Shown here piece by piece: positions 1 to 39,150 of a stretch of DNA of 39,150 nucleotides. The stretch comes from Candidatus Thorarchaeota archaeon (GTDB lineage Archaea > Asgardarchaeota > Thorarchaeia > Thorarchaeales > Thorarchaeaceae), in the NCBI GenBank assembly GCA_048882385.1, contig JBHLRQ010000021.1, positions 1 through 39,150 of the forward strand, read 5' to 3'. Under the pieces are notes generated by a model that saw nothing but the letters and a program-made list of their open reading frames with translations, ran no database searches and was not told where the DNA came from. How positions within the stretch are numbered: the first letter of the stretch is position 1; each line of letters opens with the position of its first letter. A program made the position numbers and the translations under genes.

Positions 1-789
1 TGTAATCAATATGGAATGGATACAATAAGCTGTGGAAGTACCATTGCTTTTGCCACTCATTTGTGTGATATCGGATTGGCTGATTATGGTTTCAATTGGA
101 ATGATCCAGATCAAGTCATCGAAACAATTCATTCAATCGCAAAAAGAGAGGGTATTGGTAATATTCTAGCTGAGGGGGCTGTTTCATTAGCAGGAAAACA
201 TGCTGCTGAAGATATTGTGCTTCATGTGAGAGGAATGGAGATTCCGAACCACGATCCTCGAGCATTCTCAGGAATGGCAACAATTTACGCAGTTGCTTCC
301 AGAGGTGCATCACACATGGAGGGTGACATGTATTCAGTTGACATGGGTCAAGAGTTTCGACAATTAGGCATTAATTCAGGTGATAGATTGGAGAATGACA
401 ATAAGGGTCACATCGCAGCCAGAGCCCAAGATTTCCGAGCTTTCTTTGATTCAGTGATAATGTGCCATTTTGCAATCGTGCCGCCTGAGAAAATTGTTGA
501 GTTGCTGAACTTGGCGATTGGCACATCATATAAGCTCGAGGACATTTTGAAAATAGGCGCAAGAGCTGTTACTATGAAGCGACTCTTCAATCTCAGATGC
601 GGACTCAAAACAGAAGATGAAAAGCTACCAAGACCACTTTTGACACCACATCCAGAAAGTGTTACCGATGATTTTGTTCCTGATGTTGACGTCCAACTGG
701 ATGAATACTATTCATATCGAAAGTGGGACAGAAAAACTGGTAGACCAACAGGTGAGGCTCTTGAGGAATTGGATTTGACGGGATTCTAA
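1..789 (+). CDS. aor: Aldehyde:ferredoxin oxidoreductase (AOR family), 5'-truncated by window edge
   Basis: Frame is open from base 1 (CNQYGMDTIS). AOR-type motifs GMDTIS, LAEG, HDPR, RGASH, DSxxxC and the C-terminal EYYxYRxWD..GRPT. Confidence 0.9.
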   Translation, partial: CNQYGMDTISCGSTIAFATHLCDIGLADYGFNWNDPDQVIETIHSIAKREGIGNILAEGAVSLAGKHAAEDIVLHVRGMEIPNHDPRAFSGMATIYAVASRGASHMEGDMYSVDMGQEFRQLGINSGDRLENDNKGHIAARAQDFRAFFDSVIMCHFAIVPPEKIVELLNLAIGTSYKLEDILKIGARAVTMKRLFNLRCGLKTEDEKLPRPLLTPHPESVTDDFVPDVDVQLDEYYSYRKWDRKTGRPTGEALEELDLTGF

Positions 790-838
790 ACAAGTTCCTC
801 ATCCGTTACCTTATTTCGATGGACATACGGCTCTAACA

Positions 839-1777
839 TTGGTGTTTACAATCCAGACAGTCGAAACCTTGTTCATTCATCTACTAACCATTTATGGATT
901 CATTGTGATAGGCTATTTGCTTGCTCGATTTTCCGGTAGGGGCCAGATTGTAAATAGGTATCTGAATTCCTTTCTCATCAATATTCTAGTACCGATGCTC
1001 GTATTCTACGTCCTTGTTACATCTTCTCCGTCCTCACTTGTTGAGGTTCCAGTCTATCTTGTGATGGCAATCACGATACACCTTCTTGGGACAATTCTGA
1101 TTTTTCTAAGATTAAAGCGTAGTGAAATGGATAATCAAACCAAGGGATCTTTCTATATCTGCTCTACTTTCAATAATGCCTTATTCATCCCACTTCCTCT
1201 TGTTCTGATGTTCCTCGGTCCTGCAGGAGTTCCTTTTGTGGTCCTTTTCTCATTAACTCAGATGATTCTCCTTGTGACATTGGGGTCTTTTATGGGTGCG
1301 ACTTTTAGTGAGAAGGCCGCTGGATGGAATAAGATAGTCCAAAATGCACTTCTTTTCCCTCCTTTTCTCGCAGCAATATTCGCATTGGTGTTTCTTGCTT
1401 CAGGAACAAGCCTTCCAGATCTAGTATCAATAGCTCTATCCTATAACTCATCAATCACTACATACTTAGCATTGCTGTCGGTAGGTTTCGGTATTGGAAT
1501 CAGGTTCTCGTTGGCTGATTTTCGTATTGCACTTAATGTCATAGCAGTGAGGCAGTTCATTATTCCCGTCCTCGTTTTTCCAATAATCCTTGTTTCCGGT
1601 TTATCTCAGATTCCTATGCAGGTTCTCTTTCTAGAGTCATTGATGCCCCCTGCAATATTGACTGTTGTATATGCTTCAGGATTTGATTTGGATGTTGAAA
1701 TTGCATCCACAATAGTGACTGTTGGTACACTTCTTCTATTGCCACTAATTCCATTTTTCCCTCTATTATTTAGCTAG
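839..1777 (+). CDS. AEC family (auxin efflux carrier/malate permease-like) transporter
   Basis: About 10 hydrophobic segments; FNNALFIPLP and ESLMPPA motifs typical of the two AEC repeats. Confidence 0.85.
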   Translation: MVFTIQTVETLFIHLLTIYGFIVIGYLLARFSGRGQIVNRYLNSFLINILVPMLVFYVLVTSSPSSLVEVPVYLVMAITIHLLGTILIFLRLKRSEMDNQTKGSFYICSTFNNALFIPLPLVLMFLGPAGVPFVVLFSLTQMILLVTLGSFMGATFSEKAAGWNKIVQNALLFPPFLAAIFALVFLASGTSLPDLVSIALSYNSSITTYLALLSVGFGIGIRFSLADFRIALNVIAVRQFIIPVLVFPIILVSGLSQIPMQVLFLESLMPPAILTVVYASGFDLDVEIASTIVTVGTLLLLPLIPFFPLLFS

Positions 1778-1832
1778 AGTGACTGCGTAAACTGAAGGCA
1801 TATATCGCAATCGAATACATAAACCGAAGAGC

Positions 1833-2162
1833 GTGAAAGCTTTGACAAAAGAATCAGAGAAGTCCAATGAACCAGGGAAAATCAAAGAATCACTGGATGA
1901 CATTGTTCATAAACTTGACCAAGATGCAAACGCAAGTGATAGTTGGGCAAAATCTGTTTCTTCGAACAAGGAAGAATGGGAGAATCTGAAGAAAAAAATC
2001 CATGAGCGTCAAAAAGCATTGAAGCAATTGGTTTCTGATAAAAGAGCTGGACTAATTGGTCAGGATGAGTTTGATAAGAAATACAAGAAACTTCAGGATG
2101 AACTCACAGAGTTGGAGTTCCATGTCTACAACATGCGACTTGGTACTAAGATAAGTCAGTAA
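1833..2162 (+). CDS. Small coiled-coil protein with SHOCT-like motif
   Basis: Charged heptad pattern; GLIGQDEFDKKYKKL resembles the SHOCT consensus GxIxxEEFxxKKxxL. Confidence 0.6.
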   Translation: MKALTKESEKSNEPGKIKESLDDIVHKLDQDANASDSWAKSVSSNKEEWENLKKKIHERQKALKQLVSDKRAGLIGQDEFDKKYKKLQDELTELEFHVYNMRLGTKISQ

Positions 2163-2169
2163 TGTCTAA

Positions 2170-3246
2170 TTATTCGGCTCTTGCACGAATTATAAGAAGT
2201 GTAGTTTCAATCACTACAAGTACTCCAAGAATACCGGAGAGAGCAATCAATCCAATGTTGACTGTATTGTTTGAGATATTTCCGGATCTTCCTTCCAGAC
2301 CAGATGTCAGCGCTCCAAGATTATAATTCATCATCCAGAAGTATTCAGATTCAGCGAAGAAAACAGTTTTCCACCAAATGAGGATGCCTCCGTAATCTAC
2401 CTGTAATTGGTACGCGAACTCTCCTCCTGCTTGAAACTGAGCAACATCGGAACCGATAATCAGGCTGATTGTACCATTTCTGATGGCGTTCTGGACATTG
2501 AGTAATTTGGCTCCTGAGAGAGTAATATCCTCAATTTGTAAGACCGCATCTGCCGTTATTCCGAACGCCTCAGCAACATAGGCTTCTGCAGGAAAAACAA
2601 CAACAGCATGCATTTCGGAGAAACCATGAATGTCATCTAGTGCATCAATGATGCTCTGTAAATCATCAATTGAATTTGAGAATGTATTGAAGTTCGAATT
2701 CCAATCATCGACCAATGTAGCATTGAGTCTTGTTAAGGCTGCTCTTGTGGCGTTGGCAATTGCTAAAGCATTACTTGGTAGCAACCAAAAGCCATGTGGA
2801 TTTCCATCGTGATCATGTTCGCTCTCTCCAGAATCCATTTCTTCTCCTGGCATCGGAGAAAGTGATGCACCATAGTCCTCATAGTTCTCCCATGCATTTT
2901 CATCGTGAAGAGCGATGAAAGGTGTTGCAGTTAGGTTGGCTAGTTCCTCCTCCCAATGAAAATGTCCAGTTAAGACAAGTAAATTAGCTGCATCTGCAGT
3001 TGCAATCACTTCAGGTGTGACTGTGAATGCATGAGGTTCTGTTTCCTGCTCAAGTAGAACTGAAGTGCTAATATGGGAACCTCCTACTTCTTTGACTATC
3101 CCTGCAAGCGAGGCGACTGAAACTGCCACATTGTGCATTGGTTGATCTTGCGCTTGTACATTTAGGACAACAGAGCTCATGAGGAGTGGTACCAATAGTA
3201 AACTGATTGGAATGATAGCACGATATCTTCGTTTCAATTCAGTCAC
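2170..3246 (-). CDS. Metal ABC transporter substrate-binding protein (ZnuA/TroA cluster A-I), C-terminally membrane anchored
   Basis: Signal peptide, EPHAFTVTP, ADAANLLVLTG, His/acidic loop, NPHGFWLLP, C-terminal TM helix; adjacent to ATPase and permease genes. Confidence 0.88.
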   Translation of the reverse strand: MTELKRRYRAIIPISLLLVPLLMSSVVLNVQAQDQPMHNVAVSVASLAGIVKEVGGSHISTSVLLEQETEPHAFTVTPEVIATADAANLLVLTGHFHWEEELANLTATPFIALHDENAWENYEDYGASLSPMPGEEMDSGESEHDHDGNPHGFWLLPSNALAIANATRAALTRLNATLVDDWNSNFNTFSNSIDDLQSIIDALDDIHGFSEMHAVVVFPAEAYVAEAFGITADAVLQIEDITLSGAKLLNVQNAIRNGTISLIIGSDVAQFQAGGEFAYQLQVDYGGILIWWKTVFFAESEYFWMMNYNLGALTSGLEGRSGNISNNTVNIGLIALSGILGVLVVIETTLLIIRARAE

Positions 3247-3282
3247 TTCAGAATGTCATCTAGCCAAATCCTTAATAATATT

Positions 3283-3299
3283 TTAGTAATAGTTACTAA
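3283..3299. promoter_or_regulatory. Candidate operator: inverted repeat TTAGTAA-tag-TTACTAA in the divergent promoter
   Basis: Perfect 7-3-7 inverted repeat between the divergent binding-protein and NikR-like genes, next to an AT-rich TATA-like stretch (3272-3280). Confidence 0.6.
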
Positions 3300-3317
3300 C
3301 TTGACAGAGTGCTGTAG

Positions 3318-3725
3318 GTGCCAAAAATGCCCATCGTAGCAATTTCCATGAGTGATTCTGACCTCGAGGAATTAGAGTTCTTGCAAAAGCAAGGTAAGTT
3401 CTCAAACAGGTCTGATGTTGTGCGTCATGCATTACAGACTTTACTAACTGAACACAAGACTATCGAGAATGTGAAGGGAACTGTGACAGCTGTTTTCACA
3501 GCATTATATGCAAAGAAAGGTCAAGGACAGGGTATCAGTACCGTACAGCATGAATACGGTGATGCGCTCACAGCGTTAATCCATGATCATACCTCCGAAG
3601 GGAATTGTGTTGAGGTGATGGTTGTGACCTCAAATGCAAACCAAGTCCGTGAATTCCTGAAGAAACTACGTGCACAGAAGAAGGTGCTCAAGGTTGACGT
3701 CAGTCTGTTTGGAGGTAGTGGTTGA
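3318..3725 (+). CDS. nikR: NikR-family ribbon-helix-helix metal-responsive regulator
   Basis: N-terminal RHH (IVAISM..NRSDVVRHAL); C-terminal domain keeps the NikR ligand pattern QH..HxH..C. Confidence 0.8.
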   Translation: MPKMPIVAISMSDSDLEELEFLQKQGKFSNRSDVVRHALQTLLTEHKTIENVKGTVTAVFTALYAKKGQGQGISTVQHEYGDALTALIHDHTSEGNCVEVMVVTSNANQVREFLKKLRAQKKVLKVDVSLFGGSG

Positions 3726-4531
3726 TGGATACTGCTCCACAATTATTGGAGGCAAACAATCTAGCAGTACGATATCCCAATGGTGAACTTGCTCTCCATG
3801 ATGTTTCATTTTGCATCAAATCACCAAGTTTCATGGCAATAATAGGCCCAAATGGATCTGGGAAATCAACGCTTGTCAAGACCTTTCTTGGACTAATCAA
3901 ACCCTTTCAAGGTAGTATCAAAGTCAAAGGATTTGATTCACAGAAGAAATCAGGGAAGATACGCAAGCTTGTTCGGTATGTACCACAGCGTGATCGTATA
4001 GAACTCAGCATACCAATGAAAGTGAAGGACATCGTTTTGATGGGGCGATTACTAAAGAAACTACCTCCTCGATTCGCATCATCCAAAGATATTGCGATTG
4101 CTAAGGATGCTCTCCAGCAAGTAAACATGGAGGAACTCTGGGAACGACCATTTCCTGAACTCTCAGGTGGGCAGAGGCAACGTGTTCTTGTTGCCAGGGC
4201 ACTAGCGAGTGAGGGCTCTATTCTTGTTCTTGACGAACCGCTAGCTGGAACAGATATAGAGAGTCAAGACCTGATAGTAGAAGCCTTGGGGAGGTATCAC
4301 AAGGAGAATGATGTTAGCATCATCATGGTAACACACGATCTCAATCCTATCCACACACTTGTTCAAGATGTTCTTCTTTTGAAGAACACTGTCATAGGAA
4401 TCGGTGAACCTTGCTCTGTTATGGATCCTCAACTCATTAAGCAAGTCTACGGTCCTACTGCAAGAATTGTTGAACATTCTGGGCATCGTTATTGTATGAC
4501 AAGAGATTCGGGAATTGACCGTCATGATTGA
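3722..4531 (+). CDS. Metal ABC transporter ATP-binding protein (ZnuC-like)
   Basis: Walker A GPNGSGKST, YVPQ, LSGGQRQR, LDEP, VTHDL. Confidence 0.93.
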   Translation: MMDTAPQLLEANNLAVRYPNGELALHDVSFCIKSPSFMAIIGPNGSGKSTLVKTFLGLIKPFQGSIKVKGFDSQKKSGKIRKLVRYVPQRDRIELSIPMKVKDIVLMGRLLKKLPPRFASSKDIAIAKDALQQVNMEELWERPFPELSGGQRQRVLVARALASEGSILVLDEPLAGTDIESQDLIVEALGRYHKENDVSIIMVTHDLNPIHTLVQDVLLLKNTVIGIGEPCSVMDPQLIKQVYGPTARIVEHSGHRYCMTRDSGIDRHD

Positions 4532-5462
4532 CATAATTCAAGTAATCCTCACAACCCCATTTCTCCAAAGAGCATTGATAGCAGCTTTCTTAGTTGCATT
4601 AGTAGCTGCAGCAAGTGGAACATTCCTTGTATTTCGTGGATTGTCATTCATGGCTTCAGGAGTGGCTCATGCTGCTCTTGGTGGAACAGCTCTTGGGATT
4701 TTCTTACAGGATTCTGGAATTGCTCCTTGGTTTGACCCAGTCTTAGGTGCACTGATGTTTGCTGTTCTTGTAGCTGTATTTACAGGGTATGCTGGTGAAT
4801 CTGGAATAACTCAAAAAATGGAGGTTGCAGTTGGGGTTTCATTTGCACTATCCATGAGCCTAGCAGTTTTTTTAATGTACTATATACCACCCTATAGGGT
4901 TCCTCAAATCTGGGGTTATCTAATTGGAGATATTCTATTGCTTAATGACATTGATGTAATAATGTTAGCAAGCACTGCAATTCTCCTTGGTATCATCACT
5001 CTAATGTTTAACAAAGAGTTTGTCTATGTCAGTGTCGATATGGAGGGTTCAATCGCTCACGGTATGAATGCACGTATCTATCATTATCTGATGCTTGTTA
5101 TTTCAGCTCTGGCAATCGCGCTTGCCACAAAAGCAGTTGGAGCTATACTTGTCTATGCAATTATGGTCGCTCCTGCAGCAGCTTCAAATGAACTTGTTAA
5201 ATCTGTCAGAGGAGTGATTTTTTCCGTGTTCATTATCGCGCTATTTGCTGAACTAGTGGGCATTGCTTCATCATTTGTATTGTATGTATCACCAAGTGCA
5301 ATAGCCGGTATTCTTGCGGCTTTATCCTACATCATCGCTTTGCAAATCAAGCGTTTAAGAGAGAAGGTCCGAATTAATTCTGACATAGACCGAAAGGATT
5401 CTGAAGACACAATTGCGAAGACAATGACTGAAACAATCGAATATCATGGACATGAACATTAA
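4524..5462 (+). CDS. Metal ABC transporter permease (ZnuB/ABC-3 family)
   Basis: FLQRAL, GVAHAALGG, YLIGDIL, KAVGAILV and PAAA motifs. Start could be 4515 or 4524. Confidence 0.92.
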   Translation: MIDIIQVILTTPFLQRALIAAFLVALVAAASGTFLVFRGLSFMASGVAHAALGGTALGIFLQDSGIAPWFDPVLGALMFAVLVAVFTGYAGESGITQKMEVAVGVSFALSMSLAVFLMYYIPPYRVPQIWGYLIGDILLLNDIDVIMLASTAILLGIITLMFNKEFVYVSVDMEGSIAHGMNARIYHYLMLVISALAIALATKAVGAILVYAIMVAPAAASNELVKSVRGVIFSVFIIALFAELVGIASSFVLYVSPSAIAGILAALSYIIALQIKRLREKVRINSDIDRKDSEDTIAKTMTETIEYHGHEH

Positions 5463-5540
5463 CTGTCAATGATGGAACATTGTTGATTCTGTCGGTATGT
5501 TTAAGTGTAAAACCTAGGCTTCTCGGGTCCCAAGGTCGGT

Positions 5541-5948
5541 GTGAAGACTGTGAGTGAAGAAATCCCAGAAAGACGAGATATTATCCGTTCCTCAGCAATT
5601 ACAATAATTCTCACTGTTCTATTTTTGATTCTAGGGCTAGCTCTTTGGGCTTGGTCTTCACCAGATGTTATCGATTCAAGTCCAGTAGGTTTATTGAACG
5701 AAATCAACCCCGCTATTACAGTATTGATTGAAGTGTTGGTGATGTTTGGCTTCTTCATGTTCCTGTCAATAACTACGATCAATCTACGACTGATGTTGAC
5801 TCAGATTCGAGCTGGTTGGCTTGACGTCATTTTACTCCTAATACTCTTAGTCATAATGGCCTCAACGATGTTCGGACTGTTTGTTGGCGCAGCCTCAGTG
5901 ATACTCTCTCTCGGATTTGTCGTTTATCTGTACTTGCTTCAAGATTAG
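5541..5948 (+). CDS. Hypothetical integral membrane protein (about 4 TM)
   Basis: Four hydrophobic segments; fills the gap between permease and psmA. Confidence 0.7.
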   Translation: MKTVSEEIPERRDIIRSSAITIILTVLFLILGLALWAWSSPDVIDSSPVGLLNEINPAITVLIEVLVMFGFFMFLSITTINLRLMLTQIRAGWLDVILLLILLVIMASTMFGLFVGAASVILSLGFVVYLYLLQD

Positions 5949-6164
5949 GTGTCAGATGACAACAGCACAATCTGATGGATTTCATTCAAAGGATGCACCA
6001 GAAGCTTTATGAGTGTAGGTCTGAGCTTTCGACTCAGAGCCTTAAGGCAGGAATGTCTAGGCTGGCAATAACGGAGTCCTCATGACTCTTCGGAATTGTT
6101 GGATTGTATCTATGGTAATGTTCCGACTTCCGATTTGCTCTCGAGGCTCTTGGAGGAAGATACT

Positions 6165-6893
6165 GTGTTTGGGATCTCTGGCTCTGGCTATGATATGAGT
6201 ACAAGCATATTTAGTCCCGATGGTAGAATATTCGCTGCTGAATATGCAAAAAAGGCAGTTGAGTTAGGTGAAACATCAATAGGTGTTCTTGTAGAAGATG
6301 GAGTGATTCTTCTAGCAAAAAAGAAGATCAGACCCCTTCAAGAACCAGAAAGTGTGGAAAAAATCTCCAAGGTTGATGACCACGTTGGTGTTGCTACATC
6401 TGGTCTTACAGCCGACGCTCGAAAATTAATTGCTGAAGCTAGAATCAAAGCACAATCGTATTGGTTGACATATGAGGAGCCGGTTCCTGCAGAAGCACTA
6501 GCTGAGCATATCTGCGACCTAAAAGCCCAGTTCACACAAGGCGGAGGTGCTAGACCATATGGAGTTGCCATGATATTTGGCTCAATTGATCATGATGGTT
6601 CACCAAAATTGTTTGTGACTGACCCTGTTGGAACATACTGGGGCTTCTTGGTGGCAGTTCTTGGAAGAGGTGCAGCTCGTGCTGGAGAATATCTCGAGAA
6701 GAACTACTCCAAAAAGATGAGTTTGGATGATGCAATATCTCTTGCAATAAACGCACTACGCGAGTCTGATGAGAAGGATTTGAACAATGTGAATGTTGAG
6801 GTTGCCAAAGTTCCGAAAGCAACTAGAACCTTTGCGAAATTAACACCAGATGATATTGAAAACTTCCTAAATCCTGCCAGACCTAAAAAATAA
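6165..6893 (+). CDS. psmA: Proteasome subunit alpha
   Basis: GYD..TSIFSPDGRI..EYA, GLTADAR, RPYGVA. Start moved to GTG 6165 (MFGISGSGYD), which follows GGAGGA at 6152-6157. Confidence 0.96.
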   Translation: MFGISGSGYDMSTSIFSPDGRIFAAEYAKKAVELGETSIGVLVEDGVILLAKKKIRPLQEPESVEKISKVDDHVGVATSGLTADARKLIAEARIKAQSYWLTYEEPVPAEALAEHICDLKAQFTQGGGARPYGVAMIFGSIDHDGSPKLFVTDPVGTYWGFLVAVLGRGAARAGEYLEKNYSKKMSLDDAISLAINALRESDEKDLNNVNVEVAKVPKATRTFAKLTPDDIENFLNPARPKK

Positions 6894-6910
6894 TGAGAGT
6901 TGACTGAGCG

Positions 6911-7645
6911 ATGATGGGCGGAGGAGGATCCGGCAAGAAATCCGGAGAGAAGTGGCTAGAACTTGATGCGGTGGTCATTGGGATTCAAAAGGGTCATCTT
7001 CGGTTTGAATTATTCGTTGATCCGAATCTTGCATTTGAATACAGAAGAGGAGAAGCTATTCCTCTAGAGGACATCTTGAAGTCATACGAAATCTATGAAG
7101 ATGCCAAAAGAGGTGAACGAGCAACGGATAGTCTCGTAAAAGATGCTTTTGGATCCGATGAAGTTTTCGATATCGCTCCAGAAATCATCAAACAGGGTGA
7201 GTTCAGATTAACCCATGAACAGAGAGAACAGCTTGTAGATGAGAAGACTGAAACAATAATCAGTGACCTAGCTAAGCGGGCGATGAACCCACAAACTGGA
7301 CATCCTCATCCACCAGATAGAATTCGTCAAGCAATGGAAGAGGCCAAAGTCCGTGTTGACCCCTTCATAACTGTGGATGAACAAATACCTACAGTTGTAA
7401 AAGCACTTAGAGTGATTATTCCAATTTCATTCGAAAGCGTAAAATTGCAGATTACTTTGCCAGCCTCTTTCTCTGGCAAAGGATACAATTTGGTTGCTAA
7501 AGCGGGCGTAATCAAATCGGAGTCATGGGGACAAGATGGTTCATGGACTGGAGTCGTTGAGATTCCTGCCCAGAAAAGACAAGAGCTCTATGATGAACTC
7601 AATAAGCTGACGAAGGGACAAATCCGAATAGAGGTCATCAGATAA
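6911..7645 (+). CDS. sbds: Ribosome maturation factor SBDS/Sdo1
   Basis: RFELFVDP, DAKRGERA, NPQTGHPHPPDRI; canonical position after psmA. Confidence 0.95.
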   Translation: MMGGGGSGKKSGEKWLELDAVVIGIQKGHLRFELFVDPNLAFEYRRGEAIPLEDILKSYEIYEDAKRGERATDSLVKDAFGSDEVFDIAPEIIKQGEFRLTHEQREQLVDEKTETIISDLAKRAMNPQTGHPHPPDRIRQAMEEAKVRVDPFITVDEQIPTVVKALRVIIPISFESVKLQITLPASFSGKGYNLVAKAGVIKSESWGQDGSWTGVVEIPAQKRQELYDELNKLTKGQIRIEVIR

Positions 7646-7697
7646 TCAGAATCAATAGTAATGATAGAAAATTAGAATCATAATGAGGGAAAAGTAA

Positions 7698-8606
7698 TTG
7701 GCAGTATATTTTCAGAAACGTGAAGTAGTTGTCCCCGGACAGTTGCTTGCTGAAGGTAGGTATAGAGCCTCCTTTGGTACATATGATGAAGATGGCAAAA
7801 TCTTCTCTTCTCTTGTGGGTTTGGCCGAACTTAGAGGAAACACAGTCAAGGTTGTTGCTCTAGAGGGTGCCTATATACCAAAGGAAGGAGATCTTGTAAT
7901 CGGAAAAATCACTCTTGTGGCTGGCAACAACTGGAAGGTAGACATTGGTGGTCCATATGGTGCATCTCTTCATGCGAATAATGCGTTGAGACGTCCCTAC
8001 TCTGACGACATTTCAGAGTACATGGATATTGGTGATGTAATCTCAACGGAAATCATTGCGTTCGACAGGAATAGTGGTCCCTTCCTTGGAATGAAAGGAA
8101 GAGGTCTGAGAGTTCTCAATGAAGGAATGGTCCTAGATGTGAGTCCTGCAAAGATTCCACGAATCATTGGTAGAAGAGGGTCCATGATTAACATGATTAA
8201 TGACCACTTGAGGATCCAAACTATTGTCGGTCAGAATGGCCGAATATGGATACGAGCTCCGAATACGGAGATTCTTCGCCTTGCTATCAAGGCATTCAGG
8301 ACCATTGAAGCCCAAGCACATACATCCAAACTTACAGACCGGATAAGTACGATGCTTGTGGAAGAATTGGGAAAAATCAAGGGTTCTAGTGGAATTTCAG
8401 ATGAAGAAGTTGAGGATGCGGATGAAACAATAGACGCAGAGATTGAACTCGAACCTGAGCCAGAACCTGAACCAGAATCAGAACCGGATTCAGAACCAGA
8501 ATCAGAACCTGAAACCTTACCTGAGGTGGAAAACACTGCAAGTGAGGTAGAGGTTGAACCAGAAGAAGAAATAGAAGAACCAAATGAGGAAGTGAGTGAA
8601 GAATGA
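7698..8606 (+). CDS. rrp4: Exosome RNA-binding subunit Rrp4 with long acidic C-terminal tail
   Basis: VVVPGQLL, YIPKEGDLVIG (S1), PRIIGRRGSMI and GQNGRIW (KH), EAQAHTSKLTDRI; then about 70 aa of E/D/P-rich tail. Confidence 0.95.
   Translation: MAVYFQKREVVVPGQLLAEGRYRASFGTYDEDGKIFSSLVGLAELRGNTVKVVALEGAYIPKEGDLVIGKITLVAGNNWKVDIGGPYGASLHANNALRRPYSDDISEYMDIGDVISTEIIAFDRNSGPFLGMKGRGLRVLNEGMVLDVSPAKIPRIIGRRGSMINMINDHLRIQTIVGQNGRIWIRAPNTEILRLAIKAFRTIEAQAHTSKLTDRISTMLVEELGKIKGSSGISDEEVEDADETIDAEIELEPEPEPEPESEPDSEPESEPETLPEVENTASEVEVEPEEEIEEPNEEVSEE
8451..8513 (+). repeat. Imperfect 6/12-bp coding tandem repeat (GAACCW/GAATCA) encoding EPEPEPESEPDSEPESEPE
   Basis: Directly visible: gaacctgagccagaacctgaaccagaatcagaaccggattcagaaccagaatcagaacctgaa. 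Confidence 0.85.
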
Positions 8607-9409
8607 GTCCTGAAGAAAAGCCCGATTTTCTAATTAGTGCTGAGGGCTTAAGAGTTGATGGTCGCCGACTTGATGAAATGCGACCTATTGAGCTAAAGGT
8701 TGGTGTACTCAAACAGGCTGATGGCTCAGCGTCAATACGCCAAGGAAAGACCTACATCTTGGCTGCTGTTTATGGTCCACGTGAGTTACACCCCAGACAC
8801 CTAACACTGAATGATCGAGCCTATCTCAGGGTAACATATAGAATGGCTACATTCTCTGTTCCTGATAGAAAGAGACCTGCTCCATCTAGAAGGGAGAAGG
8901 AGATATCAATGGTTATTGCAAATGCTCTAAAACCCCAACTCTTTCTTGAAGAATTCCCGAAAGCTGTAGTTGATGTTTTCATCACTGTGATTCAAGCAGA
9001 TGGTGGAACACGATGTGCAGCGATTAATGCGGCGTCGCTTGCACTCGCAGATGCTGGAATCCCGATGAGAGGTCTAGTCCCTGCAGTTGCAGTAGGAAAA
9101 GCTGATGGCAAACTACTCGTTGATCTTGGAGATGAGGAGGACAAGTATGGTCAAGGCGATGTTCCAATGGCAATCCTTCCTCAGACTGGAGAGATAACAC
9201 TTCTCCAACAAGACGGGTCTTTCACAAAGGAGGAGCTCGTGGAAGCAATGCAAATGGGTATCAACTCGTGCAAGTATCTACACGAACTTCAGAAAGAAGC
9301 GCTAAAACGCGCTTATGTCAAGAAGTCCGATGATGACGATGACGATGATGACTATGATGACGACCTAGAAACAGATCTAGGTGAAGCTGAACTGATGGAG
9401 GATGAATAG
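8603..9409 (+). CDS. rrp41: Exosome phosphorolytic subunit Rrp41 with poly-Asp tail
   Basis: RVDGRRLDEMRP, VYGPRELHPRH, YRMATFS, QADGGTR, catalytic DxxxxED..D region intact. Confidence 0.96.
   Translation: MSPEEKPDFLISAEGLRVDGRRLDEMRPIELKVGVLKQADGSASIRQGKTYILAAVYGPRELHPRHLTLNDRAYLRVTYRMATFSVPDRKRPAPSRREKEISMVIANALKPQLFLEEFPKAVVDVFITVIQADGGTRCAAINAASLALADAGIPMRGLVPAVAVGKADGKLLVDLGDEEDKYGQGDVPMAILPQTGEITLLQQDGSFTKEELVEAMQMGINSCKYLHELQKEALKRAYVKKSDDDDDDDDYDDDLETDLGEAELMEDE
9329..9364 (+). repeat. (GAY)n trinucleotide run encoding poly-Asp
   Basis: gatgatgacgatgacgatgatgactatgatgacgac. Confidence 0.85.
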
Positions 9410-10238
9410 AATGGGTGACTATAGTACTGAAACAATCAGCCACATTGATCGTGCCTTTATATCTGACCTACTTCGAAAAGGTGAACGTCTCGATGGCCGT
9501 GGATTTAGCGAGTATCGTGAACTTGAGATAGAAGCGAATGTCGTTCCAGCAAAAGCTGAGGGCTCTGCTCTTGTAAGACTTGGTGACACAAGTGTTGTGG
9601 CTGGAGTAAAAGTTTTAGTTGGAGAACCTTATCCCGATTCTCCAGATGAAGGAGTAACCATGGTAACAGCTGAGATGTCTCCAATAGCATCACCGTTGTT
9701 CGAACTTGGACCTCCCAAAGAAGATGCAATAGAACTTGCGAGAGTCGTTGATCGCGGAGTACGGGAATCTGAAACCGTTGATGCCAAAAAACTCTGCATC
9801 AGGGAAGGAAAGAAAGTCTACATGGTTTTTGCAGATGTCTATCCATTGGAGTATGATGGCAATCTCATAGATGCGTCATCCATTGCAGTCAATACGGCGT
9901 TACTTACAACAAAATATCCTGAGATGAAATGGGAAGATGACAAACTTGTAGAAACTGGTGAGATGGTACATTTGCCTATTAACAATGTAGCCATTGAGCA
10001 CACAGTTACCAAGATTGATGATAATCTCATTATCGACCCTATCTTGAAGGAGGAGTTTGTACAGGACTGCAGACTTACAATGGCTGTGGACAGAGAGAAC
10101 AACTTCACTGCTATGCAGAAGGGTGGTGGAGCTGGTCCCATATCTATGGAACTTGTTGAAAGAGCAATGGAGATGGCTTTAGAGTCTGCAGCTGCTATTC
10201 GAGAGAAAATCGAAGAAGCTGCAAATTCCGTAGAGTAG
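9402..10238 (+). CDS. rrp42: Exosome subunit Rrp42
   Basis: RLDGRGFSEYR, AEGSALVRLGDT, ELARVVDRGVRES, DGNLIDA, AMQKGG. Start 9402 or 9411. Confidence 0.96.
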   Translation: MNRMGDYSTETISHIDRAFISDLLRKGERLDGRGFSEYRELEIEANVVPAKAEGSALVRLGDTSVVAGVKVLVGEPYPDSPDEGVTMVTAEMSPIASPLFELGPPKEDAIELARVVDRGVRESETVDAKKLCIREGKKVYMVFADVYPLEYDGNLIDASSIAVNTALLTTKYPEMKWEDDKLVETGEMVHLPINNVAIEHTVTKIDDNLIIDPILKEEFVQDCRLTMAVDRENNFTAMQKGGGAGPISMELVERAMEMALESAAAIREKIEEAANSVE

Positions 10239-10247
10239 ATTCGAATC

Positions 10248-10273
10248 GATGACCAGGGCTTATTCTGGTCATC
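10248..10273. terminator. Stem-loop downstream of rrp42 (terminator or processing/stability hairpin)
   Basis: GATGACCAG-ggcttatt-CTGGTCATC, a perfect 9-bp stem 10 nt after the stop codon; no U-tract follows. Confidence 0.45.
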
Positions 10274-10389
10274 TAATTCATACTTACGGATAGATAAGAT
10301 AATAAGAGAAACCGTTGGGCGACTGATAGGTTCCAGCAGCCTCGCACCCCTTTGTGGGATGAATAAATAATTACTAGGAGACCAAGAAC

Positions 10390-10797
10390 ATGGCACGAAC
10401 CAAAAAGGTTGGTAGCACTGGTAGATTCGGATCAAGGTACGGCGCAAAGCTGCGTCGAAGAGTACTTGACATAGAGCGGAGAAGACATGAACCGAATCGG
10501 TGTCCTGCGTGTGCTACTAAAGCATTGAAGAGACAGGCTGTTGGACTATGGAAATGCAGCAAGTGTGATCTGCTCTTTGCTGGTGGTGCCTATGTCCCAT
10601 ACACGGATGCAGGTAAGGCTGCGAAACGAGCAATTGCACAGAGAGTTTCAGGTGACTTTCTTGCTCTTCGCGATGATGAGGATATTGAAGAAGCTGTTGA
10701 TTTCCTTCCAAATGTCGAGAGAGAAGAAGAAATTGTCATTGATTCTGAAACTCTGGAATCAGAAGAAGCTGAAACTGCATCTGAACAAGAAGAGTAA
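10390..10797 (+). CDS. rpl37ae: 50S ribosomal protein L37Ae (eL43) with acidic C-terminal extension
   Basis: RTKKVGSTGRFGSRYG, CPAC..GLWKCSKC zinc ribbon, FAGGAY; about 45 extra acidic residues. Confidence 0.95.
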   Translation: MARTKKVGSTGRFGSRYGAKLRRRVLDIERRRHEPNRCPACATKALKRQAVGLWKCSKCDLLFAGGAYVPYTDAGKAAKRAIAQRVSGDFLALRDDEDIEEAVDFLPNVEREEEIVIDSETLESEEAETASEQEE

Positions 10798-10813
10798 CCA
10801 AGGCCGGACTATC

Positions 10814-11380
10814 TTGCCCAGTCTACTTATCACAACCTCTCGGAAGACATCCAATCGAGTACGATCTTTTGTACGTGACCTATGGACAGTTCTTCCAAAT
10901 ACAGAACGATTCAATCGGGGTGGAACGGGGCGTTCTGAAATCTCTGCACGTGTAAGACAGACTGGAGCAAACGCAGCACTCATTATTTCTATGTGGAAAG
11001 GAAATCCTAGTATTCTTAGTTTCATATCTTCCACCGAAGATGAACTAGCCTCTATAAAGATAGAAATGGCTATGCTTCGCCGTGAGGTAAATAAAACCAG
11101 GCCAAGAATCAAAGGTGTCATTGGAGTCTTCATTGAATCTAATAGTAATCACAAGACACGCAGTCTTGGAGAACTACTGTCTTCATTTCTAAATCTTGAG
11201 TTAGTTGAGGTTTCCCAATTAGATAAAATCTCGCAGGAACCTAGTCAATCCATCATTTGGTTACAGGATGCCCCTTCTGGAAAAGTTCTTTGGACTCATT
11301 ACCTTACAAAAGATGTAGTGGAGATTGGTCCTAGAATCAGAGTGACTTCTCTTCGAGGAGACAAAAATGATGCCCTCTAG
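10814..11380 (+). CDS. Brix/Imp4-domain ribosome biogenesis protein
   Basis: LLITTSRKTSNRVRSF, NRG, KGNP, GPRIRV. True start probably TTG 10814; the longer ORF overlaps rpl37ae. Confidence 0.88.
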   Translation: MPSLLITTSRKTSNRVRSFVRDLWTVLPNTERFNRGGTGRSEISARVRQTGANAALIISMWKGNPSILSFISSTEDELASIKIEMAMLRREVNKTRPRIKGVIGVFIESNSNHKTRSLGELLSSFLNLELVEVSQLDKISQEPSQSIIWLQDAPSGKVLWTHYLTKDVVEIGPRIRVTSLRGDKNDAL

Positions 11381-11627
11381 TCTTATGGGAGGAAAATCAA
11401 CAATAGAAATTCCACTTGATTCGAAGAAGACCGCAGAGTTGCTTCTAGCTGCTTTGAATCCAGAAACCAAGTCTGGTCCTTCCGACAGAGCCACAACAAG
11501 TGTTTCGATTCGAGATGCTATTCTAGTCATTGAAATTGTAGCGAATGACCTAACAGCAATGCGAGCTGCAATGAACTCGTACTTAGCATGGGTTTCTGCT
11601 TGTCTTCGGATGATAGAGATTTCTTGA
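11367..11627 (+). CDS. pcc1: KEOPS complex subunit Pcc1
   Basis: ALNPET..R..IVANDLTAMRAAMNSYLAWV matches Pcc1; canonical position. Start may be 11385. Confidence 0.9.
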   Translation: MMPSSLMGGKSTIEIPLDSKKTAELLLAALNPETKSGPSDRATTSVSIRDAILVIEIVANDLTAMRAAMNSYLAWVSACLRMIEIS

Positions 11628-11974
11628 TACATAATCTTACAGAATGATTGAAAGAATCTATTATTCCAAGAAGCTACTGAATATTATAAGTGACATAACT
11701 ATAATCAAAATGACGAAACATGTTAGACATATCTTTGAAAATTGGACCGAGTTGTTTCCAGTTTTACATCATAGTTTCGGTATTTCATTCCTAGGTCCGC
11801 CAAACTCCATTCCACCTCATTTTGACAAAAAATCTGATAGGTCATTAATAAACTTTCAAATGACAGCGAATGATTTACGAGCTGTTTAACTTGATGTCAT
11901 GCCAAAACAGTTAAGTCACATCTCAGAAGGCGCAGTCTGAAACGAGCCGTTTTGTGAAACGGAGTGAATCGATA

Positions 11975-12337
11975 ATGGCCCAAACTATACCCCCCGCATT
12001 GGAACAAGAACTACAGAAATTCGAAACAATGCGACGAAATCATGAAACGCTTTCAGCTATGTCTCAGACTCTTCAGGCAGAGCTGACCGAGGTTAAGGGA
12101 ACGCTTGAGGAATTAAAGAAACAACCTGATGACACAGTTACATACAAAGCTGTAGGACAAGTCATGTTCAAAGTCGAGAAACCTGCAGTTGTGGAGGAGC
12201 TAGAAGACCGAGAGAAAACAATAGAGATGAGACTGGCTTCTACAAAGAAACAGACCGAAAAACTTGCAGAGCAGCTTAAAGAACTTCAGACAAAGATTGA
12301 GCTGGAGCTCTCAAAACGTAATTTACGTCTTCAGTGA
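11975..12337 (+). CDS. pfdB: Prefoldin beta subunit
   Basis: Coiled coil-hairpin-coiled coil with VTYKAVGQVMFK; ATG 11975 follows GGAGTGA. Confidence 0.93.
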   Translation: MAQTIPPALEQELQKFETMRRNHETLSAMSQTLQAELTEVKGTLEELKKQPDDTVTYKAVGQVMFKVEKPAVVEELEDREKTIEMRLASTKKQTEKLAEQLKELQTKIELELSKRNLRLQ

Positions 12338-12645
12338 GAGAAATGAGTCCAGTACTGAGCATCGGACTTCCTGAAATCTCGGAGGAAGTCATTGAAAAAC
12401 TCACAGAAGATTGCGAGGCTCAGATTAGTGGTTTTATTGTGAAGATGATTCCCGAGAAAAGTATAGAGAGTATGTTCGTCAGCTGTACTCTCGAATTTGA
12501 GAATGGTCAGCTTGACCTCGACGTCCAGATTGAGCTAAGCCAGGTGTTCGATACTGGCCACTCACTTGACGATCTATTGCAGGACGCAACTGATTTCGGT
12601 GTAGAGTGGCTTGAGAAGCAGTTGACGGAGATGAAGGACAAATGA
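12334..12645 (+). CDS. DUF3194-like conserved archaeal protein
   Basis: IGLPEISEE N-terminus, acidic; sits between pfdB and DHH as in other archaea. Confidence 0.65.
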   Translation: MREMSPVLSIGLPEISEEVIEKLTEDCEAQISGFIVKMIPEKSIESMFVSCTLEFENGQLDLDVQIELSQVFDTGHSLDDLLQDATDFGVEWLEKQLTEMKDK

Positions 12646-13628
12646 ACCTTCGAGAACTTCTGAAAGATGTTACATCTCCTTTGATATTAGGTCATCAAAA
12701 TGCTGATCCCGATGCTGTATCAGCAATGATAGCTTTTGCTCGTCTCTATAGGAAAATAAATCCGCATGGCAATCCGTCCCTAGTAGCTGACGATAGCAGT
12801 AGATTGTCGAATCAAATCATCAATTTTTTTGCACCGGAAACTAAAATTCCAAACAATTCTGATATTTCACACGATTTCTATGTGTTAATAGATACGAACA
12901 GTCGATTCCAACTCGGTCCTGAGTTACAAGATATTTTAGTGGATCCTAACATAACATTAGTGATTGACCATCATGAGTTGAATCCAGAGATTAATGGTTT
13001 GGCAAAACACCAGATACTACGTAGCGATACGTCATCCACCTGTGAAATTATGGTTGATATTTTCAATGAAGTTGGGGTTGAAATTGACAGCGCCACAGCC
13101 AATCTACTATTGACTGGCATAATCTTTGATACAAGACGTTTCTTCTACGCTAACTCAGATACACTATCTGTAGCAATTAAGCTCATTGAATATGGAGCAG
13201 ATTACGAGGCTTGTGTGAGGTCTCTATTGATAAAACCGGACAGATCCGAGAGAATCGCCCGGCTCAAGGCTGCAGCACGAGTAAAGGTTCATCTGGTTGG
13301 AGATTGGATTGTTGCGATTTCTAAAATCAATGCTTTTGAAGCAAGTGCGTGCCGTGGTCTCATTGAACTTGGTGCTGATGTAGCCATTATTGGAGGAAGT
13401 CCAAGAAAAAATACTGTCCGCATTAGCTCAAGGAGCACTCGAGATTTCTTCGAGAACACCGGGATTAACCTTGGAACTCATGTTATGGAGCCCATTGGAA
13501 CAATAATTGAGGGCGAGGGTGGTGGACATGCAAATGCTGCAGGTGCCAATGGAAAGAAAGACCTTGACAAGGCCTTAAAGAAATCACTAGAGATTATTAA
13601 GACTGCTATAGAAGGTGGTGCTGAGTAG
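12642..13628 (+). CDS. DHH family phosphoesterase (DHH + DHHA1)
   Basis: HQNADPDA, LIDT, IDHH, GIIFDT, GGGHANAAG. Confidence 0.93.
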   Translation: MNLRELLKDVTSPLILGHQNADPDAVSAMIAFARLYRKINPHGNPSLVADDSSRLSNQIINFFAPETKIPNNSDISHDFYVLIDTNSRFQLGPELQDILVDPNITLVIDHHELNPEINGLAKHQILRSDTSSTCEIMVDIFNEVGVEIDSATANLLLTGIIFDTRRFFYANSDTLSVAIKLIEYGADYEACVRSLLIKPDRSERIARLKAAARVKVHLVGDWIVAISKINAFEASACRGLIELGADVAIIGGSPRKNTVRISSRSTRDFFENTGINLGTHVMEPIGTIIEGEGGGHANAAGANGKKDLDKALKKSLEIIKTAIEGGAE

Positions 13629-13629
13629 G

Positions 13630-14475
13630 ATGCCCCTGATTGAATTCGCTGATTTCAGTTTCAAATATCTCGGAGCTGAAACATTAGCGCTAAGAAGGGT
13701 CAATCTCAAAATAGAACAGGGGGAGTATTTAGTAATAACTGGACCATCTGGTTGTGGAAAAACAACTTTCTGTCGAGCAATCAACGGATTGGTTCCACAG
13801 TTTCATCGTGGCTATATCGCAGGGCATGTCTATGTTGACGGAATGGACACGCGCGATCACAATGTTGCTCAATTAGCACCAACTGCTGGACTTGTGTTTC
13901 AAGAGCCTGAGAATCAGCTAGTGACATTAAATGTAGAGCGTGAGATAGCTTTTGGTCCTGAGAACCTTGGTGTAGAAGCTAGTGAGGTTCGCCGGAGAGT
14001 TGAAGAGCTAATTGAGATGTTTGACCTTGAGCATTTGAGGGATAAACATCCCCATGAGATGTCTGGTGGTGAACAACAGAGAGTTGCAATGGCTGCGACG
14101 CTTGCCCTCAAGCCCAAGATACTTGTTGCCGATGAGCCCACATCAAACCTAGATCCCCGAAGTGCTGTAACTATTCTTGAATTAGTGTCCGATTTGAACA
14201 AGAAACGCAACATGACGGTTGTTCTTGTTGAGCATCGATTGGATTTGGTGTCAAAGGATGCATCTCGTGTTGTACTGATGGACAAAGGTTGTATTGTGGC
14301 TGATGGAAATCCTCGTGAAGTCCTTACAATGGACCTCTGTCAGGATATTGGTGTTGGTATACCAAAAGCTACCCATTTGTATAAGCGATTGCGAAATCGA
14401 GGACTACCTCTCAACTCTGTGCCACTCACTGGAGAGGAACTAGCAAGACTGGTCCAGGAGGTCAGCAATAGATGA
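13630..14475 (+). CDS. ecfA1: ECF transporter ATPase component A
   Basis: GPSGCGKTT, VFQEPENQ, EIAFGPENLG, MSGGEQQR, DEPTSNLD. Start 13615 or 13630. Confidence 0.9.
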   Translation: MPLIEFADFSFKYLGAETLALRRVNLKIEQGEYLVITGPSGCGKTTFCRAINGLVPQFHRGYIAGHVYVDGMDTRDHNVAQLAPTAGLVFQEPENQLVTLNVEREIAFGPENLGVEASEVRRRVEELIEMFDLEHLRDKHPHEMSGGEQQRVAMAATLALKPKILVADEPTSNLDPRSAVTILELVSDLNKKRNMTVVLVEHRLDLVSKDASRVVLMDKGCIVADGNPREVLTMDLCQDIGVGIPKATHLYKRLRNRGLPLNSVPLTGEELARLVQEVSNR

Positions 14476-15296
14476 TCATTCTTGATAATGTCCATTTTGC
14501 ATATGATAGTATATACACAGCCCTTAATGGCATCTCTCTTCAGATTGATGATGGTGAAAGAATAGCAATAATGGGTAGCAATGGGGCTGGAAAGACAACT
14601 CTTGTTAAACATCTCAACGGGCTTCTCAGACCCGACATTGGTCGAGTCATTTTAGATGGTGTTGATACTAAGAATTATTCTGTTGCTGAGCTAGCGCGGG
14701 AGATTGGCTTGGTCATGCAGAACCCTGATCACCAATTATTCCTTGACAGTGTTGAAAGAGAGATTTTGTTCAGCCTTGAAAACCTCGGATATGACAAGGA
14801 AGAATCAAAAGATAGGTGTCAAAGGACTTTAGTCAATCTTGGTCTTGAAGGACTATCTGATCGTTCACCATTTACACTCTCAGGTGGAGAGAGAAAGCGC
14901 GTGGCTCTTGCTATGGTTCTTGCTACCGAACCGCGTGTACTATCATTGGATGAACCTACAATTGGACAAGATGCAAGACAAAAGGAAAATCTTGCAAGAA
15001 TGCTAAGTGAGCTAAACGAGAAGGGACGTACTGTCGTTGTTGTCACTCATGACATCGAGTTTGTCATTGAGAATTTCCCACGAACTGTTGCGATGGCCAA
15101 CGGATCTATTGTTGCTGATGGCCCAACGAATTCCGTTTTGAGTAATGATGCGGTGATTAAGGCGTGTTCTCTTACTCGTCCTCAACTAACTGAAACCGCA
15201 CAACAGCTCCACAGTGTATTTCCTGAAGTACAGCAGAGACTCACTTTGATGGATGAGTTAGAAGAGATTGTAGCTAAGATTCTAGGAGGTGTATGA
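14472..15296 (+). CDS. ecfA2: ECF transporter ATPase component A'
   Basis: GSNGAGKTT, QNPDHQLF, SPFTLSGGERKR, DEPTIGQD. Confidence 0.9.
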   Translation: MIILDNVHFAYDSIYTALNGISLQIDDGERIAIMGSNGAGKTTLVKHLNGLLRPDIGRVILDGVDTKNYSVAELAREIGLVMQNPDHQLFLDSVEREILFSLENLGYDKEESKDRCQRTLVNLGLEGLSDRSPFTLSGGERKRVALAMVLATEPRVLSLDEPTIGQDARQKENLARMLSELNEKGRTVVVVTHDIEFVIENFPRTVAMANGSIVADGPTNSVLSNDAVIKACSLTRPQLTETAQQLHSVFPEVQQRLTLMDELEEIVAKILGGV

Positions 15297-16068
15297 ACTG
15301 TCTTTTCTGGAGATTTTTCAATATACTCGCCAAGATTCACTAGTCCATCGTCTAGACCCGCGTGCAAAGATGTTCATGGCCATTGTCCTAGCTATCATTT
15401 CGTTACTATTTCTAGATATCATACCTCTTTTGATAATCTTCTTCTGTCTTGTTCCCATTCTTGGCGCAGCAAAATCACTCAAACGTTGGACCAAAAGTAT
15501 GCGTGGTCTATCGGTTCTTCTCATCTTCATTATTGTTTTCAATACATTACTTTCCACAGGGCCAAATCCATTCTCTCACTCACTTGCATTGACAATCAGA
15601 CTAGTAGCACTGATGACGTCATTCTCCATCTTCTTTCTGACAGTGCATCCTGAGGAATTATCACAAGCTTTGATTCAAATGCGTGTTAGATTCGAATTTG
15701 CATTTGCAATGAGTATGGCAATGAGATACGTCCCAACCCTAGGACATGAGGCTTATGCAATTATGGATGCGCAAAAAGCCAGAGGAGTAGAACTCGACAA
15801 AGGTAATCTGCTCAAACGCATTCGAAACATTGTTCCTATTATTGTACCCTTGATCATCGTATCAATCAGACGCGCACTATCTATTGCTGAAAGTATGGAA
15901 TCAAGAGGGTTCGGAGCGAGTGAAACTCGAACGTACATGTATACACTGTCTTTCAAGAAAAGGGACTGGGGTGTTGTAATTCTATCGCTCGTCGTACTAA
16001 TTCTTGTGATCTATATTCGCCTGTTTATTACTTTACCAAGCTGGATGCTCTGGCAGCTACCTTTCTAA
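15289..16068 (+). CDS. ecfT: ECF transporter transmembrane component T
   Basis: HRLDPRAK, RYVPTL, AQKARG and MESRGF (the two conserved xRG motifs). Confidence 0.92.
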   Translation: MYELSFLEIFQYTRQDSLVHRLDPRAKMFMAIVLAIISLLFLDIIPLLIIFFCLVPILGAAKSLKRWTKSMRGLSVLLIFIIVFNTLLSTGPNPFSHSLALTIRLVALMTSFSIFFLTVHPEELSQALIQMRVRFEFAFAMSMAMRYVPTLGHEAYAIMDAQKARGVELDKGNLLKRIRNIVPIIVPLIIVSIRRALSIAESMESRGFGASETRTYMYTLSFKKRDWGVVILSLVVLILVIYIRLFITLPSWMLWQLPF

Positions 16069-16113
16069 ATAGCAAATTCTTCATTAGGTAACTCTTGCCA
16101 TTGGAAAGATGAA

Positions 16114-17457
16114 TTGATTAGCACTGATAGAATCAAAAACTTGAACCAAAACGAGGTTCGGAAAGGGAACTATGTTCTTTATTGGATCCAGGCATCGCAG
16201 AGAACTGAATTTAATCATGCATTGGAATATGCAATCGACCAATCCAATGTTTACGATCAACCTGTTGTGACAGTTTTCTGCTTGCTTGATGAATATCCTA
16301 GTGCGAACATCTCACAGTATCGTTTCATGCTTGAGGGCTTATTAGAGGTGCGTGAATCACTAAAGAAGAGAGGAATTGGATTTGCGGTTCACCAAGCGGC
16401 TCCAACAAAAATAATTTCAGAACTCAGTGAAGACGCTTCATTGGTTATTGTCGACAGAGATTATCAACGTGAACAGAGAGAGTGGAGGACACAGGTGTCT
16501 GATTCTATCGATTGTCCTCTTGTTCAAATCGAGTCTAATGTTGTTATTCCCATTGAAACTGTCTCTCAGAAGGAGGAATACTCAGCTGGCACAATTAGAT
16601 CAAAAATCAGTAGACTGATTGATAATTATCTAGTCCCAGTACGAAAACGAAGAGTAAGAAACACATCTGATTCATCCAGTTTGGGAGGTGTTGATTTTCC
16701 TGACCTTGATTCAACATTGTCGAAAATTCGATATAAGAGTCCGAAGACTCAGAATATTCAATATCAAGGGGGGACAAGCTCAGCCAAGAGGCTACTAAAA
16801 TCGTTCATTCAAAACGACTTGGTAGTCTTTGATACACTTAGAAATGATCCAGCTGCGAATCGGCTCTCAAATATGAGTCCTTATCTTCATTTCGGACAAA
16901 TCTCTCCATTGTATATTGCACAAGAGGTAATGAAAGCAAATAGTCCCGGATCGGAAAGCTACTTGGAAGAACTCATCGTACGAAGGGAACTCAGCATGAA
17001 TTTTGTCTACTTCAACAGAAATTATGACAACATAGAATGTCTACCAAACTGGGCTAAGGAAACCCTTGATTTTCACGCAATAGACCCCAGAGAATACACT
17101 TACTCTCTGGAAGAACTTGAACAAGCCAAGACACATGACTCCTATTGGAATGCTGCACAGAAAGAGATGATGACTTTTGGAAAAATGCATGGATACATGA
17201 GGATGTATTGGGGAAAGAAAATCATTGAATGGAGTGACTCTCCAGAGGAAGCATATCAGGCATGTATCAGTCTAAATGATCGATATGAGCTTGATGGCAG
17301 GGATCCAAACGGATATGCTGGTGTAGCTTGGTGTTTCGGAAAACATGATAGAGCTTGGAAAGAGCGCGAAATCTTTGGTAAAGTTCGATACATGAATGCA
17401 AATGGGCTAAGAAGAAAATTCAATATTGAAAAATATGTGCAAAGGGTCAACGAATAG
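16114..17457 (+). CDS. phrB: Class II CPD DNA photolyase
   Basis: VLYW..QR..NHAL, SNMSPYLHFGQIS, EELIVRREL, MHGYMRMYWGKKIIEW, DGRDPNGY, FGKVRYM. Confidence 0.94.
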   Translation: MISTDRIKNLNQNEVRKGNYVLYWIQASQRTEFNHALEYAIDQSNVYDQPVVTVFCLLDEYPSANISQYRFMLEGLLEVRESLKKRGIGFAVHQAAPTKIISELSEDASLVIVDRDYQREQREWRTQVSDSIDCPLVQIESNVVIPIETVSQKEEYSAGTIRSKISRLIDNYLVPVRKRRVRNTSDSSSLGGVDFPDLDSTLSKIRYKSPKTQNIQYQGGTSSAKRLLKSFIQNDLVVFDTLRNDPAANRLSNMSPYLHFGQISPLYIAQEVMKANSPGSESYLEELIVRRELSMNFVYFNRNYDNIECLPNWAKETLDFHAIDPREYTYSLEELEQAKTHDSYWNAAQKEMMTFGKMHGYMRMYWGKKIIEWSDSPEEAYQACISLNDRYELDGRDPNGYAGVAWCFGKHDRAWKEREIFGKVRYMNANGLRRKFNIEKYVQRVNE

Positions 17458-17466
17458 TTTCTTTTT
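17458..17466 (+). terminator. Oligo-T archaeal terminator candidate
   Basis: TTTCTTTTT immediately after the photolyase stop codon. Confidence 0.4.
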
Positions 17467-17542
17467 ACCTTGAAGAGCTACACGCTGATATAATTTATCA
17501 ATCATAGTTGCAGATAACTAACATCGCAAGGGTGATGCTGCT

Positions 17543-18115
17543 GTGTCTACGAAGCTATCAATGAGGAAACAATACACGATAAAGGACCTCCTTACCGATC
17601 TGAAGAAAATTGAAGCTACGCCCAGTGTTATGTACGATGTTGGTTCTGAACTCATTTATCGTGAATTAGATTGGTGTATGAAAACTCTTGGCGAGGATCA
17701 TGAGGTCACAAAGAACCTTCAGGAGCTGATGCAGTTCATGCAGAGTGGTTATGAACAACAATTGGTCAGTGGAGAGCTCTGGAGAGTAAAAGACACACCA
17801 AAAGCAGCTATCAATGCGTTCATGCAAGAACAACCTGAGGAGTTTCTCAAATATCCGGTTGGCATATTGAGCGACCAGATACATGAGATTCTGAAGAAGG
17901 CACAGGAATCAAGAAAGCTTGAGATTAAGCAATACAAGAAGATGGTAAAGAACGTTCGAAAAGAGATCAAAGAGGACAAGGACAATCCCGATCTTTGGAA
18001 TAAACTTCGCCTTGTACTATGGATCGTAGGAAAATACAATGAATCCTCTGAAGCATTCAAGACTGCAAAGAGCCTTGGCTGGACAACTGATACTAATACA
18101 CTCGTTGCTATCTAG
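17543..18115 (+). CDS. Hypothetical helical protein with C-terminal TPR-like motif
   Basis: NPDLWNKLRLVLWIVGKYNESSEAFKTA resembles a TPR unit. Confidence 0.65.
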   Translation: MSTKLSMRKQYTIKDLLTDLKKIEATPSVMYDVGSELIYRELDWCMKTLGEDHEVTKNLQELMQFMQSGYEQQLVSGELWRVKDTPKAAINAFMQEQPEEFLKYPVGILSDQIHEILKKAQESRKLEIKQYKKMVKNVRKEIKEDKDNPDLWNKLRLVLWIVGKYNESSEAFKTAKSLGWTTDTNTLVAI

Positions 18116-18238
18116 TATTTCATGTTCAAATCCAACAACATGTATATGCGGCTCACATCTAAGTCCAAATGGGGATGAACCATAAATTCACCTGAAGACC
18201 AACTAAGTATTCTAAGCTTTGTTGGTTCTGCAAACTCA

Positions 18239-19099
18239 TTGACTGCATTATCCAATGATGACCAGAATCTATACGCAGCTGATAATCAAGGGAGAATCAC
18301 AATCTGGAAAAAATCCGAGTTATCAGAATCTCAATATATTCAAAGTCATAGTGCGACCTACCTGCAATCCCTTCATACGGACTCGGACTATCTGTATGGT
18401 GGATCAATCTGGGAAGACTGCACAATAGGAATCTATGATAAAAAATCTCTCGATGTCTTAGAAACATTGGATGGAGCCCATGGTACAATCTTCTGTCTGG
18501 TTTCAGATGACTCAAACTTGCTTTCTGGATCCGGAGATTCGAAAGTTGTGATTAGGAGCAAGATTGACTGGAGTGTCGTTGGATCCTTCAAAGGACAGAA
18601 ACATTTTGTGCTGTCTCTTGCAATCGACAGGGATTACATATACGCTGGTGGAATTGATGATTGCACCAATGTCTTTGCACGAGATAGTTTGAATCAAATC
18701 ACTTCTCTTGAGGGACATGACTCTAATGTTCTATCTTTGGCTGTTGATGATGATTTTCTTTACTCAGGATCTGGTGAGATATGGTGGGGCGGTCCCGGAT
18801 CACCTCGACCTCCAGAATTTGAGAGTTCCATCAGAGTTTGGGACAAAAAGGATTGGAGTTGCATATCTGTCCTTGAGGGTCATTCTGATAACGTGAACTC
18901 AATTGCAATCGACAACAAATATGTCTACTCGATATCTGATGATGCAACTTTGAGAATCTATTCGAAATCAGACTGGATAGAGATATTGTGTATTCAGGTT
19001 CCTGTGATGAGAATTGATGCTCTCACTATGGACAAAAGCTCTGTCTATATTGGGTGTTCAGATGGTTCTGTCCGTCAATTTCTGAAGGCTAGAATCTAG
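18239..19099 (+). CDS. WD40-repeat beta-propeller protein
   Basis: Repeats such as LEGHDSNVLSLAV..LYSGS..IRVWD and LEGHSDNVNSIAI..SISDDATLRIY. The frame is open upstream to 18179, so the start may be earlier. Confidence 0.9.
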   Translation: MTALSNDDQNLYAADNQGRITIWKKSELSESQYIQSHSATYLQSLHTDSDYLYGGSIWEDCTIGIYDKKSLDVLETLDGAHGTIFCLVSDDSNLLSGSGDSKVVIRSKIDWSVVGSFKGQKHFVLSLAIDRDYIYAGGIDDCTNVFARDSLNQITSLEGHDSNVLSLAVDDDFLYSGSGEIWWGGPGSPRPPEFESSIRVWDKKDWSCISVLEGHSDNVNSIAIDNKYVYSISDDATLRIYSKSDWIEILCIQVPVMRIDALTMDKSSVYIGCSDGSVRQFLKARI

Positions 19100-19100
19100 C

Positions 19101-19457
19101 CTAGAATCCAATTGGCTCAATAGGATGAAGGAATGCTTGAAACTCTAGTGCTCTTCCTTCCGGATCTTCTGCGAAGAATTGATAGATTTGATATCGTTCA
19201 TTCAACGTGGGTTTTGAAATTGAGATATTCTCAAGCAGATCATACATTGCATCAACATCTTCCTCTGTTGGATAGAAGAAGGTAATTAACCCCTCAACCT
19301 CTGCTATATCCCTATGACAAAAACCAAGCAGGAGATTACCTTGACTGAGGATGGTACAGTCCTCCTGCTCTAACCAGATGTGCATCCCAATGTCATTGAC
19401 ATAGAAGTCCACAATCTCCTCTAACATGGTTGTCTTGAAGAATACAATTCCTGCCAA
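19101..19457 (-). CDS. VOC/glyoxalase-family protein
   Basis: DFYVNDIGM and YQFFAEDPEGRALEF. Start TTG 19457 follows GGTGAG. Confidence 0.85.
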   Translation of the reverse strand: MAGIVFFKTTMLEEIVDFYVNDIGMHIWLEQEDCTILSQGNLLLGFCHRDIAEVEGLITFFYPTEEDVDAMYDLLENISISKPTLNERYQIYQFFAEDPEGRALEFQAFLHPIEPIGF

Positions 19458-19657
19458 TACACTCACCAATTGCATCAAAGAAGTACTTCTTGATATGTTT
19501 TGGGAGATGTGATATGTCTCAAAACCGCACATTGCATTTCGGGTTTGAGCTGTAAAAATCCTCTATCGTGTTAAATCCAGACCCTTTAGCTTCACGCAAA
19601 TAGATATCCTTTGCATTCTGCTTAGATACAGACAGAATTCAAAGGAGAACAGAAGAG

Positions 19658-19960
19658 GTGTCAATCAGACCTGGTAGAACCCCAAAGAGCACTTTTGAAA
19701 TCCTGAGTGCATTGATTACTGACGGTCCTATGTGTCCAAAAGAAATCAGTACAAAATTGGATATGGCGCCTCGCACAGTAAGCTTCGCTCTTCGTAAGCT
19801 GATGAGTGAGCAGATATTGCGAAGGATTCCAAATCTGAATGATATGAGGCGTCCGAAGTACCATGTGAATCTCGAAATGGCAAAGCAACTATTGGAGAAA
19901 TACAGAAACACAGAGCATATTGCACGTGTTTCGCCGCTTACTTGGAGAAAGTTGGCTTAA
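19658..19960 (+). CDS. Winged helix-turn-helix protein (MarR/ArsR-like), paralogue 1
   Basis: PKS..ILSAL..GPM.PKEI..RTVSFALRKL..IPNLNDMRRPKY. Confidence 0.8.
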   Translation: MSIRPGRTPKSTFEILSALITDGPMCPKEISTKLDMAPRTVSFALRKLMSEQILRRIPNLNDMRRPKYHVNLEMAKQLLEKYRNTEHIARVSPLTWRKLA

Positions 19961-19962
19961 GA

Positions 19963-21090
19963 CTAAATCCACTTGCCATAGAGTTCCAATCCTCGTGCCA
20001 CACGAGTCGCATGTGCCAAAATAAGCATCGAATCACTATCTAAGGAGGATGGTTCATAACCCTCTAGAGATTGCATTCGAGTATTCTTCAACAGATCGGT
20101 GACAAAATCAGAATCTACCTGTTGTTCATCAACAATGTGTCGAATCTCATTCAAACCCTGTAGTGCGTTATCTAAGAAGAATGCATGTGCTAGCCCTTTC
20201 AGAAACATGGTCAAATACTCTTGGGCTGAAGGTTCAAGCATCATACTGATATAACTGCAAATCTTTGGTCTTGCATCAAACGTGTTTTCGGTTTTGAAAT
20301 CTCCAGCTATCATCAGATCGAGTTGGCTGCTAAGGCTTGTATAAATGGGTTCAATCAGTTCGAAGATTCGTTCTATGAACTGCGTTTCCATTGAATGTTT
20401 ACTTAGTGTCCAGTCTATCTGGTTTGAGTTTAGAGTCAGAGTACTTCCAGCTTCAAGCACTGTATGAATTTTCTTTGTGGGCGGAGGAGCTAGACCAACA
20501 AGCACCGATAAGAGATCATGTCCACAACAATTGCAGATAGTTGCACCAATCACTGTTCGTTCAATGATTCCAAATGATTCTAAGGCATGTTCTTTTCCTT
20601 TTGCACGCCTCATTCTGACCCTACCATCTCTTAGGATGTGGACCTTGGTTTCCTCCATATCTCCCCATGCATATGCAAGCTCTTTGCTACAACGCATGTC
20701 CTGATATCTTGACGATACACAATCAAGAAGCCAACAGAGAATTACAGGATCCAAGACACTGAATCTCTGGGACGAACCAGGCTCTATACCATTGAAGATG
20801 CGCATCTCTGCCATGAGGAGTTCAGGCGCGTCCAAGCATGGCTTTGAAAGGAGTACACCTCCATCAGGTTGTTCTGGTGCTGGCTTGGTCACGTTACGTG
20901 AATCTGCAGCTAGATTTTCCAGTTCCTCTCGTCTTTCACTGTACCTTTCTAGTAGCAATATTGGACAACTTGTTACATCTACATTATCATGAACCAGAGA
21001 ACGAGCAAAAGCTGCACATGTCGGAAATCCGCAGAGACCACAATCTATCTCAGGTGTGTTTTTCCGAGCTTTTGTCCAGACACTACTCAT
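19963..21090 (-). CDS. Putative Fe-S cluster domain protein
   Basis: N-terminal PxxDCGxCGFPTCxxFA..CP motif (the FeS domain found in CdhE/RnfB-type proteins); further Cys motifs (PC, RCS, CNCCG). Start 21090 or 21114. Confidence 0.75.
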   Translation of the reverse strand: MSSVWTKARKNTPEIDCGLCGFPTCAAFARSLVHDNVDVTSCPILLLERYSERREELENLAADSRNVTKPAPEQPDGGVLLSKPCLDAPELLMAEMRIFNGIEPGSSQRFSVLDPVILCWLLDCVSSRYQDMRCSKELAYAWGDMEETKVHILRDGRVRMRRAKGKEHALESFGIIERTVIGATICNCCGHDLLSVLVGLAPPPTKKIHTVLEAGSTLTLNSNQIDWTLSKHSMETQFIERIFELIEPIYTSLSSQLDLMIAGDFKTENTFDARPKICSYISMMLEPSAQEYLTMFLKGLAHAFFLDNALQGLNEIRHIVDEQQVDSDFVTDLLKNTRMQSLEGYEPSSLDSDSMLILAHATRVARGLELYGKWI

Positions 21091-21318
21091 TCCATCGCCT
21101 CTAATTCTAGCCAATAAACTTCATTATTCTACCAAAAACTGAACTTCAGAAGTCCTAGTATATCTAAAAAACACGATGTCTTAGGCCATTTTCACTCGTT
21201 GTAAAATTCGGAAGCTATTGTGTCATAAAAATACTCGATACCTATCATAAGTTCGAATAATTCAGAATCATGGACGTCGCATGCATACAAAACCATTTTT
21301 CGAGTTTCATGAATAGCG

Positions 21319-21585
21319 GTGGATATTTTGAAATCAATGATACGACTTCCAAAAAGTGCTATTCGAATACTCACGTTCCTGACTAAGAGTGGCCCTCTTC
21401 CTCCTCGAGTGATTAGCAAAGAAGCAGAGGTCCCACTAAGAACTGTTACGTTTGCATTGGATCGATTGGTCGAAACTGATCTTTGTGAGAAGATACCAAA
21501 TTTGGGAGATATGAGAAGAACACTCTATGTGGTCAATCATGAGAACGCAAAGGCAGTGTTTAGTCGCTACGGTTTGGTGGTCTGA
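21319..21585 (+). CDS. Winged helix-turn-helix protein, paralogue 2
   Basis: PKS..ILTFL..GPL.PRVI..RTVTFALDRL..IPNLGDMRRTLY; aligns by eye with 19658-19960. Confidence 0.8.
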   Translation: MDILKSMIRLPKSAIRILTFLTKSGPLPPRVISKEAEVPLRTVTFALDRLVETDLCEKIPNLGDMRRTLYVVNHENAKAVFSRYGLVV

Positions 21586-21980
21586 TGATTTCACGCCTGG
21601 AACTAAAGATGCGATGGCAAGAAGCGTTTAGTGGACCACTTGACACTGAAGAAGAGGAGGATGTATCAGTTCTGTGCGAAACTGAATGGATTCGGATTCT
21701 TGCGGTGAGGAATAATGAAACTCCCGAGGTCCGAAGAATCGAAGTTGAAGTTTCTCTCCCTCCTCAATCAAATGTAGGCACTCCTGATGATATTGTTGGT
21801 GGAGATGTTCGGATATTTGTGCAGAATCTTATCAGGCATTTGGAATATCTCCTACAACTCGACGAAGCAGGACTCACCCTTGGAGTTTTGCCGAGGGATG
21901 GTATTTACACAGCATACTTGGAGTTAGAAAATATACCTCCAGACTCAATGTTTGATGCACTCCTCCCTCCGAAACTATGA
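21585..21980 (+). CDS. Hypothetical protein, translationally coupled to the wHTH gene
   Basis: TGATG stop/start overlap; 131 aa, acidic, alpha/beta pattern. Confidence 0.7.
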   Translation: MISRLELKMRWQEAFSGPLDTEEEEDVSVLCETEWIRILAVRNNETPEVRRIEVEVSLPPQSNVGTPDDIVGGDVRIFVQNLIRHLEYLLQLDEAGLTLGVLPRDGIYTAYLELENIPPDSMFDALLPPKL

Positions 21981-22053
21981 CAATCAAATCTTACAGCCGA
22001 CTTGTTTATGAAGGACAGCATCCATGAACAAAACATAGATTGGATGTGGTTCC

Positions 22054-24075
22054 ATGGGTTTCAATGTTTCGAACGCTATGACAACAAGCCTGTCCTCAGA
22101 ACTTCCTCCTGAACCTGTGTTTGATCCGCAGTACAGACGGGCACCCAGTAGAGGCTTCAGCTTGAGTCCTTCTGAAACTGTCGTGGCTGTGAAGAATGCA
22201 CTTAGATATGTTCCTGAAAATCTTCACGAAACCCTAGCTCCTGAATTTCTTGAAGAACTCATAACAAGGGGCAGGATCTATGGATATCGGTATCGTCCTA
22301 TTGGTCCGATAAAAGCCAAACCTGTTGATGAGTATAAAGGATTTCTTGAAACTCGAGCCCTCCAGTTGATGATCGATAACAATCTCGACTTTGATGTTGC
22401 TCTGTATCCATATGAATTAGTGACATATGGAGAAAGTGGGCAGGTTTGTCAGAATTGGATGCAGTATCAACTGATTATGAAGTACCTGCAAATAATGACC
22501 AATGAACAGACTCTGGTTGTGAGCTCTGGACATCCAGTTGGACTTTTTCCCTCTCATCAAAATGCTCCTCGTGCAATCACTACGAATGGTCTTATGGTGG
22601 GTATGTTCGACAATCTAGATGGATTCCATCATGCAGCACAAATGGGAGTTGCAAACTACGGTCAGATGACTGCAGGTGGTTGGATGTATATTGGTCCACA
22701 AGGAATTGTTCATGGAACCTACATCACACTTCTCAATGCGGGAAGAATGTACCTTGGAATTCCAGAAGACAAAGATCTCCGAGGTAGAGTGTTTCTGACC
22801 TCCGGTCTTGGAGGAATGAGTGGTGCACAGGCTAAGGCTGTTGAGATAGCAGGCGGAATTGGCATCATTGCAGAGGTTGACAAGAGCAGAATCGACACCA
22901 GAAGTGAACAAGGCTGGCTTAATAGGTACTCAGGGGATTTAGAAGAGATTTTTCATTGGGTAGAACAGTTCCGAGAAAAGAAGGAGCCTATATCAATAGG
23001 ATACTATGGGAATGTCGTTGATCTCTGGCAATATGTGGTTGATTATGACATATCGATCGAGCTGGCATCAGATCAGACTTCTTGCCATGATGTCTATGGT
23101 GGTGGATACACTCCTCAAGGAATTACTTTCAAGAAAGGTAGAAACCTACTCAAGAATGATCGAGACAAATTCCATGAACTAGTAGACAAATCCCTCCGGA
23201 AGCAGTTCGAACTGATTGAATTGATGACACAGCGAGGGACACACTTTTGGGATTATGGAAACAGCTTCATGAAAGCTGTGTTTGATGCTGGAGTAAAGAG
23301 GATCACAAAGAACGGTGAGAACACATCGGATGGCTTCATCTTTCCATCATATGTGGAAGACATAATGGGACCACTTTGTTTTGATTATGGGTATGGCCCA
23401 TTTCGCTGGGTATGCCTAAGTGGAATCCATGATGATTTAGTGGTGACCGACAAAGCTGCAATGTTTCAAATTGATCCTGAGCGACGTGGGCAGGATCGAG
23501 ATAATTACATCTGGATTAGAGATGCTGAGAAGAATGCACTTGTCGTTGGTTCTAAAGCCAGAATACTTTATGCTGATGCCCAAGGTCGTGTTAATATCGC
23601 TTTGGAGTTTAATAGATTGGTTCGAGAACGAAAGGTAGGTCCGATTATGCTTGGCAGAGACCATCATGATACAGGTGGAACTGATAGTCCTTTTAGAGAA
23701 ACTGCAAACATTCGAGATGGAAGTAATATCATGAGTGACATGGCTCATCAGGCTTGGGCTGGTGATATAGCTAGAGGAATGACACTTTGTGTCCTATCGA
23801 ATGGAGGTGGCGTTGGTACTGGCAAAGCTATCAATGGCGGATTTGGACTAGTTCTTGATGGAAGTAAACGAGTAGACAACATAATCCGATCTGCATTGGA
23901 CTGGGATGTTATGGGTGGAGTTGCACGTCGTGCTTGGGCTAGAAATGAAAATGCAATTGAAACCGCGATTGAATGGAATAAACGGTTGGGTGATAAAGGT
24001 CAAATCTCTCTGCCATTCATTCCAAATAAGGGACTGGTTGAAGACCTGGTGGAGAAAACTCTCGGTCCAAGCTAG
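22054..24075 (+). CDS. hutU: Urocanate hydratase (long, UROC1-like form)
   Basis: GQMTAGGWMYIGPQGIVHGT, GLGGMSGAQ, SDQTSCH, GPFRW, GRDHHD..DSPFRET; 673 aa. Confidence 0.96.
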   Translation: MGFNVSNAMTTSLSSELPPEPVFDPQYRRAPSRGFSLSPSETVVAVKNALRYVPENLHETLAPEFLEELITRGRIYGYRYRPIGPIKAKPVDEYKGFLETRALQLMIDNNLDFDVALYPYELVTYGESGQVCQNWMQYQLIMKYLQIMTNEQTLVVSSGHPVGLFPSHQNAPRAITTNGLMVGMFDNLDGFHHAAQMGVANYGQMTAGGWMYIGPQGIVHGTYITLLNAGRMYLGIPEDKDLRGRVFLTSGLGGMSGAQAKAVEIAGGIGIIAEVDKSRIDTRSEQGWLNRYSGDLEEIFHWVEQFREKKEPISIGYYGNVVDLWQYVVDYDISIELASDQTSCHDVYGGGYTPQGITFKKGRNLLKNDRDKFHELVDKSLRKQFELIELMTQRGTHFWDYGNSFMKAVFDAGVKRITKNGENTSDGFIFPSYVEDIMGPLCFDYGYGPFRWVCLSGIHDDLVVTDKAAMFQIDPERRGQDRDNYIWIRDAEKNALVVGSKARILYADAQGRVNIALEFNRLVRERKVGPIMLGRDHHDTGGTDSPFRETANIRDGSNIMSDMAHQAWAGDIARGMTLCVLSNGGGVGTGKAINGGFGLVLDGSKRVDNIIRSALDWDVMGGVARRAWARNENAIETAIEWNKRLGDKGQISLPFIPNKGLVEDLVEKTLGPS

Positions 24076-24164
24076 GACCATCGATAACTACTAAAGAGAC
24101 GGGCTGAGAACACCATCGGGCTATGACCAAGAAGGTCAACTCCACTTCAGAGCGGGTGTATTTC

Positions 24165-25697
24165 ATGACTGTCTTGATTGATGGTGAAAGTCTCACGATA
24201 GAGGATGTTGTGAAGGTTGCGCGTCAAAACGAGTCTGTCAAACTCGATGACTCAGTGTTGTCACGAATTCAAAGCAGCCGCGATGTGGTTGATGCAGCAA
24301 TCCGCGATGGAACGGTAATCTATGGTGTCAATACAGGTTTTGGCGAGCTAGCAAATGTGTCAATCAATAGGGAAGACCTAGCTTCTCTTCAGGTTAATCT
24401 GATTCGTAGTCACAGCGTTGGAGTTGGTCCAGCCTTTTCATGTGAAGTCGTTCGAGGTATGATGCTTCTAAGAGCAAATGCACTAGCAAAAGGATACTCT
24501 GGTGTTCGAACCGAGATCATAGAAATCCTACTTGAGATGCTAAACAAGGATGTGACACCCCTAGTTCCCCAACAGGGCTCAGTGGGCTCAAGCGGCGATC
24601 TAGCTCCTTTAGCTCATATGGCATTAGTGTTAATCGGAGAAGGTGAGGCATATTATAATGGAAAGCTACTCAGCGGAAAAGACGCTTTGAAAAAAGCTGG
24701 TCTCAAACCAGTTGTTCTTGAAGCTAAAGAGGGAGTTGCTCTCATAAACGGTACTCAACCCATGAGTGCTGTAGGGGTCCTTACAGTATATGATGCTTTG
24801 AATCTGATTACTGATGCATCAATTGCTGCATCTATGAGTTTGGAAGCACTTCGTGGAACCCGTGTTGCATCCGATGAAAGGATACAATCGGTCAGACCAC
24901 ACGAGGGGCAATCAGACGTTGCACAAGCTCTCAGAGAGATTCTCAGAGATAGCGAAATCAATCAATCGCATGTAGATTGCGGAAAAGTGCAGGATGCATA
25001 TTCCCTCAGATGTATCCCCCAGGTACTTGGAGCCTCTCTTGATGCGATTAGATATGTCTATAGCATTCTTGAGACAGAGATTAACTCTGCTACTGACAAT
25101 CCCCTTGTATTCGGAGATGATGGAGTTGTTCTATCTGGAGGAAATTTCCATGGACAACCAGTTGCACTAGCAATGGATTTCCTGGGAATAGCAATCTCTG
25201 AAATAGCCAATATTTCTGAAAGACGAATCAATCGACTAGTCAATCCTCATCTTAGTGAACTTCCCGCATTTCTCACCACTGAAGGAGGACTAGAGTCAGG
25301 TATGATGATCGCTCAATACACTGCTGCAGCATTAGTTTCTGAGAATAAAGTTCTAGCTCATCCTGCAAGTATTGATTCCATTCCAACTAGTGGCGATCAA
25401 GAAGATCATGTTAGTATGGGTACGATAGCTGCAAGAAAGGCGTCTAATATTCTTGAGAATGCACAAAATGTTGTCGCCATCGAATACATGTGCGCGTGTC
25501 AGGGAATCGACTATCTTGCTCCACTAAAACCCTCAGAACCTCTCCAGAGGGCTCATTCTGCAATACGAAAGGCTGTTTCTAAACTAGAAGATGATAGACC
25601 TCTCGCACCAGATATTGTGAAAATTAGAGATCTGCTATCATCTGGCACAATTATATCCGCAGTGGAATCGGTCACTGGCTCTCTATTTGATAGCTAA
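24165..25697 (+). CDS. hutH: Histidine ammonia-lyase
   Basis: YGVNTGFG, NLIRSH, GSVGSSGDLAPL, QDAYSLRC, DNP, GGNFHG, QEDHVSMG. Start 24165 or 24123. Confidence 0.95.
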   Translation: MTVLIDGESLTIEDVVKVARQNESVKLDDSVLSRIQSSRDVVDAAIRDGTVIYGVNTGFGELANVSINREDLASLQVNLIRSHSVGVGPAFSCEVVRGMMLLRANALAKGYSGVRTEIIEILLEMLNKDVTPLVPQQGSVGSSGDLAPLAHMALVLIGEGEAYYNGKLLSGKDALKKAGLKPVVLEAKEGVALINGTQPMSAVGVLTVYDALNLITDASIAASMSLEALRGTRVASDERIQSVRPHEGQSDVAQALREILRDSEINQSHVDCGKVQDAYSLRCIPQVLGASLDAIRYVYSILETEINSATDNPLVFGDDGVVLSGGNFHGQPVALAMDFLGIAISEIANISERRINRLVNPHLSELPAFLTTEGGLESGMMIAQYTAAALVSENKVLAHPASIDSIPTSGDQEDHVSMGTIAARKASNILENAQNVVAIEYMCACQGIDYLAPLKPSEPLQRAHSAIRKAVSKLEDDRPLAPDIVKIRDLLSSGTIISAVESVTGSLFDS

Positions 25698-26959
25698 GGT
25701 CCAAGTCTTGTATGCACGACCTGTCCCTTTGATATGACTGTATGAACAAGATTAGCACCAAATCTCCAAGTAAGATATTCTGGATTTGGGCATTCAAGAA
25801 TTAGAATGTCTGCAAATTTGCCTGCTTCTATACTACCATGTGTTGTACTTCTATCTACTGCATGAGCCGCATTGATTGTTATGGCTGTGAGTGCCTCTCT
25901 GGGCTGCATTTTCATTTTGTAGCACGCAAGAGCAATTGTGAAGAAGAGTGATTCATTTGCACAATTTGGATTGAAATCTGTAGCCAAAGCAACCGGAAGT
26001 CCCATTTCAATCATTTCTCGGGCATTTGCATAATCTGTGTCAAGACTGAAAGCTGTCGCAGGAAGTAGTGTGGCAACGGTCCCTGCTTTGAGCATATCTT
26101 CCAATCCATCATCTGATGACATCAAAAGATGGTCTGCAGAAATTGCTCCTACTTCTGCGGCAAGACTCGCTCCTCCTAATTGCACAATCTCATCTGCATG
26201 GACCTTCAGTTTCAATCCGCTGTCTTTAGCGGCAAGAAGGACTCTTCGAGATTGTTCGATATCGAAAACTCCTTCCTCACAGAACACATCACAAAATTCT
26301 GCTAGATTTTTATCAGCTACTGCTGGAATCATTTCGTTCACAACGAGATCTACATATTCCTCAGTCTTACCTTCATATTCGGGAGGTACAGCATGTGCCC
26401 CCATGAATGTAGATACAAAGTTGATTGGAAGCTTTGTCCGCAGATTCTCTAAGGACCTAAGCATCTTCAATTCATTCTCGGTATCTAGGCCATATCCGCT
26501 TTTTCCCTCTACTGTGGTCGTTCCCAAGCTCAGCATACTCTCAGCATAAGAGAATGCCGTACTCTCGAGTTCTTTTTGGGTAGCTGAACGAGTTGATTGA
26601 AGCGTGTTCAGAATTCCTCCACCTGATTTCAGTATCTCGAGATAGGTCTTCCCAGCCAATTTCATTGAAAAATCGTTCTCTCTGGAACCTCCAAATACTA
26701 GGTGTGTGTGACTATCAACAAAGCCCGGAACTGCTAGCATACCTGGAAACTCTAAAGCTGGAAGTTCTGGTTCCTGAGAAATCTGAGAAAGAATCTCCTC
26801 TGTCTGACCTACAGCGATAATTCTCCCATCTTTGATTGCAATGGCGCCATTTTCGATGATAGACAGTTCGGTCATTTCTACTCCTGTTTTAGGCTTCTCG
26901 CTATGCCCTTCTAGAGTAGCAACCTGTCCAATATTAGTCAAGAGAACATCAGGCTTCAT
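25694..26959 (-). CDS. hutI: Imidazolonepropionase
   Basis: PGFVDSHTHLVFGG, GGGI, KSGYGL, GAHA, DVFCE, HADE, SADHL, ATDFNP. Confidence 0.95.
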   Translation of the reverse strand: MKPDVLLTNIGQVATLEGHSEKPKTGVEMTELSIIENGAIAIKDGRIIAVGQTEEILSQISQEPELPALEFPGMLAVPGFVDSHTHLVFGGSRENDFSMKLAGKTYLEILKSGGGILNTLQSTRSATQKELESTAFSYAESMLSLGTTTVEGKSGYGLDTENELKMLRSLENLRTKLPINFVSTFMGAHAVPPEYEGKTEEYVDLVVNEMIPAVADKNLAEFCDVFCEEGVFDIEQSRRVLLAAKDSGLKLKVHADEIVQLGGASLAAEVGAISADHLLMSSDDGLEDMLKAGTVATLLPATAFSLDTDYANAREMIEMGLPVALATDFNPNCANESLFFTIALACYKMKMQPREALTAITINAAHAVDRSTTHGSIEAGKFADILILECPNPEYLTWRFGANLVHTVISKGQVVHTRLGP

Positions 26960-27077
26960 ACTCCTCACTTCAATACCAAATACGGCCCCTCTGATTTAAC
27001 TTGCGTTCACTACTATCAGACGGATTAATTAGGAACAGGGGTCCGATTCTCATAAGGGTATATCGAGGCACAATGAT

Positions 27078-27659
27078 ATGGAATATCTGATTCTAAGCTG
27101 GAGTGATGTCTATAATCTTACACTTCAACTCTCTGAAAGGATTGTAGTTAGTGGCTTCAAACCAGATGTCATCGTCGGAATTGCACGTGGAGGTTGGATT
27201 CCAGCCCGAATCCTTTCAGACGTTCTCTATATGGAGTCTCTGCAGAATATTCGCATTGAATACTATACAGACGTGGGTGAGAAAGGCAAGGAACCAAAAA
27301 TAACACAACCGCTGACAGGATCATTGGCAGGTAAGAATGTTCTTCTTATCGATGAGGTTGCTGATACAGGTGACACTCTAAGCCACGCAATTGACCACAT
27401 TAGAAGTTTCGGAATAGCAGAAGTCCGTTCAGCAGTTCTTCATTACAAGCCTAGCTCAATAGTAATACCTGATTTCTACATGGTTGAAACCACAAAGTGG
27501 ATTGTTTATCCTTGGGAGAATCGTGCATCCATCATTTCACTTGTCAAATTGTTTCGTGAAGAGGACACGAGTCTCACAATGAAACAGATACGTGATCGAC
27601 TTGTGTTTGAAGTGGGATTTGAACCGACAGTGGCCGACTATTTCATGAAACGTCTGTAA
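27078..27659 (+). CDS. Purine phosphoribosyltransferase (archaeal xanthine/guanine PRTase-like)
   Basis: IARGG, PRPP loop LLIDEVADTGDTL, WIVYPWE. Confidence 0.9.
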   Translation: MEYLILSWSDVYNLTLQLSERIVVSGFKPDVIVGIARGGWIPARILSDVLYMESLQNIRIEYYTDVGEKGKEPKITQPLTGSLAGKNVLLIDEVADTGDTLSHAIDHIRSFGIAEVRSAVLHYKPSSIVIPDFYMVETTKWIVYPWENRASIISLVKLFREEDTSLTMKQIRDRLVFEVGFEPTVADYFMKRL

Positions 27660-27674
27660 AGTGAGGTAAAACTG

Positions 27675-28256
27675 TTGAGAATAGAGATGTTGAAATCCAA
27701 TGATTATGCTAGTGTTGTTGGTTTTTCAGAAATTCAGAATTCCAACAGACTCAACCAAAACGAGCTTATTGACCTTGCAAAATCCCTGTCTACTGACTCA
27801 TTAACTGTGCAGCTAATGAACGGTTTGCTAATTGCCGATGACATTCACCTTCTATCAGCGGCGCAGAATGCTGTAAATGCATTCAGTGGAAACTATATGC
27901 TTTCTAGAAGTTTCGATGTCGAAATCATTGTATATGCATCTGCACAGCGTCAGATTGGGAAGGCTTTGGAAGAATTTGGTGTCCATGATGATATAGTTCA
28001 CATAGCTGCTATGGTGATTGGTGCAGACAGGAGCTCAGTTACCGATACTCTAGGCGAGATAACCAAAACGATTGGAAAGGAATTTTCAACTCCTTTCGAA
28101 GCAAGTAAAGAGAGATTCGAACGAGTCAAGAAATACTTCGACATAGATGACAAGGAAATCAGCGTATTTTCTGATTCGACTGATATGATTGAACGCCAAA
28201 AAGCACTCGCCAAATGCGTTGTTAGTAGGGTTTCGTTGGTTGCAATTGAAGGTTAG
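27675..28256 (+). CDS. cgi121: KEOPS complex subunit Cgi121
   Basis: VQLMN..HL..A..A..SRSFDVEIIVYASAQRQIGKAL..FGV signature. Confidence 0.9.
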   Translation: MRIEMLKSNDYASVVGFSEIQNSNRLNQNELIDLAKSLSTDSLTVQLMNGLLIADDIHLLSAAQNAVNAFSGNYMLSRSFDVEIIVYASAQRQIGKALEEFGVHDDIVHIAAMVIGADRSSVTDTLGEITKTIGKEFSTPFEASKERFERVKKYFDIDDKEISVFSDSTDMIERQKALAKCVVSRVSLVAIEG

Positions 28257-28801
28257 TACATATCATCTCGCATTGTCATTATTGATAAAATGTCTTCATC
28301 CCGCGTCAAGACCGATAGACCTGTCCAATCTCCTACTATCTCAACCAACATCGTTTTGTCTGGGTCATCAAGATTTACTATTCTAGGAATTTCAGCGGCA
28401 ACTGCAGTGACGACTTCCATATTCTCAAGATCCGTATGTCTACGTCGTACTGTAACCCTAAAGCTATCATCCTCTGCAATCTTTGGAAGAAGTTTCTGAG
28501 CAGCCTTGACGATATCTTCAATTGTTGAGTCAACACACTCTTCAAGGGGAGTAAACCGTATAGCAAATCTGAACTGATACGGGTTCTCAATTGCAAACTC
28601 TCGAAGTCTATGTACCACTTCAAATGGATCTAGCGAGGTCTTGCATGCAAGAAGTCCTGAGATATGAGTCTGCGATACTTTGAGATTTGAATCTTCAAGT
28701 AAATCTCCAACAAAGTACATGATTTCTGATTTTGCAGCCCGTTCGCGGTCCCTCGGGCATGCAACAAGCAAATTATATTCTCGCAGTCTATCTCGCCTCA
28801 C
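28253..28801 (-). CDS. THUMP-domain RNA-binding protein (Tan1-like)
   Basis: YNLLV.., SFRVTVRRR, VNLDDPDKTMLVEIVG. Confidence 0.88.
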   Translation of the reverse strand: MRRDRLREYNLLVACPRDRERAAKSEIMYFVGDLLEDSNLKVSQTHISGLLACKTSLDPFEVVHRLREFAIENPYQFRFAIRFTPLEECVDSTIEDIVKAAQKLLPKIAEDDSFRVTVRRRHTDLENMEVVTAVAAEIPRIVNLDDPDKTMLVEIVGDWTGLSVLTRDEDILSIMTMRDDMY

Positions 28802-29508
28802 ATATCTGCTTCAATTATGCGAGTAGTCCAGAAACGTAATGCATCAGCATCGACTTTCAACGATTGAGAGATATCTTCAATTGAAAGCGCTCCCTCTCTG
28901 TATATCTTGATATTCAGGCTATCTCCATTCTCTACTGATTCCTGAACACCTATGATTGTGGAATTATTATTGGCTGAAGAAACTCCCCCATCAATGTAGA
29001 GGTCGACTTCATCGCCAAGTTGATCTAAAGCCACTGTCAAGTCGAAAGGACTTGGTCCACCACTTCGATTTGCACTGGTACCGATTATTGGTCCGTCTAT
29101 CTTTTTAGCAATTCCTCTAGGAACTACATGATTTGGCACTCTTATTGCAATCGAATTGCGTCCAGCTGTGATATGACTAGGGATATTTGGCTTTACATCT
29201 ACAATAAGCGTCAGTGCGCCTGGCCAAAATATCCTCGCAATGATTTTTTCTAAATCGCCAAAATCATGATATGTTTCACATTGAGAGATGTCTGAGAATA
29301 GTAATGGAAACCCCAATCTCCTATCGCGTCGCTTGACTGCAATTAGACGTTCAAGAGCGTTGCGGTTTCTTGGGTCGCAACCAAGCCCATAACTCGTGTC
29401 TGTAGGATATGCTACAATTCCTCCTGAAGAGATGACTTCTGCTGCTCGATCGATGACACTACTACAGTTTTCTAAATCATCAATCGTCATTATCTCAGCT
29501 GTCAACAA
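28798..29508 (-). CDS. sua5: Threonylcarbamoyl-AMP synthase (Sua5/YrdC/TsaC)
   Basis: YPTDTSYGLG, KRR, FWPGALT, IRVP, TSANRSG, STII. Confidence 0.93.
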   Translation of the reverse strand: MLTAEIMTIDDLENCSSVIDRAAEVISSGGIVAYPTDTSYGLGCDPRNRNALERLIAVKRRDRRLGFPLLFSDISQCETYHDFGDLEKIIARIFWPGALTLIVDVKPNIPSHITAGRNSIAIRVPNHVVPRGIAKKIDGPIIGTSANRSGGPSPFDLTVALDQLGDEVDLYIDGGVSSANNNSTIIGVQESVENGDSLNIKIYREGALSIEDISQSLKVDADALRFWTTRIIEADM

Positions 29509-29591
29509 ATCATCCCAGTTTACTCCCTACAAACATACATATGTCACTTGCGTTCGATGAGTCTTCCTAAGGAGGAATTTACATCTACGGA

Positions 29592-30605
29592 GTGATTCTC
29601 GCGGCTGGAAAAGGAGAGAGAATGAGCCCTTTAACAGAGAAGTTACCAAAAGCACTCCTAAACATAGGTGGAAAGACGCTAATCGACTGGGCTATTGAAA
29701 GATTATTGCACGCTGGCATAAGGAGGATAGTAGTCGCGGTTGGTTGGAAAGGATCTATAGTTGAAGATTACTTGGCCACAAAATCGTACAATGATGTCTG
29801 TATTGTTGATGTTGCGGACTATGAAATTGGGCCTCTGCAGACTCTTATGACTGCACTCGAAACATTTGATGATGATTTTCTATTGACACCTGTTGACCTA
29901 TTGGTTGATCCGTCTGTTGTATCAGGAATGCTCAATTACTATTCCGCAACTGCTGAACCTCGAAATATGACTCTTGCAATAGACTTTGGTGCAAAAGATT
30001 CTGGAACTTTCGTTAATGTGTCAGAAAACAATCTCATTACAGGTATAGGAGGCGAGATTTCAGACAAATCCACAACGGGACGAAGTGCGATGTTGTTTAT
30101 TGGCAACTCACAGCTAGCCAAGAACTGTAAAGAAGCACTAACTGCTGGAGAAACAAAGTTTGGTTCGCTCCTCAATCAACTGATTCAGAATGGTCGTCAA
30201 CTGATGTACTATCCCACAGAAAGTCATGGTATTGATATCGATACATTCCCTGATCTCCTCTCAGCCAATCGTTATATCCTACAGAGAAGTGAATTCTATC
30301 AATTCGGACAAGTTCTTGTTCCTGCAGGAGATAGGATTGAAATCGGAAGCACTCTTGAACTAGGCTCAAGAATAATCTTACAAAGAGAAACAGAGCTAAT
30401 TGGTCCAGTTTTGATATCTTCTGGAAGTATTATTGGTGAAGGGTGTCGCATTGGTCCCAACTGCACAATAGATACAAACTGCAGACTTTTTTCTGGATGC
30501 GAAGTTTCTGATGCAATTATATTTGGTGAATCAATAATTTCCGCTCAGAGTCGATTACACAATGTGATTGTCTACAAATCCGAACAATATCAGGTGGAGC
30601 AATGA
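29592..30605 (+). CDS. Nucleotidyltransferase (NDP-sugar pyrophosphorylase family) with C-terminal left-handed beta helix
   Basis: ILAAGKGERMSPLT..PKALL, DIDT..DL, hexapeptide repeats IGEGCRIGPNC. True start may be a few codons upstream. Confidence 0.88.
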   Translation: MILAAGKGERMSPLTEKLPKALLNIGGKTLIDWAIERLLHAGIRRIVVAVGWKGSIVEDYLATKSYNDVCIVDVADYEIGPLQTLMTALETFDDDFLLTPVDLLVDPSVVSGMLNYYSATAEPRNMTLAIDFGAKDSGTFVNVSENNLITGIGGEISDKSTTGRSAMLFIGNSQLAKNCKEALTAGETKFGSLLNQLIQNGRQLMYYPTESHGIDIDTFPDLLSANRYILQRSEFYQFGQVLVPAGDRIEIGSTLELGSRIILQRETELIGPVLISSGSIIGEGCRIGPNCTIDTNCRLFSGCEVSDAIIFGESIISAQSRLHNVIVYKSEQYQVEQ

Positions 30606-30608
30606 ATA

Positions 30609-31223
30609 ATGCCAAGTAAATTCAGAGTCAGACGTATCTTCAGAGGTCTTGTGAATGTAATCGCAAGACCATTGGCACGTGCTGGAGCAAAGCCGAACAC
30701 AATTACTTACTTCAGCTTGCTACTGGCTCTAATAGCAGCGCTTGTTCTCAACTTAGCAGGATCAGCAATAATCTTCGGGGTGTTCGTATTCCTATCTGGT
30801 CTTTTTGATGGTGTTGATGGAGCTGTTGCTCGTGAAAGAGGAATCTCATCAGATGTCGGTGCTTTTACGGATTCAGTGATAGACAAGATATCTGAGGTTT
30901 TGATTCTTGGTGCAATTGCTATCGAATACTTGGATACAACCTTCATAGGACTACCAGTAACCTTGTGGGTATTACTTGCAGTAGCAGGCTGGCTATTAAC
31001 AAGCTATACGCGAGCTCGAGCAACGAGTTTGGGTGTAGTAGACCTAGATATTGGTCTAGGGGGTCGATCTGAGAGACTATTCACATTAGTGGTCTTCTCA
31101 ATTTTGGATTTATTGTTATGGGGTTTGGTTGTTGTTAGCTTAATGGGAATTCTTACTGCTGTATACAGATTTCATCAATATGGAAAAGAGATTGTTCGAA
31201 CTCAGCTGGAAAGAAACACTTGA
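30609..31223 (+). CDS. CDP-alcohol phosphatidyltransferase (archaetidylinositol-phosphate synthase/PgsA-like)
   Basis: PNTIT, DGVDGAVAR..G..DSVID signature, SYTRARA, GRSERL. Confidence 0.9.
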   Translation: MPSKFRVRRIFRGLVNVIARPLARAGAKPNTITYFSLLLALIAALVLNLAGSAIIFGVFVFLSGLFDGVDGAVARERGISSDVGAFTDSVIDKISEVLILGAIAIEYLDTTFIGLPVTLWVLLAVAGWLLTSYTRARATSLGVVDLDIGLGGRSERLFTLVVFSILDLLLWGLVVVSLMGILTAVYRFHQYGKEIVRTQLERNT

Positions 31224-31295
31224 TTTCAGACCATCATACTTAAGAGTCAAAGCAATCAGGCCGCGTACGATTCACTGGATGGAGTCAGAAAAATC

Positions 31296-31715
31296 ATGGC
31301 GAAGTTCCGAGCAGACCATTATCTTTTAGCAGAATTCAAAGAAATTTCTGACACAAAGAAAGTTGGAGATCAAGTACTTGCAGCGTTAAAGGAATTGCCC
31401 GAATTGAAGGATCTTGCTATAGTTTCAAAACGCATGGAAGGCAAATCTTGGTCTGAGATTCTCGGCCGGATTGACGTCCCAGCTGGCTCAAAGGCTTTTT
31501 GGGCGATGATCAAGAAAGACCTCACACAAAGAGAACCCTACCACCTTTTCATTAGATTTGATATGAATGCCGAAGGTGAAAGCATTGAGGATGCTCGGTC
31601 AAATGTAAAGAGCTGGGTCGAAGGCAATGTGGTACCCAAAATTGAAGCTAAAACTGATGTGAAAACAATCAAAGTCCTGCAACCAGATGAAGTTTTCATG
31701 CCAAAACTGGACTAG
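31296..31715 (+). CDS. Hypothetical soluble protein
   Basis: 139-aa ORF with ATG and an upstream GGAG; no family recognised. Confidence 0.7.
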   Translation: MAKFRADHYLLAEFKEISDTKKVGDQVLAALKELPELKDLAIVSKRMEGKSWSEILGRIDVPAGSKAFWAMIKKDLTQREPYHLFIRFDMNAEGESIEDARSNVKSWVEGNVVPKIEAKTDVKTIKVLQPDEVFMPKLD

Positions 31716-31717
31716 GA

Positions 31718-32728
31718 TTAGTCCTCTTGAAGTACTTTAATCAGATACAAATCTGTTCCAACTGTCTGAATTATCTCATTGTTGGTATCACCAACAACGT
31801 CTCCTAAGCTAATATGAGATTCAACAGATTTTCCTTTTGTCTTGAGTGAGGTATCTTCAATGATTCTATTTCCAACTAAACTAAGGACAGTGATGTTCGA
31901 GTTTGCATGACTGGCTACGATCTGACCATTTCCGTTGTTCCAGAATTTGCCAATATTAATAGAAGTCACGTGCTTAGGAGCTTTGACAGAGTCAATTCTC
32001 TCTAAAGCACCTTTGATAATTCCAAAAAGGGTCAATTTTCGGCCTTCTGATACCGTCATTACTTCGCTATTGCCATCTTGAGTCATATCTCCAGAAGCAA
32101 CCAGGGTTATTTCTCCGCCTACTCTAATCTTTGCTCTTTCATGCAGTCTGTCATCTGCATACTGATACACGAATAGATGTCCGGAATCGTCACCAAAAAC
32201 AAAACGACTGTATGGGATACCTTTGCTCATTAGAGGTTGCATGGAGAAGATTGGTCTCTCTAGAACTTTGTGAGCAAGTTTGTCTAGGGCAATATCATAC
32301 CAACCATAGCATCTCAGAGTACCATCTGTTGTAGCAACCACGACTTCTGCTCTATCATCAGATAGAACATTCACCACCCCCACAGCTGTTGGTAGACTTC
32401 CCAAAGGTGTTACAGCTTTGACTTCCAATTTTCCATCCATATACGAAATGACTCGAAGGTTGTTATCGAGACTTCCCACAACAAAGTCCGGAAAGCCATT
32501 ACCTAGGACGTCTCCAATTCCCATAGCTGCCAGAGGGGGCAAGTCACTAACCAAGCCTATTTGTTCTAACGTCGACTTCCCTTTTTCCTGATAGTCATAG
32601 ATTCTGACGTCGCCATTCAGTGTTGAAACTACAGGGTTTGCCTTTCCGTCAGATGTCATATCAACTAGATCTATAGAAGTGATAACCTCTTTGAAGGGCA
32701 CCTTTGCAAGAACTTCAAGCTTGGTCAT
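31718..32728 (-). CDS. Seven-bladed FG-GAP-like beta-propeller protein, no signal peptide
   Basis: Seven repeats of about 45 aa, e.g. GDVLGNGFPDFVVGSLDNNLRVI, GDMTQDGNSEVMTVS, GDVVGDTNNEII. Confidence 0.8.
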   Translation of the reverse strand: MTKLEVLAKVPFKEVITSIDLVDMTSDGKANPVVSTLNGDVRIYDYQEKGKSTLEQIGLVSDLPPLAAMGIGDVLGNGFPDFVVGSLDNNLRVISYMDGKLEVKAVTPLGSLPTAVGVVNVLSDDRAEVVVATTDGTLRCYGWYDIALDKLAHKVLERPIFSMQPLMSKGIPYSRFVFGDDSGHLFVYQYADDRLHERAKIRVGGEITLVASGDMTQDGNSEVMTVSEGRKLTLFGIIKGALERIDSVKAPKHVTSINIGKFWNNGNGQIVASHANSNITVLSLVGNRIIEDTSLKTKGKSVESHISLGDVVGDTNNEIIQTVGTDLYLIKVLQED

Positions 32729-32873
32729 CTGGAAGGTCCTCTCTAATTAGAGGGCTAATTATGATGGTGGACAACCTCGCTGTAATTAAAACTTGTTCCA
32801 TCAGAATACTAATCTAACTACTAGATAAACTACTGATGGGCTTAAGACATAGTTTGTAGAACGTGGTATTGCA

Positions 32874-33419
32874 ATGAACACGAAGGAAGAGAGTACGTTA
32901 TTGGATGAGGATGAGTGGGCTGCTAGCTCTGATGCTGTTACTGAGGAGTTACAGTCATTTGTCAAGGAGTTTGGGTCTTTCACACCTGAGTTATTCGTAC
33001 AAATCAAATTCCACCTCTTGAGAGGTTCGGGATTATCAAAAAACACTCGTGACGAACTCTGTGTTCTCTCAATAAACAATGGATTTTGTCCAAATTGTGA
33101 TTTACTCTACCAAGCAAAGAAATGTCTACTCTGGTATCGATTGTTCAAAATAATCCGGTGGGAAATTGTTGAAAGAGCACCACCTTGCATTAGATTAGCG
33201 TTTGCAAAAAGGAGCATAAAGACGGTCGCGATTTATCTGACAAAGGCCAACCTCATAGATGCCGCTTATTACAAAGCCAAGGGGTCAACTTCCTGTAACA
33301 CGATGCGTCGATGGGGATATTGTCATCCGAATGAATATTGCAGAGCGATGGAAACTGGCAACACACTTGAATATACAGCTGCAAGAGAACGTGTAAAACG
33401 CGCTCGGAAAATCAAGTAA
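32874..33419 (+). CDS. Cys-rich protein resembling the Fe-S C-terminal domain of primase large subunit (PriL)
   Basis: APPCI..SCNTMRRWGYCHPNEYC..NTLEY resembles the PriL pattern PPC..SCxT..GxC..C..PLxY. Confidence 0.55.
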   Translation: MNTKEESTLLDEDEWAASSDAVTEELQSFVKEFGSFTPELFVQIKFHLLRGSGLSKNTRDELCVLSINNGFCPNCDLLYQAKKCLLWYRLFKIIRWEIVERAPPCIRLAFAKRSIKTVAIYLTKANLIDAAYYKAKGSTSCNTMRRWGYCHPNEYCRAMETGNTLEYTAARERVKRARKIK

Positions 33420-33475
33420 ATCATTGTTATGCCTTAAATACTCCCAAACGTCCTTGTTTCAGGGGTTTATTGATT

Positions 33476-34984
33476 ATGACCGATGATCTTGATGTCGAAA
33501 CTGTCAGGATAATTCGTCTTACTGGACTCAGAGAAGCTGAAATCACTTCCGCCAGAAAAGAACAAAACACAACGTGGACGAAAATCCAGAATACGATTGA
33601 AAATCATAATCGATTCATCAAAATGGGTGAAAGGCATACTCGGCAAAAAGCTGTCCAAGACCCTGTTCACGGAGCGATTCTTCTCGAGCCATGGGAACTC
33701 GACATCATATCAACATGGGAAATGCTTCGACTTCGATATGTCCGACAACTTGGTCCTGCACATCTAGTCTATCCTGGAGCAACACATACAAGGTTTGAAC
33801 ACTGTATCGGAACCAACTTTCTTGCTCAGAAATCAATCCGAGTAGTGAACTACTGTGAAGACCTCGATAAAGCTTGTTTTGTGCCTTTTTCAGGACTGAT
33901 TGATGATTATCATCAGAAGATATTCAGAGCTGGGGCACTGCTTCATGATGTTGGACATCCTCCTACTTCTCACACAATTGAATATGCTCTACATTCTTGG
34001 GTTGGTCTTGACCACTTAGATTTGGGTACGTTCCTAATTCTGAATAGCAGTCTGAATGATACCTTGAAAGAAAATGATATTGATCCAAAGGATGTAGTCA
34101 ATATTCTTCGGAGGAAGACGAATGAACCAATCAAAGAGCTGCTTTCTGAATTTCTTGATCATCCATTGGATATTGATAAAACAGACTACCTGATTAGAGA
34201 CGCACACTTCAGCGGGGTTCAGTTAGGCATTTTCCCTGCCGAGAGAGTCCTGCTTACAAATCGAGTTGTAAGAAACAAGAAAGGCAATTACATCCGAGCT
34301 TTTATGCTAAAAGCAATTCATTCTTTGGAAGCATTGATTCTCAGTAGAAACTGGATGTTTAGTGATCTCTACTTACACCATGCTGTCAAGCTGGCTGAAG
34401 CATTGATCTCAAAGGCGACTTATTTCAGAATGAAAGAAGAGGATTTGTCAAAGAATGAGTGCGTAGGCTTCTTTACCCGCATGACAGATGGAGACCTTTT
34501 CAGATGGCTTGAGAATTCAGATATCGATTTCGTAAGAGAATATGCTTCCAGGATTCGTTATCGCAAACTGTTCAAAGTCGTGTTATCGAGACCACTTACC
34601 TCGTTTGAGAGAGATACCGAAAAGCGCTTTCGAGAGATGATTCAGAACATTCCTCTATTGATCGAAGCCGAGAACGAGCTCGCTGATGTGGAGGGAAGTG
34701 TTGTCATTGATGTCGTCGATCCACCTCTAGGAGAAAAAACCCTTGGGAAGATACCTCTTCTTGTAGGTGGAGAAACAGGCTTTGATATTGTGAGTCTTGA
34801 TGAAACTAATGAAGGTCGTCCATTGATGCATATTCTTGAACAGCAATCACGAACAATCCCCTCAGTGAGGGTTTATGCCGATGCAAGTATCACAGACAAG
34901 ATACGGAAGCGATTCGACAAGTTATTCCCTATTGCTGATAGTCCTACATACCGAGAAGATGAGTATGACCTTACTGAATACTAA
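33476..34984 (+). CDS. HD-domain phosphohydrolase, SAMHD1/dNTP triphosphohydrolase-like
   Basis: DPVHG, RLRYVRQLG, VYPGATHTRFEH, LLHDVGH..SH, DIDKTDYLIRD, LYLHH. TATA-like TTAAATA at 33434-33440. Confidence 0.9.
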   Translation: MTDDLDVETVRIIRLTGLREAEITSARKEQNTTWTKIQNTIENHNRFIKMGERHTRQKAVQDPVHGAILLEPWELDIISTWEMLRLRYVRQLGPAHLVYPGATHTRFEHCIGTNFLAQKSIRVVNYCEDLDKACFVPFSGLIDDYHQKIFRAGALLHDVGHPPTSHTIEYALHSWVGLDHLDLGTFLILNSSLNDTLKENDIDPKDVVNILRRKTNEPIKELLSEFLDHPLDIDKTDYLIRDAHFSGVQLGIFPAERVLLTNRVVRNKKGNYIRAFMLKAIHSLEALILSRNWMFSDLYLHHAVKLAEALISKATYFRMKEEDLSKNECVGFFTRMTDGDLFRWLENSDIDFVREYASRIRYRKLFKVVLSRPLTSFERDTEKRFREMIQNIPLLIEAENELADVEGSVVIDVVDPPLGEKTLGKIPLLVGGETGFDIVSLDETNEGRPLMHILEQQSRTIPSVRVYADASITDKIRKRFDKLFPIADSPTYREDEYDLTEY

Positions 34985-35666
34985 TCAGATGTTTTACTAA
35001 ATCCACTACTCGTTTGTACTCATGCTCAATATAGATGATGCCATATATTGCTTCTATGAGTGTCCCCTTGTCATGGTTGATTTCTGACTTGCTTGGCGTG
35101 TCAGGATCGAAATGAATGCGATAGTTATACAGATCCCATTTATCACACAGCTTTGCCATGTTCTCATTGCTCACAATTTCTGCCTTCCTTAAGGTAATCT
35201 TTCCCGCATCCCCCAAGTGCGGTTTCCATAGATGCTTAAGAACTGCTGATGATATAACCGCATCACCAACAAGTGCTAGTACTTTCGCCATCTCGCTTAG
35301 ATTGATCATTTGGGCAAATTCGTCTTGTCCTAAAAGATCCTCATTACTATTACGATAATGGGTATCTATCTCCAAGAAAATATTCTTGGTACTAGGCTGA
35401 AACATAGCAACAAGGAAAAGCTCATGGTTCTGAAATCTCACATTCAAGACATCTTGTAAGAATGGAATGAGATTCTCTTCTATGCGTTGAAAGGAGTTTT
35501 GAATATACCTGATATCCTCGAGCCACTTTTCGAGTTTGCCCAGAAGTCGAGTGTTATTCATTGGTGTACTAGCAAAGGTCGATTGAACTGCTTCAACAAG
35601 TGCATTCATGCGACGTTTTAGCTGTATTGGATTCCAAGAAAGTGCCAAGTGTGAATTATCAGTCAA
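34971..35666 (-). CDS. Ribonuclease III-domain protein without dsRBD
   Basis: LNVRFQNHELF..AM..PS, LALVGDAVI, GKITLRKAEIVSNENMA, GTLIEAIYGIIY follow the RNase III domain pattern. Probable start TTG 35666, just after the upstream stop. Confidence 0.75.
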   Translation of the reverse strand: MTDNSHLALSWNPIQLKRRMNALVEAVQSTFASTPMNNTRLLGKLEKWLEDIRYIQNSFQRIEENLIPFLQDVLNVRFQNHELFLVAMFQPSTKNIFLEIDTHYRNSNEDLLGQDEFAQMINLSEMAKVLALVGDAVISSAVLKHLWKPHLGDAGKITLRKAEIVSNENMAKLCDKWDLYNYRIHFDPDTPSKSEINHDKGTLIEAIYGIIYIEHEYKRVVDLVKHLISIQ

Positions 35667-35679
35667 TATGTCACGTCCT

Positions 35680-36462
35680 TCAGTAATAGCTAACCTCCGC
35701 ATTATTTGCGTCGTAGCTTGTGACATGAAAAGCAGTAATTGAGTATTCGGCTGCCAATTTAGCCATTGCAAGTGCCACAAGTGGAGGTCCCAATGTCAAA
35801 TCAATGACAATATCATGGTCGTTAATGTGCTTCAAGATAGTATCCTCCAGGAAATCGCAGGTCCCTTGAAGATTGCCATACTCGTGTGTTTCTCGAGTTC
35901 CCGTGACATTGTCAGGAACCTCATTCCATTCTGTAGTCCATACTCGAAAAGCATCATCAGGAATGAACCGATCTAAAATCCTTGACACACCTCTTGTCCA
36001 ATGTATGGCTTCAACGAAAACCAATAGTTGTTTTGGATTGAAGTGAGGATTATTGGCTAGCCACTGCACAAATGGTCGCTGCTCTTCAGGATTGCTCAGC
36101 GAAGTAACATACATTAGCGGTTTTGTGATTCCTAGAGCTCGACGCACCGGGATTATAGCCCGAGGGTCTAGTTCGAAAAGGCGGTACTGTGATTGTTTCC
36201 AACTGACAATAATTCCAAGTTCTTCAAGACGACCTGTGTTGTGGTAGAGTTTGGGACTGGTCACTTCAATCGTTTCAGCCTCCTTCTTGGTAAGAGCACG
36301 TCCTTTCCTCTTGACCTCTTGAGCCTGCATATCCCTTCGAATAGCTTCCCGCAGTTCAGTTCCTGTCTTCAGTCCCCCCTCAAGGTGATCAAGGATAATC
36401 CTTCTAGCCCTGACAGTTTCAATTTCTTCTCTTATGATGTCTTCAACAGACTTTCTGAGCAT
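35680..36462 (-). CDS. Winged-HTH protein with C-terminal CARF-like Rossmann domain
   Basis: N-terminal RRIILDHL..T.TEL..KLYHN..RLEELGII wHTH; C-terminal IVIDLTLGPP..LAM..AAEY.I..FHV resembles CARF motif II. Confidence 0.6.
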   Translation of the reverse strand: MLRKSVEDIIREEIETVRARRIILDHLEGGLKTGTELREAIRRDMQAQEVKRKGRALTKKEAETIEVTSPKLYHNTGRLEELGIIVSWKQSQYRLFELDPRAIIPVRRALGITKPLMYVTSLSNPEEQRPFVQWLANNPHFNPKQLLVFVEAIHWTRGVSRILDRFIPDDAFRVWTTEWNEVPDNVTGTRETHEYGNLQGTCDFLEDTILKHINDHDIVIDLTLGPPLVALAMAKLAAEYSITAFHVTSYDANNAEVSYY

Positions 36463-36627
36463 CTCTGGCCACCGTTCGCGGAGGTATTAGCTAGTAATTA
36501 CGAGTATTAAACTTTTATACTTATCGAAGGTAATGTCCAGAAAGCCTCGAAAAATGGGCCAAAAACACGGCATCATATATATACATTAGATACTTTTCGA
36601 AATAGTTTGAGTTTAACGGACGTACCC

Positions 36628-36634
36628 TTAAATA
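36628..36634 (+). promoter_or_regulatory. TATA-box candidate for actin (TTAAATA)
   Basis: Archaeal TATA consensus about 75 bp upstream of the actin ATG; another TA-run lies at 36575-36583. Confidence 0.4.
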
Positions 36635-36708
36635 GACTCCGCCTGAACAAAAAACTAGAACAAGGTCTCAAGGACTTTGAACTAATCACAAACGAGGACC
36701 GATAAAAA

Positions 36709-37848
36709 ATGGCTGAAGACGAGTTTCTTGGCGCGAAGCCCATTGTCATTGACAATGGTACTGGTTTGAGCAAGAACGGTTACGCCGGCGAAGATCAGCC
36801 ACGCAGCGTTTGGCCCACACTAATTGGTTATCCACGTTATGAATCAATCATGACTGACGTGGACCACTATACACGTGACTACTACATTGGTGAAGAGGCT
36901 ATCAACCTCCGTGGTGTACTCCGCTTGGTATACCCGATCTCTCATGGAATCGTAGAAGACTGGGATGCGATTGAAAAGATTTGGAGCTACACCTTTTACA
37001 ATGATCTTAAGGTAGATCCTAGTGAGAATCCAGTGCTTCTTACTGAAGCACCATTCAACCCCAGAGAAAACAGAGAGCGCATGGCATCTGTCATGTTTGA
37101 TAACTTTGGTGTACCTGCTGTGTACGTTGCTACACAGGCTGTACTCTCATTGTACGCATCCGGAAGGACCACAGGTCTGGTCATTGACTCCGGTGACGGT
37201 GTTACCCACATAGTACCAATCTATGAGGGCTTTTCAATCAACCACGCAATCAAGCGAATTGACTTGGCTGGTAGAGACATCACTGAGTATTTGCGCAGAC
37301 TCCTCAGACAGAGGGGCTACTCATTCGTGAGTGGTGCAGAGAAAGAGATTGTCAGAGATATCAAAGAGAAGCTATGCTACGTAGCTCTAGATCCCGAAAG
37401 GGAAAGGACTGTCGCTGACAAAGCTGGTGTTGACAAACCCTACATGCTACCTGACGGTGAGGTAATCACCATTGGTGCAGAGAGATTCCAGGGACCCGAG
37501 TTGTTCTTCAATCCTAGTGCCATTGGTCTAGATACCATTCCACTTGATGACCACATTGTCGAGTCAATCAAAGCCTGTGACGTCGACTTGAGGCGTGACC
37601 TATACGCTAACATAGTTCTATCAGGTGGTTCAACCATGTTCCCAGGACTCAAGGAGAGACTCCACAAGGAGATCACCGAGCTAGTCCCAGAGAACATTGA
37701 GGTCCGAATCATTGCTCCTCCCGAGAGACAGTACTCTGTCTGGATTGGTGGAAGCATTCTTGGCTCACTCAAGACATTCCAGAAGATGTGGGTGTCGAAG
37801 AAAGAGTTCGAAGAAGTCGGACCCGAAGTGATACACCGCTGTATCTAG
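36709..37848 (+). CDS. Asgard actin (eukaryote-like actin)
   Basis: [93 protein letters not shown]; 379 aa. Confidence 0.97.
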
Positions 37849-37887
37849 TATACACAGTTTAACGAAGGTGGGCTTCGGCCCCCTTCG
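37798..37887 (+). repeat. Direct repeat copy 1: actin 3' end plus hairpin (att-like left junction)
   Basis: 37798-37848 matches 38975-39025 at 48 of 51 nt; the downstream hairpin is also shared. Confidence 0.9.
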
Positions 37888-37900
37888 CTCTCTTGTTTTT
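37863..37900 (+). terminator. Actin terminator hairpin with cUUCGg tetraloop and pyrimidine/T tract
   Basis: CGAAGG(T)GGGC-TTCG-GCCC-CCTTCG followed by ctctcttgttttt. Confidence 0.8.
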
Positions 37901-37941
37901 AAAATAATATCCAAAACTGGAATACAGAATCTCCTAATATT

Positions 37942-38880
37942 TTACTTATTTTGGTTTCCAAACCTACGTTTTGCAAAATAAATTCCGCCAGTGATTACTC
38001 CAATTGGGACTATGATTAGCGCATAATATTCAATATGATATGCCATAGGGTCCCAACTTACAGTGTATATTCCATAACATCCTACATGAGTAATTTCGAA
38101 ATTATCACCTGATAATGTAAGATCCCATACAGCCTTTGCCCAGGTCTGATTCCATGATTCAGAAAGTCCCGTTTCTGGGGTAAATCCGTTAAATACCCAC
38201 TCATGGACATCATCTCCAAAACGTTCTGTTTTATTTTCAATTCCTTTTACTTCCATCGTAATAATCTCATGAGTCATACCTTCCCAGCTATATGCAGACC
38301 CAACACAATATGAAAAGCCGCAATAGGTCATATAACCTGAGGCACCTTCAAAATCGACGGAAGAAACTACAGACACCTCTAAGAGTTTCGGTGTATTCTC
38401 TATGAATGTTAGATTAAATGTTGCGAAATTATGGTCTTTAATCCACCCCCAATCTGTAATATCCGTGGAATTTACATCACCCGATGTATCATTATACATC
38501 GCAATAACTTGGTCAAAGGATAATTTCACAAAGTGAATCTCTTCTTGCTGACATATAATCTCAAACTCACAACTAGGATTCTTTGTACTCTCTAAATCCC
38601 ATTCTTGTGGATAGGCAAAAGCTGTGAGTGAAGTTTGATTTGTTTCACTGATAAAATTGAAAGTGCTCGTTAATTCGAAAGTTTTCGTACCAAATGGGTC
38701 CAATACAATGTGTACCTCAGCTTCTGGCATATATACACGATCTCCCATAAACAGACCGCCCGACTCAAAAGCACTACTTGTAATTGTGATTGGATTAGAA
38801 CTGACTTCTACCGGAAGAAACATGATTGTAAAACAAGCAAGTACTGAAAGAAGTACAACTGGTGCTAAGGAACACCTCAT
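37942..38880 (-). CDS. Secreted, C-terminally anchored surface protein (DUF4424-like), cargo between the actin repeats
   Basis: Signal peptide, beta-rich body (GGL..MPEAEVHI..F.F..AFAYP..Y..SA.SW.G), several NxS/T sequons, C-terminal TM helix plus basic tail; visibly more AT-rich than actin. Confidence 0.7.
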   Translation of the reverse strand: MRCSLAPVVLLSVLACFTIMFLPVEVSSNPITITSSAFESGGLFMGDRVYMPEAEVHIVLDPFGTKTFELTSTFNFISETNQTSLTAFAYPQEWDLESTKNPSCEFEIICQQEEIHFVKLSFDQVIAMYNDTSGDVNSTDITDWGWIKDHNFATFNLTFIENTPKLLEVSVVSSVDFEGASGYMTYCGFSYCVGSAYSWEGMTHEIITMEVKGIENKTERFGDDVHEWVFNGFTPETGLSESWNQTWAKAVWDLTLSGDNFEITHVGCYGIYTVSWDPMAYHIEYYALIIVPIGVITGGIYFAKRRFGNQNK

Positions 38881-38974
38881 TACGCATATCGCCTACAAAT
38901 ATAATAACAACAGATTTTCGTATTAATATTCTCACTTAAGCATGTTTTGACACCATGGCAGTATCTAGATACTC

Positions 38975-39025
38975 AAGAAGGATTTCGAAGAAGTCGGACC
39001 CTAAGTGATACACCGCTGTATCTAG
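38975..39025 (+). pseudogene. Decayed copy of the last 17 actin codons (direct repeat copy 2; att-like right junction)
   Basis: Reads KKDFEEVGP*VIHRCI* versus [16 protein letters not shown] in actin; offset 1177 bp. Confidence 0.88.
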
Positions 39026-39039
39026 ATTGCGCTAGTTTC

Positions 39040-39078
39040 CGAAGGCGGGCTGCAAGGCCCCCTTCGATTCTCTTTTTC
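39040..39078 (+). terminator. Second copy of the actin terminator hairpin, with GCAA (GNRA) loop
   Basis: CGAAGG(C)GGGCT-GCAA-GGCCC-CCTTCG followed by attctctttttc. Confidence 0.75.
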
Positions 39079-39150
39079 TGGAAATTTATGAACCCAGTAT
39101 ATTCTATTGGATTTCGAGAAAATCACTATTTCGACTCATCGTAGATCTTC

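Follow-up and report, generated by a model that had tools for sequence, protein, structure and literature searches.

The window analysed here covers positions 1–39,150 of contig JBHLRQ010000021.1, a stretch of 39,150 nucleotides from the 95.3%-complete genome of a Candidatus Thorarchaeota archaeon (GCA_048882385.1). Three of its genes are considered in what follows. Gene A (35680–36462, minus strand) starts with ATG and encodes a protein of 260 aa that combines a winged helix-turn-helix (wHTH) with a CARF domain and belongs to the Thor-type subfamily of the CARF_m5 family. Gene B (34971–35666, minus strand) follows it and encodes 231 aa, with two long N-terminal helices and an RNase III catalytic domain. 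An actin gene (36709–37848, plus strand, 379 aa, Pfam Actin E 2.6e-132) lies head-to-head with gene A, and the 246 bp between the two (36463–36708) putatively hold divergent promoters. The spacer between genes A and B (35667–35679, minus strand) is 13 nt long, contains AGGA and is too short for a promoter or terminator. The start of gene B was placed at a TTG 13 nt past the TGA of gene A and not at the next in-frame ATG (35609), which would give a 70-nt gap, because homologues start at the TTG position and the scripted gap is 13. The co-orientation and 13 bp spacing of the two genes, given in a preliminary description made from the sequence alone, were thus reproduced. A gene for a SAMHD1-like HD protein converges on gene B.

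The N-terminal part of gene A, about residues 1–112 (36127–36462, minus strand), is an ArsR-like wHTH. In VIA-align, a fold search independent of Foldseek, residues 1–113 resembled the winged-helix repressors TubR, RosR, CzrA and HlyU (Z 7.0–7.3), and some homologues of gene A carry an ArsR-family annotation at source. The alignment reveals a lineage-specific basic insert around residues 40–67 of the wHTH. The C-terminal part, about residues 113–260 (35683–36126, minus strand), was assigned as a CARF domain with both Foldseek and VIA-align. The best Foldseek E value was 1.6e-5, with 43 matches at E ≤ 0.001, and the matches listed were all CARF. The best 25 VIA-align rows were likewise all CARF proteins, with Z from 14.5 to 8.6, and generic Rossmann folds followed from Z 8.3 down; the closest structure was VC1899 (1xmx, Z 14.5, rmsd 2.5 over 127 residues). 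Residues 113–260 contain the six-stranded core of the CARF type, the superfamily being described in the sections of Makarova 2014 used here as a six-stranded Rossmann-like core with a hairpin of strands 5 and 6 (PMC4012209). The peptides quoted in the preliminary description, LMYVTSLS, PKQLLVFV and IVIDLTLGPP...FHV, are all present in gene A and fall on strands of its AlphaFold model (116–122, 145–151, 217–221 and 243–247; pLDDT 77.7). The C-terminal CARF domain proposed there was checked on the model and was upheld by Foldseek, VIA-align and a PADLOC profile alike. Pfam and NCBIfam scans of gene A gave no match, and a sequence search of the PDB returned only noise (E 1.7); 77 homologues were found by search.

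The PADLOC profile is PDLC01987 (CARF_m5--CARF), which residues 12–249 match over positions 4–188 of 195 with E 1.5e-22 and 78.6 bits, PADLOC-DB 2.0 profiles having no curated cut-off. Gene A is the single match to this profile in the whole genome, and the E values of its orthologues elsewhere in Asgard archaea range from 2.4e-80 to 3.4e-32. The CARF_m5 label presumably follows the naming of minor clades in the CARF classification that Makarova et al. published in 2020. Gene A shares with the clade the order of wHTH followed by CARF and a length of about 200–260 aa. It differs as part of the most divergent branch of the tree, in which the basic residue of the pocket motif is missing, both domains carry inserts and an RNase III gene is attached; in the CARF domain of the Thor-type proteins, the insert is invariant and includes E151, W155 and R165 (alignment of 26 family sequences). 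Gene A belongs to a catalogued clade, and the undescribed defence or stress module that had been suggested is not supported.

The first CARF strand of gene A (LMYVTSL, residues 116–122, then S) closes with the expected polar S/T residue, and the TSLS stretch is largely kept in the family, with some substitutions. After strand 4, the sequence D221-L-T-L-G-P-P departs from the CARF signature [DN]-x-[ST]-x-x-x-[RK]. Throughout the 26-sequence alignment, the aspartate is invariant, almost every sequence retains T/S and G, and the basic residue is replaced by P, T, S or Q in every sequence; the LGPP motif pointed out earlier is therefore present in gene A and its lack of a basic residue is shared by 26/26 family members. 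The motif D-x-[ST]-x-G-x-[KR] is retained by gene A orthologues elsewhere in Asgard archaea (e.g., D-V-T-G-G-S-K), which indicates that the ligand pocket is ancestral. The loss of the K/R does not bar gene A from the CARF superfamily, since the RtcR and RV2818 families also lack [RK] after strand 4, as stated in the part of PMC4012209 used here. Nevertheless, the loss may mean that the Thor-type CARF domain binds no ligand any more.

Two known regulators are informative for comparison. Csa3 also joins a CARF sensor to a winged-helix output with no enzymatic domain, and its CARF domain (2wte, 6wxq) superposes with that of gene A (Z 12.5, rmsd 3.1 over 128 residues for 6wxq); gene A is likely a ligand-modulated transcription factor as well. 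The order of domains in gene A (wHTH at 1–112, CARF at 113–260) is the reverse of that in Csa3, as had been noticed from the sequence. In addition, Csa3 lies in or beside CRISPR-Cas loci of types I-A and III, whereas no CRISPR was found in the genome of gene A, the basic pocket residue is missing from gene A and only the wHTH part touches the PADLOC Csa3 profile, weakly (E 0.0029). RtcR, an activator that joins CARF to an NtrC-type AAA+ ATPase and a C-terminal HTH and senses damaged tRNA ends, is another CARF regulator outside CRISPR with an RNA-metabolism gene in the operon it controls (RtcBA RNA repair). Gene A differs from it in the lack of an AAA+ sigma-54 module (none in Pfam or NCBIfam), in its far smaller size and in being archaeal; no sequence match to RtcR appeared in the Pfam or NCBIfam scans. 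In the RtcR family, as in that of gene A, the K/R after strand 4 is mostly missing, which is read as a sign of a different ligand in the sections of Makarova 2014 considered here (PMC4012209).

Gene B matches Pfam Ribonuclease_3 (PF00636) with E 5.8e-12 and 46.7 bits (cut-off 27), and it is the single match, and thus the only RNase III domain, in a search of the genome. Its model has a pLDDT of 89.1 and places the N-terminal helices at residues 16–33 and 39–74; this helical hairpin is well modelled and family-specific. No dsRBD is seen: the catalytic domain is the last part of the protein, and Pfam reported no dsrm family. In VIA-align, gene B is most similar to class 1 bacterial RNase III, namely the enzymes of T. 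maritima (1o0w, Z 14.6, rmsd 2.5 over 153 residues), C. jejuni (Z 14.2) and E. coli (Z 13.9), and the RNase III domains of Dicer reach Z 12–13. The GD-signature aspartate and the C-terminal glutamate of class 1 enzymes are invariant in gene B; unlike these enzymes, it has no dsRBD and possesses the extra N-terminal hairpin, and it scores 34.8 bits against the bacterial equivalog TIGR02191, far below the cut-off of 166.25. RNase III enzymes hold their metal ions with four acidic residues, two in the ExxxD signature (E and D) and two in a C-terminal DxxE (D and E). In the gene B family, D135 and E205 are invariant; the other two canonical acidic positions, as placed by HMMER alignments to Drosha, are occupied by an invariant A131 and T202. 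By sequence profile, the best solved relative of gene B is the first RNase III domain of Drosha (E 3.8e-11), the best bacterial enzyme reaching E 3.5e-5. The Mini-III enzymes of Firmicutes are also stand-alone catalytic domains without a dsRBD, but the Mini-III structure 4oun reached only Z 8.0 and rank 26 (best Z 14.6), behind 25 classical, Dicer, Drosha and mitoribosomal RNase III-type chains, and no Mini-III sequence match was found in the PDB or NCBIfam searches.

The older partner of gene A is the actin gene, a conserved neighbour across Asgard archaea. In the Thor-type family, actin stands head-to-head with gene A at a distance of 246–587 nt in 46 of the 50 loci fetched, and the remaining four end before the actin position. 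Outside this family, actin adjoins an A-like gene in 15 of the 20 loci fetched, and five further genomes were recognised by coordinates, giving a total of 19 genomes in 10 further Asgard families. The head-to-head order is kept across 11 families, and the genes further out differ by family. In one family gene A is displaced from actin, and its protein is sister to an actin-linked one (support 100/99). Large Asgard families with no match to gene A have no A-like gene beside actin in any of 16 loci (best E 0.17), so actin does not need gene A. In several families, a 2-phosphosulfolactate phosphatase gene (PF04029) repeatedly flanks A-like genes on their opposite side, which implies that part of the gene A neighbourhood is simply conserved; the adjacency of gene A and actin could likewise be inherited synteny. 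Other CARF_m5 members adjoin, and mostly face, type III CRISPR genes (loci L102, L103, L104 and L108) or viperin genes (L106, L109), and relatives in this clade also occur in a locus with a CD-NTase-like cyclase. By analogy, the placement facing CRISPR or viperin genes is as would be expected of a regulator and its target.

The region shared by gene A and actin was footprinted at the genus level using 21 unique sequences. It holds a putative actin TATA-like box (about 36625–36635), the box TTCGAAAAGTAT (36590–36601, minus strand), a near-repeat of this box with a putative TATA-like element of gene A (36512–36528) and a conserved block just upstream of gene A (36478–36498). In the genus of the window, the conserved blocks look like BRE/TATA elements and one block at the likely start site of gene A. 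No clear palindrome was found in this region in the genus. Among 14 non-Thor intergenic regions, only 4 have longest inverted repeats that beat shuffled sequences (p ≤ 0.015). The 11-mer ATCATCTATAT comes from three other Asgard families and was selected visually on data of a similar type. In the window, a motif scan places a 10/11 match to it at 36572–36582, a stretch partly conserved within the genus. Three of 16 genus representatives (L001, the locus in the window, together with L083 and L095) reach 10/11, with shuffle p of 0.003–0.013, and 13 remain below. Where gene A is displaced, 11/11 and 10/11 matches occur upstream of actin, and only 7–8/11 upstream of gene A itself; none of ten actin upstream regions from lineages lacking gene A reaches 10/11. 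For the Thor-type family, the evidence for a cis-element is weak.

Our preferred interpretation, to which we give about an even chance, is that gene A is a ligand-modulated transcription factor of the CARF_m5 family that sets the expression of actin and of its own A–B operon from the shared region. Gene A would act as a one-component factor, with the ArsR-like winged helix placed before the CARF sensor. CARF proteins form homodimers whose ligand pocket lies on the two-fold axis, and a dimer of gene A would bind within the 246 bp that separate it from the divergent actin gene. A small nucleotide-type ligand would then set transcription of actin and of the A–B operon. In the Thor-type family, the operon would have gained a second, translationally coupled gene, the only RNase III of the genome, so that the amount of a housekeeping dsRNA endonuclease would respond to the same signal. 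The domain identities, the operon anatomy, both conserved linkages and the lack of CRISPR are observed; for gene A, the binding of DNA and of a ligand, dimer formation and actin as a target are proposals, as is any regulation of gene B beyond co-transcription.

It is also conceivable, though unlikely, that the linkages have no regulatory meaning, gene A regulating unrelated genes or being a ligand-less dimeric DNA-binder in an inherited gene order. The recurrent PF04029 neighbour, the lost K/R, the mixed palindrome and motif statistics and the 16/16 loci of other large families in which actin has no such neighbour are all consistent with this. Against it stand the head-to-head order with actin, kept across 11 families while the outer genes vary, the paralogues of the CARF_m5 clade that adjoin defence genes in a similar manner, and the occurrence of ATCATCTATAT upstream of actin where gene A exists, even displaced, with its absence in the ten controls.

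Within one Thor-type family, genes A and B make up a core operon that is inherited vertically. Gene A is present in 72 and gene B in 74 of its 76 genomes, both as single copies. By coordinates, gene B lies directly downstream of gene A on the same strand in 72 of the 73 genomes with a match to gene A, and contig ends break the locus in the 73rd. In 48 of 50 fetched loci, the distance between the two genes ranges from −17 to +19 nt, with many 4-nt overlaps; the tight operon proposed earlier is thus conserved across the family, and the spacing suggests that the two genes are co-transcribed. Outside the family, none of 20 loci with A-like genes had an RNase III neighbour, gene A was absent beside RNase III homologues in 15 of 15 fetched loci, and homologues of gene B had no conserved partners there, their neighbours being variable. 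The expectation that the pair would be linked in relatives therefore held within the Thor-type family and failed beyond it.

The same operon structure would suit a split CARF-controlled nuclease similar to Csm6 or Can2, in which ligand binding by the CARF dimer switches the RNase III dimer on or off and the winged helix of gene A tethers the complex to nucleic acid, with no role in transcription. We regard this as distinctly unlikely. A stop and start that overlap by 4 nt or lie at most 19 nt apart in 48/50 loci suggest stoichiometric co-synthesis, and the co-occurrence of the two genes is strict (72/73 genomes). The N-terminal hairpin of gene B is a candidate docking surface, and the CARF domain of Thor-type gene A has its own invariant insert (E151, W155, R165). 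Furthermore, most CARF proteins are fused to nucleases, according to the part of Makarova 2014 consulted (PMC4012209). However, A-like proteins exist without gene B in at least ten other families, and homologues of gene B exist without gene A in 15/15 loci. No fused A–B protein was found among proteins of 456–2000 aa, which is weak evidence.

The defence context of the locus was examined in the window, the genome and the related genomes. The window contains no family of array-like direct repeats, and the genome has no match to the Csm1, Cmr2, Cas1 and PADLOC Cas10 profiles, in agreement with the earlier statement that no CRISPR locus is nearby. The profiles TIGR02578, TIGR02577, PDLC00919 and PF18144 (SMODS), which gave matches in control genomes, also failed to detect a Cas10 or CD-NTase in this 95.3%-complete genome. 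Cas10 is found in none of 24 genomes of the genus, in 8 of the 76 genomes of the Thor-type family and in none of 19, 3 and 3 genomes of three other families with gene A. Since the basic pocket residue is lost and no cyclic-oligoadenylate synthase is detectable, the ligand of Thor-type gene A is probably not a Cas10 product; by analogy with RtcR, it may be RNA-derived, or it may be absent. The preliminary description took genes A and B for a candidate stress, defence or RNA-processing module in which gene A controls the nuclease, itself a putative role, and did not consider actin; the two are core, near-universal, single-copy genes of the family with actin as the Asgard-wide partner of gene A, and a defence system is neither new nor supported. 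It is very unlikely that gene A is a transcription factor that senses a new nucleotide ligand and induces the dsRNA nuclease, within a stress or antiviral module that works independently of CRISPR: the CARF fold with an altered pocket, the position directly upstream of a nuclease gene, the CARF_m5 relatives in type III CRISPR, viperin and CD-NTase-like cyclase loci and the SAMHD1-like HD protein gene converging on gene B speak for it, but the fixed single-copy place beside actin (A in 72/76, B in 74/76 genomes) fits core genes rather than a mobile defence island, gene B is the only RNase III of its genome and has no match in a PADLOC scan, and no signal synthase was found.

Gene A is a small, soluble candidate regulator whose fold is recognisably of a ligand-sensing type, and it is fixed beside actin in many Asgard families; the control of the eukaryote-like actin of these archaea could thereby be tested with recombinant protein and the 246-bp DNA. 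The defence-derived CARF_m5 family is seen in three settings: with type III CRISPR genes, with viperin and with a housekeeping gene of the cytoskeleton. A broader scenario, which we consider speculative and rather unlikely, is that Asgard archaea co-opted a CRISPR-type sensor of cyclic nucleotides at an early stage as a switch dedicated to transcription of the actin gene, and that the Thor-type branch lost the basic residue and recruited the RNase III. If so, infection signalling by cyclic oligoadenylates could reach a cytoskeleton gene directly in lineages that have a type III system and in which the pocket is still canonical, and in the Thor-type circuit an RNA-derived product or the nuclease itself could feed back on actin expression. 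A near-universal Thor-type RNase III without a dsRBD, whose closest solved relative by sequence is the first RNase III domain of Drosha, is also of interest with regard to how eukaryotic dsRNA processing arose. A literature search, with the 2020 CARF classification and the 2020 Asgard CRISPR paper outside its range, found no paper on the linkage of gene A to actin or RNase III.

Cleavage of the actin 5′ leader by gene B was considered and dropped: the leaders in the Thor-type family are about 55–110 nt long and contain only hairpins of 5–6 bp, with no long duplex. Three metatranscriptome runs were compared with positions 34900–37900, and coverage within this interval is confined to actin, two 151-nt contigs of one sediment run being identical to the actin gene.

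The locus contains two co-oriented genes, and the observation of both is real. Gene A (35680–36462, reverse strand) is an ORF for a wHTH-CARF protein of 260 aa, and gene B, encoding an RNase III domain, ends at 34971 on the same strand. The most likely start of B is the TTG at 35666, located 13 nt past the TGA of A and preceded by AGGA; homologues of B start exactly at this position. Starting at the next in-frame ATG would shorten the gene by 57 nt. An actin gene (36709–37848, forward strand, Pfam Actin E = 2.6e-132) is oriented opposite to A at a distance of 246 bp, and public RNA data over the locus provide cover for actin only. On the other side lies a forward gene for a 504 aa SAMHD1-like HD/HD_assoc_2 protein (33470–34984); it is convergent with B, and the 3′ ends of the two share 14 nt. 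This SAMHD1/dGTPase-like protein has a weak match to the PADLOC dGTPase profile (E = 4e-4).

Protein A had no match in Pfam or NCBIfam. Its AlphaFold model, obtained from 26 homologues, has a mean pLDDT of 77.7, with values of 82–95 across most of the C-terminal half. The preliminary description read this half as a CARF domain, and the structural comparisons agree. The Foldseek matches listed are CARF proteins only (Csm6, Cam1, Card1, Can2, ring nucleases and Csa3), and in a second, Foldseek-independent search of 48,161 chains, CARF proteins fill the first 25 ranks (Z from 14.5 down to 8.6). The best match is VC1899 (Z 14.5, rmsd 2.5 over 127 residues), and unrelated Rossmann folds appear from Z 8.3 downward. 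Residues 1–113 resemble winged-helix repressors of the ArsR/SmtB type (Z 7.0–7.3). The PADLOC scan gave a full-length match to the CARF_m5--CARF profile (E = 1.5e-22), which places A in a catalogued CARF clade with the wHTH-then-CARF order. Among described kinds, Csa3 and RtcR come nearest. Csa3 is built of the same parts in the opposite order and, unlike A, is bound to CRISPR. The CARF signature, as described in PMC4012209, includes a K/R after strand 4, and the same paper reports this residue as absent from the RtcR and RV2818 families. The A family has D-L-[TS]-x-G-x-x here, with P, T, S or Q in place of K/R, so the basic pocket residue described earlier as missing is indeed absent. The CARF protein RtcR, which regulates an RNA-repair operon, shares this absence.

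Protein B matches Pfam Ribonuclease_3 above the cut-off, and the genome yielded no other RNase III domain. Its model (pLDDT 89.1) consists of long N-terminal helices (residues 16–33 and 39–74) followed by a classical RNase III catalytic domain; no dsRBD was found in B. The closest structures are the enzymes of T. maritima, C. jejuni and E. coli (Z 14.6, 14.2 and 13.9), followed by Dicer domains (Z 12–13), with Mini-III at just 8.0. Of the four canonical acidic positions of RNase III, two keep their acidic residue (D135 and E205) throughout 24 homologues, whereas the other two, located via HMMER alignments to Drosha, are occupied just as invariantly by A131 and T202. Sequence profiles place human Drosha's first RNase III domain nearest among solved structures: the family profile matches it at E = 3.8e-11 and the top bacterial RNase III at 3.5e-5. 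By structure, bacterial enzymes slightly outscore Drosha. The stretch ahead of the signature motif can likewise be aligned to Drosha, if loosely. The Asgard RNase III of Bastiaanssen et al. (bioRxiv 10.1101/2023.12.14.571608) is a different enzyme, possessing a dsRBD and adjoining Argonaute.

Compared with B, actin is the older partner of A. Distant A-like proteins (213–268 aa) retain the canonical CARF signature, e.g., D-V-T-G-G-S-K, and match CARF_m5 with E values from 2.4e-80 to 3.4e-32. Actin is the immediate neighbour of their genes in 15 of 20 fetched loci, head-to-head in 14 and in tandem in one; one of these actin genes is only a fragment, lying where its contig starts, and the full-length genes have Pfam Actin E < 1e-114. 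Of the remaining five loci, two stop at contig ends; the three that lack actin belong to families f7 (two loci) and f28 (one). Adjacency by coordinates in five further genomes brings the total to 19 genomes in 10 families besides the window's own Thor-type family, f1. Within f1, actin is head-to-head with A, 246–587 nt apart, in 46/50 loci, and the other four stop short of that place. In families with no A match, actin lies beside unrelated neighbours (16/16 loci).

These data are best read in the following way, to which we give about an even chance: A would be a ligand-modulated winged-helix/CARF regulator acting on the intergenic region shared with actin (36463–36708). It would control both actin and its own operon, which in f1 would additionally supply the cell's RNase III. 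DNA binding, ligand, dimerisation and target of A are what we infer here. Synteny conserved without regulatory meaning, or a protein without a ligand, is an unlikely alternative. Part of the A-like neighbourhood is indeed conserved synteny, since several Asgard families have a ComB-like 2-phosphosulfolactate phosphatase gene (PF04029) 3′ of the A-like gene (L053, L054, L056–L059 and L064; one gene further out in L049–L051 and L065). In L046 and L061 of family f21 the A-like gene adjoins a gene for a eukaryote-type topoisomerase IB (Topoisom_I E = 1.9e-63), and in L064 of f6 one for a small GTPase of the Ras family (E = 1.6e-57).

For regulation of actin by A, the evidence from cis-elements is suggestive only. 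Several non-Thor families carry an inverted repeat some tens of nt upstream of the actin TATA-like box, exceeding shuffles (p ≤ 0.015) in 4/14 regions. The 11-mer ATCATCTATAT, picked by us from three of these families, occurs upstream of actin at 11/11 and 10/11 in two f7 genomes where A is located elsewhere, and at just 7–8/11 upstream of A itself. Three further lineages and 3/16 f1 genus representatives, including the window (36572–36582), have a 10/11 match; none of 10 control regions of A-lacking lineages reaches that level. In the window's genus, conservation is highest in the two TATA-like regions, in the repeated box TTCGA[AT]AAGTAT and in a block directly upstream of A. The f1 actin genes, that of the window included (region 36625–36708), have a common TATA-like box with a consensus close to GGCTTAAATA, 82–137 nt before the ATG, a position that implies a long leader with a conserved terminal ribosome-binding stretch, GAGGACCGA.

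The linkage of A and B was studied by profile searches in 301 sampled genomes of the phylum, with coordinates compared by eye. Profile A matched 115 genomes (72/76 of f1) and profile B 101 (74/76 of f1). B lies directly downstream of A on the same strand in 72 of 73 A-matching f1 genomes (16 genera, the window genome included); the exception is G161, where contig ends truncate both genes. All 50 fetched f1 loci show this arrangement, and the junction measures −17 to +19 nt in 48/50, frequently a 4-nt overlap, which suggests an operon, likely with translational coupling. The expectation of a pair kept across Asgard thus holds within f1 but not outside it: B is absent from all 20 loci of distant A-like genes, and A from all 15 loci of close B homologues in five other families, where neighbours differ. 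A split CARF–RNase III effector complex of A and B, for which this f1 linkage might speak, appears still less probable than the alternative of mere synteny or a ligand-less protein.

The CARF_m5 profile matched 140/301 Asgard genomes versus 0/14 control genomes, and an exhaustive search of 1.84 billion representative proteins returned just 29 matches. Sporadic members in other families lie within type III CRISPR loci carrying Cas10, Cas7, Cas5, Csx1 and Cas6 (L102, G038; L103, G171; L104, G273; L108, G006), head-to-head with viperin (L106, G211, and L109, G159; pVip E = 2.4e-88 and 1.2e-86) or directly upstream of a CD-NTase-like cyclase gene (L110, G279). In a tree of 32 members with a poorly supported backbone, defence-linked copies occupy separate long branches, and those linked to actin cluster in groups with short branches; the f7 copies away from actin are sister to an actin-linked copy (support 100/99).

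The A–B locus itself is not a CRISPR or CBASS appendage. As described earlier, no CRISPR is nearby: the window holds no array-like repeats, and Csm1, Cmr2, Cas1, SMODS, Piwi and PADLOC Cas10 had no match in the 95.3%-complete genome. Cas10 was detected in 0/24 genomes of the window's genus and 8/76 of f1, and in 0/19, 0/3 and 0/3 genomes of three other families with the actin-linked gene. The defence or stress module proposed in the preliminary description is the least probable of these readings and is not supported. The A family is already catalogued as CARF_m5, and A is better described as a candidate CARF regulator linked to actin, with RNase III as a partner specific to this lineage. No literature linking CARF_m5 to actin or RNase III was found, and the 2020 CARF classification may hold a prior mention.

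The actin genes of six f1 genomes (L095, G069; L100, G179; L087, G164; L097, G075; G161 and G299) contain a 30-nt insert at an identical codon, corresponding to about window position 37783; the window's actin lacks it. Where the insert ends, its 3′ junction forms a stop codon in frame, and the downstream frame still codes for the C-terminal part conserved among actins. Folding predictions for four sequences (−30 to −35 kcal/mol) give, in three of them, a 4-bp helix with a bulge of 3 nt on the side of the 5′ junction and unpaired nucleotides on that of the 3′ junction, as well as an inner stem with compensatory changes. On these predictions, the insert resembles a mini-intron of a relaxed bulge-helix-bulge type, here within a protein-coding gene.

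Follow-up and report, generated by a model that had tools for sequence, protein, structure and literature searches.

The actin gene of this Thorarchaeota genome (hereafter G000; 3.7 Mb, 95% complete) anchors an array of gene cassettes. Copies of a unit built from the end of the actin gene lie in direct orientation around modular cargo, with displaced former primary units downstream of the gene, and breakpoints between related loci fall at the units. Our favoured reading, to which we give slightly less than an even chance, is a gene-cassette array on the actin 3′ end in which cassettes integrate and excise by homology-dependent host recombination. The window analysed is one whole contig of 39,150 nt that ends 65 nt past the second copy of the unit. 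Its features at the actin locus, together with a third unit on the next contig, are as follows.

36709..37848, + strand: actin gene, 379 aa, anchor of the array (Pfam Actin, E = 2.6e-132)
37798..37905, + strand: unit 1, the primary (gene-proximal) unit, with the last 17 actin codons, spacer, hairpin and T-run
37798-37848, + strand: actin tail of unit 1
37830-37845: small palindrome GATACA/TGTATC of unit 1
37863-37887: G+C-rich hairpin of unit 1 (predicted by folding)
37888-37900: T-rich run of unit 1
37942..38880, - strand: cargo gene of cassette 1 (ORF), 312 aa, predicted secreted or membrane-anchored protein, family unassigned
38881..38974, - strand: region upstream of the cassette 1 cargo gene, AT-rich with a TATA-like stretch
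38975..39085, + strand: unit 2, a displaced copy (repeat search, blastn and profile)
38975-39025: actin-tail remnant of unit 2, with TAA at 39002-39004
39040-39066: G+C-rich hairpin of unit 2 (predicted by folding)
39067-39079: T-rich run of unit 2
39126..39150, - strand: 3′ end of the cassette 2 cargo, a DUF3303 gene of 95 aa (Pfam DUF3303, E = 3e-10)
L001 3152-3056, contig C202: unit 3, a decayed copy (nhmmer, E = 3.4e-17)

The anchor is the sole actin match in G000, and its protein is 97-99% identical across the genus. The initial annotation had reported a recurrence of the actin tail with three substitutions, one of them creating a stop codon. This was confirmed by a repeat search and by blastn against the whole genome: 37798-37848 and 38975-39025 are identical at 48/51 positions (E = 2e-15), and the changes in the actin frame are AAA>AAG, GAG>GAT and GAA>TAA. 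Homology extends beyond the 51 nt across the hairpin and T-run, over about 108 nt in all (82% identity in a gapped 112-nt alignment of 37798-37905 with 38975-39085; E = 1e-21). A profile search of G000 with the unit returned three copies, all at the actin locus, and the next match had an E value of 0.87. We rejected a dispersed repeat family (MITE- or REP-like) because the profile matches the actin locus alone in this genome and because all off-contig copies in relatives continue the same array.

A typical unit of ~105 nt takes in the final ~51 nt of actin with the stop codon, followed by a spacer, a conserved hairpin and a T-run. It folds as two separate short hairpins, with ends AAGAARGAG... 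and ...CTCTTGTTTTT, and a 6-bp palindrome overlaps the stop codon. The conserved hairpin is kept in 91/93 non-primary units, with compensatory changes. An attC-like stem formed by long-range pairing of the unit ends was discarded, as the folds do not predict such pairing. Rfam assigned no family to the arrays (a single match at chance level, E = 0.36). With regard to the homologous terminator hairpins described in the initial annotation, a G+C-rich hairpin and a pyrimidine- or T-rich run do follow both copies, but a simple terminator scan calls neither of them (the T-run begins >2 nt past the stem). For this reason we only infer a terminator role for the unit hairpin. Purine-arm hairpins, considered as a general terminator, gave 32 strict matches (both strands, overlapping registers) on 11 contigs under a criterion that is too strict.

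As initially annotated, a single AT-rich gene on the opposite strand separates the two copies: one minus-strand ORF with a G+C content of 0.36-0.40, AT-richer than its surroundings (actin, 0.46-0.49; genome, 0.427). Its 312-aa product has a signal-peptide-like stretch at the N-terminus and a hydrophobic anchor at the C-terminus; neither Pfam nor PADLOC assigned it to a family, and Atlas groups it with uncharacterised archaeal clusters. A 57%-identical homologue lies between two units at the same position in the related genome G020, and a 41%-identical homologue forms the second cassette of metagenome contig L160. Judging from the AT-rich, TATA-like stretch upstream of the gene, cassette 1 probably carries its own promoter. 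The DUF3303 gene runs on from the window into contig C202 (L001:3275-3562) and is followed by unit 3, ~450 nt beyond unit 2, and then by a DUF998 gene (Pfam, E = 7e-16). With three units, the locus in this genome is a multi-cassette array. Cargo as a defence island was also considered; PADLOC gave weak or partial matches for just 3/10 proteins, and no such role is claimed.

The contig path C21>C202>C4 is linked by 77-nt overlaps. The window stops 65 nt beyond unit 2 at a 77-mer graph node, and several MAGs break within the actin tail, which could point to a chimeric join at the repeat. The initial annotation had named unspanned junctions as a sign of misassembly; a Logan contig of 4164 nt (runs X1 and X2) spans 37819-39150 plus 2833 nt further and independently bridges cassette 1 and unit 2. 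The bridging contig has equal length and depth in X1 and X2, which may be one data set, and all four Logan runs searched are contigs, and parts without cover carry no meaning. The same architecture recurs in dozens of MAGs produced with different assemblers, in JGI contigs and in a single complete chromosome (L094, with a weak second unit). We regard an assembly artefact as scarcely credible. Thorarchaeota MAGs are often broken at the actin 3′ end because of the arrays. A joint 37901>39120 was seen in one contig of X2, with 24 nt on its shorter side, and is too weak to count. Neither a circular form nor an excision junction was seen among these contigs.

Arrays of this kind are common among relatives. 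Within the genus, 19 of 28 genomes carry 2-6 units, seven carry one and two carry none. At least two units occur within 6 kb at 30/63 Thorarchaeota loci and on 18/34 metagenome contigs, with up to 7 units per contig. Every one of the 238 units has the same orientation as actin, with no inverted copy among them. The actin gene is complete in each primary copy; displaced copies do not code. The arrays hold 78 distinct cassettes (219-4483 nt), whose largest ORFs fall into 48 families; 41 cassettes have this ORF on the strand opposite to actin and 31 on the actin strand. Nine of the 78 are 'empty' cassettes of 219-400 nt. Individual cassettes change place: an 893-nt nitroreductase cassette comes first in the array of G006 and second in that of G022, and the F23 cassette (610-635 nt) is at position 1 or 2 in six genomes. 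Empty sites, which the initial annotation had suggested looking for, were found in G008 and G019, where actin and one unit are followed directly by the DUF998 gene; the same place in G000 holds two cassettes and two extra units. A metagenome scan for the spacer variant TAGATTG gave no matches.

Actin is not unique as a site. G000 has a second array, larger and of the same architecture, at the end of an acyl-CoA dehydrogenase gene, and its unit sequence is unrelated to that of actin. Repeats are also present on contigs C154 and C174-C176. Its left boundary is sharper than that of the actin array, though the cargo is unrelated, and the only cargo common to the two arrays consists of distant beta-helix paralogues. 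Units of this second family number 19 in G004 and 11 in G013, both genomes without a PF00589 match. The tRNA-Tyr gene of the same genome likewise has its 3′ part duplicated around a single gene, the repeat starting in the anticodon loop, which is a classical tyrosine-integrase signature.

These observations partly support the interpretation first given to this locus. The idea that the actin tail serves as a recombination anchor in this lineage was supported: relatives carry variable cargo between actin-tail repeats, and some have the empty site. The 'reduced island' of an integrase-bearing element was not: what lies in the window is one cassette of an array with three units here and up to seven elsewhere, and no integrase was found near actin in relatives, either in the cargo tested or in 2649 ORFs. 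Nor did a one-off local duplication, which had been named as the alternative, fit the 19/28 genus genomes with 2-6 copies. Taken alone, the window does contain two copies around one cargo gene, as a single decayed island or a one-off event confined to this genome would leave. Considering the three units in this genome, the different cargo in the arrays of most relatives and the second array family in the same genome, we hold such an event to be very improbable and already contradicted by the loci of relatives.

The units differ in their post-stop parts. That of unit 2 in G000 matches the primary units of G020 and G002 at 43/53 positions versus 32/53 for its own primary unit, and for G022 u1 the agreement is 51/53 with the G000 primary unit versus 33/53 with its own. 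A better match to another species' primary unit than to the resident one was also seen in G014 u1, G006 u1/u2, G024 u1 and G016 u1. Because these downstream hairpin types equal gene-proximal copies of other species, the downstream units look like displaced former primary units, that is, former actin 3′ ends. Some displaced tails equal the resident tail (G024, 50/50; G006 and G020, 49/50). The blocks of identity between first and second units vary by genome (positions 1-57 in G024, 15-76 in G010, 28-103 in G005), and such a mosaic is as expected from homologous exchange. Contigs L153 and L178 share 99.7% identity across 5189 nt and separate within the unit 4 hairpin. In the Logan data, one X9 contig departs from unit 2 at 39075 and one X5 contig joins it at 39009. 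For G015 and L163, 5/595 nt differ in actin upstream of position -5, with dense divergence from 5 nt before the unit onwards. Of 86 displaced units, 35 have the left end of their homology between -5 and +4 relative to a single position (actin codon 363/364), and the overall range is from -65 to beyond +35; the right end is always at the end of the T-run. Correlating the divergence of actin with that of segments of the unit gave a result too noisy over 50 nt to place crossovers, and it was not used.

Searches for a recombinase, which covered known families in incomplete MAGs, gave no match in G000 for PF00589, PF00239, PF16795 or PF01867 (tyrosine and serine recombinases, Cas1). No integrase was found among the cargo and flank proteins sent to Pfam, or by phmmer in the 2649 array-locus ORFs, a search sensitive only to relatives of the genus's own recombinases. 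No integrase-bearing member occupies the site in the genus loci, the 63 Thorarchaeota loci or the 34 metagenome contigs (~100 array loci). PF00589 occurs in 8/28 genus genomes, always on contigs other than those of the arrays, and the tyrosine-recombinase contigs of the genus hold no actin-tail copy. IMG/VR viral contigs gave no matches to either unit core, searched as exact IUPAC patterns of the conserved cores. One marginal phmmer match of an integrase-locus ORF to L157:4388-5623 was dismissed as a shared zinc ribbon. Casposons are marked by a Cas1 casposase, terminal inverted repeats and a short target-site duplication; a casposon was rejected here, as G000 has no PF01867 match, the repeats are direct and ~105 nt long, and inverted terminal repeats were not seen.

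Under the homology-dependent reading, insertion would place a unit with its cargo at the actin tail; the 3′ end and hairpin of actin would stay whole, and the unit formerly there would be displaced downstream as a non-coding copy. Repeated insertions would build a head-to-tail array, and recombination between units could delete, shuffle or exchange cassettes between strains or species. Circular cassette DNA would integrate and excise through the unit by a Campbell-type single crossover, served by host recombination functions and no dedicated integrase; we infer both the circular intermediates and the enzyme. Counting for this reading are the wide spread of the arrays, the single orientation of the units, the modular cargo, the empty sites, the displaced former primary units, the mosaic identity blocks, the breakpoints at units and the failure to find a recombinase. 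The unrelated unit on the acyl-CoA dehydrogenase tail is also easier to reconcile with a homology-driven process than with one sequence-specific enzyme. Set against this reading are the shortness of a ~105-nt homology tract, the start of the tRNA-Tyr repeat in the anticodon loop and the peaked left boundary: plain homologous recombination leaves unexplained why new cargo is flanked at the same nucleotide, whereas this would follow from a site-specific enzyme or from a single founder's descent. It is a substantial possibility, albeit well short of even, that the units are att sites for a recombinase acting in trans and encoded elsewhere, whether on a virus, on a plasmid or by a host gene not recognised as such. 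In that case the cassettes would be elements without an integrase, mobilisable in cis or in trans, that build up in tandem, as do CIMEs, microCIMEs or integron cassettes. This would be consistent with the peaked left boundary in both array families, the compact and often single-gene cassettes, the retained hairpin, the palindrome over the stop codon, the tRNA-Tyr repeat and the onset of G015/L163 divergence 5 nt before the unit. The 'empty' cassettes, too, resemble the microCIMEs in the excerpted text of PMC7563491. Nonetheless, the recombinase searches in G000, in the genus and at the array loci speak against an enzyme in trans, as does the lack of units on IMG/VR contigs or on contigs of the genus that bear an integrase. 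To serve two unrelated unit sequences, an enzyme would have to possess two specificities or recognise structure; the boundaries vary, and the positions of identity blocks and breakpoints within the unit are not constant.

It is also conceivable that each insertion copies the resident actin tail de novo, for instance by template switching or break-induced replication at the hairpin that captures foreign DNA, or through staggered cuts ~105 nt apart, as in CRISPR repeat duplication. The displaced tails that equal the resident tail, the variable left ends and the constant right end would agree with this. Displaced post-stop parts, however, are usually unlike the resident primary unit and match primary units of other species, which is not expected of a fresh local copy, and the same cassette recurs with the same junctions at different positions and in different species. 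We therefore consider local duplication unlikely.

We found no description of actin-tail or other gene-tail cassette arrays in Thorarchaeota or Asgard archaea in the literature, most subscription journals and supplements lying outside the scope of the search. The closest known analogues are CIME accretion and integrons or CALINs. According to the excerpted text of PMC7563491, CIMEs and microCIMEs accrete tandemly alongside ICEs and IMEs at the 3′ ends of the housekeeping protein genes fda, rpsI and rpmG in Streptococcus, with direct att repeats flanking the elements and with order and content varying between strains. The same excerpts describe integrase-less elements with 1.2-13 kb of cargo or no gene, microCIMEs of 130-220 bp, and integrase-bearing ICEs or IMEs at the same sites in many strains, the CIMEs being seen as decay products. 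As far as these excerpts go, the Thorarchaeota arrays are alike in targeting the 3′ end of a conserved protein gene and in their direct repeats, integrase-less cargo and tandem, variable elements, and they differ in having no integrase-bearing member in ~100 loci. They also differ in their ~105-nt repeat, which includes the gene's hairpin and T-run, in their Asgard archaeal host and in their unit numbers (up to 7 at actin; 19 matches per genome at acyl-CoA dehydrogenase).

An attC site is a single long imperfect inverted repeat (R″-L″...L′-R′) with RYYYAAC/GTTRRRY ends, and the ORFs of integron cassettes are mostly promoterless and co-oriented with the array. Unlike attC so defined, the actin unit is a coding-tail copy with two small hairpins, and its ends are not attC core sites; unlike integrons, the array has no intI or attI, starts inside a housekeeping gene and carries cargo on either strand. 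Integrons and CALINs (attC clusters without an integrase) are reported in Archaea, with enrichment in Asgardarchaeota, in the main text of PMC9668308, and some of those Asgard CALINs may coincide with the present loci. The arrays and CALINs share compact, mostly single-gene cassettes, a repeated hairpin-containing site in one orientation, diverse accessory cargo of often unassigned function and, mostly, no adjacent integrase. Islands and proviruses at tRNA 3′ halves carry a copy of the target's 3′ end, leaving the gene intact and a displaced fragment at the far junction, and with each new insertion the older repeats move further out. The excerpts of PMC8813620 describe Asgard elements at tRNA sites. 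The actin array is similar in that the insert restores actin and leaves a displaced 3′ copy downstream, and the same genome shows a duplication at tRNA-Tyr; it is dissimilar in that tRNA-site islands have their own integrase, whereas in the actin-array cargo (0.2-4.5 kb) none was found.

The accessory gene pools of Asgard archaea are large, and little is known of how these genes are moved. The arrays are a recognisable, recurrent platform for gene gain, loss and exchange on actin, an emblematic eukaryote-like gene, and on a metabolic gene, and this platform operates in genomes where known integrases were not found. Should homology drive the process, the end of a highly conserved gene would be a landing pad shared across species, and this would suggest a natural docking site for Asgard genetic tools. 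If a recombinase is responsible, the enzyme would be of an unrecognised kind and the arrays give its substrate. More broadly, it is possible, though we would lean against it for now, that Thorarchaeota have a general gene-capture system, integrase-independent or with an unrecognised recombinase, in which the tail of a conserved gene such as actin or an acyl-CoA dehydrogenase (50-66 nt) plus its hairpin acts as the repeated recombination site of an integron-like array of mobile single-gene cassettes. Such a system would be the counterpart of integrons among archaea and would explain some of the flux of accessory genes in Asgard archaea.

A copy of the last 51 nt of the actin gene lies at 38975-39025; it differs by three substitutions, and one of these converts GAA to TAA (repeat search, blastn). 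The similarity extends past the actin tail and takes in a spacer, a G+C-rich hairpin and a T-rich run (37798-37905 vs. 38975-39085; 82% identity across a 112-column alignment, E = 1e-21). These searches confirmed the duplication with its new stop codon, and the homologous hairpin after both copies, as described in the initial annotation. The single AT-rich, opposite-strand gene that it placed between the copies is likewise present, as one minus-strand ORF. The two features are:

36709-37848, plus strand: actin (Pfam Actin, E = 2.6e-132)
37942-38880, minus strand: cassette 1 ORF (312 aa), the sole ORF between the two copies

We refer to the ~105-nt repeat as a unit, to the copy within actin as the primary unit, to non-coding downstream copies as displaced units (u1, u2), and to the interval between adjacent units as a cassette. 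The 312-aa protein has a predicted signal-like N-terminus and C-terminal anchor and no family match in Pfam or PADLOC, and the G+C content of its ORF is 0.36-0.40 vs. 0.46-0.49 for actin. Homologues lie between two units adjoining actin in a related genome (G020; 57% identity) and in the second cassette of metagenome contig L160 (41%). The genes upstream of actin (34971-36462, minus strand) are divergent from it and encode a 260-aa protein that matches no Pfam family and an RNase III-domain protein of 269 aa; metagenome contigs carry similarly sized ORFs (261-262 aa) at the same place.

The window is the entire contig C21 of this genome (G000), and 77-nt end overlaps order the contigs as C21, C202 (reversed) and C4 (reversed). 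A third, decayed unit lies on C202 (L001 3152-3056; nhmmer E = 3.4e-17), ~450 nt beyond the second copy, with a 95-aa DUF3303 gene in between. Its hairpin is perfect but of a different sequence type, and a DUF998 membrane-protein gene comes after it. A profile of the three copies found nothing further in the 3.7 Mb genome (next match E = 0.87). A Logan contig of 4164 nt from sequencing runs X1 and X2, which have equal contig size and depth and are possibly one data set, spans 37819-39150 and extends past the window end. Depth in X2 was ~250 over the 3' part of actin vs. 14 over the cargo, which suggests that actin, but not the downstream DNA, is common to many relatives in the sample.

We ran a unit profile over as much as 18 kb of the sequence following actin in each of the 28 genus genomes and detected two to six units in 19 genomes, a single unit in seven (in two of these the assembly breaks off at the unit or immediately past it) and none in two, where the actin region is unassembled. 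Where unit copies lie on other contigs, they are in every case a continuation of the same array and lead into the same downstream genes. At least two units within 6 kb were found in 30 of 63 Thorarchaeota loci (other genera included; actin 89-99% identical) and at least two in 18 of 34 JGI metagenome contigs, with a maximum of seven in 10 kb (L153); the data are mostly MAGs and contigs, and the genus genomes, GTDB loci and JGI contigs overlap. None of 238 units was on the opposite strand. Variable cargo bounded by actin-tail repeats, which the initial annotation had proposed to look for in relatives, was thus seen in most genus genomes, and the empty site was found in G008 and G019, where actin, a single unit and DUF998 follow one another and correspond to the G000 site in its empty form. 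In G001, G006, G009, G019 and G021, MAG contigs end within the actin tail or shortly beyond it, as would be expected if repetition of the unit fragments assemblies.

Each unit consists of the actin tail (~51 nt), a palindrome, the stop codon, a variable spacer, the hairpin and a pyrimidine/T-rich run; the 6-bp palindrome (GATACA/TGTATC) spans the final actin codons. The hairpin occurs in several sequence types with pairing retained: among 30 aligned units, one base pair is G-C in 20 of them and A-U in the other 10, at least seven pairs are kept in 91 of 93 units classed as non-primary, and the mean folding energy of these 93 is -14.2 kcal/mol vs. -7.5 for shuffles. Hairpin and T-run may act as a transcription terminator. 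Tail variation in displaced units coincides with codon wobble positions of functional actin genes, which argues for fairly young copies of real actin tails rather than long-decayed relics. When seven of the 93 were dropped as primaries, the actin homology of the 86 displaced units started at -5 to +4 in 35, +5 to +20 in 23, -22 to -6 in 13, beyond +20 in 13, and at -41 and -65 in two, and the right end of the unit always coincided with the end of the T-run.

Between adjacent units there are 78 distinct intervals, 219-4483 nt long (median 861 nt; nine under 400 nt); intervals and units were de-replicated solely by exact sequence, and related genomes are not independent. Of these intervals, 41 have their largest ORF on the minus strand, 31 have it on the plus strand and six contain no ORF; the largest ORFs form 48 families. 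Recurrent modules keep the same junctions while their array position differs: an 893-nt nitroreductase cassette is at position 1 in G006 and position 2 in G022, and the cassette of cargo family F23 (610-635 nt) occupies the first or second position across six genomes. Cassette homologies all have one orientation relative to the units. Even seeming backbone genes (DUF998, GNAT, phosphotransferase-like, and families F5 and F10) are singly unit-flanked in some contigs. The cargo is ordinary accessory content (deaminase-TPR, HD-B12-radical SAM, peptidases, ABC transporter, nitroreductase, DinB, HTH regulators), with many further proteins of unknown function, and the cassettes presumably carry their own promoters.

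The post-stop part of displaced units is usually closer to the primary unit of another species than to its own (e.g., G022 u1, 51/53 to the G000 primary vs. 33/53 to its own; likewise G000 u1, G014 u1, G006 u1/u2, G024 u1 and G016 u1), whereas displaced tails often show no difference from the resident tail (G024, 50/50). This would be expected if incoming DNA brings a new 3' end and hairpin and the former ones are pushed downstream. The second unit of G010 is the counterpart of the G004 primary unit, with an HTH gene, an S15 peptidase gene and a new hairpin type inserted ahead of it; this pair shows directly the displacement of a former primary by insertion. Exchange points are scattered. Identity blocks between units 1 and 2 vary in position by genome; L153 and L178 are 99.7% identical over 5189 nt and diverge within the hairpin of unit 4, past which they have only an 85%-identical DUF998 region in common; and G015 and L163 show five differences in 595 nt of actin upstream of position -5, with dense divergence beginning 5 nt ahead of the unit and unrelated cargo. 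Logan contigs from other runs exit the second unit of the window at 39075 or enter it at 39009, and the assembly-graph node ending the window begins at 39074. Taken together, the head-to-tail array, restored anchor, displaced 3' ends, modular cargo and breakpoints at units show that recombination takes place at the unit.

Integrases beside the arrays, which the initial annotation had also proposed to look for, did not emerge: no recombinases were found among the cargo proteins searched against Pfam. When 26 ORFs taken from 16 tyrosine-recombinase loci in the genus were used as phmmer queries on the 2649 ORFs of 1.5 Mb of array loci, there were three marginal matches, two of them a shared zinc ribbon and the third from a query without Pfam family that neighbours a recombinase. 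G000 (95.3% complete) has no PF00589, PF00239, PF16795 or PF01867 match. PF00589 occurs in eight of 28 genus genomes, never on a unit-bearing contig; it was undetectable in the other 20, hence no XerA-like match there, and contig C116 of G020 has three PF00589 ORFs in tandem. The suggested actin-tail attP on virus contigs found no counterpart either, with zero exact matches to conserved unit cores in IMG/VR.

Self-comparison of G000 revealed further spaced direct repeats beyond the actin locus, including a second array family and a tRNA duplication:

L193:2787-4031 (G004 C113): acyl-CoA dehydrogenase (414 aa), second-family anchor, its 3' end overlapped by the first unit
L189:1949-2025 and L189:3910-3953 (G000 C1): tRNA-Tyr 3' duplication

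The second family has 16 copies in G000 (contigs C121 (L187), C146 (L188), C173 and C189) and is present in 25 of 28 genus genomes, with up to 19 matches per genome. Its unit comprises the final ~66 nt of a coding tail, stop, spacer, GAGAGAG/CTCTCTC hairpin and T-run, with a sharp left boundary beside unrelated cargo that includes NosD/beta-helix proteins and glutamine synthetase. A repeat of the 3' 44 nt of tRNA-Tyr, which begin at the anticodon loop, lies 1.9 kb downstream, and the two copies enclose a single 613-aa NosD/beta-helix gene and no integrase. More direct repeats (50-140 nt, 0.6-4 kb apart) on C154 (three copies), C174, C175, C176, C12 (46213/48058) and C28 (251/910) may be more arrays on other anchors.

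Further observations concern actin genes elsewhere. In G028, of another Asgard family, an actin-family paralogue (L069:191-1396) ends in ...HWITKK*, matching the left boundary of the unit in Thorarchaeota actin, and 6.3 kb further downstream (L069:7692-7784), past beta-helix, PadR and unknown genes, there is a fragment that codes for an actin C-terminal tail. A ~31-nt insert after ...WSYT with an in-frame TAG splits the actin ORF of L163 (8140-8175); judged from gene length it is also in L157, L166 and L185, while actin is 30 nt longer in L112, L114, L117 and L124. The insert may be a small intron. In L068 (G026, closed 1.4 Mb genome), actin residues 342-379 align in a second frame at ~1264-1377 (tblastn), overlapping the end of the main actin match; a frameshift, or a short duplication at the 3' end of actin, may account for this.

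Among described systems, the closest are streptococcal CIMEs and microCIMEs, which accrete at the 3' ends of fda, rpsI and rpmG (PMC7563491), integrons/CALINs, among them archaeal examples with an enrichment in Asgard genomes (PMC9668308), and Asgard elements at tRNA sites (PMC8813620). The actin-tail arrays differ from integrons, having no IntI, no attC form and cargo on both strands, and from ICE/IME families, whose defining integrase-bearing members they lack. Our literature search found no description of gene-tail cassette arrays in Thorarchaeota.

With regard to mechanism, de novo duplication of the resident actin tail seems improbable; it is consistent with displaced tails identical to the resident one and at odds with the foreign hairpin types. 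A recombinase acting in trans on the units is a more serious, if somewhat doubtful, possibility, and it would better explain why the boundaries are peaked, why the cassettes are compact and why hairpin and palindrome are conserved. We tentatively favour, at slightly less than even confidence, homology-dependent single crossover, because no integrase is present, the two unit sequences behave alike despite being unrelated, and the points of exchange are scattered over the unit. Every model alike leaves the first gain of flanking units by a new gene without explanation. Under homology-dependent exchange, circular cassettes would integrate and excise at the unit, and each incoming DNA would supply actin with a fresh 3' end and hairpin, the previous ones being shifted downstream.
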